This document shows, piece by piece, positions 1 through 64,000 of a stretch of DNA of 64,000 bases (position 1 is the stretch's first letter; each line of letters opens with the position of its first letter). Under the pieces are notes generated by a model. The model made no database searches. It worked only from the letters and a program-made list of their open reading frames with translations, and had not been told where the DNA came from. This DNA comes from Chrysomallon squamiferum. Lineage: Eukaryota; Animalia; Mollusca. The stretch covers positions 17,670,001 through 17,734,000 of the forward strand of contig CM022677.1 in the NCBI GenBank assembly GCA_012295275.1, read 5' to 3'. Position numbers and translations under genes: made by a program.

Positions 1-434
1 ACTTGAACTAAATGGTTATTTTATTCAGGTTTAATAAATATAAACATTTTACACGGATGTATTACACTAACCTGATTTCTTTTATTTTGGGGAGTAAATT
101 GCTAAATAAAACCAATACTAGAATCTTGATAAATGCTGTTGTTATATGATATTTTTATCCTTCTGAATAACCAAAAAGTAAAATGTAAATTGTGGCAATA
201 AATCTTTCAAAATATTTTTTAAATGTCATGTTCATCTGGAGGTGAATGCATTTGCCAGCATATCATATTTTGTTATGTTAATTATTTTAAATGTAACCTA
301 ATACTTGATAAATGATCTGTTTCCCAGTGTAAAATATCTGAAATAAGATTATATCTTCCAGTAATACACCAGTGGTGAATAAATTTGTCAGCTAATAATA
401 ACTTTATAGTTTTCACTTGAATTAAAATCCTTTA

Positions 435-505
<71 letters not shown>

Positions 506-1284
506 TTAATGATAATAACAATAATAAAATGTCCCTAAAAAAATGCTAGAATCTTTCAGACCCATCTTGCAGAATTTAAATGTATCAAAGAAATTCTCCA
601 AATTCTCTTTTTAATGTTAAATTATCTGGTGGAAACTTCAAACATTTTTTATTTACTGACCAGTCAGGATTTATTTTTGAATTATATTTCACTCATGGTT
701 TTCATAAATCTTTACATGTTGTTTAAAACCCTTTTAATGTCACAAAGGAACATGCTTAGAACTTCAAAATATTACCTTAACTATACACGTGGCATTGTAA
801 ATCTTTGTCAAGATATTTAAACCCTCTTAAAAGTCAAAACAATTCACCTAAAAGCATTTTCTTTGTAAAAAAATATAAAAAATTAAAAAATTTGGTAATG
901 TACAGTTAACACAGAATCATCAATATCATAAAATATTTGTAAAAAAACCATAAAAATAAATATAAACAGCTGTATCCTAAGAATTTATATTTTCACTTTA
1001 CATTTTTTTTATGAAGCTTTGTTCTTCAAAAGAAATTTTATTACAACCTTCTAATGACAAAGGTAAACCATACGATCGCAAGACATGATAAAGAGATGTA
1101 CAAGTTTATGTCACTGTTGTAAAAAGTGTATCCTAAAGTCTTGAATTTTTTTTATATCGCATTTAATCACGTTTATGACCATATTCAATTTGATACCATG
1201 GAAACAAATATATAATCTTTGTAATAATCTTTGTAATAATCTTATTGTTTTGAGGCATGTTAAACAAAAATATAAAACACAGAG

Positions 1285-1319
<35 letters not shown>

Positions 1320-1522
1320 AACTTGAAGATGTTTTTTGTTTTCACAATAATAATAATAATAATAATTAAATGCACAATATCTAATTCATTTTCCTTGTAT
1401 GTTTTAAAGTTATTAATGAAAGAAAGGGAAAGAGACCCAATGGAAAAAAACGATTGTGCATGTTTATATATTAATGTATATTTATATATATATGTGTGTG
1501 TGTGTGTGTGTATCTGTATGTG

Positions 1523-1577
<55 letters not shown>

Positions 1578-1597
1578 AGTGAAATGAATGAGTACAC

Positions 1598-1633
<36 letters not shown>

Positions 1634-1670
1634 GAAGGGATAAACAGAGAGTGTAAGAGTGATATGTTCA

Positions 1671-1870
1671 CAGATGAAGAATACCAGTGTTATTGCATCT
1701 GTCAGTTCTACCACCTGCTGCCAACAGCTGTCAAAACACAGTTGCCTCCCTTGCACTGTTTTCCTAATGAAATGAGATAAAATTCATTTCGTGGAGTTGT
1801 ACTATGAAAAAAATGTCTAGAATTTTAAATTTTCTTTTTTAATTAAAAAAAAAGGTTACAGATGCACCTG
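1671..1870. promoter_or_regulatory. Intronic E-box cluster (7 x CANNTG)
   Basis: CAGATG 1671, CATCTG 1696, CACCTG 1712, CAGCTG 1725, CAGTTG 1739, CAGATG 1859, CACCTG 1865. Confidence 0.45.
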
Positions 1871-1898
1871 CTATATGTGTCTGCTTGATAAAAAAAAA

Positions 1899-1929
<31 letters not shown>

Positions 1930-2233
1930 ATAGATAGATAATTCTTAAAGTAGTGTTATCACAAGCATTTACAAATGAAAGAGAAAAAGTAATAACAGTA
2001 TAAATCTTAAGAGATTTATATACAAGTGGATCTTCAGTTGGATTCATGCAAAGATCCAGGATATTGGTTTTCGACAGGATCATTATATTTTCCATTAATA
2101 AAATAATTTTTGCGAATTATTCACATAATCATTCGAGACAGGATCAAAAAGTCATATAAGACTGAGTACATTTTGTCTTTTATTATTATTTATTTACTTA
2201 TTTTTTTACTTTTTTAAATTTTTTTCTCCCTAG

Positions 2234-2294
2234 GGTGGAAGTTCAGGTTTACCAGAGACTCACCGAGGTGTGGTTTCGTCAGTGTCCACAGAAA
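2234..2294 (+). CDS. TCF12: E-protein internal exon (GGSSGLPETHRGVVSSVSTE)
   Basis: tttttctccctag| acceptor and |gtaagt donor; 61 nt, open frame, ends in phase 1, matching the next exon. Confidence 0.75.
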
Positions 2295-2589
2295 GTAAGT
2301 ACAGACTTAAACCAAATACTGGTATGCTTTATCTTAAACTCATACACAACATCACAGTAAAGGTTATGTGTAAATAGCATCATTACTGCTAAATACTGCT
2401 TAGCAGTTATTTTTTGTTACTATTACAATCACTAATAGGCCTTCTGCTGCTGCTATTACCTTTATCTTATATTACTGTTACTATTATTACTAATACTACT
2501 TGATTATTGCTAGTATATACTATTGCTAAGTCGTCGTCGTTATTGCCATACATTATTATTGTCTACCATTATTAGTGGTAGTAGGATTG

Positions 2590-2915
2590 GTGTTGTTGTT
2601 ATCGTAATATGTCATCATCATTATTATCATCATCAGTCGTCATTAATCATTATCATCATTATTGTCATCAATATCAGTCATCACTATCATTATAATTATC
2701 AGTCATCATCATCACTCGTTATCATTATCAATCATCATCATTCTTATCATCAGTCATTATTATCATAGTCATCATTAATCATCATCAATCATCAGTCATT
2801 ATCATCAACCATCAACAGTCATAATCATCATCATCAATCATCATCAGTCATTATCATCATTATATCATTATTATCATCAATATCATCATCATCATTATCA
2901 TCATTGTTATCACTG
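2590..2915. repeat. Degenerate (ATC)n low-complexity tract abutting the acceptor of exon 2925
   Basis: Runs of atcatcatc and cagtcatc. Confidence 0.9.
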
Positions 2916-2924
2916 TTGTTACAG

Positions 2925-3096
2925 ATCTGAGCGAGGATTCGTCCAAATCGACAGACGCCAGCATCAAAGTTGAGAAGTTGGAGAAAGCCGAACTGGACAC
3001 ACCGAAGCACGAGTCGACTTCGAAACCCGCGAAGACTTCACACTCAGGCTCCTCCTCCACCCCTAGCAACCCCACCCCGGGCGGGAAGAGACACAG
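2925..3096 (+). CDS. TCF12: E-protein internal exon (N-LSEDSSKSTDASIKVEKLEK...PTPGGKRH)
   Basis: GC-rich island with gttacag| acceptor and ag|gtgggt donor; phase 1 to phase 2; contains an IKVE psi-K-x-E SUMO-type motif like the IKxE motif upstream of E-protein bHLHs. Confidence 0.88.
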
Positions 3097-3383
3097 GTGG
3101 GTGCAGGCTGTTTTCATACCAGAACAGTTCCAGACTCAGTCATTACAGTTACATACAATAATACACCCATGTTTAATAATCTTTTGTATTGAATGCATTT
3201 TAAATTTTTATTTCTTTTTTTTTTTTTATTTATATGTATAATAAAGAATATAATAGTAATATAAATATAAATATTTAGCAATTTTGATATTAAATGTATA
3301 AAAAAAAAAAAAAACAGTATTTTAAATGTATTTTAAATTTTGTACGTTAAAGAAAGAAATGTGTATATAATTATTTTTGGTTA

Positions 3384-3434
<51 letters not shown>

Positions 3435-3779
3435 GATTAAATCAGATTTAAATCACACTGAATTACTAAAGAATACTAATACATTATTACCCTCCAAAAA
3501 AATAAAGTAAATTTTAAAATAAGTCTTTACCAGATTAATTAATAAAATATTTTCAGTCAGTTGAAATACTGATCTTTATGACATTTAGCCATTAACTTAC
3601 TTAATCAAATGTTTAAAATGAATCAGAACAGAGTAAACACATTTTAATTATTTTTATCCGTTACTTAACAAAAATGCTTTTAATAATGAATAAACAGATC
3701 CTTTCTTTTATTATTTCTTTTTTTTAATGATTATAAGTGATAAATTATTATATTTAATAAAATGTTTTGGATCAATCAA

Positions 3780-3815
<36 letters not shown>

Positions 3816-3943
3816 CAATATTTACTGATTACTTTAATTACTCAAATGTTTTCAATCAATCGATACAGAACTTTTTTTTTAGATCCAATGTTTACTGATT
3901 ACTTTATTTACTAAAATGTTTTCAATCAATCGATACTGTTTAG

Positions 3944-3997
3944 GTTGTTCTCTAGAGAGGATAGGTCAGATTCCACTTTACCTGTCAGCATGGACAG
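3944..3997 (+). CDS. TCF12: Candidate 54-nt symmetric cassette exon (R-LFSREDRSDSTLPVSMD)
   Basis: tgtttag| acceptor and cag|gtaact donor; phase 2-2, no stop, higher GC than its flanks. Confidence 0.55.
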
Positions 3998-4506
3998 GTA
4001 ACTATCTTTGTACATTTCACACCTGTTCATCACCTTTGTTCAAAAGTGATGGGCCATACATTTATTTACTGTTATTGTTGTTACGAATATTTTAAAAACT
4101 GAAATTAGTGTTACTGATTTTTAGTTGTTGTTATTATTATTATTCAGCATGATAATCATCATTATTATTATTATTATTATTATTATTAAAATGAATTTAT
4201 ATCTTAATGTATGATATCTGTATATTTTATATTTTTATAATTATGCAAAGCTATGGGCACCCTTTATCAGTTAGCTGTAAATAAAAATGTTTGTTGACCT
4301 TCCCATATACAGCGTAATGTATCTCCATCACTGACTGTTACAGAACATTGTCTGGAAAACAAAGGATTTAACTAATGTAAATTTTTTTTAAAAACTGAGC
4401 TGGATCAGAAATCCAATAATAGAATAGAAATCCAATAATCTAGATTACAGAAACCCATATACATAGACGTCATAAAAGCATAAACTTTATTAATCAGCTG
4501 TAAATG

Positions 4507-4538
<32 letters not shown>

Positions 4539-4938
4539 CAAATGAACAATTAGACTGTGGATTAGACAGAAGTCACGGAAATAAATGAATACATTTTAAT
4601 TTTTTAAATTTTTTTCAGAACTCTTCCACTAGAAATTAATTACAGAATTTATGTTTTCAGGAATACCGAAGAAATCGAGCAGAAACCAATTATTATCATC
4701 TATTTTATGAAATCAAGAGTTACTGTCGCAAATTATTTATATAAATCTGCTTTTCAGCAATCTCAAGAATGTAGAAAAAATCAGCTTCAACAATATTTAG
4801 TCTTATTTCAGGAGAGTTGAGATCCGAAAATTATCTACCACAAATTTATGTTTCAGCAGCATTCAAGACGTTGGCATAGGCAACTGTGACAAAATTTAGT
4901 TAGAATCAGAAATTATTTTTATCAATTTATGTTTTCAG

Positions 4939-5028
4939 CAGTAGTGAACCTGATGACCCAAATGAGTCTCCGGAAACGAAGCACGAAAGAGAAAAATTAC
5001 GACGGCAGGCCAACAATGCCAGAGAAAG
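4939..5028 (+). CDS. TCF12: E-protein exon encoding the acidic pre-basic segment and basic region (SSEPDDPNESPETKHEREKLRRQANNARER)
   Basis: ttttcag| acceptor (followed by in-frame CAG and TAG) and ag|gtaggt donor; 90 nt, phase 2-2; RRxANNARER is the E-protein basic region. Confidence 0.95.
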
Positions 5029-6560
5029 GTAGGTTCTTTATTGTTATGAAAGGATGGTTCTCTAGTCTGTGTTCGTTAATTTTGAGTTTTATTCAAGAAC
5101 GTTAATTAATTGTAGAAGATTAACAGAAAAAGGTTTTAAATTTTATTCATATACTTAGTTTGTTGATAAACTGACAAATTATATTAATATAAATTTTAGT
5201 AGGAGGTTTGATGCATTCCATAGATGATTCTTTAACTGTGATACAGGTTTATTCATGAATAAGTTGTAGATTATTCATGAAAATTGGGATTATCAGTGTT
5301 GATGAGATTTGGTATTTTTTTTATTTCATGAATAATCACTGTATTTAGTGAAATATTCCTGAACTGTGTATTCTTATTCATGAATATAGATTTTCAGAAT
5401 TTTCATGAATAATATTTCAGTATATTTGCATTTTTTTTATTTTTTTTTTTAAATATTTTTATTTGTGGTTGATGGTATTAATGGAGAATTTTTAAAGATT
5501 GTTTCAGGAATAATTTAAAAAAAATAATGAATGTCCTTTCTGGTCAAACCATGAATGTAAAATTATTTATACAAAGGTGGGTGCCAGAAAAAGTAAATGT
5601 TAATTTAAATTTATTCGTATCATCTTACTTAAATAATGATTGATGAACACTAAAATATTACATTATAGAAGAATATTATAAAAAGTGTTATTATTATTTT
5701 TTTTAATTATATGGGTTAAAACGTAATGTTAGATTCAGATGATTAAATAAAAAATATACAAATGTGAATAGGATGAAGAAATATGAGGGCTTTTTACATC
5801 TGTTTTATTTGTCTTTAAAATGTTTTCATTTTGTAAATTTAAAAAAAAAAGAATAAAATATGTCATCTATTTGGATGTTAGAGACATTTTGTGTTTAAAT
5901 TTGTTTTAACTTTTCACATTTTGTTACTTTAAAAATACGAGAAATTCCATTTGGATGTTATAAATTATTTTGACAATTGGACATTCCAATATTAAAAAAA
6001 AAAATAGTTGTCATTGAGAGAAACTGTTTTAATTAAACCCCCTTTTGGAAAATTGAAGCTTCTTGTAATTAAAAATGTGGAAAATTATAAGTGATAAAAA
6101 AGAAAAACAAAAATAAAATAATAATCAAATAATTATTTTTTAAATGTTGCCAGGAGAAATGATTTAAAATGTTTTGTCATAGAAAAGTATTTTGATGTGT
6201 TACATTATATAAAATGACCATAAATCAAATTAAAATTTAAAAACAACAAACAATGTCATCAAGAGAAATGATTTTAAACATTTTATTATTATTAAAATTT
6301 TTATTATTATTAGTGACAAAAATAACAAAAATTAAAAAAATAAAATAATCAAATAAAAATATTTTTAAATGTGAGAAAATATTTAAAAAAAAATAAAATG
6401 ATCAAATATAAATATTTTTTTTTTAAATTTTAAAAATGGTAGAAAAAAAAAAAAATTAAAAAAAAAAAAAAAATAATAATTTATCCACCCCACTTCGTGG
6501 GAATGTTACAGACAATCTCTTTTTTTTTTTTTTTCCTTTCTTTGTCTTGCGACAATTCAG

Positions 6561-6706
6561 AATCAGGGTGCGAGATATTAATCAGGGTTTCCGAGAGCTT
6601 GGTCAGATGGTCATGTTGCACTGCGGATCAAGCCAACCACTAACCAAGCTGATGATAATCCAACAGGCCGTCAATCTAATCACCTCGCTCGAACAGCAGG
6701 TCAGAG
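6561..6706 (+). CDS. TCF12: HLH exon A (alternative): [48 protein letters not shown]
   Basis: Long poly-T tract plus ttcag| acceptor and g|gtcagt donor; 146 nt, phase 2 to phase 1. Confidence 0.9.
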
Positions 6707-6761
6707 GTCAGTTTCAGTTATCTCCCTTCCCATACGTTTTTTTTCTTCTTCGTTTCTGCAG

Positions 6762-6907
6762 AGTCCGTGTTCGGGACATTAACGAAGCGTTTAAGGAACT
6801 AGGTCAGATGGTTACTATTCATTGCGGGTCAAGTCAACCTTTAACAAAACTCATGGTACTTCAGCAGGCAGTAAATGTCATCACTTCTCTTGAACAACAG
6901 GTTCGAG
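6762..6907 (+). CDS. TCF12: HLH exon B (alternative, canonical-like): [48 protein letters not shown]
   Basis: ttcgtttctgcag| acceptor and g|gtcagt donor; 146 nt, phase 2 to phase 1; INEAFKELG matches the E-protein consensus. Confidence 0.95.
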
Positions 6908-7620
6908 GTCAGTCTTTTCGAGTTGTTTAAAACAAATATTCAGTCGCAAAAATGATAAAATATCACGTTTTTTTTTAATTTTTTAAATATCTGACGTAAT
7001 TTGGCAAAAATTATATATTAAATTAATTAACGTAATTGTAACGTTTTTTGGTTTTTTTGACTAAATTAGTTTGTTTAATTATTTATTTATTTTATTTTAT
7101 TTTTTTTTAAATTGGTGTAATTTTTAAATTTAAATTATTTTTTTTAACAAATTTAATAATTTTTATAATTATTATTTTATTATTATTATTATTAATTTTT
7201 ATTGATTATATATTTTATTTTATTTTTTTTAATTGATTTCATTTTTGCTTTTTAAAAGTCAGCTTCTAAAAGTTATTATTATTGTTTTTTGTAAAATTAA
7301 TTTTCATATTAAAAAAAAGAAAACTTTACTGAATATTCAGGGTTTCCATAGTTCTTAGAAGGCAACAATTTTCAATGTTTTAAAAGACAAAGCAATTTAA
7401 ATTCTAAAAAATATTTATTTATTTATTTATTTAAAAATAATAAATGAAAAAGAAAAGAAAAGAAGAAAAAATAAAACATGGAAATCCTGAGTATCCAATA
7501 TATTTTTGAAAAAAAAAAAAATTGAATTTCACTTTGAATTTTTGCAGAAAATTAAAATATTTTGTTTTTCATAACTCGATTATGGCAGCCCCAAACTGAT
7601 TTCGGGAGGGTTGAATTAAC

Positions 7621-7651
<31 letters not shown>

Positions 7652-8535
7652 TGAATTGTACTTATAATTCAGATTTTGACTGATAATTTCAGAATTATTG
7701 GGGAAAACGAATCTGTTATAGCATAAAAGTGAAACCATTTGTGACCAATTGCTTATTTTAATTCTTAATTCATTTGTAACAGTTTATGATGTCACTGACT
7801 CCATTTGTGATGTCACAATCGTGATGATGTCACTTAGTTTCTATGATGTTTTATGTTTTGTTTGTTGTAATACAGTAGGTATAAAGATGCAGTATGTAGT
7901 GGTCTCCCTTTATTCAGTTTCGTGTCAATAATATAAATTATTTTTGTATATAATATTTATTTATTTTACAGTAAATTGCCATAATTAACTGTTATTTAAT
8001 TTATTTTATTTATTATAAAAAATATTTAAAAAGAAAGAAAAAAGAAAAAGAAATACAGTATATAATAATAAGAAAAAAATATATAATTTGATTCATCCTG
8101 GAGTTAATTGTATTTCTGTAAATAGAGGGAGATAAATCAGTTAACTAAAGGGAGATAACTAGCATGTGTAAAAATTATTATTTCAGTTACGAAAGGTTCA
8201 TTGATTCAGAAACCTTTTCCTTCATTTATTTATTTATTTATTTATTTTTATTATTATTTTATTTTATAATTTCTATTTAATATGAATAACAGGTACACTT
8301 TTACAACTATTAAAACAAACCATTTATACTGGAGTTAGCTAAAAAATTGTTATTCATCGCTTAATCTAAAAGTAATTTAAAATATGTTTTGGTCCTTTCC
8401 TCTAATGTTTCTGTAGAGAGGAAGTACAGTAAAGTACTGTGTAGTTTTTTTTTTTAATCATTTTCCTTATCACTTTAACTTCGTTAATTCAGAAACGAAT
8501 GAAAATTAATTTTTAAAAAATGTTTTTTTTTCTAG

Positions 8536-8649
8536 AACGTAATCTGAACCCGAAGGCTGCGTGTTTGAAGAGGAGAGAGGAGGAAAAAGGTGAAGATATG
8601 CCGGGTCGTATCCCTGGCGACGACATTACCCAGCAGGCTGCCTTGGCAG
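8536..8649 (+). CDS. TCF12: E-protein C-domain exon (ERNLNPKAACLKRREEEKGEDMPGRIPGDDITQQAALA)
   Basis: ttttctag| acceptor and cag|gtaagg donor; ERNLNPKAACLKRREEEK is the conserved post-bHLH motif of E-proteins. Confidence 0.95.
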
Positions 8650-10260
8650 GTAAGGTACGGTCCATACTTGCTTCATCCCCTTTTTTGGGAATGTGGGTTC
8701 AAAACCAGAGCATAGCTTGGAGAACGGTTTATATACATATTTTCATCTGAATTTTTATTATTAGAGTCTTTAATAATTATTTTAAATCTTTAATACTTCT
8801 CAAATTACTAATTTTTGACCATTTTTTTTTTTATCAGATAAAATTTTGGTATATTTTGATCCTAGGAATGTTATTACTTTGAAACTATTCTGAAAACTTG
8901 AATGAGATGCTAGCTAAAATGTAGAAGTAATTTTATTTTTTAAATATTAACAGTTAATCTGTTTAGATATTATCAAAAGTTTTTGGTATTAAACAAAAAT
9001 TAAACAGATTCCTGAAAACTAGATTTCAATGTTTAAAATGTTTAAAACAATTGGAAAAAAAGAAAATCATATTTATGATGCCAGCATATTTATTAATTTC
9101 TACAGCTAGCAAATATAATGTTTAAAAAAGAAATATTCCAAAACCAAATCTATTTAGTTTAAAATTGATTTCAAGTTGTTTTTGTTTTTTATATAAAAGA
9201 CAAGATTTTTTTACAATACAAATAGTTTAGCTTAGATGTTTTTAGTTAACTTTGAAAAATTAAAACAGAATGAATTATAAAAAACAGGTAAAAACAATAA
9301 AAAAAATTTTAAATTAACTCATAGAACGATAGTAATATAGACAGTAAATATAAATAAAAAAAATAATAATAAATCATCAGTTCTTTTAATAAGATTTTTA
9401 TAAACTAAAAAAAAAAAAACGATATTCAGAAGAAAATATGTTTTCGGCATGATTTGGGAATATCTCCTCAAGGTAACCATTTTGTTTTTCTTCTTCTGCA
9501 TGGGTTGAAGTTTTTAAAATTTTATTTTCTTGTCCTCCATTCCAGTTTTATTCCAATACAAACAAAACTTTAATTTAAAACACATTCATAATCTGCAAAC
9601 AAAACCCAATGCCCACTATTTGATAAAATATTTATTTTTAAAAATCTGTAATAATGTTAAACATCTTTTGGGGATAATAGTAATAAAAAATCATTAATTA
9701 TTTTAAAAAAAAGTATTTAAATTTAATAAAAAAATTATGTAAAGATGTTAGTTTGTTAATTCATTAAATGTAGAAAATAGATCTTTTTGATGTTGCAAAT
9801 TCACTTTTAAATAATCATTTGAAACATTTAAAAACAATAAAAAAATAAGTTGAATAGATACATAAAAAAAGGTTAATAAAATAGGAAAAAAAAAAAAAAA
9901 AATAATAATAATAATAAAAAAATAAATAAATACTCTCTCATTTGGAAAGTTTTCAGTTTGGCTCAAAAAATTTATATATTAAAAAATTAAACACTATTGA
10001 GGTCAGTAACACCACAGTTAAAAAGAAAAGAAAAAAAAATGTATTTTTAATTGGTTAAAATTTACAGAGCATTACTGTTTGGTAATCTGATTGGCACTCT
10101 AGTAAATAATGTTAATTTTTTATTGGCTGCTATTTTTAGCATGTCACTATTTGGTAATTTGTTTGGCACTAAAAGAAAGTTTATTAAATTTGTATTGGCT
10201 GCTATTTATAGCAAATACTTTGATTGGCAGCAGAACATAGTTTGAGGTATTTCTTTTCAG

Positions 10261-10324
10261 ATTCCCTTCACAAAATGATGCATACATTATCATCGATAGC
10301 CGATCCAGAGGAGTACACACAAGC
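10261..10324 (+). CDS. TCF12: Candidate alternative 64-nt exon giving a short C-terminus (DSLHKMMHTLSSIADPEEYTQA*)
   Basis: tttcttttcag| acceptor and a consensus |gtaagt donor; open in the phase-1 frame. Confidence 0.55.
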
Positions 10325-11149
10325 GTAAGTTTAATATGCAAATTAGTGAGAAATCAAAAAGTCAAAACTAAAATAAAGTGGAATAGGATTTTTAAAAACA
10401 ATAAATGTAATACAATTTCAAAAACAAAAAATAAAATGATTTAAGAAATATAATTTTTTTTTTGGTATTTTGCTTAGAAAGTAACAACTAAATAGGGCCC
10501 AAAAACTAAATATACATATATATATATATATATATAAGTTGTTGTTTAGTTAATTTGTTTTTTTCAATCCACATTTATGCAAAGGATTAATGGTTTAATT
10601 TGCTCTTGCTGGTTACAGGTTCTTCTTTATTGATTTTAGTTTATTATTATTATTATTATTTTTATACCAGTGTTCTGGTATTTATTTTTTGGTGTTGGGT
10701 ATTATCTGTGAAAATTGTTCAAACTGTATGCATAGTGAAACAATAATTAGATTAAACATATTTCTTTATTCCATGATAATAATAATAATAATATTTTAAA
10801 AAAAATATATGTACGTGAAGTGTAGCTTTTTGGCATTTATCAATGCCTTTATTACCAACAAATGGAAACAAAATACAAAATATATAAATCAGGTTTCATA
10901 ATCAGCCATGTTTAGTATATTTTTAAAATTGTAATTAATAAAATAATTAGTGGGCAAATACCATTATTATTATTATTAAGAAAGGAAACATTTTACAACA
11001 GTTTTAAGCAGTTAAATTATGGACAGAAATTTTAAAATTCTTTTTCATTAACTAATTACTTTAGTAAATCCATCATGATGCACACTTTTTTTTGCATGTA
11101 CACTATTCTTGTTTATGCATGTTCCACCTAATAAAAGAAAATATTGTAA

Positions 11150-11184
<35 letters not shown>

Positions 11185-11262
11185 CTACAGCTAGCAAATA
11201 TAATGTATAAAAAAGAAATATTCCAAAACCAACACAATTAATCTGCATTAAAGATGAAAATA

Positions 11263-11332
<70 letters not shown>

Positions 11333-11412
11333 TCAGAGTCAGAGTCAGAGTCCATATGATAAAGAGATAATAAATTATTTCTTCTTTTTTTATCTTTTTT
11401 TGAACTTTTCAG

Positions 11413-12017
11413 ATAAAAATGCACTTTCCTTGAGAAATGTCCTGCCTTCTGAACAATATGCTGTTGCTATGGGAGATCCAGCAGCAGCAGCACCAAACAG
11501 TGTATATTTTCAAACTCCTGCTGCCTTTGCCTCCATTTCTTCTCAAGGTTATGCTAGAGACACCTACAGTGCAGAAAGATATATTAGGGGAGCCTACCCT
11601 ACTAGTGTTAACAGCAGGGGGGATAATTCTGATCAGCATGTCATGGAGGTCAAATCTGAATATTTTGTAAAGGGAAATAATTCTGTGGATCTGAACGAAC
11701 AGCAGCAACACGAGACTAATAATGACGTTTATGCAAGTGAAGAAAACTCTGTTGCAAGGGAAGATAACTCTGTTGCAAAGGAGGATAATTCTGTAGAGCT
11801 GCCCAGCAGCATTCAGCCAGCATCGTATGTTGCTGCTGCTGTAGCTGCAAGTGCCAGTGTCGGCCAGCAAGTTTTGTGCGACGGTGTTAAGGAAACGATT
11901 CACGTCACTTCTGCTACTGTCTTGGATCCAAGTCCTGCGTCTGAGGCTGTAAAAGAAACAGTTGGTGATCAGGTGATTCAAGCCAGTGTTTCCCCTGGCA
12001 ACGAAGGCAGAAAATGA
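11413..12017 (+). CDS. TCF12: Terminal coding exon, ~200-aa Ala/Ser/Val-rich C-terminal extension (DKNALSLRNVLPSEQY...SPGNEGRK*)
   Basis: cttttcag| acceptor is phase 1, compatible with donor 8649; 605-nt stop-free, GC-elevated frame in ~75% AT DNA; stop TGA at 12015-12017. No recognisable domain. Confidence 0.75.
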
Positions 12018-15000
12018 AAAGTGTGTTTATAGTGTATAAAAATTAAAATAAATCCATGACAAATTACTTGATTTTAAAAAAAACAAAAAGAAAAAAAGGA
12101 TAATTAATAAAACAAACATGGCCGACTGATAATATAAATTACTTGTTTGTAAAAAAAAAAAAAAAATAACACAAAAAAAAACACAAAAAAAAACAAAACA
12201 ATAAACACTTCAGTCTCCTTTGTGGCAAATGTGAAGACTTCTCAGAATTTCTTCCTTTGTTTGGTTTTTCTTCTTTGGTTGTTTTTTTTTTTTTTTTTTT
12301 TTTTTTCAATTGTTACAGTTAAACAGCTGATTTTTTTCTTTTTTTTTTTAAATTTTTGTTTTGACAAACAAACAAAATCAGCATTTATATTTTAGTGGTT
12401 GTAGGTTTTTACAACTGTTCTTAGTTTGGATTCAGTTACCAAACTATTTGTGTGTGTGTATTTAGTTTTTTTCTCTCTTTTTAACCATGGGTTTTATTTT
12501 ATTGCCTTATGTTAAACACAAACAAGATGCATTTGTGCAACATATTTGAGTTGGACAAGTAACAGAGTGCTTGTGAAATCAGTAGAACAGTTAAGAAAAT
12601 ATTTTGTTTTTGTTTTTGTTTTTCAGGACTTGTATTGGTTGTTGTTAAATATCATCACAGAAATTCATTTTTTTTTAAAAAACAAAACAAAAATAAAAAT
12701 CATTTCATTATCATCAAGACTTAATTTTTACCGGTCTTTTTATTAAAAACATCAGATTTATATTTGGATCACGTATTTAATTCTGTGCATGGCAAATTGT
12801 TGAGGATTTATGATTTCGATTCCAGATTAGCGATTAGTGTTAAAATAATTCTACAGAAATGAATTATTTGTAGAAGTGTTTCACAAATAAGATCAGTTAT
12901 TCAATGCATTATTCAATTTAATTATTCATGTATCAAATTTATTCGTCATAATTATGTATAAATTATGTTCAGCCTGAGTCTAATTATTTGTTTGTTTTTT
13001 TTTGTTTTTGTTGAATAATGAATTTCTTCTGTTTTCTTTTTTCTTTTCTTTTTTCCAAACCAAATCATGCCATCTCAAAGCTTGTTTTGTAGGAAAAACT
13101 GATATTTACAAGAACACTTTTTTTTTAAATAATTAATTTACATACATATATATATGTATTTCTTTTTAACTGACTTGTTTAAAAAAGTCAATAAATTTTA
13201 ATTAACTGTTAAATAGAAACTCACAAAATAAATAACATTTGATTTGTAAAGATATCTGGATCAAGCTGATGATTTTTGTTCTGCACAAATAAATTTCTAT
13301 GGCAGTCATTTATACTTAATAATAATATTGAATTTACGGTTAAAAACCAAAAATAGAAAACAGTTTATATTCATGTGTACAAAAGATTTTTATGATTTAT
13401 TTACAAAATAAAATTTTACCTTTTTAATTCATTTTGTTACATCATTGTTTGCAAGAATTTCATGTTTTAACAAAATTTAAATTTTGGTTTTGAAAAAACT
13501 TTTAACTCAAAAGACTTGAAAATAAACATTGATCTGATAGAAAAACAGGGTTAATATACTTCAGAAAGAAAAGTTTAGACTTTTGTAAAACAAAACAAAA
13601 AAGTAATTTAAAAACTTGAATTGTCCTAGGACATGAAATAAAAATTTCAATTCATAAATTGAATGTAATACGTGCTCAAATAAAAAATGTGTGCATTATT
13701 TTGTAAAATATCTGACAAAAATTATTTTTGTTTATCTCGTTTTTGTTAGGTCAGACCTATTATGAAAATAATTTTAATAATATCCCAGTTCTGTGTTTGT
13801 GTTCATTTTTAAGAATATATTTTATGCATATCCATGCACTATTTTGTCACAGTTTGGTGCATTTAATTTGGTTTTTAATAACAATAATTGTTCAGATCTG
13901 GGTTTCTAGACAAATACTGGTTTGTTATGTAGCATTATTAATGTCATCATGAATTTAGAATTTGTTGATAAGAAAGTAGTTTTTTGTTTTCTTATGAAGA
14001 TTTATGAATTTGATGCAAGTTTCAGTGATAAAAGTTAGTAATGCACTTGTTATTGTTACAGGAAAATAAAAAAAAATTTGTTTGACAATGAGCTTCCACA
14101 TACAGACTGAATTCCCTGGTATGATCATTTTCGTTTTGTTCTGAAGTTGAAAAAAATTTAATAAACATATACAAAACACATCTGAAATTTGAATCTCTTC
14201 GTAAAATATCCTTTCTCCACAGAAAATTATTATTATATATTTTATGTTTTTTTTTTTTTTAAGGAATTTTTTCTGAACCTATTAAAAAAGTTTCTCTATA
14301 CATGATGGAAAAGATGGCAGTTTAGTCTAAAATAATTCTACAGAGGGAAAAAATTTAAAAATTTAAAAATTGATTGTGAAATAAAACAAATAAAGGAAAA
14401 AAAAAGAAAAGAAAGAAAGAAAGAAGTATAATTATGCCTTTAAACTGGTGTTTGTGAACTTAAATGTGTTATCATCATAAGCCATAATAACAGGTACTGA
14501 AACTTCTCCATATTTATTTCTTCTTAACCTACTAAACTAATTTGTTCTTAAAAAAAAAAAAAAAAATGTATTCCACCACTCATTGTATTCATTCACAAAT
14601 ATTCATTGTTAATATTAAAAGTTAACTATAAAATACTGGTTTTTAATTTCATGTTTTGCACATATCTAGGAACTGTGTTCAAACCCAATATTTTGGTTTT
14701 GTCTTATCATCACTATTAACACTATTATTATTACTGTTGTTGTTATTATTATTTTTATTTTTATTATTATTATTACTATATTTATATTATTTTATTCTTT
14801 ATTATTAAAGATTTTATTTTTATTATTATTATTTTTTTTAATTCATTACCAATATCATTAAATTAAACATTATCTCAAAGTATATATTTGCATATATTTA
14901 TGGCTTCTTCCATTTTATATATTAGAGAAATTATTGTCTATTTTTGGTAACAAATTAAAAGGAATCATAACCTGTATGGATTAGTTTTTATTAAAGAAGA

Positions 15001-17221
15001 TTGATTGTATGGACATTTTATTCAGTTTGTGGCCAAGAATGAGTCGTTTGTAAATATATCTGTGGTCCCTAAAACTATGAAATTCAAAATATGAAATTGC
15101 AAATTACTTAGGAATGGTAAGTTAGAAATTATAATTCACCAGATTATCATGTTTTTTTGTTTTTATATTTTTTTATATATATATATATATATATAAAGAA
15201 ATCAATTAAAATAGAAAAAGAATAGTTAAAAATGTACATCATATTTTAATCTCAAAATTTTAACAATTTGAGAAAATAAATGTTGATAAAGTATGCATGT
15301 AGATATTTTAATCAGAAGAACTATTATTCATATTAAGATAAAAAAAAAAAAAAAGCGAAGATTTTGTTCTGTTAGTAATAATGATTTTATTAATTTGAGC
15401 AACTGAAACTTACATTATTATCAATAAAGGTTCTGTTGTAAAGATTGTTAAAAGTCGTATTATTTTTAATAAAGATTTTTTTCAATACAGTGTTCATTCA
15501 CTGAGAAAATGTGATTTTATATTTTGAATTCTCAAGTTTCCGAGGTGATTAAAAACAACTTTGTGGCCACAACAGACAAGACCATAGCTTGTTTGTACGT
15601 GTATATTCTACAAAAAAATTTGATTAAATTACCGAATGCCTTGAAGTTATTTTTCTTTGACTTGTATTTAGAAAATAAACTGCCATAATAGTCTTCTGTT
15701 ACCAGTGTTTTTTTTTCTGTAGTTCCACTCCTGTTACTAGTTATTGTTTCCTATGGAACACGTGCATTAAGTATTTTCATACCCCTTGCTCAGATAAATG
15801 TGTGTTCATGTTATGAGATGGCTGACTTATTTTCTGTACAAGTGACCACGTATGACTTTGAAAAAATACTTTGGTTTCCAGGGATGCATCTAAAGTGGAA
15901 TCTCTTCATAAAATATTATTTCTCCACAGAAAAGTATTATTGCTTTCGTTGTGCCTTTTCTAAAATTATTTTTAATTATAAAATGTTTGTTTAGGCTACA
16001 TCAAGTGATCAGTTTATCAGATAACCTCAATTATCCTAAAAGAAAATAATTTTGATATCAAGTGATCAGTTCTGATGTAACTTACAGTTATTGCTGTATT
16101 TAGTAATTAAGTAAAAGTTGATTATAAACATAATGCTTTGGTTCAGAGTCTTATTGCAAAAACACTTATTATTCTTTCATTACCTGTTCTAACAAATGAA
16201 ACTACTATATATAGAAATGCCAAATAAAGCTTAATTTTATCAATCAATAACTTAAATGAAGATAACAAAATCTATTGCTTGTTATTGTTCTTCCTGTGTA
16301 TTGCTTGGTATGTTGTTAATAAAAACCCAATTGAAGATAATTTCAAGAATTTCTTTTATTTATCTGAGTGAGGGGCCAACATTTAGACATTTTGATTAGT
16401 TCATTTTCTTTTTAAAACTTTAGTTCTCTTTCATATATTTTTTTGTTTATTATTTTTTTTTTTTTTTTTTTCCTCTCTGTTTAAGACTACATTGTATAAA
16501 AATAAAAACTATTCATGTTAACCACAGTTCTGTTGTGTGGATACTGTTGAAACAAGCTCAAAAGTTTCATGCCAGTCTTCAGGGTTGGAGCTCACATTCA
16601 TTTTATTATTATTACAAAGACCTTATAATCATTGTTATGTTTTTTAAAACAATAAATAAATAATAATTAATATAAAAATTTATACAATACTAAACACAGT
16701 ATAAATAGTTTTAAAAAAAAAAAGAAATTATTATGCTATTTATTTTTAAAATGTTTTAAATTTGTTTCTCTATTTGTTTGAATAATAGTTGGTAAACGAA
16801 ATTTTTAAATTGTAACAAAAATCGTTGACATTGTTTTTTTTTTTTTTTTTTTTAAATTCATTTATTTATTATGTTTTGGTTTTGCTTATACGTTTTCAAG
16901 AGCTCGTTGATTTTAAAGTAAACTATTATTTATACTGCATTTGTGAATATCATGAACTTTTGAGCTTGCTTCATTCTTTTACTGCTTTTGTATGCAATTA
17001 ATAACTTTAGTGTTATAACCAAATAGTAAAGGGAGACAATTGTATAGCATTTCCTGTAACGGGAAATAACTCTGTTAAGCGTGTTCTTAATCATAATGTT
17101 AATGTACGATAAAGACTGCCTTGGCCTGTCTCCTGTACATAATAATAATAATTAGTCCAACTTGTCACGAAATAAATGTGTCCTTTGTAGACTTGAAGTG
17201 TTTTGGTTTTCTTTTTCATTT

Positions 17222-17260
<39 letters not shown>

Positions 17261-17424
17261 TTATTATTTTCTTATTTTTATTTTTAAATTTTATTCTCTA
17301 TTATTTAAAGACAGCATGATGTTTCTTTAGGTTTTGTAATTTTTTTTTTTTTTTTTTTTTAAATTTATTACGTTGGTTATATTTTCTTATTATTATTATT
17401 ATTATTTTTATTCTTATTATTCCG

Positions 17425-17463
<39 letters not shown>

Positions 17464-17793
17464 ATTGTATAAAGAAGAAAATATAAAACGACAATGCCTA
17501 TTTATTCATAAATGGACTTCAGTAAAAGTTAACTTTCTTAATTTGAATAAAAAGGATTTAATAGAACATACAAACGCAAAGGTATCAACATTAATCACTA
17601 TTTGAATTCATAATCTGCATAGTTAAGACTGCACTGCTTTTTAAATTCCAGTATGTCTAAGTATCAGATTATTTTTCTCTGTTAATTCATCCATAACAAT
17701 TCAGTTACAAACTAACCCGTTTATCTTACTGACGATTGATCGATTATCGTTTTATGCTCGGAAAAACTAATAATAAAAAAAAGTAATAACTGC

Positions 17794-17827
<34 letters not shown>

Positions 17828-18225
17828 AAAAACGAGACTACAGTTGTCTATTAACTTCTGAAGTTTCCAGAGCAATCAGAATTCCATTTCCTCCCCATTT
17901 CCCCTGATTTTCGCATCATCATTTCATAAATATCTGTTAATGACAAAATGAACAAGCGTATGTTTTGTGAAAATATGACTAAAGATTAGTCAGACGATTC
18001 AATCGATACAGTTATCAGTTATAATAATTTCCCTGGGTTAGTAATACTGTAAACAGCGTCCGTCATAATGATGTCGACGATGTTGTAAGTTTTGTAATAA
18101 TAAGAAGAAGAAGAAAAAGAAGCACGACAAGATGAACGACAACTACAACAACAACCCTTGTAATGAATTAATACGCGTAATTTTTTAAATTTATTTTATT
18201 ATTATTTTTATTTTTATTTTTTTTT

Positions 18226-18271
<46 letters not shown>

Positions 18272-19200
18272 GTTATTATTATTTATTATTTTTATTATTT
18301 ATTTATTTATTTTTATTATTATTATTATTATTATCATCATTTATTTATTTATTTATTTATTTCTATTTATTTTTTTACCGTCATAAAGGAACAAACTTTA
18401 ATAACAATTATTATAACATAAAAATTCAATTTTACAATATACCTTCCATTTGCATCGTCAGAATGATACTGCAAACTAATGTACGCACACACTGCACACG
18501 ATTGAGACAGAGTGAAAGACAGACGAAAAGAGAGCGTGAATAACTTCGGTAAAAATGCCTGATGCCGAAGCGCTCAACAACAATTTCATACAATGCGCAC
18601 GCACTAAATGTAACATAAAAATATAATAAATAACCATAGAAAACATTTATTACGCTTGCTTTGCATAAACTGATTCATCGGTATCAAAAATCAATGGCTA
18701 ACAATGCTTAACCATTACTAACAAGAACAACTTCAACAACAACAACAACTTTACGCAGCGGAAGCAGAAAGAGCAAATATAAAAAAAAAAAAGTCATAAA
18801 ATTCGGAATAAAAGGATTACGACAATTAAATTCCTTTCTGACAACTCGTTTTCTTCTAAACGATTTTGTCCGTTGATCGATACACAAGGAAAAATAACTG
18901 ACAGACATTTTAAACTTCATCACCGTCTAGACCATTAGACTGGTACCTGGCTTGAAATAATAAATTACCTTTTTACACGATTTATTAATAAAATTACATT
19001 TAATTACATTCCGTGAACCGTTAAATGCGCGGAGAGAAATAAATTATATTGCACGCGACTTCTGTTGTTAGACGTAACAACTTAGCGATTTTTTTTTTTT
19101 TTTATTATTCATTATTACATTTTCTACAAATGAATTATTGACTGCACTATCTTTTAATTAATTTATGAGGAAAGTAGCTGACAGTAATTATATCGATTAA

Positions 19201-19254
<54 letters not shown>

Positions 19255-19504
19255 TAATAATAATAATAATAATAGCAATGTAATAAACATTAAAATAATC
19301 GAGAAAAACCAGGGTTAGCTCTCACACAATTTAGGATATATAGGAACATTTAGGATTTGGCGATACCCACCTCCATTGAAGGTATCAATTTTAATATTAT
19401 TTTTCCCCTTTCTTCACAAAATTCTGACACTGGTGTACATAGACTTTCAATATTAAAACACACATTACGTACGATTAAAAATTTTGCATTTAATTACATT
19501 TAAT

Positions 19505-19590
<86 letters not shown>

Positions 19591-20049
19591 GTACGCACAC
19601 ACACACACAGGAATGTTGCAACAAAATATATGCACAGAGTCTGCTACATTTTTTAAACTGAAAGTGGCAAATGAAAACGAACGCGCCCAAATACTTTACT
19701 GAAATGATTCATGATGTTTTCAATTCCCTTTCTCAACGTCATTGCTAGTGTCTGAACTAAACCGGTTATCAGTTAGATAGTGACGTAAACTGAATAAATC
19801 AAAGAGTGTTATTATTTTACTGTGACACACTGGATAGATATTTGCAACTTTTAAACTTACATTTAATTATTATTTTCATAAATATAAATGAAATTTAAGG
19901 CTTATCAGTGCATCTGTTTCTAACATAAACATTTTTTATAATGAAAAAAAAAAAAAATGGATGTACAAAACATCAACTGTACATAATTATATATTTTACG
20001 TGCGCAAAGTACATTTAAAAAAGAAAAAGAAATCACAGTAATTTTAATA

Positions 20050-20720
20050 ATAAAAATAATAAGTAGTAGTAGTAGTAAAACAATAGGAGGAATAGGAGTA
20101 TTGAATAATAGCAATAGTGTAGCTATATTACAACTAGTAATAGCTGTAACAATAATGTAACTAATACTGGTAGTAATAGTAGTACCAATAATATAGCAGT
20201 AATACTAGCAGTAACAGTAGTAGCAATAGTAGTAGCAATAATGTAACAGTAATACTAGCAAGATAATAGTCAATGATATAACTAATAATAGTAGTAATAG
20301 TAGTAGCAATAATATAACTAATACTAGGAGCAGTAGTAATAGCAATAATAATAGTAGTAATATAACAGTAATATAACAGTAATACTAACAGAAGCAAACA
20401 ATATAAAAGTAAGTTTAGTAGTAATATTAGCAGAAGAAAAAATGTAATTAATATTAGTAGTAATACTAACAGGAGAAAAAGTTTAACAGTAACTTTAGTA
20501 GTAATACAAGCAGAAGAAAAATGTAACTAATATTAGTAGTAATACTAACTGAAGAAAAAATTTAACAGCAATATTAGTAGTAATAGTAGTTAGCTATAAA
20601 ATAGCGGTAATACTAGTAGTAATAGTTGTTAGCGCAAAATAATAATAGTTGAAGAAATAATACAACAGTAATAGTAGTAATAGGAGCAATGTATCAGTAT
20701 ACTAGCTGCACTAATAAAAC
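20050..20720. repeat. Degenerate (AGT/AAT)n low-complexity intergenic tract
   Basis: Runs of agtaatagtagt with internal ~60-bp reiterations. Confidence 0.85.
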
Positions 20721-21750
20721 TATAATAACAGTAGTAGTTGGTTGGTGGTGGTAGCTTACAGAATTGGAAAGTGATGTCAGAAATCGATACCAGTAGCATT
20801 TGTAATAACAGGGGTAATAACATTTGAATGTTCAGTATGTGTAAATTTAAAACAAGCTGATAAAGCAGTGAATGACCTCCTTTTATAATAATTTATTTTT
20901 AAAAATAAACGTTATAAATATATTAGGCATATTATCGACTTACTACGAATAAAAATAATAATAGTCATGAAGATGAGAGTTGTTATGGCGGATTCAATAA
21001 TATTTAAAACAAATAAATAAATAAATAAATAAATACAATAATAATAATATATTGTTATAGCTGCTGCCAGTGCTGCTACTGCTACGTCGACAATTATTAC
21101 AGCTGCACCTTCCTATTAATAATAATCAGAGCCGTATTAGTTGTTACAACAGACTGAAACGAGGATGAAACTATAGACCTGTCGTTGTTAGTTTGGGAGG
21201 AAAACGAAAGTGTCCGAAAGGTCCCGAAATTTACGAAAGAGCTGGGTTAATACTATTACAGTTACAACTATTGTTTACAATAACAGTAACTGAATATAAT
21301 AACAAACAACAACAAAAGCACAACAACAACAACAACAATAATAGTAGTAGCAGTAGTAGTAGTGGTAATAGTAGTAGTAGTAGTGGATATATATGTATAG
21401 AAATGTGCTGCCATTTATACAGTTTATTATAATAATGAAACAGTAAAACATTATCTTGGTTTCAGTATAAATTCTGTATCATTTTATTGCGATGTCTTTA
21501 TGTTAACATAACATAACCAAAGACTATCTCTATAGTCATGATACAGAGTTATGATTCACCGCGAATTGGCTGCATTCAAAATGTAAATCAAATCCGCGTT
21601 TATTTGCTGGCGTGAACGAAAGAAGACCTGTCAGTTTTAAAATAGTAATTACTTAAATAAGGGTTTTTCTCTTGTAACAAAATTACCGACAAATCAATTT
21701 AACATAATGAAAAGGTTCTTCTCGTGCATGGCTGTGAAGCGAACGGAGAG

Positions 21751-21795
21751 GGGGTATAAAAGAGACAATATCGTCCGGTAATCAATACCGTTCAA
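21751..21795 (+). promoter_or_regulatory. MCC core promoter: TATA box and probable start region
   Basis: GGGGTATAAAAG (TATAAAA 21755-21761) ~200 nt upstream of the ATG, within a CpG-retaining region; TCA Inr-like sequence about 30 nt downstream. Confidence 0.6.
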
Positions 21796-21953
21796 CAGAC
21801 GTCCGTCGGCTAATTATAACTCGTTGAAGGTAGCTAGCATCGTGTAGCGACTTCTGCTCAAGTTGTTTTTGTTACTCCACTTTTAACAGGCACCCTAGCA
21901 TTTGGGACAAAAGTTTTTCGTTTTAAGTTGTGAACGATGATATTCACGACGTC

Positions 21954-22105
21954 ATGGATTCCATACCTAAGACGGCTACGAGGATTATAAAGTCTACAAA
22001 GACGGACAGTAGTAGTGCTAGCGATTCGAGTAGTACAAGCGAAGAAGAACGCTTGAGAAGATTGTTTCAAAATTGTGACGCTGACGGAGATGGTTTTCTC
22101 GATGG
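21954..22105 (+). CDS. MCC: MCC (colorectal mutant cancer protein) coding exon 1: MDSIPK...SDSSSTSEEERLRRLFQNCDADGDGFLDG (EF-hand 1)
   Basis: gtcATGG start and gg|gtaagc donor (phase 2); resembles the recalled human MCC long-isoform segment SDTSSTGEEERMRRLFQTCDGDGDGYIS. Confidence 0.9.
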
Positions 22106-23955
22106 GTAAGCTAGTAGGAAAAAGACCCCACTTCTATAAATTTGCAATTTAAAACGTAAATATTCTAACGTTTATTTTTATTAGTTTCGAAGTAATGCAT
22201 GATAAATAATAGCAACATAATTAATTTTTAAAACTATTGAGTAAATAGCAGACGATTATGATGTTTTCTTTCACGTGCCTTTACCACAACAAAAATGAAA
22301 GTTCAGGGGTCGCCTCAAAACATTAAAAATGAATGAAACGTCAGGTATGGACAAAGGTATAAGCTTATATTTTCTGATATAATCATTGTATCGACTATTT
22401 AGTAACTTGATTAAAATGAGTGGGTTGTGGACCTCTAGAAATAATATGACAAAAAACAACAAAGCAAATGACATGGAAAGAAAGACGACAAAACAATACA
22501 AAATAACATTAAAAGTTACATAATATTAATAATAATAAATGCAAGTTGTTATATATACGTCTAAATATTTTACTTAGTTTCATATCTGTTTTAACCTTCG
22601 CAGTATATCTTATCATTGACAAACCACTTCTATAAACAGAGTAGATTTATCTACAAAGTCAAAATATTGTGTAAATTATCTGTGACATCATTGTTTATAA
22701 ATTATAGTGACAACTATACATGGTATAGCTTATCTATGAAAACTGTCTAGACTGTGTTAATTAAAAGTGATGCAAGATTTTTGTCTCTGACTGTTTCCAT
22801 TAATATTTTTGTGAAAAAGAAATGCTTCATTCTGTTACACTAAAAGCCAAAGAAATGGTAAACATATATAGCTTAAGGAAATAGAAAAACATATAAACAG
22901 GCAAACATAGAATTTTTACTGAACAGACACATGCTCACATAGACAAATATCAGCATTTATACATATTCCCCAAAATACTCATATAATGCACATGCAAATA
23001 TATTCAGAAACACAAAACATACAAACATACACAAAAAAAAAATCCTGAAAAATATTCAAAGGCAGGTGATCAGGAAAATATGGAGAATAAAGACAAAGAC
23101 ACACACAAACGAGACATACATATTCAAGTTTACAAATGTAGATAACAAAAAATTGGAAGTAAAGACACACGTAAATCACAGGATAGGCAGACAGACAGAC
23201 ACAGACACACAGACACAAACACAACACCCACTGTTAAATATACACTCAAATATTAATTTAATAAACACTGTCAATGGATTTTTACAAAATATATAGGAAT
23301 TGCAACAACTACTACGTGTTTACATTGTCAGAATTCAGGCTAAATATCACAAAGTCTGTTGATCTATTATTAATAGTACCTGCTTCAGTCTGGCATTTTT
23401 ATGTCTAATAAAAAACATTCCAAGCCTAATTACAATAATACGCTGAGAGTGCCAAGTCACAGTGTAAATGTTGTATATTATCTCACATACTGTGTTATAT
23501 TTTCATTTATTTACCCTGGAGAATTACAGCTTGTGTGAAATATTTCTTGTAAAGATTTATAAAACAGAAAAAAAGAAATGTAGTCTGAAATGCAATTTTT
23601 CTGAATGTGTGTGTGAATGAGATTTTAATTTACAATTTTGAGATTATTTTTGCATAATTAACTCCTGCTTTATAGTCATTATTTAACTGTCTTCACAAAC
23701 ATTCTAATACCAAGAAAGGCCACTATAATTATATATAAGTATGTATAATTATTTGTTTATTGTAGTTAATAAAAGTTTCTATCATTTCTCAACTGTCTCA
23801 GTATCAACAAACAATGGTTGGTTTTAGCTATCTAATAGTAAGCTATCCATTTCACTTTTTATTTCTTTCACATTCTCTTTTCACTCTCTTATTCAGTCTT
23901 TCAGATTTTCTTTTCCTCTGTCATTCTTTCACTTTCTCTTTATATCTCTTTCATT

Positions 23956-24010
<55 letters not shown>

Positions 24011-24448
24011 CTTTTCTTTTCTTCTCATCATCTTTTGTTTCTAGTCATCTTACCTTACAAGACTTTAAAATGTTTCAAAGACTAGAAAGATGTTAGGAAC
24101 GGGACGACTTAATTTGTTGCATGAGTGCTAACTATTACAGTGATTCATCGTGTCTTCAGTTACACTACATTCTTAGTTATCACCGCGACAGCTGAGTACA
24201 GCTGTTTTCTTATGTACATTAATCTCTTGAAGTCACTCGACTGCTTCCAGATTAACTTCAAAAATGCGATTTTAATCTAAAAAAATAGGTATAATATATA
24301 TATGTATGTATGCATGAAATATAAAAGGAGAAGAGAGTATATACTGATCTTGGTGAGGAGAATTCTTACTCTTATTTTGTGAAGTTAATCACTCTTTCCA
24401 TGTCTGCATCTCTCTCATTATGGGCTCAAGTCAAAGCATTTATACATG

Positions 24449-24488
<40 letters not shown>

Positions 24489-24529
24489 TAAAACAGAGAG
24501 TTGTGTATGAGGGATGAAAAGAGACCAAT

Positions 24530-24564
<35 letters not shown>

Positions 24565-25212
24565 TGTATTTGTAAATTTATATTTATTTTATATTTTTCA
24601 TTTTACTTCTATAGTTTTGTTGTATTTCTAAATCAATCTTGCATGTACACACACACACACAAACAATATACAAAACACATGTGCAATGCGCACATTTTAT
24701 ATTTATGACATTATCTGCAGCTTATATTTTATTTATATTAACCCATTGATAAATGCAACTGTCCCATGTGATTCTTGTTTCGACCAATCAAACGAAAGCT
24801 CCTGCTTCACAAGACTGAAAGCTTATAGGGTTGTTTTTCCCTTTCAGCAGCTGCCTTAATTGAGCCAACTCATTAATCATTTTAACTACATTCTGTTACA
24901 GATCATTACAGAGATGCAACGTTTTAGCATCTCTATCTTTTTCTCATTCTCATTCTTATTATTTTTAATTCCCTCTATCTCTCTATGTTGTGTATTTCTA
25001 ACTAGTATCTGTTATCTTTGATCATCTTTATTGTAGCATTCTTTCTCTTTTCATTTTGTCTCACTATCTCTTGAGTTTCTGTCTCTCTTATCAGTCTTCC
25101 TAGATCACTGTCTCTATTGCTGTTTTTTGTCTGTATGTAAATATTGCTTTGCTATAAATATATTTCTCTGTTTCTTTTCTCTTTTTTGCTGTCTTCCTAA
25201 CACTATCTGTAT

Positions 25213-25327
<115 letters not shown>

Positions 25328-25869
25328 TGTGTATATCTAACTTGTATTGTTATCTCTGATCATCTTTATTGTAGTATTCTTTCTCTTTTCATTTTGTCTT
25401 ACTGTTTCTTCAGTTTCTGTCACTCTTATCAGCCTTTCTTTATCACTGCCTCTGTTTTTCGTTCTCTCTCTTTCTCTGATTCTCACCTCTCTTCCTCTCA
25501 TACCTTCGAAAATATTTCTGTCTGTTTATCTCTTTCCATATCTCAGACAGGGAGGAGAACAGACATTCCCATGTAAGACAATAGGTGAAACTTTCACTCT
25601 TTGGTTTTGCTGGATTGTATTTTAGATGTGTGTGGAATTTGTTGACATTACAGAATGTTACACCTGGTTTGCAGTACATACATTCATTTACATGATAATT
25701 TAACATACATCCATCATATGCATAACTTATGTAGCAAATATTTTTGTTTTGTTTAATTTTTTCCACTTAAATGTAATTTTGAGGTTGAGTTAGATTTCTT
25801 AAAATAACTGATCTTTTGAATAATTTGTGCTCTGGTATTATCAGAATTTATGCATATTATTTATTTATT

Positions 25870-25908
<39 letters not shown>

Positions 25909-26966
25909 GCAGTTGTGTATGTGTATAAGAACATGAAATCTATTGATGTGCAGGCACATTTATAATTTTAATTTATTAAAAATGTAGATACACACACACA
26001 CACACACACATCAGACAAACACGCATACACAAGTATATAAAGCAAACATGCAGATATATACATTTTAGATCATTTCTTTCATTTCTGTAGTTCATCTCTC
26101 AGAGAAGGGAAACTTCTGTTCTCATTAAACAGTCCACATTAAATAAAAAAAAATAAATAAAATAAAAAACCCTCAGTAAAGAAAAGATTATGTTTTGAAT
26201 GTATGTCTGCACATCTGGCTTGTCTGTGAGAAATTCACAGATATAAATCTCTTCCTGTTAATAAAAGTATAAGACAAAAATAGCTTGCAGGAGACCTTTT
26301 TTTCTTTTTCTTTTTCTTTTTTCAATGTTTTGTCTGTATAAGTATTTCCGTATGTCAATGTATCAATAAACAGTGTGAAAATATTACATCATATCCTGTT
26401 TATTTTAATTTATGTAGCAGAGTTTTGTTATTCTTTCCTATGTATCTTGGTTTTTTTTTATTTATATGTCAAACACACGCACAAAAAACACACAAAAAAA
26501 CAACAACAATACAAACAAGACAAAAATATTACACATGTGATGTTTATTTTGTTATTTTATTTTATGGTCATTCTTTCCCATATCTTAGATTTTTGTGTTT
26601 CACACAAACACATTTTTTTTTTAAAATTCTTATTCTCCACTCACCCCAACATACCTTATTTTTATCACTAATCTCCTATCTCACTATTAATACAAAATCA
26701 GTGTTTTCATTCTGAATTTTGTATGTGCCTTTCACAGCCGTAATTATGTTTACTTGTATTTTGTTAGTGACATTATGACATTATAACTATTTACTAATTT
26801 CAATGTTGACACTGTAACAATGTACTCTATAATACCTTGATGCTGAATGAAAAAGACTTGCTACATTTTACTATCAGATATTTAATTTAATTTTAATTTT
26901 GTTTTTAAAAACTGAATATTTTATTCTTCATTCTGTTAAAAAACATGTCTCTTCTGAAATAATGGG

Positions 26967-27078
<112 letters not shown>

Positions 27079-27980
27079 GACACATATTCAGAAAACTTGA
27101 AAAAAAAGAAAAGATAATAAACAGTAAAGAGAAAGAATTACAATAGATATAGATGATAGATAGAAATTAGACAAATAAAGGGTGGTAGAGAGAAGAAAGA
27201 CAAAATACTGATCAGGTAGATGGATAGAAAGATAGACTGAGATAGACAGAGGGAGGGACAGACAGAACATAACCACAAACTGAGGCCAAAGTCATTAAAA
27301 TGTTTAATAGACCGAGACTGAGGAAATTAATACACAAATCTCTACATGATACGCATTTTATTACTGTCATAAAATTTGTGCATCCTGACTGAACAACCTG
27401 CACAATGGTAGCACAAATTACTAGTCTGAACAAGGGAAGCTTCCAGATATAGAGGGGGGGGAGTTTTGTTCTTATTATTTATAGAATTATTTTAAACAAA
27501 ATAGTTTATAATATACTTGTGTAAATATCACTTCTGTATTTATCACTTCTCTGTCCCAGATATCTTTTTATATATCATCCTTTTTTTTTTTTTGTCTGTA
27601 TTATCTGTTTGTCATTACATACCATTATTTCTTTCTGTTTGTTTTCTTTTTAAGTAATACATTTCTGTCCATCTTTGTTGTTTTTTGTTTGCTATTATTT
27701 CTGTCCATTTCTTTTGTTTTTTTATATTTACCATTTCTGTCTATCCATCTGTTTTATTTTTAATGTCATTATTTCTGTCTGTCTATCTTTGTTTTGTTTT
27801 TATTTACCATTACTTCTGTATGTCTATCTGTTTTGTTTTATTTTTATATACTGTTGTTTTTCTGTCTGTCTTTGTTGTCTTTTTATATACCATTATGTTT
27901 TTGATCCCATTATTCCTGTATCACCATGTCTCTGTTTTGTTTTTATATGCCATTATTTCTGCTGTCTGTTTTCTTGTTAT

Positions 27981-28234
27981 ATAACCTGTACTTTTGTCTG
28001 TCTCTCATTCTCCTTTTATTATACCTTTATTTCTAATTTTGTCTGTCTTGTTTTCCTACTCTCTGGTTTGCTCTGTTTGTCTTTGTTTCCATATCTGCAC
28101 TTGAAATAACCTGTACTTTTGTCTGTCTCTCATTCTCCTTTTATTATACCTTTATTTCTAATTTTGTCTGTCTGCTTTCCAACTCTATGGTTTGCTCTGT
28201 TTGTCTTTGTTTCCATATCTGCACTTGAAATAAC
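27981..28234. repeat. ~125-bp tandem duplication
   Basis: ataacctgtacttttgtctgtctctcattctcc... starts at 27981 and 28106. Confidence 0.9.
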
Positions 28235-28672
28235 TTGCAATCAAAGGTATTAAATTATATATAATAATTTTTGTACCATGTATTAAAAAACGAATTATTG
28301 TATTAAAGCTCTTTTTAATCATTGTATTAAATAATATATTAAAATTCTTTGCACTATAGCGTCTGGTAATGTTTAGCTGCCACCAGACACTGGGTGTTTG
28401 TGTGTATGTTTGTTCTGGTGTAACTAATATGTCATTAAGTGTAAAGTTTTAATGGTGGCAAAACTTCCTTTGTCTCTCTGTCTGTCTGTCTTATTTTAAT
28501 GGGTGCTTGCATGTTGTGGTTTTTTATTACAGATTGGTTTAATTACAGATAACAATCTTGTATTTGGTCATTTGTTGACGTTAATGCCAGTTTTAGTGTT
28601 GGAGATTACTTTATGATGTGTGTGAATGTGTGTGATGTGTGGTTATGTGTGTGAATATGTGTTTTCTGGTTA

Positions 28673-28714
<42 letters not shown>

Positions 28715-29261
28715 GGATAATGTGATGCATTCTTTATTATGCATTTGACAAAGATTTAGTGTATTTAATAATGTATATTTGTATATAATAATAATAATCA
28801 TAATAGTAATATAATGTTAATCAGGTGTATATTTGCGAAAAACCTGTTTGTGTCTGTCTGTGTTTCTGTTTAGAGATAAATACATGCATTTCTTACTTTA
28901 TATATTTGAAAGTTAATGGATGAATGATTGTGTGTGTGCACATGTGTTTCTGTGCATCTGTTTATGCAATCATTCTTGATGTAGTTGAGATAAATATGGT
29001 TGTGTGTGTGTGTGTTGTGTCAGTATATATGTATTTATGATTGAACAGGTGCATTTCATTTTTATATTTTCAGTGTGGGAGGAATGAGATTAACTAATCT
29101 AGAGCCTATTTATATATTTCTAATGGTATTCTTAAAGTAACTGAGGTTTTGAGCAAAACCAGAACTGGAGAAAGATGAAACAGGAAGGAGAACAAAAATG
29201 GAAGAGTGGAATGAATTTTTTTTTTTTAAAGCAGGATTATCAGAAATGATGTGAAAAATAG

Positions 29262-29858
29262 TGTAGAGAGAATGAGAATTAGTGTAGTGAGGAATACTGT
29301 AGAGAGAATGAGAGAATGAGAATAGTGTAGTGAGGAATACTGTAGAGAGAAGAATGAGAATTAGTGAGAGAAGAAATGAGAAATTAGAGAGAATGTAGTG
29401 AGGAATACTGTAGTTAGAATGAGAATTAGTGAGGAATACTGTAGTTAGAATGAGAATTAGTGAGGAATACTGTAGAGAGAATGAGAATTAGTGAGGAATA
29501 CTGTAGAGAGAATGAGAATTAGTGAGGAATACTGTAGAGAGAATGAGAATTAGTGAGGAATACTGTAGAGAGAATGAGAATTAGTGAGGAATACTGTAGA
29601 GAGAATGAGAATTAGTGAGGAATACTGTAGTTAGAATTAGAGAATGAGAATTAGTGAGGAATACTGTAGAATGAGAATGAGAATTAGAATGAGAAGTGAG
29701 GAATACTGTAGAGAGAATGAGAAGAATGAGAATGAGGAATACTGTAGTTAGAATGAGAATTAGTGAGGAATACTGTAGAGAGAATGAGAATTAGTGTAGT
29801 GAGGAATACTGTAGAGAGAATGAGAATTAGGGAGGAATACTGTAGAGAGAATGAGGAA
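29262..29858. repeat. Minisatellite, ~31-bp purine-rich unit GAGGAATACTGTAGAGAGAATGAGAATTAGT
   Basis: Roughly 15-20 copies, homogeneous in the centre and degenerate at the edges. Confidence 0.95.
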
Positions 29859-29965
29859 TCATAGCTCATATGAAGAAGATGAGAGATAAAGAAAACAGGA
29901 TAAACAGAAGACAAAGGTTCAGAAACTATCAATACAGAGGGAGATATCTCCTATCTCAGCCACTG

Positions 29966-30210
29966 ATTGGCTGCTGTAACAAATGATTAAATTGATAGAA
30001 CTGGACATAAAGCTGGTGTCTAATTAACATTTTATGTTTAGCAATCTTCCTAAACTTCACACCAGATCATGTGTCTGTGTGTCATTTTATTTCAGATTAG
30101 TTTTATGTGTTTGTGCTGGAACTAGGACAGCTATATACAGAACAGAGAGAGATAAAGAGAGAGAAAGATAATGCATATCTATGTATGAGAATGTGTGTGC
30201 ATGCATGTGT
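29966..30210 (+). repeat. Left arm of a ~250-bp inverted repeat (partner 36089-36341)
   Basis: Reverse complement of 36089-36341 with about 7 mismatches and one 8-nt indel by manual alignment. Confidence 0.92.
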
Positions 30211-30637
30211 GTAAGTGACTGTGTGTGTTTGAGAGAGTAAGAGAGAGAGCTCTAAACACAAGTCTAGATGGATTAGAGATGTTTAAAAACATCTGGATGC
30301 CATCATTTCTTTGTAGTCATAACATCATCAGTACAGAACAGACCTATTTGTTCTAACATTTCATCTAGTTTGACCAGTAACCCTGGATAGTTGATCTGTA
30401 AAAACTGCTGCCAGCTTGTATCATTCATTCAGAAATATTTCTGCAAAAGATGTATAATGTATTTATTATGTGTTATTTTTTTTAAGTTTAATATTTTATT
30501 TATTTTCTACATTCTCAAGACACTGTTGCAACTTCTATCATTCATTCAGAAATATTTCTGCAAAAGATGTATAACTTATTTATTATGTGTTATTTTTTTT
30601 AGATTAATATTTTAATTTATTTTATACATTCTTAAGA

Positions 30638-30672
<35 letters not shown>

Positions 30673-30778
30673 TTTTGTTTTTATTTACCATTATTTGTCT
30701 GTCTGCCCAACTGGTATTTTCTATGTCATTATTTCTCTTTAAATAATGTATATTATTTATTTTTCTGTTGTTTTTCAG

Positions 30779-31041
30779 GGATGACTTTCTGTACATGTGC
30801 AGACAACTCAACATGGAGGAGTCCGCACATGAAATCATGTTGCATCTTGGGATGGACATCACACAACAGATCTCCTTCACCGACTTCCTGCGCTGTCGGG
30901 CTCGCGTCATGCAGGAGGCGGAGCAGGCCGCGCTCCTTCCTGCCGCCGAGGACACTGGGATAGATTCTGATACCAGCGGGTTTCTTATCACCAAGGCAAC
31001 CAACATGACATCATGGCCAACAATGAGTAGTGACAGTTTAG
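30779..31041 (+). CDS. MCC: MCC exon 2: DDFLYMCRQLNMEESAHEIMLHLGMDITQQISFTDFLRCR...SWPTMSSDSL
   Basis: tttttcag| acceptor and g|gtaaaa donor; phase 2 to phase 1; CRQLNMEES, ISFxDFxRCR and SWPT...SLG match MCC. Confidence 0.93.
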
Positions 31042-31401
31042 GTAAAAAAAAATTTTTTGTTTTTTGTTTTTTGTTTTTGTTTTTTGTTTTTTTTACTTCT
31101 CACTGAAGTTGGTTATAATTGTTTGGGTATTTTTGGGTAAAATACATGCTAATGATAATTTCTACTTTTCATTCTTGTAAGTTTGTTAATCTCTATTGTT
31201 AATCTATATATGAGATTTGGAATTTTTTAAATATTGAGATATTTTACTTTGAAGTAGAAATCATGCGGTAATCGTTTTATGATCAGATTGTAAAAACTAA
31301 TCAAGAGATGACTACTTTACAACTTACAATTAAATCTATTATTTCCTTCTTGAATTTACAAAATAGAAAAAGACAGATAGAATCATGTACAAGCACTTTT
31401 T

Positions 31402-31449
<48 letters not shown>

Positions 31450-31680
31450 TTACTGATAAAGATGATGCCTTTACTTTTCACAGAACCCTGGTTTATCATG
31501 ACTGTTATTATAAATAATGTAATATGTAAATGGTGTGTGTGTTGTGTGTTTATTTCCTACTGATATTATATCTGTATATTTAGTTATATAATAATAATAG
31601 TGATAATGGTAATAATAATAATAATGATGATAATAATGATGGTAATGATGATAATAATGATAATGATGATGATCAAAATA

Positions 31681-31711
<31 letters not shown>

Positions 31712-31752
31712 TAATAATGATAATAGTAATGAAGATAATGATAATAATGTAA

Positions 31753-31786
<34 letters not shown>

Positions 31787-31807
31787 GTAGTAGGAGTAGT
31801 GGCAGTA

Positions 31808-31856
<49 letters not shown>

Positions 31857-31891
31857 TGACAACATTACTAAATAATAATTACTGTAAACAG

Positions 31892-32064
31892 GTGCCCACT
31901 CAGGAAAACCTGACAGTGTGGATTACGATTCCGGAGCCAGGGACCTCTGCAGTCCCGAACCAACCTGTTTGTCGCGCCTGATGGAGTCACATGACCCAGC
32001 TACCATTCGACAGATGCAGGAGAGTTGCTCTGCGGCAGGGAACTTTCTTGAATTAGCCAATCGG
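31892..32064 (+). CDS. MCC: MCC exon 3: GAHSGKPDSVDYDSGARDLCSPE...AGNFLELANR
   Basis: aaacag| acceptor and cgg|gtgagt donor; phase 1 to phase 0; YDSGARDLxSP and LELAN match MCC. Confidence 0.93.
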
Positions 32065-32096
32065 GTGAGTTTTGACAAAATTCAAATTGTGTTCTG

Positions 32097-32582
32097 TGTA
32101 GAGATAGCCGTAGCACATTTCTATACTTTTGAGTGGTGTTTTTTCTTATATATACAGGTATAGTCTGTATAGAGATAGCCTTAGTGTATTTCTGTACTTT
32201 TGAGTGATGTTTTTTCTTATATATACAGATATAGTCTGTACAGAGATAGCCTTAGTGTATTTCTATACTTCTGAGTGATGTTTTTTCTTATATATATACA
32301 GATATAGTCTGTATAGAGATAGCCTTAGTAAATTTCTATACTTCTGAGTGATGTTTTTTCTTATATATATATATATACAGATATAGTCTGTATAGAGATA
32401 GCCTTAGTATATTTCTATACTTCTGAGTGATGTTTTTTCTTATATATACAGATATAGTCTGTATAGAGATAGCCTTAGTATATTTCAATACTTCTGAGTG
32501 ATGTTTTTCTTATATATACAGATATAGTCTGTATAGAGATAGCCTTAGTGTATTTCTATACTTCTAAGAGATGTTTTTTCTT
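32097..32582. repeat. Minisatellite, ~71-bp unit x7 (GTATAGAGATAGCCTTAGTGTATTTCTATACTTCTGAGTGATG...)
   Basis: Copies start near 32097, 32167, 32238, 32311, 32390, 32461 and 32531; the internal (TA)n length varies. Confidence 0.95.
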
Positions 32583-33701
32583 AAATTCATAAAATGCTAG
32601 CCCTCATTTGCCTATATGTTCATTAAAATGTGCTGGTGGTTTTGCAATATTACCTCAGATCTGTCTATAATTATAAATCTGTTCATAATTTGAATCATTT
32701 ATTACAGGATTAGAAATATTACAATATCTTCTCAACAACTTGTTACAGTTTAATAAAATAAACTTAAAGCAAATGTCAATAACAGTTATAAGTGCCAATA
32801 AATAAATACAAACAGCATTTTTTAATGCCAATAAACAAATACAAATGGCACTTATTCATGGAAGTTTAAAAATGTCCTTTTTTCTACCTGTGTCCTTCTC
32901 TAGTCCCCTTATTAAAAACAAATACCTTTTCCATTGACTATTATTAAATGATTTCATAGAAAGACTAAATTTTGTTTTTTTTTTTTTTTTTAACCCTTTT
33001 TCTACCTTTGCTATATTGTACAATACTTTAAAATACTTTATTATTATTATTAAAGAAAAACAAATTTAAAAAGACATAACAATGAAGCACCTATCAAATT
33101 TATTCAATCCCATTTTGTGATGACATACCTGTGATTTATATTTCCAATTTAATGTTTTTATCACTTTTAGGACACTTTTATACCACATTTTTTTTTTTTT
33201 TTTTTTTTTTTTTGGTGGAAATCCATACAAAGATTTTTTTTTAGAAAAGGAACACTGAGAATTATATCTGTTTATGTTAAAAAAATAAAAACCACAAAAA
33301 AACCCATATACTCACCTTCACCAACAACCGAACTCTCTGTTTGTGTATGTTATGATTATATGTGTTTGTGCATGTGTTTTATGAGAGGGAGAGAAAAAGA
33401 CTTTACTTTACCTTACAAATACTGGAAAAAAACAGCAACAGCAATCATACATTAACGTCACTTCAAAACCAGCAGTTTTGAGAAGTGTTAAGTTAAAAAC
33501 AGACAGTAAAAAGTATTCATTAAGCTGTAACTAGCTATTCACTGTCGGCAACTTGAAATATTATTCTGTTCAGACTCCTTTTTTTTTTTTTTTTTTTTTA
33601 ACTTTTAAGAGAAATTCTTGAAACATTACCAGACCTGTTTGTCTTTCACCAACATCCAATAGCTCTTGCAGATCTGTGCATCACAAAAAAAAAGAGAAGA
33701 G

Positions 33702-33736
<35 letters not shown>

Positions 33737-34094
33737 AAAACAAAAAATAGAAAAGCAAAGAAAGAGAGAATACAGTGAAAGAATATTGTTCTGTTTAAAG
33801 AGTTAAGACATTTAAGCTATACTTTTCAGCACCTCTCATAAATGAAAACATACCTGCATGTGCATGCACACAAACACATGCACACAAAAATGTAAACAGA
33901 CACATTTAAAAATAGAAATAATTATAGTATAGTTTACAATAGTCTGTGTTATAAAACTGCTCAAGAACTGTCATTGTTTGTGAAGCTTAAAGCAAGTCTG
34001 TATTGTTTAAAACTTAATAGATATTCCAATTCAACCTGTGAAGCAGATTTAGTTTAAAATATCTGTCACTTCATTCTTAATGCAGGATTAAAAA

Positions 34095-34645
34095 AAATTA
34101 TCTTCTCTACAACTTAATACTGTTTGCCAAAGCAAGGTAAAGAAAATATTCTAACAAATTCTTATATTTTAAGGTGTTTATATTATCTCTACAAGTATAC
34201 CTCAGTGACTTTTATAATTTGAATAATTTATTACATTATTAGAATAACTACAGCAGCTTCTCTACAAATTAATACAGTTGTAATAATTGTAAAGAAAATA
34301 TTGTAACAAATTTTTATATTTTAAGGTGTTTATATTATCTCTACAAGTTGATAGACTCCTCAGTGACTTTTATGATTTGAATAATTTATTAGATTGTTAG
34401 AATAACTATAGTATCTTTTTTACAATTTTCTATAGTTATAAGAATTGTAAAGAAAATATTGTAACAAATTTTTATATTTTAAGGTGTTTATATTATCTCT
34501 ACAAGTTGATAGACTGACTCCTCAGTGACTTTTTTAATTTGAATAATTTATTACATTATTAGAATAACTACAGTAGCTTCTCTACAACTTACTACAGTTT
34601 TATGAATTGTTAAGAAAATGTTCTTGCTAATTTTTATATTTTAAC
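34095..34645. repeat. Degenerate ~165-175-bp tandem repeat (3+ copies)
   Basis: Recurring gtaaagaaaatatt.taacaaatt.ttatattttaaggtgtttatattatctctacaag. Confidence 0.85.
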
Positions 34646-36088
34646 ATGATTATATTTTCTTATTAGAGTCTGCAGTAGTGAATTGTAAAGTGGATTAACT
34701 TTTAAACAGTTTATGATTTGGTTCATACTATAGTGTTTTATAATAATTATAGTGTTTTCCCTACCTGTGAAGTTAACATTCATATCACTCTTACACTATC
34801 ATTTTATTTCTCTCTCTTGCTTCCTCTCAAATTTACAGCTACCGGTAAAGAAAATATACTAATACTTTTTAAAAATGTTTTATAAATGGTTGTATTTTCT
34901 CTACAACTTAGTAAAGTTTTCTGTGTGCTGGTAAAGAAAATGTTTTAAAGAATTTTTAAATTTTACCAAAATTATATTTTCTCTACCACTTAATAGTGAT
35001 AATCACTGTCATGACTTACTTTAGAATTTTCTTATAATTTAAAATATATTACATAATAATCATCTTCATCAGTTTGTTTAGTAGTTTAATAAAGAAAATA
35101 TTTTAAAGTGGATATTTAATTTTTTTAAATATTGAATAGTGATAACAATTTTATTTTGATAGAGTACGTTGTAAAGAAAATATTTTAAGCAAATTGAAAA
35201 ATACACAGTAATAGTTTCTTTAATACAGTATACCTCAGTGATTTGTGAAGTGGGTGTATTTTAACTTTATTTTAATACTACTTAATGATTATAACAATTA
35301 CTTCTTATTCAAGTTTACCAGAGTAACTGGTAATGATAATGTTCTAAATAATTTTTATAGCATTATATACTGATAATATCTCCTCCACATCTTGGTTTAG
35401 TTTACCAAGAGACTTGTAAATCAAATTTACTCAAGAAAAAAAAAAAAAAAAAAAAAAAAAATGGCTGAACAAATTAACTGCTAGTATCTTCCAAACAACC
35501 AGTGTTGGCTTGAAATGCAATGAACGTGGAGCAGGTTATCTCATTACAGCAAACACCAAAGAGCGTTAGGAGAATTCATGCCAGAAAAGTTTCCAGACTG
35601 TGTCTGCAGTTTCAAAACTGAGGCCTCCTGGGAGAGACTAGTTCCTCAGAAGCAGCAGAAGTTACCTGTTTATTAAGACTACATGGGGGCTATTAATAAT
35701 AAAAACAAACACACTCCTGCCTTGCCCAGATTCCTATCATAATTGACTTTTAAGAGTTCATCTGTAAGAATTTTTAACTCTTATCTTCAGTCAGGGAATT
35801 ATATTTTTTGTATTATTTTATTTTCCATCATAAAGTTCTATTTCTTCATTTTAATACTTTTATTATGTTATTGTTATTATTATTACTTCTTTACAATTAT
35901 TATCATTATTATGTTGTTATTATTATTATTATTATAATTATTATTATCATTATTATTAGGTGTTATTTTATTATCTATGAATTTAAGACACTTTTAACTA
36001 AAACAGAATAAATTACAAAAATTAAAAAAACAATACAACACAATCCATTAATAAAAATGAACACACAAAAACACACACACACACATAT

Positions 36089-36341
36089 ACACATGCATGC
36101 ACACGCATTCTCTTACATAGATATGCATTATCTTTCTCTCTCTTTATCTCTCTCTGTTCTGTATCTAGCTGTCCTAGTTCCAGCACAAACACATAAAACT
36201 AATCTGAAATAAAATGACACTCAGACACACTGACAGATGATCTGGTGTGAAGTTTAGGAAGATTGCTAAACATAAAATGTTAATTAGACACCAGCTTTAT
36301 GTCCACTTCTATCAATTTAATCACTTGTTACAGCAGGCAAT
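36089..36341 (-). repeat. Right arm of a ~250-bp inverted repeat (partner 29966-30210)
   Basis: For example, gtgtgaagtttaggaagattgctaaacataaaatgttaattagacaccagctttatgtcc is the reverse complement of ggacataaagctggtgtctaattaacattttatgtttagcaatcttcctaaacttcacac. Confidence 0.92.
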
Positions 36342-36565
36342 AAAAAAATTGTCCTTATTAAAAAAATATTTAACATTATTATTAATATTAAAATAATGAT
36401 TTTTTATGTTCATTCTTAAATTAAAATATTATTTCTATGGTTCATAATTGCCTGACTGTTTACATAAACTCCCATTACTGTTAACTCTTTTTTTTTCTAA
36501 AAAAACAATTTCTTCTTGAATTTATAAAATAGAAATCAACCAGAAACATGTACAAGCTGACTTGT

Positions 36566-36609
<44 letters not shown>

Positions 36610-37004
36610 AGAGTATGATAATAATAACAACAACAACAACTAATGGATAAAGATATTTAAAGATAAAGATTTTTTTTTTTTAAATTTCATTTTTACATTA
36701 TTTCTATTGTTAATAATTTGCCTAAATATCTTCAATACAAACCCATTAACACCCCAGTGGTGATTTTGGACTAATAGTGCAAACCAAGTGTGTTTTCTGA
36801 AAGGTACTTTTGTTTATGTAAGTGTTGGCTAATATCTGGTTGTCAGTACTAATTGGGTTTTTTCACCTGGCTAGGATGAACTCTCACTGCTGTGTTGTTC
36901 TCATTCTTGTCAATCTTAACATGAGTCCAGACTTTACACAGACTTGTAAAAACATGTCTGTTTGCAACTCAGACGTCTAGTGTCTATATTTAGAGACTTA
37001 ACAA

Positions 37005-37505
37005 TCTGAATTAAACTGATTTTTTAAGTTAAGAAGCAAGACATAAACTCTATATCTACATACAAAAGAGTCTTTAAATAAGTATTTGACAATTTGAATT
37101 AACCAGATTTTAAAAAAAAGTTTAAAAGTAAGAAATAAACTCTATGTTTATATATAGAAGTCTTTAAATAGGTATTTAACAATTTGAAGAAAACAGATTT
37201 TTTTCAATAAGAAGTTTAAAAGTAAGAAATAAACTGTGTCTACATATAGAAGATAGTTTAAATTGGAATTTTACAATCAGAATTTAAACAGATTTCTTTA
37301 AAAAGAAGTTTAAAAGTAAGAAATAAACTCTATGTTTATATATAGAAGAGTCTTTAAATAGGTATTTAACAATTTAAAGTAAACAGATTATTTTTTAAAA
37401 GTAAGAAATAAACTATGTCTACATATAGAAGATAGTTTAAATTGGAATTTTACAATCAGAATTTAAAGTGAATTTTTACTACACGGTGTTGAGAAATAAA
37501 CTCTG
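37005..37505. repeat. Degenerate ~90-bp tandem repeat with dimeric higher-order pattern
   Basis: Recurring aagtttaaaagtaagaaataaactct...atatagaag...tttaaat, with alternating variants. Confidence 0.8.
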
Positions 37506-38682
37506 TGGTGTACGTTTAGAATAATTGTTAATTAAATAACCTTACAGTTTAAAAATAATGAGTTAAATAGATTTTCTTTTCTTTTTTTCTTTTTAAACAA
37601 ACAATCTATTAATGAAAATTTCAACAGTTTTTCAACCTTAGAAAAACACAGTAATTTAAAAAAAAAATTATTGTTTTTTTACAACCTTAGAAAAACAGTT
37701 ATTTTTAAAGTAAACTTTTACAGCTTTACTAGAAAAAAAAGAGAAAAAAGTTGCTATTTATAACAAATCTACTATGTCAGTTTTCCAATTTCACAGGCAG
37801 TATTAAAAAAAATATATATATTTATAATTTTTCATGAATTCTCTTAACTCTGATACTGAGTCAGGCTGGGTTGGCTTTAAAGCCTACTCCACTCACTGTA
37901 ACCTCTAACTGTCTCTGTGTTTATGATTTACTGCTGAGCAAATGTTCTCTGTGTGTACTCTACCAGTCACGAGATACAGAAGATATTACACAGAGCATGC
38001 AACATTAACTCTGTAACCTCTCAATTCCTTTCTGTTTGAAGAGCCTGGCTAAACTAACTTGTTGATTTTTCTTAATGACAACAAGGGTTTTGCTTTGCTG
38101 GTCAGAAGAGAAACTCTTGTGTATGTGGTTTTTTTTGTTATTTTTTTAAAATTATTTATTAAAGGATTTGGTTTATTTATTTTTAGAACTATTTTTTTTT
38201 TAAATCACTACAAGTCATTATTATTATTTTTTTTTAATAGTGACTGTTTGATTGTTTGTTTTAGGTTTTGGTGGAATTTAGTAAATGGTGTTTTATCTAA
38301 AGTAATTGAATATATACATACATACACACATATACAAATATTCAAAAATATTCAAAAATAAAGATGCACACAATACATACAATTTGAATATATAAGCATA
38401 GAAAAATGGATATGCATGCACACAAAGTACTCAGTGCATATGCAAACACACACACACACACACACCACAATCTTATTTATATATATATTAATATACATTC
38501 ATACAAAAAACCATAACAACATGTATACATGCCAACATTCGTATATATGTAAGAAGTTTAGAGTAAGAAATAAACTGTATTTAGAAGAGTATTTATGAAC
38601 TCATGCACATATTAACATACATTCATATACATATACCAAAACATAAGTCATAGTCATCTATGTACACATGCTAACATTCATG

Positions 38683-38742
<60 letters not shown>

Positions 38743-40102
38743 GCAAGATCCCGCTATTTCTAAAAACTGCTATCCACAGAAATCACAGCTTAACATGAAA
38801 CATAAAAATAAATCGACCATGATTTCACTGGAAACATTTCCTGCATCACAGAGATTTATTTTCTATTTTATTTTTAAAAATAAAATCTTTATAAACACCT
38901 TCACCCCTTAGAAATGACAGTGCAGCAATAACTGGATGCTTTTTATGCTGCAGTTGCCAAGAGCTAAATTGTCTTTCCTTTGAACTTTTTTTTTCCAAAC
39001 CAACACTTCTGTAATGTCCTGCTACAAAGTATCTTGTATATTATAGACAATAAAATGTGATACTGTACAGCAATAGGTGAATAAACTTACTTTGATCACT
39101 GTCAGTAAAAACTTACATTGTATCGATTAGTAATACAAAAATCAAATGAACTGGTGTCTAGGTTCTTTTTTTTTTTTTTTTTAAATGGTAATGTTTCTGC
39201 TGATATGTAAATAATAGTAGACATTTGGGCAGTGGTGATGTTGATGTCCTTTTTGATGGTGATAATGATGATGATGATGGTAACTGGACATGTTGATTAT
39301 GTTGATATGTCTGTTTTGCAGTTGGTAATGACCTGATACAGAATTGACAATGTTTAATGGTGACAGTATTGATGTTAACGATGTTGATGTTAAACGATAA
39401 TGGCAGTTGCTGATGGTAACATGATGACGTGCATGCAGATGATGAATTGATGTTGACCTTATTGATGTTTAATATGCTTTTGGATTGTAATGATATCCAG
39501 TGTTAGTTAGTTAGTAAGAATTTAAATTCTTTCTCTATGAGCTAGTACATTTAGAAATACAAAAAGTATATAACTTTTACATATATATATTTATATATAT
39601 ATATATATAGGCTATAGTTGAGGTGATTAGCATTGTCCACTTCTTGGGTGGGTTTATCTGTTATTTCCCTTTCAAACCAGTTCCATTCAAATTGGTTTAT
39701 TAAAAGCTGTGATGTTGAAGATTTATTTTCTATTTTAATTTTTAAAAATAAAATCATTATAAACACCTTTGACCCTCCCCACTTAGAAATGACACCTCCT
39801 AACTGTAACCATTTTCACAATTTTCCTTATTAAAAAATTTAATTAAATTTTAACATAAATAAGAAGATTATGCGACCAAGCCATTGAAACATGTTAACCA
39901 TTCCATGCTATGATACTTGATAGTTTACAATCTTGTTTTCTGCCAATTTCCTCTCCTTTGTATGGGACAGTTTAATAGCTAATCACAGCTACCACACACA
40001 CACACACTGCATTCAGATGTTTATCTTTTCTGTATTTCACAGCTTAATGGAAATGCACTTAGATAACTGAATTACTGCTTTGTAGCATCAAAAATAACTG
40101 AC

Positions 40103-40146
<44 letters not shown>

Positions 40147-40759
40147 CTGTGTATTCATCTCTCTGTTCATCTTTCTCTCTCTTTCTGTGTGTTCATCTCT
40201 CTCTCTGTACGTTTCTGTGTGTTTGTCACTCTCTCTCTATCTCTCTCTCTCTGTCAAAAATGATATTTCTCTTTTAAATGAAATAATTGAAAACAATTGA
40301 CAAATCCCTCTCTCTGAAATGAAAATGAAATCAAAAGCAAAATAAGCATGAGAAAATTTAAGGAAAGAAAGAAAAAAATTAAGTAAGAAAGATAAATGCA
40401 AAATTTTTTTTTTTTTTTTTTTTTTTTAAAAGAGAAGAAATTACAAAGTAACAAAAATACACCACTCCTGATCTTTACATAACCAGCAATTTAATGTCAG
40501 TGTACTTAGATAATTATTTAATTTTACACTAGTGAAGAATCAGTGAGGCATGAACAACAAGAAAATCACCAACTGTAGCAAATTTGAGGGCACGAGACTT
40601 GTTACTTTTTGACCCTGTTTGATCTTCCTGTTCACATAAAAGATTTCCAGTCACGTCTGAGTCTTTGCCCTTGATCACACCTTTTCTGCTTTGTTTAGAT
40701 CAGAGATGCATGTTATAATGTATAATAACAGATTATGATTACAACTGCATATCTTACAA

Positions 40760-40812
<53 letters not shown>

Positions 40813-41709
40813 TATCTGTCTCTCTCATATACACTCTCTCACATACACATTCTTGTTATAAACATCAGACATTCCATTTCCTAGTTATCAATCAGTGCAT
40901 CCATCAATCCATCCATCCATCAATCTGTTCATCCATTTTTCACAGGTCTGTCAATCGACACAACCATCCATTTTTCTGTGTTCTTTAATGCCATACCTAT
41001 TCTTTATTTATCAGTTGTCCCTTAACCAGTTCTTCTTTTAACAGTTGTAATACAGTTTATGTTTCTATCCATTTATTCATACATTCCACCAAATAACAGC
41101 ACCCATTACTAAATCATTATTAAATTTTTTAATGTTGATTTGGTTTACACCTCCATAAATGTCTGTCTCGTCATTCATCTTTCATTCATTCTTTTATTTC
41201 TCCTTCTTACATGCACAGTCTGAAAATAGCTTGTGCAAGAAGTGAACATCTGAAACAGACTTCTAATTTGTTCGTTGTTTTCAGAGTGAGAGAAATGAAA
41301 ACACAACAGAGAGATAACACAGTCTGCATGATAAATTTGTGTATTTAGTGGATAACGGTGAAAATAATGGCTAGAGAGTTATTATTACAGATAATACACA
41401 TCGTGTAGGTTATAGTTCATGCAACATTTCCACTGACACAGTTGCAAGAGAGGAATCTGCAAACAGTCTGTGTGCAGGAGGAAACAGAGACAGAAACTGC
41501 AGTAAAACAAGACTGGGGGAAAAGACAAGAATTCTTTTTAATTGTTAGATATTTCTCTTGGGCTGTGGTGAAATATTTAAAAAGTGACGTTTGTGTATGT
41601 GGAGGAGTGTCTTACAGAGTGAGTGTGGATGTGTTTGTGTTTGTGTTTGTGTGTGTGTGTCTTTTTAGATGGGTGTATATTTTATGTAGGCCTTTGTGTG
41701 TTTGGGAAA

Positions 41710-41757
<48 letters not shown>

Positions 41758-44700
41758 GTCTTTTTAGATGGGTATATATTGTATGTAGGCCTTTGTGTGT
41801 TTGGGAAAGTGTGTGTGTGTGCGAGTGTGTGCCATAATTGTTTTGTGTTGTTTACATGTGTGTTTATGAAGGTATTTGGATGTATATGCTGTGTGAGTTT
41901 GTCTGTGTTGATGTGTGTGTGTGTGTGTGTATGTGAATGTACATAATAGACACAGGCAATGAAAAAAAGAGATGAAAGACAGCAGAAATGTTTTGAATAC
42001 TGGATGTGTTTGTGCTTGTTTGTGTGTGTGTGTGTGTGTGTGTGTGACAGAACGTTTCTGTCTGTTAGTATGTATAATAGAATCAAGATTATTAAAAAAA
42101 AATAATACAACATTTTTAAAACAGTAGAATTCATTAGAATACTGGCATAACTCATTTACTAGAAAGTTAATGGAAATATTTCTGTTTTTTTTTTTTATTT
42201 TTATGAATTCATGAATGTCAGTAAGTAAACAGATGTTAGATATCCTATTCAGGTATTTTATTATTATTAAAAACTCTATTAATTCTAAAAAAAAAAAAAA
42301 GCTAAATTTTAGAAAACCCTCTTGTCGTTTCAGAGATATCTAAATATAGATAAATCTGTGCTGCTCACAATAAATATTGGAAGTCGCTGATAAACAGACA
42401 GGGAACACAAGTGGAGAGTGAGATAAGGGGAGATAATAGTTTTTTTATTTATGATGTTTGTATCGGGTGAGATGCTGTTTATCTCATGTTGGTCATGTTG
42501 TTAGGTGTAAGAACCTGTCTGGTTCAGATTGTTTCGCTAAGTGGTTTCTGGTTGGGAAAACATAGCGTAAATGTGTCAGTGAATATTTCTAACCTTGGTC
42601 TTACTTCAGCCATTTTTAGTAAACGAATAGATAAATGTATTTAAATGTTTTTATTATATCAGCTGTTTCTTGAGAATTTCAAAAACAAACAAGTAATATT
42701 ATAGTCACAAATAAGTTTGAAAAAAAAAAAAAAATTTTTGGTGATTTCTTGTGGATGCTGTTTTTGATCAGCAGAAAGGGAGTTCTGTGAATGCCAACCC
42801 ATAGACAGAATGTCTTTTGATAAATTAGAAAACCTGTTGCCATTCTTTCAGAAGCCAGAAATGAATCTTTTATTATTTGCCTTATTATAATCAGGATATC
42901 ATTTGATTATAAGTTCTGGCTAGAATGGTTTTAAAAATTAATATTTTCAGTAATTGTAATGATTAGGAGGATGGATCCAAGGAGATCAGAATATTTTACG
43001 ACATTAAAATTATTATAATCTTGATACAGCTGATGAATTAAAATGGATGGATGGATGAATGGATAAAATGACTGAAGAACTGGGAAGTTTGTATGTGTGT
43101 GTGTGTTTGTGAATGCATGAGAGAGAGAGAGGGGGCTAAGCAATATTCATTCTGCAAATTTTCACCAGATGATCTTACTTCTTTTCTTGTGATGGTGAAC
43201 CTGCAAACAAATATGATGTCGTCATTTCAGAGAATCTGGACAGGTAATCAAGCTTAATAATCTTAAACAGGTTGTTTAGCAAGTGAGGAAATTCACATGA
43301 CTCCTCTTCCCTTGGGAAAAGTCTCCTTGCAAATACTTTGGTCTTGGAGTTAAGGTAATTGCATAAGAAAGTTGGTTAGTGCTGGAACGTTTAGGAATGT
43401 GTGGAATTGTACGACTGACAGATTATTATGTGAAAACAACATTTCTACACTAAACATTGTTTTCAAAATAGAAATCATTTCCACTCAAGTAAATTAACAT
43501 ATTTTAGATTAAGAGCAGATAATGAATAACAAATGTTGTTCTGTTAACAAATGCTACGGTACATTTTGTTATTTTTGAAGAGAATAATGACGACTAACCT
43601 TTACTAATAATTAATGATGCCGCGATGATAAGCCTTTGCAGAAGCATTGTAATTGATTGCCATGTTTCCAGCCTGTTTCTGTTCTTCTAAGTGATTCAAT
43701 TTGTTATCAATAATGCAATAAGGATTAATAAAACTTTGTATTAGAAAGATTAATGAATTTTTTTTAAAACAGATAACACAAACAACTTAGCTAAACATTT
43801 TTGAGGAAGAATGATGAAACTATTTTTTTTAATTATTATTATGTTGATTATTTAATTACTAATTGATAATTTATAGATAAACATCTATCTATATATCTAT
43901 CTATCTAGCTGTCTGTCTGTCTTTCTGTCTCTTGTCTTAGAATCAGCTTTCTAAACCTGATCCAATAATCTATAATCTAATGAAAACAACAACTATAACA
44001 GCAATAACAATAATTATAATAAACATTGTAAACAGAAAACAAATTTAATGAAGGATAAAACAATATTTAAAAAATAATTCATACTTAATAAACTTGTTTT
44101 CCAGACTTGTTTTTCAGACGTTATTTTCTCCCTGTTTTCTTAAAGGGCGAATAAAATTGATATGCGAGGCCATTCATCATTTTAATTGAGTTGTTTCCCT
44201 TTCATTGGACTCTTTTCTTTTCTTTTTTTTTTTTTTTTCTTTTGCTAGGGACTGCTGGACTAAGCAACCTAAGATTAGCAGCAGACACTTTGAGTCATCC
44301 ACAGAAGTAGTATCAGTAAATTACCAAATCTGTTCCATTCCTCTATTTCCTGTTATGATCTCACACATCAATTTTATTTTAACTTGCTTCTCAGTGATTT
44401 TTATCTCTTGCTGAAAATTAGTGGTGGAATTTCTGAGAGTTGTGAAGTGTATAATTGTTATTTCTTTCAGAAGAATGTGTTAATATTTTTTTCTATCTGC
44501 AGGATAGAAGTGGAATTGTCTATTTGTTTTATAAACTGTACATTTTTTTGGGAACAATTTGATGAATATTTTTTTCTCTCTCTCAGCCAATATTAACGGA
44601 ATTATGGGGAAGTTTGTTATAAATTATAATTGTTTCTGAGCATTGTGTGAATTATTGTCTATTTCTGCCAAATAATAATGGAATTGTACAATAACGCTGT

Positions 44701-47290
44701 ATTATAAATAATAATTTTTCTGAATCTTTTCTCTCTTTCTCTCTGTGGGCCAAATTATAATGAAATTGTTCTAATGTGTTATGAAAATGTAAGTTTTTCT
44801 AAAGAATTTGATGTACACCTTCCTTCAGTAATGGATTATTGGAAATTATTAATTGAAGGAATATAATCATAGTTTTCTTTTGGAAAATCATGGAATTATG
44901 GAATTGTAATTTCTGAAGATTAAGTGTAAAGACATTTTCCTGTGCTAAATGATAATGGATATGTGTAATTTAGCTGAAAGAATATATTTTCCTTATGGAA
45001 AGAGAGAAACATATTTATAAACATCCAGCAATTGTTTCCTTCTTTCTGTCAAAATAAGAAAGGATATGAAATTTTCTCATGAAGAAAAAAGTATTCCTTT
45101 GAAATTGTTCAATATTTTTATTATCATTCTACACAAAAAAAATAATGTTTGTTATGAATGATGAATGAATGAGTGAAATGTTTTTAATGTTTTATTTGGA
45201 CAAACAGGTAAATATTTTTCTCTTTGCCAAACTGTTAAACATAATTTGATGTTGAAAAAAAGAAAAAGGTTTTTTTTTTTTTTTTTTTTTCCATGTGTTA
45301 AGTGTTTTCCATTACTGCTAAATACCAGTGTTTTGAGAATATTATTTACAGTTCGCAAGCTGTTAGCACCTCATCTGGATTGAATTATAAACCGAGTTAA
45401 TTACTTTATGTAATTGGTAATTTTTGGGTGCTTTGATATAATTTGTTGTGTCTGGCCTAGATTTACTTACACCTGCAAGTTATTGTTAATAGTTGTGGTT
45501 TTTCAGAAATTAATAACTGTTAAGTATTTGTTAAGTACTACTTAGAAATAGTCTTTATGGAGAAGTAAAATAAGTTATTTATGTAACTAAACCATTTTAT
45601 CAAGAGGGGATAGATTATAAGCAGTTATCTTCATGATATGCACACATACAAATGCAGGCACACACATGCACACACACACACATACACTATATATATAATC
45701 ACATGTACATACATATACTCATATAAAAACACATATATACACACACTGGAGATCTATTTATGAAATAAGCAGTTAAATATTTACAATTCAGATTGAATAT
45801 CAATATATTACTAAAATATTATGTAAATACTTTCAACTTAGTATTTTGATAATCATCTTTTTTGTAATTAACAGTATTCCTGATACCAGGAATGTAGACT
45901 CAACACTATTGAGCAACTAAGTAACGCAGTTAGTTATTTACTAAACTAGCATGCTAACCGAAATTAGTCAATGAGGCATTCAGCAAATTGTGTGAGTCAG
46001 AGTTATTTTTAGAACGTGTGTCACTTTAAGAGAGTGACAGATCACACACAGCATCAGTGATTTCATCAAGTAATTGTCTCTTTTCACAGTGATTTCATCA
46101 AGTAATTGTCATTACAACTTTGATATGATAGAATATTTACATCCTGGCTATTTGCCCATACAGCCTCTTTGTGGTACCTTACTCCAGTCTATATACTGTA
46201 ATATATATTGGATTGGACAAAAGTTTGTAACTTTTTTTCTGTAGGTTGTGGTTGAGTCAATGATTATGTTTCAAATATGATTAAATATGTAATGCACACA
46301 TGCATAATACATACATATATACATATATACATATATTTTTTGTAACTGGTTATTATTTTTTTAATATATTTTTTTTTAATAAACATTTTTCATTTGTTTA
46401 CATAAATAATTATTTTATGTATTTATCTGTTTTTATTATTTTATTTTTTTATTATTATTATTATTATCATTATTATTATTATTATTAAACCAAATCTGCT
46501 CTATAATTAAAAACTGGTGTTTATATGTGAGATATTGATTGTTTTTAATTAGTACACCATTAAAAATACAGTTTAGTTAAAAACTATCTAAATATTTCAT
46601 AACAGCTAAAATAAAATCAAGGAAGTACTTAAGAAAAATAATTTCTGGGAAAGTGCCATAAACAAAATGTACATCATTAGGCCTATAGAATATTGCTGGA
46701 AGTAAATGTTGCTTTAAGAATTCAAAATTTTTGCAGTTCTGTAATAAAATCTGTTAAATTATTTATGGTAAAAAAATAAAAAAATAAATAAAAATAATAA
46801 TTTATTTGCTTTTTTGACAAGTTTAAATTTCTTTCTTGTAAATTTAAGAACATTTTAAATACAGTTATAAAATGGGGAAAATAAAATAAATGGTAATAAA
46901 TTTAATGAATAAGTAAGGAATTAAATTTGTTATTAAATTTTACTTGTTTCCCATTATTAGCTATACATATTATTTTTTTATTACACTATATAAGACAGGG
47001 ATGCACATACCACATACTTTAGTAGAGCTGGACATGGAACACAGGAGTAACTGCTAGATTTTTCAGTTCTGAGTTATCTTATCAACCTTGCAGTAAACTT
47101 CATTGGAATCCTGACAAAGACATTCTTCTGTCACTGTTTGGTATATATCATTTAGAGCTAATAGTGTAGCAAGATTGCATCTGTAATCACTGACATAGGG
47201 AACTAGTCTGGAGTCTTACTGATTCTAGTGATGGTAGAACTAAAGTTCCAGTTTACCTTCTTTAGTGTGTTTGTAGTCTCATTGCTTCTG

Positions 47291-47930
47291 GTAGTAAAAT
47301 TGTAAACTGGAGCTTTAATTGAAGATAGTAAGATCAGCACCAAGTAGGGAAGTAATACCTCCTACTGCCTCTAGTAGTGATAGTAGTAAAATTGTAAACT
47401 GGAGCTATAACTGAAGACAGTAAGATCAGCACCAAGTAGGGAAGTAATACCTCCTACTGCCTCTAGTAGTGATAGTAGTAAAATTGTAAACTGGAGCTAT
47501 AACTGAAGACAGTAAGATCAGCACCAAGTAGGGAAGTAATACCTCCTACTGCCTCTAGTAGTGATAGTAGTAAAATTGTAAACTGGAGCTATAACTGAAG
47601 ACAGTAAGATCAGCACCAAGTAGGGAAGTAATACCTCCTACTACCTCTAGTAGTGATAGTAGTAAAATTGTAAACTGGAGCTATAACTGAAGACAGTAAG
47701 ATCTGCATCAAGTAGGGAAGTAATACCTCCTACTGCCTCTAGTAGTGATAGTAGTAAAATTGTAAACTGGAGCTAAAACTGAAGACAGTAAGATCTGCTT
47801 CAAGTAGGGAAGTAATACCTCCTACTGCCTTTAGTAGTGATAGTAGTAAAATTGTAAACTGGAGCTAAAACTGAAGACAGTAAGATCAGCATCAAGTAGG
47901 GAAGTAATACCTCCTACTGCCTCTAGTAGT
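47291..47930. repeat. Minisatellite, 92-bp unit x7
   Basis: GTAGTAAAATTGTAAACTGGAGCTATAACTGAAGACAGTAAGATCAGCACCAAGTAGGGAAGTAATACCTCCTACTGCCTCTAGTAGTGATA repeated with exact 92-bp period. Confidence 0.97.
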
Positions 47931-49213
47931 CTTGAATTACTCTTTTTAGTTGTGGTAGACTTACTTTACTGCCTCTTGTGATGGTATTACTTCTTCAGTT
48001 GTCTTGAATTAAAGCTTCAGTTTGCACTTTAGCTGTCTTTAGTGATTGCTTTACTGCTCAGAATTACTGCTGTAATCTTCAGTGTTAGTTTATTACTCTG
48101 TCTCTAGTGATAGTTTTAATCTGGGACATACCTGAACCAGTCATAGGCTGTTATTATTATTATTGTGAACAGAAAATAAAATGGTTTAAGGTTAGAAATT
48201 AGCATAATATTTGACATATATTTCAGTAAGAATAACAAACCTTGTTTGCATACAAACAACAGTAAAATGAGTAAATATAAGTTAAAAATATCAGATACAA
48301 CGAAACCAATAACTTTTCAAACCTGTAAGAAGAACAAACTTAGTTTACATGCAGTCAGTAGCAAAGTCCAATCACATGATATGAACTGATCATGTTTTCA
48401 CATTCATCGTTACTTGTGAAAAGAAAATTTCTTGAAAATTGCTAGATTTTTGTAATAAACCACTAAACAAATCCTAAATGTAAATTTATAGCATTTATAT
48501 TTGCTGCAACAAAATTAACAGTGAATATAAACCTGGTTGCCAAGGCATGGGTCAGAATTGCCTAATTAGTACAACTTGTTTCTGTGCCAGAAGTAAGAAC
48601 TGAATCACCGTGTTGAGATATTGAAATATTTCCAAATTCCCACTGACTTGTTAAAGTCTCAGCACACGTCACAGATCAGAGTTGATTGGGGCTGACAGGA
48701 AAGCATTGGAAAACTGCACCAGTTGCCAGAAGTAGTTTCTGTCTGTCTGTTCAGGAATGTTTGTTTTGTTGTCTGAAACGGATTTACGGCTTGTTCTGAC
48801 TTGTCACTGATGTTGTGTGTTTTTTTGGGGTTGTTTTTTTTCGATGCCATTTCAATCTGAGAATTTGTTTTTTTTATTATGAGCAGAAGTTAGGTTTTTT
48901 TTTGTTGTCTATTTGTGTTTGTTTGTGTGTTTGTGTGTGTGAGTTTCCATGTGAGTTTTTTCTATATGTGTTTTTTTGTGTATGTGTGTGTTTGTGTGTG
49001 TGTGTGAGTGTGTCAGAGTTTGCATGTGAGTGTGAGAGTGTGTGTGGGTTGCAAGTGGGGGCGTGTGTGTGTGTATATATAGGAATGTACATGAGTTTAT
49101 GTGAGAGAAAGATCGTGTGAGTGTGTTATGTCATTGGCATAGGTATGTGTGTGTGTGTGTGTGTGTGTGTTTTAGATTTGTGTTTATGGCTGGAATGTGA
49201 ATATGAAAATGAG

Positions 49214-49267
<54 letters not shown>

Positions 49268-50006
49268 GTGTATTGCAAGCTTTCCAAATATCCTTTATTA
49301 TGCCCTGGGAATATTATTATTATTATTATTTACTTATTATTATTTATTATTATTGTTGTTGTTATTATTACTTTATTTTATATATATATATTGTTCTAAA
49401 AATAACTCTGACCCAGACCCACACACATACACTCAACATGTGTGTCTGTGTGTCATAACCATATAACTGTTTTGATTATACAGCTGAAATGAAAAAGAAA
49501 ATGAAAGAAAGAATTTTCTTTCTTCTTTGCTTTTGTTAAAAAAACCTGATAAGTATAAGGAGTAAAAAAAGAAAAAGAAAAAGAGTGAAAAATATTACTT
49601 TCTCTTCTTTCAAAGAATGCTTTACATCAACAATACTCTCATATTCTGGTATTTTTGTTATTACTGCTCTCACTTCTTATATACAGTCATACATCCTTTA
49701 GAGTGCTATGAGCTAAACCTCTTCACATGTTAGAGGCATATTACACAGGCACATCACAGAACACTCTTTTCAAACATGCAGTATATATTGTATTACATAG
49801 GCATTTCAAAGTAATAGGTACTTTCTAGGTTTCACTGACATTTTTCAAATAATATAGATTCTTTTCATGTGTCGTTTATAGATTACAGTTTCAGCTTCTT
49901 TTAAACAGATCATCTAAAATATCAAAGCTGCATGTAAATCATTGCAAGCTTTCCAAATATCCTTTATTATACTCTATGAATTAATAGCTTTTAGATTGAC
50001 AGAGTG

Positions 50007-50039
<33 letters not shown>

Positions 50040-50361
50040 GTTATTGTTACTGTTATTATTATTATTATTATTATTTACTTATTATTTATTATTTGTTGTT
50101 ATTATTATTATTTTATATTTTTATTATAATTTATTTTTATTTATTTAAAATATAATTATTTATTATTTTTTACTATAATTTATTTTTAGTTATTATAATT
50201 ATTATTATAATTATTATTTTTTATTATAATTTATTTTTAGTTATAATTATTATTATAATTATTTATTATTTATTATTATTGTAATATTATTTATTAATTA
50301 TTTATTGTTATTATTATTTATAGTTTTTATTATAATTATTTATTATTTATTAATGTTATTA

Positions 50362-50396
<35 letters not shown>

Positions 50397-51383
50397 AGTA
50401 TTATATACAGTTTCTTCACAGAGAGTACTCATTTCCTTATGGCTTCACACACACACACACACACACTTATGTATACAAGTTTCAGGTGTTGGCAGTTCTT
50501 TGGTATACACCCTCCAGCAACTCAATTAACTTTTATGACCAGATAAAAGGAAAGAAGAATATCAGATTTCAAACAAAAAATATGAGATACTTAGAATTAT
50601 AATCTCACAGATGAAATATTAACATATTTCTTAAAGCCTGGTTAGAAATCTCATGTCATTAATTGGTCTGAAGTATCCAGTCAACACATTCCAGAAATTA
50701 TCAATGATTATTTTGCTGTTAGTGTTATTACTGTTGTTGTTTGATGTCATTGATGTTGATGTTACTATTTTTCTAATTCTTCCTCTTCAATAATTTGATT
50801 TCTTCATTTAAAAATTAATATTTCAGTTTAGGTTAAAAAATTATAATAAAAGAAAGGAAAGTAGTATATATTACAGCTCTTGTTTCTCAGTTACAAAAAA
50901 CATCGTCTAATAAAGAAGAAAACAAATATTGTTTTTTTGATAATCATTTTAGACAACATCAGCCATAAATAATTCAGCTGCAACATGAAGGAAATAACTT
51001 CTTTTAAATCTCTTTTTATATTAATTTTCAGTTAACATTGATATATAAGTTTTTATTATTTTTATTATAAATATCATTGTTTTGTTGTTGTTATTACAAA
51101 TTATTATTATTATTATTAATATTACTGTTATTGTTATTGTTATTGTTATTGTTACTGTTATTGTTATTATTATTACATTAATATTAATATTATTAATAAT
51201 ATTAATATTTATTATTATTATTGTTATTGTCATAATTATTATTATTAATATTATTATTATTACTACTACCACTAATAATAATAACATAAATAATGACAAC
51301 AGCATAAACAACAACAGTTATAATGATAGTTAATAATAATAAAATAGCTGAAATAAAAGCTGTAATAAATAATAACAACAACA

Positions 51384-51414
<31 letters not shown>

Positions 51415-52042
51415 CAACACCAACACTAACAACAACAACAACAACAAATAATACTGGTATTGATGCTGCTAATACTGACAGACACTGTACTGCACAGTGT
51501 GTGTTTCCTTGTAACTGGTCAAAGTGACCTTTCTTGTAAACACAAAAAAGATCAATTCAGTCATGTTAGTACAGAAACCTGAGAACTGTGTTTTTTTAAA
51601 AACTCATTTAGTCTTAGACACTTCAACAAATAGACCAACTTCTTGTTCACTTTCTGCTTTGAAAAATCAATTACGTCTATGATACATTAGCTGTAGAAAG
51701 AGCAGACATTTTCTAGTCTAATCCAGCCTTATATTTTATTCACCAAAATGTGTGTTATTTAGTTATTTGTCATTATTTTATTTATTATTAGTATTTAGGA
51801 TTAGATTTATTATTTGCAATCTGTTATACACACATATCTGTGATCAGTAAGGTAAATTTCTTGACAATCTTTTATTTTATTTTAAAGCATGTTAGTAAGC
51901 AATGAGTAAGTAATTTATCATATATGACTGTTGTTTTTGTAGTAGTGTTAGTATGTTGCTGCAGCATCAACAACAATAATGGTATATTTTAGTTTTGCTG
52001 AAGAATATTAACAACAGTAATAATAAAATCAGAATGAAACAG

Positions 52043-52088
<46 letters not shown>

Positions 52089-53070
52089 TAGTTTTTCTGG
52101 ATAGTATATTGTTTAAGAAATAAATATATTTTTGGATATTACAATAATCAATACACAGCTTATAAGTTTTACAGATTATGAAATAATTTATTAATACAGC
52201 TATAACATAAAAGTAGTTACAAAAAACAATTTCCCTATTGTAACATTTGTTCAGAAACAACATTTATTTATTCTGTATTGTTTTATATTCCTTTTGTTTT
52301 AATGTTATTAAAAATTAACTGATGTCGTTAGGGAAATTTTATATAGTGTGCATTTAATGAGATGCTGATAAATAAATAAATTTATAAACGACCAAAGGAG
52401 TGTGGATTGGAAAATGTAGAATTTTTGAATCAATATATTAAACAGAACACACAAACACACACAAATGAGAATTTCAAAATCACGTTTTTAACATTACTAT
52501 TACTACTGCTACTGCTACTACTACTACTACTACTACTACTACTGCTGCTGCTGCTACTGCTGCTACTACTGCTGCTACTACTGCTACTACTACTACTACT
52601 ACTACAGCTGTTGCTAACATTAATATTTTGATGTTTTGGTACATTGATTTAAAAGTTTTTTTGGAATTATTCTTTATTGCAAGTGGCTATTAATGCTAAT
52701 TCTTAATATTTTCAGAGCACAATTACCTAATGTGATTTTTCTGTGAAATATTATACCATTCACATTTTATCCTGATGAAAAAAGCATGGTTTAATGATAT
52801 AGGAAAGTGACTTTTTTAGAGATAATTTGATAAGACAAGATATTCATCTAATAAGTTAAGTTGGTTATGTCCACATTGAAATATGATAACTTGTTAAACT
52901 GATTGCTTCTTCTTGGGATTTGTTTTTCTTTTCATCTTTTTTCCTTTTTTTTGTTTGAATTTTATCTTATTGGTTTTCAGACTTTTTTCATCCATAATAA
53001 GCTGCAATCTTGGAAACCATTGATCGGTTCTGGATATTATTGTTATTGTTGCTATTTTATATTTTTTGGC

Positions 53071-53144
<74 letters not shown>

Positions 53145-53509
53145 TATTGTTGTTGTTGTTGTTATTATTTTATATTTTTAATTATAATTATTGTGTATTT
53201 ATTATTGTTATTATTGTTACTATTATTATTTTTATTATTATTATTACCATCATCATCATCATCATCATTAATAGTATTTTTGAATTACAATTATTTTATT
53301 GCTACTGATGGTGTTGTTTATTAGGCTATTATTTTATTATTGTTGTTGCTGTTGATGTTGGTAATGGTGAAATATTTTCATACTTATGTGGTATTTGTTC
53401 AGAGTTTTTGTTTTAGTGGTAAGGACAAACATGCTATTAACTGTTATTATTTTTTATTATAACAGATGATTGTCTTCTTCTTCTTCTTATTTTTGTTATT
53501 ATTAGTTTT

Positions 53510-53792
<283 letters not shown>

Positions 53793-55123
53793 AACACTGC
53801 CTGGTACTTGCTAATTCTTTTTATTATTATTAGCAAAAGTGATCACAGATCAGAATAAGTTCATCCTCTTAAGTGTGAATTCCATGACAGAATTACTTAA
53901 CTGGGCATGTAAATATTTCTAAAATCCAGATAATGATTTTTTTGTAATTAAACTTACAAGAATATCTGAGAATGTGTACTAGGTTGAGACTAGACTCTGG
54001 TTTTCAACTAGAAATGTTTTCTTACTTACTATTATTTGTTTAGTGTCTTAGTGTCAGGATAAATTAGTGTTTTTTCGGTGTTTTTTTTTGCTGGGCTCCA
54101 TAAAAGCCACACAAAACTAGTTACAGGTTTGTAATAATGGTAGACATTTCTTACAGGTAGGGATGAAATATCAAGTTTAAAACTTACTTCTTTTAATAAT
54201 GTCTTATACATTTTCCTTTAAAAGACATTTCAAAAATGAGTTGTAGTTATATATTTTGTTTCTTCAGTTGTAATTTTAATTTAAATTTGTTTCTACGTAT
54301 CTTCTTATTTCTGTTTCTTTCTATATTTCTCTAACTGATCTCAGTTTCTTAATATTTTTCTCATTTATTTATTTACTTATTTACTACTTTACTTTATTAT
54401 TTATCTATTTATTTATTTGTTTATTTATTACTTTACTTTATTATTTATATATTTATTTATTTGCTTATTTAAATAATATTTATTTTCTGATTATTTTTTC
54501 AACCATTTTTGTTTTTCAACTATAAACTAGTTTAATAACATGTTATACCCCACATTTCCTATACATTACCAGGTCAAGTCTGTGGATTGATTGCCAGACT
54601 GATTTCTGATACAAACTGTTTTCCAGTCAGTGAAAAAAAACCACTTGTTAGTTACTGATCTAGATAAAGCATGTATCTACACACACCTAGTCAGTCAGAT
54701 GTTGCTGATATTGGCCAGTGTTGTTCATGTAATAAAATGTTTTTAACCACAGAACTTTATTATTCTTCTGACTATTGTTTTTGTACATTGGATGTAGCCT
54801 TTATAGGTATATTTTACTACCTTGGGGCTTAAATTAGTCTGAGTATAGAAATTTATATAATAGCCTTGTTTATTTATTTTAATTAGGTGTAAAAGGATAG
54901 AAAAAGGTTTAAATTACAGGGAGAAGGAAATGCATGTAGATTTATATGTTGAGTAAGGTAATATAGAAATTTGTTTTAAACCAAAAACAAAAAAAAAAAT
55001 AAAAAAAATAAATAAATAAATAACTGTAAATTGTGTGGTGGGGGGTTTGTTTTTTTTAAATGAAAAAATATTTTGATTATAGAGTGTTTGAGGATTGTGC
55101 CTGCTTCCAATCAAATAAATAAG

Positions 55124-55158
<35 letters not shown>

Positions 55159-56959
55159 GTAAAATAACTGTAAATTGTGGAGTTTTTGTTGTTGTTTTTT
55201 TAAATGAAAAAATATTTTAATTACAGATTGAGGATTGTGCCTGCTTCCAACCATGTAGTGTTATAAATTATGTATTTATTTCATTGATTTAGATCATAAT
55301 AATACTTTTTTCCCAGTAATAATTTATCAGTATTGCATTGAATTCATTTTATTTTATTTGTTCCTTTAAAGATTCATTGTAATGGAGCAGTTGTTAATTT
55401 TAAGAATTTAAAATAGATAACTACTTATTAAATATTAATAAATTTATGAAATCTTAGAATCAGTTTTTTTTGCAGTGACAGTTTAAGTATTTCAGGACAA
55501 TGATGTAGTTATTTCCAAGTGATGGCTTAGTGTTTTTGAACTGGCTGTTATTTTTACCATTCATTTTCTTCTGTATTTAGAATATAGCTGTATTTTATTC
55601 TGGAAACTCTATATTAATCTCAACATTTTCAACTGCTGATAGCTGAGTTAATAATTTCACAATATTTTAATGTCTCAGATATTTGATCCCAGTAAACTGT
55701 TAAATTCAGATGTTTTTAAATATCCCAAATTAAACAGGATGTTCATTGCACAGACACTGTTGACCCTCAATTTCATGGACCTCAGTTTTGGGGATTTCAG
55801 GACCTAATCTGAGGGGAAAAAAATTAATTAATAAATTGAACTTACTGACATTTCTCACTTGAAAACTTACCTGTTGGAACTATCAAATTATTTAAGTTCC
55901 ATTACATGATCCACTTTCCATCACGATTAGAGTAAATTTTATAACCATCCTAACCTAATAAATTTCACCCAGTCTACCCTTATTAGACTGAATGACTTTT
56001 TTTTTGTGTGTGTGTGTGTATATTGTTCTTATATTATTATGTTAAACTATTATATAGTTCATTTGTGTATTAAAGTAAAGTTTAATGTTTCAGTAACTTT
56101 TGAGGTTAATGTTTACATTTGCAATTTTGCAGATTTTTCCATTTCCTGGACTAGTGCCCATTAGGGGGTCTATTAGTCTTTGAAATCAAGGGGTCAGCAG
56201 TAACAATCTCACAGTATTGTTGTTTCTGAACATTGGTGTGCATGTATTTCAGTGACTGTTTGACTGGGTTATTTAGAACTCTGTCAATTAAATCAGTTGT
56301 TTCAGGTACCAGAACATTTATTTCTTAACTTTCTGAACACTGAGATATATATATATATATATATTCTTAAATTTCTGAACGCTGATGTATGTACTCTAGT
56401 AACTGGTTTGAGTAATGTATTTAGAACATGGTTACATTTGTTTCAGCAACTGTTGACATCAAGAGTTTCAAACCACTGATTGATTTGCTGCAGAAGTGAT
56501 GTTTTTTTTTTCTGAACACTGTCGTTGTACATTGGTGATTTACATACACCAGTGACTGATGTATTTGTGAACTGAATGATGAAACTATTAAATAATTCAA
56601 AAAAAAAAAAAAACAACCCAAAAACGTCATGGATTATTGTGCCAATAACTGTTTTCCAATTTTCCAATAATTTGAACAGTTACAGCAGCATGGAGCTGTC
56701 CTTCTCCTCCTTCTTCTTCTTCTCCTGGTCTCACCAACATGGCTAGTAAGTCAGACTGTGTGTTTCTCCCATATTGATTTTTCACCAACAACAACTCACA
56801 GCATAGGACGGCCTGAATTTTATACTGCATCCTCACTGTTTTATAATGTAACCGCCAAGAAAAACTGCAAAGCTTTATGAAAAATTATGAATGTACATAT
56901 GTTAACTTCACTATGGCAGAAACTGGACGGCCTCTGACCTTTCACCCCTGACCTCCAAT

Positions 56960-57019
56960 ATGGCTGAAAGTGATGCTAGTAGCTCACAGTATTACGACTC
57001 GGATTATTCCGAGCCCCAG
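56960..57019 (+). CDS. MCC: Candidate MCC alternative first coding exon (MAESDASSSQYYDSDYSEPQ), EF-hand-less isoform
   Basis: aatATGG start, 20 codons, cag|gttggt donor in phase 0 (same phase as the exon 3 donor), inside a local CpG-retaining patch. Confidence 0.55.
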
Positions 57020-58028
57020 GTTGGTATGAAGATTTTTGTTTCTCGAAAATTGGCGACAGTTAGAATAATCTGTTAATTGGCGAACGTGCTTGTCGTATTG
57101 CAAGACCTGTGAAATACTTGTCTCTTGTTATTTTTAATTTTTTTTTTTTTTTATCATTTTAAAAACGGAATTTGTTGATACGTAGAAATGTCGATAGACT
57201 GATCATGTTATTGGTTTGCAGTGACCAACTGGCTTCACTGATTATTGTTGGGTTTTTTTAAAAATATTTTATAACATTTATCTGCAGTGCATGTTTGTAA
57301 TTAATAGAATTGTAATCTGCATGCGTATTTACTGGAAAAATTAATAGAATTTATGATAATTTAGAAACGTTATTTCTCTCTCTCTGTGTGTATGTTTTAC
57401 ATCTGGGATAGGCCAGATTGGTGATTAATTTTTAATGTTTTATTCGAAATATTTAAATTAGTTTATTAGCATTGCATATTTAATGAAATAAGAAAATGAA
57501 CATAAAAATTATGAACTAAAATGGTGTTGGTTAATAACATGGTAAAACCAAGAAATATGGTTTCTCTGTGTTTAATTGGTTATTATTTGTCTGGGTCAAA
57601 TCTAGCTTTGCTTCAGTGATTATTTTTATTTGTATATATTTTATATATATATATATATATTTTAATATTTAAATTAAATTTATCTGAAATCAACATTTAA
57701 TGAAAATAGAGGAATCATATTGATTGGTATAGGACAAATACAAATGTCTGTTTTGTTTGTCTGGGAAAACAGCTTAGCTGTATTGATTATTTTCTTGTTT
57801 ATCTTTCTGTTTTATCAGAAATATTTACAGTGATAGATCTGAAATGCTTATTTAATTGAAAACAATCAGAGATGTAGAGATAAGTAGTCAAATCATATCC
57901 TCCATCTTGATTTGTGCAGACCAGCTTGGCTTCTCTGTTTTAATTCTGGTTTTTTTTTTTGGTTTTTTTAAAAATATTTACAGGAAGAGAAACCTGGAAA
58001 GGGAAAAAATAAAAATAAAAATAGAAAA

Positions 58029-58063
<35 letters not shown>

Positions 58064-59296
58064 AATATAAAACCTGATCCAAAACAATCTAGTTGCATAA
58101 TTAACAGGAACTGTAGTTATTCTTTTTATTATTTTCATATTATTTTCATCTCATTGCATAAAACAGTTCAGAATTTCAAATTCTCTGAGAGGTTAGTAAT
58201 TTTGATTTAATATAATATATGATTCAGTTTTATTATTATTATGTTTTTTTGATGATAATACACACAACTGGAGTTTATTAGTATTTCAAAATATTTTTTT
58301 ATAAAGTATATAATGCAGCTAATATAATTAAAAAACATATAACAACCACAACAACAACTGCAACAACTACTACTACTACTATTATTATTATTATTATTAT
58401 TATTTTTTTTTTTTATTTATTCTTTAATTCAGTATTCACAGACATCATAATTTTTATTTTTATTATTATTATTATGATTATTTTTAATGTTTATAAACAC
58501 TGAAGTAAATATAAAAATATCAGATGAAATATTTAGTTTATTTCGTTATTCCAAATGTTGTTGTTTCCACTAAATTCATAACCAATACTTTTGGATAATG
58601 CATATTTAATGAGTTATATTTTAACTCAGAAAATTTTGAATTAAGCGGAGTGACAAGAAATGCTATTACTCTGTTCGCAAGGCTGGTTAAAGGACAAAAT
58701 AATTTGTCTTTAATGTGTAATTAATTCCACCTCTGCTGTTGATTTATTTGATTTCCTTTAATATATTTTTCAGGTCACTGAAAGTTTAATTTGAAGTTGT
58801 TGATAATTTTTAAAATGCATTAAGATATTTATTTTTACATTATTAAAAGACAAAGTTCTCAAAGAATGTTTTTTTAATTTATTTATTTTTATTATTTTAT
58901 TATTATTATTATTTTTTTTTTTTTTTTTTTTTTGCTAATTTATATTTGATTCATTAATAATTTTTTTTTTAGAGTGACCTTTTTTTATTTGTAAATATTT
59001 TTTTTAAATTTTATTTTTGTTATTAATATTGCTTTTTTTCGTCTTTTTTTTTGTATCATAAATTATTTATTTTGATGCTGTTTCAAGCTGGTATGATTTA
59101 TTACAACAATCTTTTAGCAGTTTATGAGAATTTAATATTGTGAATAATGTTTTTCTTCATAAAAAGAAAATATCATTGATTTTAAGTCCTTTTTTAATTA
59201 TGAATGTAGTAATTCTTTAAACAAATATTTTTTTAAATTATTATAATATCAAAAAAGAAGAAAATAAACAAATATTCAATAATTTATTTTATTATA

Positions 59297-59327
<31 letters not shown>

Positions 59328-59449
59328 TATTTTTTTCCATTATGAAAAGTGAGATATTCAATTAGCACTCATTTTCATTAATTTTTTTCCTTCATATATG
59401 TTAGAAATAATATACAGTATTCACTTTCCTTACAAAAGTTGTATTTGTA

Positions 59450-59488
<39 letters not shown>

Positions 59489-59696
59489 AATATTATTGTT
59501 TACATTCCTGATAAACAACAAGACAGAACAGTGAAGAAGAAACTTAAGTTCACATTCTGGATTGGGAAAAACATTAAATACATAGAAATTAAAAATATTC
59601 TGCTGCATCACATACTAACAAAACCAGACATCACTGAGTAGCTGAATATGTACAAGAATTACTTCACTGACTGTATTAGTTCTATCATTTCACTAA

Positions 59697-59930
59697 CAGA
59701 ATCGCATTTACACTCTTACGTTTTAATTTACATATATTTTCTATAGATTCGGTTTTGTACAGAATCACTAGAATCATTTCACAAACGGAATCACATTAAC
59801 ACCCTCGTGATTTCATTTACATATATTTTCCATAGATTCGGTTTTGTACAGAATCACTAGAATCATTTCACAAACGGAATCACATTAACACCCTTGTGAT
59901 TTCATTTACATATATTTTCTGTAGATTCAG
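59697..59930. repeat. ~90-bp tandem duplication
   Basis: atagattcggttttgtacagaatcactagaatcatttcacaaacggaatcacattaacaccc occurs twice, plus partial copies. Confidence 0.88.
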
Positions 59931-60993
59931 ATTGCAAAATCCCTGGGGAAATCCCAAACTAAAAGTCAAAACTCAGCCATGAACAAGTGTTATAACAAAT
60001 GAAGAATGATATATGGTATCAGTTTCAAGATCAGCCAGCAAACTAGAATCAAATTAGCAGCTCTCTTGTGGTTTCAGCTACCTATTGCCTTTATATTTTC
60101 AGCAGTGAACACTTGAAATGACAGTACTAAATTATAATATCAGTTACAAAGGCCAGTCTAAACTAGGATAAATGATTATTAATGCCCATGATGTTAATTA
60201 GCTTTTGATTTCAGTTAAATTTTTTTATATTTTGGGGAATTATAATTTTATCCTCAACCATAAAATAGCCAAATTATAATACGAAAATACCAGTTATGAA
60301 GTCAAGTTTAGAACCAGGAAAAGTCGTAATATTAATTCCCTTTTGATTTCTGCAGTTAGAGTCTTTATGAAACTGTCAAATCTATTTAATTCAGCATAAC
60401 AGTGCCAAATTATAATAGGGTTAAGGCCAGAACAGAATTTATATGCTAACTTATTTTTCATTTCAGCTTCATATATCTTGTTTATTTTCAATGGGGAAAG
60501 CCCAGGGAAACCTCCAACTAAAACTGCATAATGTAACCTTGACCTTAATTAATGTCAGAATAATGTAAAATTACCAATTATTAAGCCATTAGTGAAAAAA
60601 AATAGATAATTGTAGAAAAATTACATTGACACTCAGTAAAATTAAATCAGAATTAGTACTTGAAACCAGAATATGATAATGTAGCCATTCTCATTAAATT
60701 GGTTAACCAGTTTTAAACCTCTTTTAAGACTTAAGACGGAGAAAAATTACAAATTACCAGGGCCTGTCTAATGTCTGATTAATACTGCCCATGTTATTAA
60801 TGTTCACTGAAAACTGGGAATGACTCTATTCTACTCTGTTAAAGCTGTTGTTAAAGAAAAATATGAAAGATCAATCAATCAGAACTGACTAGTTATTAAT
60901 GTCAAGTTAATACTCGTTATAATTGTTTATAAATAAATGAAAATAAATATTTAGACCGAATTATTGTCCAAATAACTAACTAAAATGTTTTAG

Positions 60994-61032
<39 letters not shown>

Positions 61033-63017
61033 AATGTTATTTATTCTATCCCTCTTTTAAATTTTTAGCCTGCTAAATAATAAAAAAAAGTGTTAGTTAT
61101 GGAATATTGAGTGTTGACATAGTAACTAAAATAGATTATGTATCATGTTGTGTTATCATACTTGAACAATGTTTAAAATTAAACACTTAGTTTATTCTTT
61201 ATGAGCCAGTAACAAATATTATTACTGACTTCTTCACTTTCCTCCTCTGTCTAACAGAGTCCCAGATCCAGAATATTATTGCCATCCATTAAAAAAACAT
61301 CATTAAAACATTTTAGAAAACAGTTTAAAAAAAATTAAATATCGAAAAAAAAACAAAAAATTTGACCATTTATTTATTTATTAAGTTACTTCTAGAAATG
61401 TATTTTTGACTGCTACCATATATATATATATATATATAAAACACAATATTTCTAGAAATAACTTCTAACAGTACTTTAATATCTATTTTCTGTTTGAGTA
61501 ATCAATTTGAGGTCATTAACCGACATCATAATGTCTGTATTTAGAAATAACTTACTATCAATGTCAATAATAATTTAGTAATAATATTAATACTATGTGT
61601 GTATATGTATGTATTTGTGTTTATGTGTTTCTGTGTTTGTAATATGTATGAAGTGTCCAGTGTTTAACATCACTGAATCTGACCTTGGACTCGGCACTTT
61701 TGAAAGTTTAATATGCTCGGGTCACACTGCACTAGCTGAAAGCGTCTGGTGGGCAGTGTATCAATCGATAGCGACATTCAGATGTGATTATGAAGCCTGG
61801 TTTAATTTTGTTGCGTGTGACTGGTTTATGTGATTAATGAGAACTGTATTGATTGTCTGTGTTTATTGTTTAGTCTGGAATTAACACAGTCGGAAGTGTT
61901 TAACCTCACTGTGTTATGTAACACGCAGTTATCAGATATGATTTTTATTTTATTTTTTATTACACCGGTCAGGGGGAAAAAATAACTTTTTAACCAGTTA
62001 TTGTGTTATCAGTTACTCGTTAATATCAATGAAATAGAGTGCGTTTATAACTAGGCTTAGTCATAATTCATGCTGATATATAGAATATTAATAATTATGC
62101 TACTACAGTTTATAAACAAATATTAATTATGACATTGGTGAAAATAGTTCATGGCGAAAATAGTTCTTTCTTGCATAGCCTTATAATGTTAATGCATTTT
62201 AAATATTTTCCTGGATGGCAAATATGCATGTAACTAAGTTTCATTATCTTCAAAATAATTAAAACACAACTTGATAATATTACTTATCCGTAAAATTTAT
62301 GGAGAACAAATGTTATTTTTTTATTTATTTTTTTTATAATCTGTACATGGTAACGAGGTAAAATTTTCAAATAATAGATACTACTCAGCCATTATACTGA
62401 CAGGAAAAAAAACACATTTATAAACTTATTTGTAGTCACTAGGTAAAAGGGATATATATCAGGGATCCTTTAGGATTCACTAAATACAAAAGGAGTTATT
62501 ACAACAACATACATCCTATTTATATCCTACTGATTTGATTATAAAGACGCATCATAATATAATACTGTTAGTGGCAAATAAATAAATAAATAAATAAATA
62601 AATAACTTGGATTAATAATAATAATATTATTATTATTATATTAGATATATTGTGTTACATTACATTGTGTTAATAATATTTTTAGAGGGGAAATAAAAAA
62701 ATATATATATAAACAAACTGTATTAGTAATAATATTATATTACAATATATTGTCTTACATTACATTATAGTAATAATATTATTATTATTATATTACAGTA
62801 TGTTGTGTTACATTACATTGTATTAATTATTAACTTAGATAATATTAATAATTAAGAAAATAAACACAAAACACCAAAAAGGGTCCATGATTACTGTACA
62901 TCATCTGGAAAATATATCATCTGGAGAATACATCATCTGCAGAATAAATAAATAAACTTTAATAAAAATGTATAATTATTATTGACATCTATATCTAATA
63001 AGTGCTGTTTCTACAAA

Positions 63018-63048
<31 letters not shown>

Positions 63049-63864
63049 AAATAATTAAATTACCTGTAAGTACAATTTTTACTTGTGAGGATATATAAAC
63101 ACAACTTGTAGAAGTCACTTCTAAGTCACTTTAATATATATTTTCTGTAGTAATTTGAGGTCATTAACTGACATCATATGGCTGTATTTGAAATAATTTA
63201 TTATCAGTGTCAATAATTTAGTATTATTAATAATATGATGTGTATGTATGTATGTATATGTGTTTGTATATGTGTCTGTTTGTAATATGTATGAAGTGTC
63301 CAGTATTTAACTTCTACAATGTAAAGTAGCAAAAATCCGAAATAAAGAAAGAATTCATTATTGTTACTGAGTAGTAATTGTATCACTTAGCTGTGTATTG
63401 GCAGATTTTTGTACAAACATACTCAGACTACTCAGACTAATTTGAGTTCTATTGACTCAGTTATTTTTATCTTCTCTCCGTCTGTTTCCATAGTAAATGT
63501 CTGCCTCCATATTGAATTTTAACACATAGACTTGAAATTTGCCGTTTTTGACATTTAGAAAGAAGATTAAGGTCAAAGTAAAAATATGTAACACAATATT
63601 AATACCTATACAAATGTTCTAACAGGACAGTAATATATTTTATCACACACACATGCACACATACATAACAAAAAGAACAGTAAGAAAGAAACCTTATTGA
63701 AAATAACCACAAACACATTCAAACACAAACACACAACCATTCACACACAAACACAAACATTCACACAGACATACACACAGGTTTTTTTTTAATATGAAAA
63801 TATGTTGGCTTATGATCATATTACATTTGTAACTGTCTTTTTCACTTCACATTGGCTTATTTAT

Positions 63865-63912
<48 letters not shown>

Positions 63913-64000
63913 ACATCTATATAATATAGATATGTGTGTTTTTAATATTTAACAGTGTGTACATCTGTTCAGGTTCATATCTATCTGCATGTGTTTGTGT

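Follow-up and report, generated by a model that had tools for sequence, protein, structure and literature searches.

Tandem, probably mutually exclusive helix-loop-helix exons in an E-protein gene of Chrysomallon squamiferum

Most tissue-specific bHLH factors have an E-protein as their common partner, and a single generic E-protein is usually assumed for invertebrates. The E12 and E47 proteins are already known to be products of one gene, TCF3 (E2A) (PMC6795145 and PMC6317319, in the available parts of both papers). The tandem bHLH exons 18a and 18b of this E-protein gene are used singly and have the same 3′ boundary, before ERNLNPK, as the two exons described here (available part of PMC6795145; fish and mammal gene models). 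However in TCF3 the acidic segment and basic region are part of the alternative exons, whereas the gene under study swaps the HLH only. Exclusivity in TCF3 involves hnRNP H1/F, PTBP1 and intronic silencers; in the gene under study a 55-nt intron suggests a steric block. Steric mutually exclusive exons of the alpha-tropomyosin type, of which there are 57 human clusters in the available part of PMC5740500, have a donor-to-branch-point distance of less than 50 nt. The present gene is similar in this distance, but here the entire intron is only 55 nt and its retention is in frame. Vertebrate COE/EBF is another transcription factor with a tandemly duplicated HLH-coding exon; in the available part of PMC2394523, helix 2 alone is repeated and both copies are constitutively included, unlike the exons of this report.

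Two isoforms of Gigantopelta aegis (Peltospiridae), XP_041355899.1 (X1) and XP_041355900.1 (X2), are present in RefSeq as automated models and are the same as the present gene over these exons, however they carry no description, retained-intron form or comparison. Thus the kind of mechanism is known from TCF3 and both isoforms exist as unremarked RefSeq models, but the exon-array system described below is apparently undescribed. No description of alternative HLH exons in invertebrate E-proteins was found in the literature searched, which consisted of open papers. The term “splic” has no match in the main texts of PMC5381572 and PMC1828162, and the available passages of PMC8657788 and PMC6433000 contain nothing relevant.

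The window is the whole 64-kb stretch of C. squamiferum DNA that was analyzed. It contains, on the + strand, a gene whose bHLH sequence is nearest to TCF3/4/12 and daughterless and is followed by an ERNLNPKAACL C-domain, which identifies it as a class I bHLH or E-protein gene. Its best PDB matches are TCF4 and E47. As in other members of the family (TCF4, TCF12, daughterless, HLH-2) the basic region, HLH and C-domain are conserved. The gene differs from them in having the spiralian QP[LM]T loop instead of KPQT, an intron in the codon for R578 (TCF4 numbering) and, in exon A, Gly in place of A587 and Ile in place of L611.

The gene map starts at position 2234 and the 5′ part of the gene is outside of the mapped portion. 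Three upstream coding exons with AG/GT boundaries are at positions 2234–2294 (in a single open frame with the next exons), 2925–3096 and 3944–3997, and their translated sequences are identical to G. aegis X1 at 17 of 21, 45 of 57 and 13 of 18 amino acids, respectively (72%–81%). The shared exon U (4939–5028) encodes the acidic segment and basic region and is identical to G. aegis at 30 of 30 amino acids. A tandem CAGCAG acceptor is found at positions 4936–4941; G. aegis X3 has one Ser fewer here, which fits use of the second AG. At its 3′ end, exon U is followed by a phase-2 intron within the Arg codon equivalent to TCF4 R578. The two alternative HLH exons, A (6561–6706) and B (6762–6907), are separated by the 55-nt intron (6707–6761). 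Shared exon D (8536–8649) encodes the C-domain (ERNLNPKAACL...), with 36 of 38 amino acids identical to G. aegis, and the probable last coding exon is at positions 11413–12017, where tblastn shows about 42% identity to the G. aegis X1 C-terminus and where the acceptor and the end of the open reading frame are read from the sequence. By tblastn and protein comparison, neither a third HLH exon nor a second basic-region exon was detected in the 64-kb window. Elsewhere in the window, positions 47345–47846 of the minus strand contain a repeat with a short unit (about 92 nt) that gave several identical weak tblastn matches and is unrelated to the E-protein. At positions 30635–31103 both strands have open stretches that overlap and are coding-like in composition, and another gene may have an exon there.

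Exons A and B are each 146 nt in length, are bounded by AG and GTCAGT, have the same phase, and each has its own polypyrimidine/AG acceptor and GTCAGT donor. A coordinate check thus reproduced the exon structure given in the preliminary description. Being adjacent homologues that match in length and phase and have separate splice sites, they form a tandem duplication of the kind that produces mutually exclusive exons, and both exceed the Pfam HLH (PF00010) cut-off. The amino acid sequences differ at 9 of 48 positions (I/V, Q/E, G/A, R/K, M/T, L/I, I/V, I/L, L/V) and, of the 39 codons for residues in common, 26 carry synonymous differences, numbers that were the same when recomputed. Nucleotide identity is 70% (102 of 146) and 17 of 48 third codon positions are identical. 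The dN value is 0.117 and dS is saturated (undefined by NG86, with no usable dN/dS from LWL85 and YN00). The U-A-D and U-B-D reading frames are open, and the U-A-B-D and U-D frames run into stops; as first described, a splice from A to B leads to a stop at codon 14, and R-T-stop results if both exons are skipped. No tandem repeat covers exons A and B, and RNA folding around them (without a shuffle control) displays no clear docking-site-like structure.

Exon A is used by five of the six G. aegis RefSeq isoforms (X1, X3–X6) and exon B by one (X2). The A and B peptides are each identical to their G. aegis counterparts at 48 of 48 residues, and X1 and X2 differ only at the same nine positions. 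Exon A has not decayed in this related species, since it is identical there while the distal exons are only 72%–81% conserved. The proposal that both exons are under selection is supported by the dN value, the saturated dS and the unchanged peptides.

RNA evidence consists of assembled contigs from four runs of one study, compared over positions 6545–6975; these bear on neither expression levels nor the phase of the whole transcript, and joins to U and D were read as loose contig ends beyond the A/B region. Exon A is joined to U (5028>6561) and to D (6706>8536) in all four runs. Exon B is joined to U (5028>6762) in one run, X4, and to D (6907>8536) in two, X1 and X4. Thus both exons are used and each is joined to the same flanking exons, A at both junctions in all runs and B at both junctions in one. 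In run X4, A and B are on different contigs, each of 202 nt and with identical flanks. An A-to-B joint is absent from the contigs of the four runs, which show presence and not absence. Mutually exclusive use of A and B, though not as a strict rule, is supported by the RNA junctions and by the G. aegis isoforms X1 and X2.

It could be argued that one of the copies is a pseudo-exon or the product of an assembly duplication. The chance of this is practically nil and no support for it was found; it is ruled out by the 70% nucleotide identity with saturated silent sites, by spliced RNA for both A and B and by the presence of both peptides in G. aegis. Exons A and B are genuine alternative exons for the HLH of an E-protein.

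The preliminary description concluded that exactly one exon must be used. The lack of an A-to-B joint and the G. aegis isoforms with one exon each agree with this, however the rule is not strict, because the 55-nt intron is in frame and stop-free and one run has a contig that retains it. In run X1, a contig extends from position 6677 through the 55-nt intron and exon B and is then spliced to D, and the sole contig at the A acceptor in this run is spliced to U. The retained form would have the arrangement basic-HLH(A)-19 residues-HLH(B). The X1 contig may represent a mature retained-intron RNA or a precursor.

The intron is probably too short to splice. Besides the final AG, its adenosines are at positions 4, 10, 14, 26 and 28, thus any possible branch point is at most 28 nt from the A donor, which is within the 50-nt steric limit, a threshold derived from human exons and applied here to a mollusc. 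Since all candidate branch adenosines are so close to the donor, exclusivity is inferred to be steric: splicing from A to B would be prevented by the position of the branch site, and the frame shift with decay of the transcript would serve as a back-up. A transcript in which U is already joined to A may still use the B donor, leaving the intron in and giving a two-HLH by-product, and this would fit the X1 contig. The 55-nt spacing is not shared by other loci, where the shortest inter-exon introns are 106–127 nt and branch-like motifs are at least 68 nt from the donor.

A different proposal would make the retained-intron form the key product. U-A-intron-B-D would encode one basic region and two HLH units, and the protein, by folding back on itself or sequestering partners, would work as an Id-like off switch. 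The open frame through the intron favors this, as does run X1, with its A-intron-B-D contig end and its only A-acceptor contig joined to U. However, an in-frame open spacer of such composition arises with a chance of about 0.27 on shuffling, and none of the six G. aegis isoforms has such a form. The X1 contig may also be a partly spliced precursor, as run X3 has an unspliced contig extending past B. In other loci 14 of 30 inter-exon spacers are in frame but only one of the 30 is both in frame and open, and conserved read-through of these introns was rejected on this basis. The proposal is thus quite improbable, and the two-HLH form is likely a by-product, possibly a functional one. In an AlphaFold model the two-HLH unit forms two HLH folds, but the confidence is low (pLDDT 62, pTM 0.41). 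At least one two-HLH open reading frame in the database, P0232, seems to have TGA translated as Trp, judging from comparison with locus L017.

What the swap changes can be examined with TCF4 numbering (construct 569–628, with V581 and K607, from the available part of PMC6895265), where exon position 1 is residue 579. The basic region had been placed in a shared exon. This is correct for most of it, which is in exon U, but the last basic positions are inside A and B and are identical in both. The equivalents of R580, V581, N585 and K607, the DNA-contacting residues as named in PMC6895265 (available part), are inside the alternative exons, are conserved in this gene and are the same in A and B. 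Judging from sequence, the A and B proteins likely bind the same E-box. The earlier statement that E-box recognition is kept constant applies to the present gene only, as the basic-region exon varies in other molluscs and in locus L010 (see below).

Exon B has a typical molluscan sequence, 94% identical to the single HLH exons of other gastropods. Exon A is derived at Q8, G9, M18 and I33. Among 159 other distinct 48-residue HLH exons, G9 is found in two, I33 in none, Q8 in one and M18 in two. Helix 1 of exon A reads NQGF, which is achaete-scute-like; in the PMC5381572 supplement NQGF occurs in Biomphalaria ASCa2 and in Capitella, other ASCa proteins have NNGF or NLGF, and some ASCa paralogues have Thr or Ser at the compared site. 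Position 9 corresponds to TCF4 A587 and position 33 to L611, where exon A has Gly and Ile. In the available part of PMC8648840, A587 packs on L611 of the partner, a contact that comes from a structural model, and the A587P change eliminates DNA binding by the homodimer, although some binding with ASCL1 persists. A chance of about 0.03 applies to the paired change at A587/L611 if the pair is named in advance; here it was noticed afterwards.

In the proposed mechanism B would be the ancestral-type exon and A a retuned one, in which replacement of the Ala/Leu cross-dimer pair by Gly/Ile may shift the balance between homodimer and heterodimer and the preference for partners. It is plausible on the modeled contact that A and B differ in dimer or partner preference. 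The reading thus obtained is that in this class I bHLH gene an intron divides the basic region from the HLH, the HLH exon was duplicated, and the copies are spliced in singly to give proteins that likely bind the same E-box but with different partners. It is supported by the spliced RNA for both exons, the lack of an A-to-B joint, the unchanged G. aegis peptides and the saturated dS, and we consider it probable.

A and B may instead both be used and be functionally equivalent, the odd residues of A representing tolerated and compensated drift. Most of the A/B differences are conservative, and the interface is not enriched for them: four of the nine (positions 9, 19, 33 and 39) are on the 16 interface positions listed in the available part of PMC8283981, with three expected by chance. 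Among the isoforms fetched, several other molluscs show one HLH version only, and the adjoining shared exons U and D are as conserved between the two species as are A and B. Against equivalence, exon A keeps residues that are found in none to two of 159 other exons, and these are unchanged in two species whose distal exons are 72%–81% identical. Exon arrays have also been kept in several phyla, and their exon types are conserved between species. Equivalence is unlikely on balance, though less so than the retained-intron proposal, and a difference in partners remains the preferred reading.

An origin independent of E12/E47 was proposed at the outset and both the exon boundary and the position in trees, which differ from those of E12/E47, argue for it. 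Exons A and B lack the acidic/inhibitory segment and most of the basic region, unlike the E12 and E47 exons, and are not their orthologues by this measure. Among two-copy models the basic region is repeated in 23 of 23 from vertebrates (one is an identical TCF4 repeat and probably an artefact) and in none of three from invertebrates. All trees are based on 48 columns under LG+G4 with no mixture model, have unsettled bootstraps and are unrooted on a tested outgroup, thus the order of events is an inference. In a tree of 74 rows the 10 vertebrate exons are on one side of a branch with 96/92 support. Two types of HLH exon can be distinguished, Q with a QP[LM]T-like loop and K with a KPQT-like loop, and in a subset of 38 rows the Q-type exons are on one side at 99. 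With crustaceans and Pongo added (49 rows), support is 99/98 for Q, 84/88 for vertebrates, 100/99 for the crustacean second exons and 92/88 for the first exons. A and B fall in the Q clade nearest to gastropod exons, A having the longer branch, and do not group with E12 and E47, respectively. AU tests of A with Ruditapes2, Magallana1 and Pinctada1 give p values of 0.026, 0.19 and 0.37, and the latter two pairings are not rejected. A and B as sisters (p = 0.645, with a likelihood above that of the free search) is compatible only.

The opposing possibility is that A and B are orthologous to the vertebrate E47 and E12 exons and date from a bilaterian ancestor. The 3′ boundary is the same, the GTCAGT donor is also found in the fish locus L021, and three of the nine A/B positions (1, 11 and 19) also differ between E12 and E47. 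Pairings with E47 taken singly are not rejected by AU tests (A 0.053, B 0.11). However either scheme requires an E12 pairing and these have values of 0.033 for A and 0.028 for B, thus both schemes are weakly rejected on the 48 columns. In addition, A is identical at 29 of 48 and B at 32 of 48 residues to E12 and to E47 alike (P0314, used as E12, matches the human entry in the PMC5381572 supplement), and the vertebrate exons include the basic region and group with TCF4. Common origin with E12/E47 is accordingly very improbable, far more so than functional equivalence, and A and B appear to have arisen independently of them.

Tandem HLH exons are found in other animals. In metagenome data, 17 of the best 80 of 214 loci have several HLH exons (six with two, ten with three and one with five); by exon sequence these represent about four lineages, one of which accounts for 13 loci. 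All 46 complete copies are bounded by AG..GT and have the same phase. The other 63 loci have one HLH exon each; 26 of them span the region from the basic exon to the C-domain exon and have the same intron (22 K and 4 Q), and many of the remaining ones are short. Where Q and K are together in a locus, Q is always 5′. Such arrays reach three to five copies, unlike TCF3. The largest array seen (L008, positions 80–2478) has five tandem HLH exons, four Q and one K, followed by one C-domain exon. In L006 (5519–5927), and also in L002 and L003, the C-domain exon is preceded by decoy acceptors, as a 68-nt tandem repeat there contains several copies of its acceptor and first codons.

The named tandem cases are mostly automated models that stitch both exons together, with boundaries read from protein and not from DNA or RNA. 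Among such models, the bivalves Ostrea edulis (3), Magallana gigas (3), Ruditapes philippinarum (2) and Pinctada imbricata (2) have several versions of the Q type only, and the annelid Lamellibrachia satsuma and the flatworms Macrostomum lignano, Taenia solium, Echinococcus granulosus, Schistocephalus solidus and Cichlidogyrus casuarinus have Q followed by K. The brachiopod Lingula anatina similarly has two HLH-only tandem pieces of 147 nt, “E12/E47_1 and _2”, which are 220 nt apart on one scaffold and strand with Q 5′ of K (PMC5381572 supplement), but these were counted as two genes by Bao, Xu and Shimeld 2017 (PMC5381572, Table 1). A second HLH version was not found in Haliotis, Patella, Physella, Liolophura, scallops and Mytilus among the isoforms fetched (at most 15 per cluster). 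On this weak negative evidence, the A/B pair probably arose by re-duplication at the level of the lineage. It belongs, as a recent member, to an exon-array system that is old and widespread.

The Q and K types differ at the equivalents of E47 R571, K581 and Q583, residues of a loop hydrogen-bond network and of the E47-ID1 salt bridge in the available part of PMC8283981. This older split may affect sensitivity to Id/emc.

The crustaceans Homarus, Amphibalanus, Hyalella, Cyprideis and Darwinula have another HLH-only pair, whose second copy is of the moth “daughterless” type. The two HLH-only copies are seen in the crustacean daughterless genes P0343, P0344, P0420, P0421 and P0422, and the moth protein P0424 has the second type alone. 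It may be that insect daughterless is what survives of such a pair. In Hypsibius exemplaris (P0427), two whole bHLH units with basic regions are about 200 residues apart and the first is very divergent; this may reflect a tandem gene pair stitched into one model or a boundary like that of E12/E47.

The basic region can also vary. Locus L010 has two equal-length AG..GT basic-region exons (NNARER and NNNRER; positions 3342–3643), 194 nt apart, upstream of three HLH exons (4155–5786), which allows as many as six bHLH combinations. An additional or alternative basic region immediately before the HLH (NNDRER, NNNRER and others) occurs in isoforms of Pecten, Ylistrum, Mizuhopecten, Ruditapes, Mercenaria, Liolophura, Haliotis and Physella. 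Alternative basic regions would alter the DNA-binding half with the HLH kept.

A possible history is that an HLH-only exon was duplicated early in Spiralia into a 5′ QP[LM]T type and a 3′ KPQT type, that the sampled molluscs kept the Q type only and some of them re-duplicated it, and that crustaceans and vertebrate TCF3 would have had their own separate duplications. A broader reading, which we hold only tentatively as a whole, is that protostomes, most of which have one E-protein gene, diversify it by a modular cassette. This would consist of the basic/HLH intron and two to five HLH exons, in some cases with alternative basic exons (2 × 3 in L010), would yield partner-selective E-proteins, and would have separate origins in Spiralia, crustaceans and vertebrates, the vertebrate exons having a different boundary. 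As part of the same tentative reading, exon A would have converged on the achaete-scute helix 1 with the matching Leu-to-Ile change, giving a proneural-selective or class II-like E-protein by splicing alone.

If each gene supplies two to five HLH surfaces by splicing, then the choice of partner would itself be regulated and E12/E47 would be one of at least three separate inventions. The arrays vary the HLH with the remaining protein constant, thus the rules of dimer specificity could be tested with them, including at A587, a Pitt-Hopkins position. Gene counts such as that of Lingula, and stitched two-HLH gene models, would be corrected by reading these loci as arrays. This is relevant to the design of RNAi and in situ probes in planarians, annelids, oysters and parasitic flatworms.
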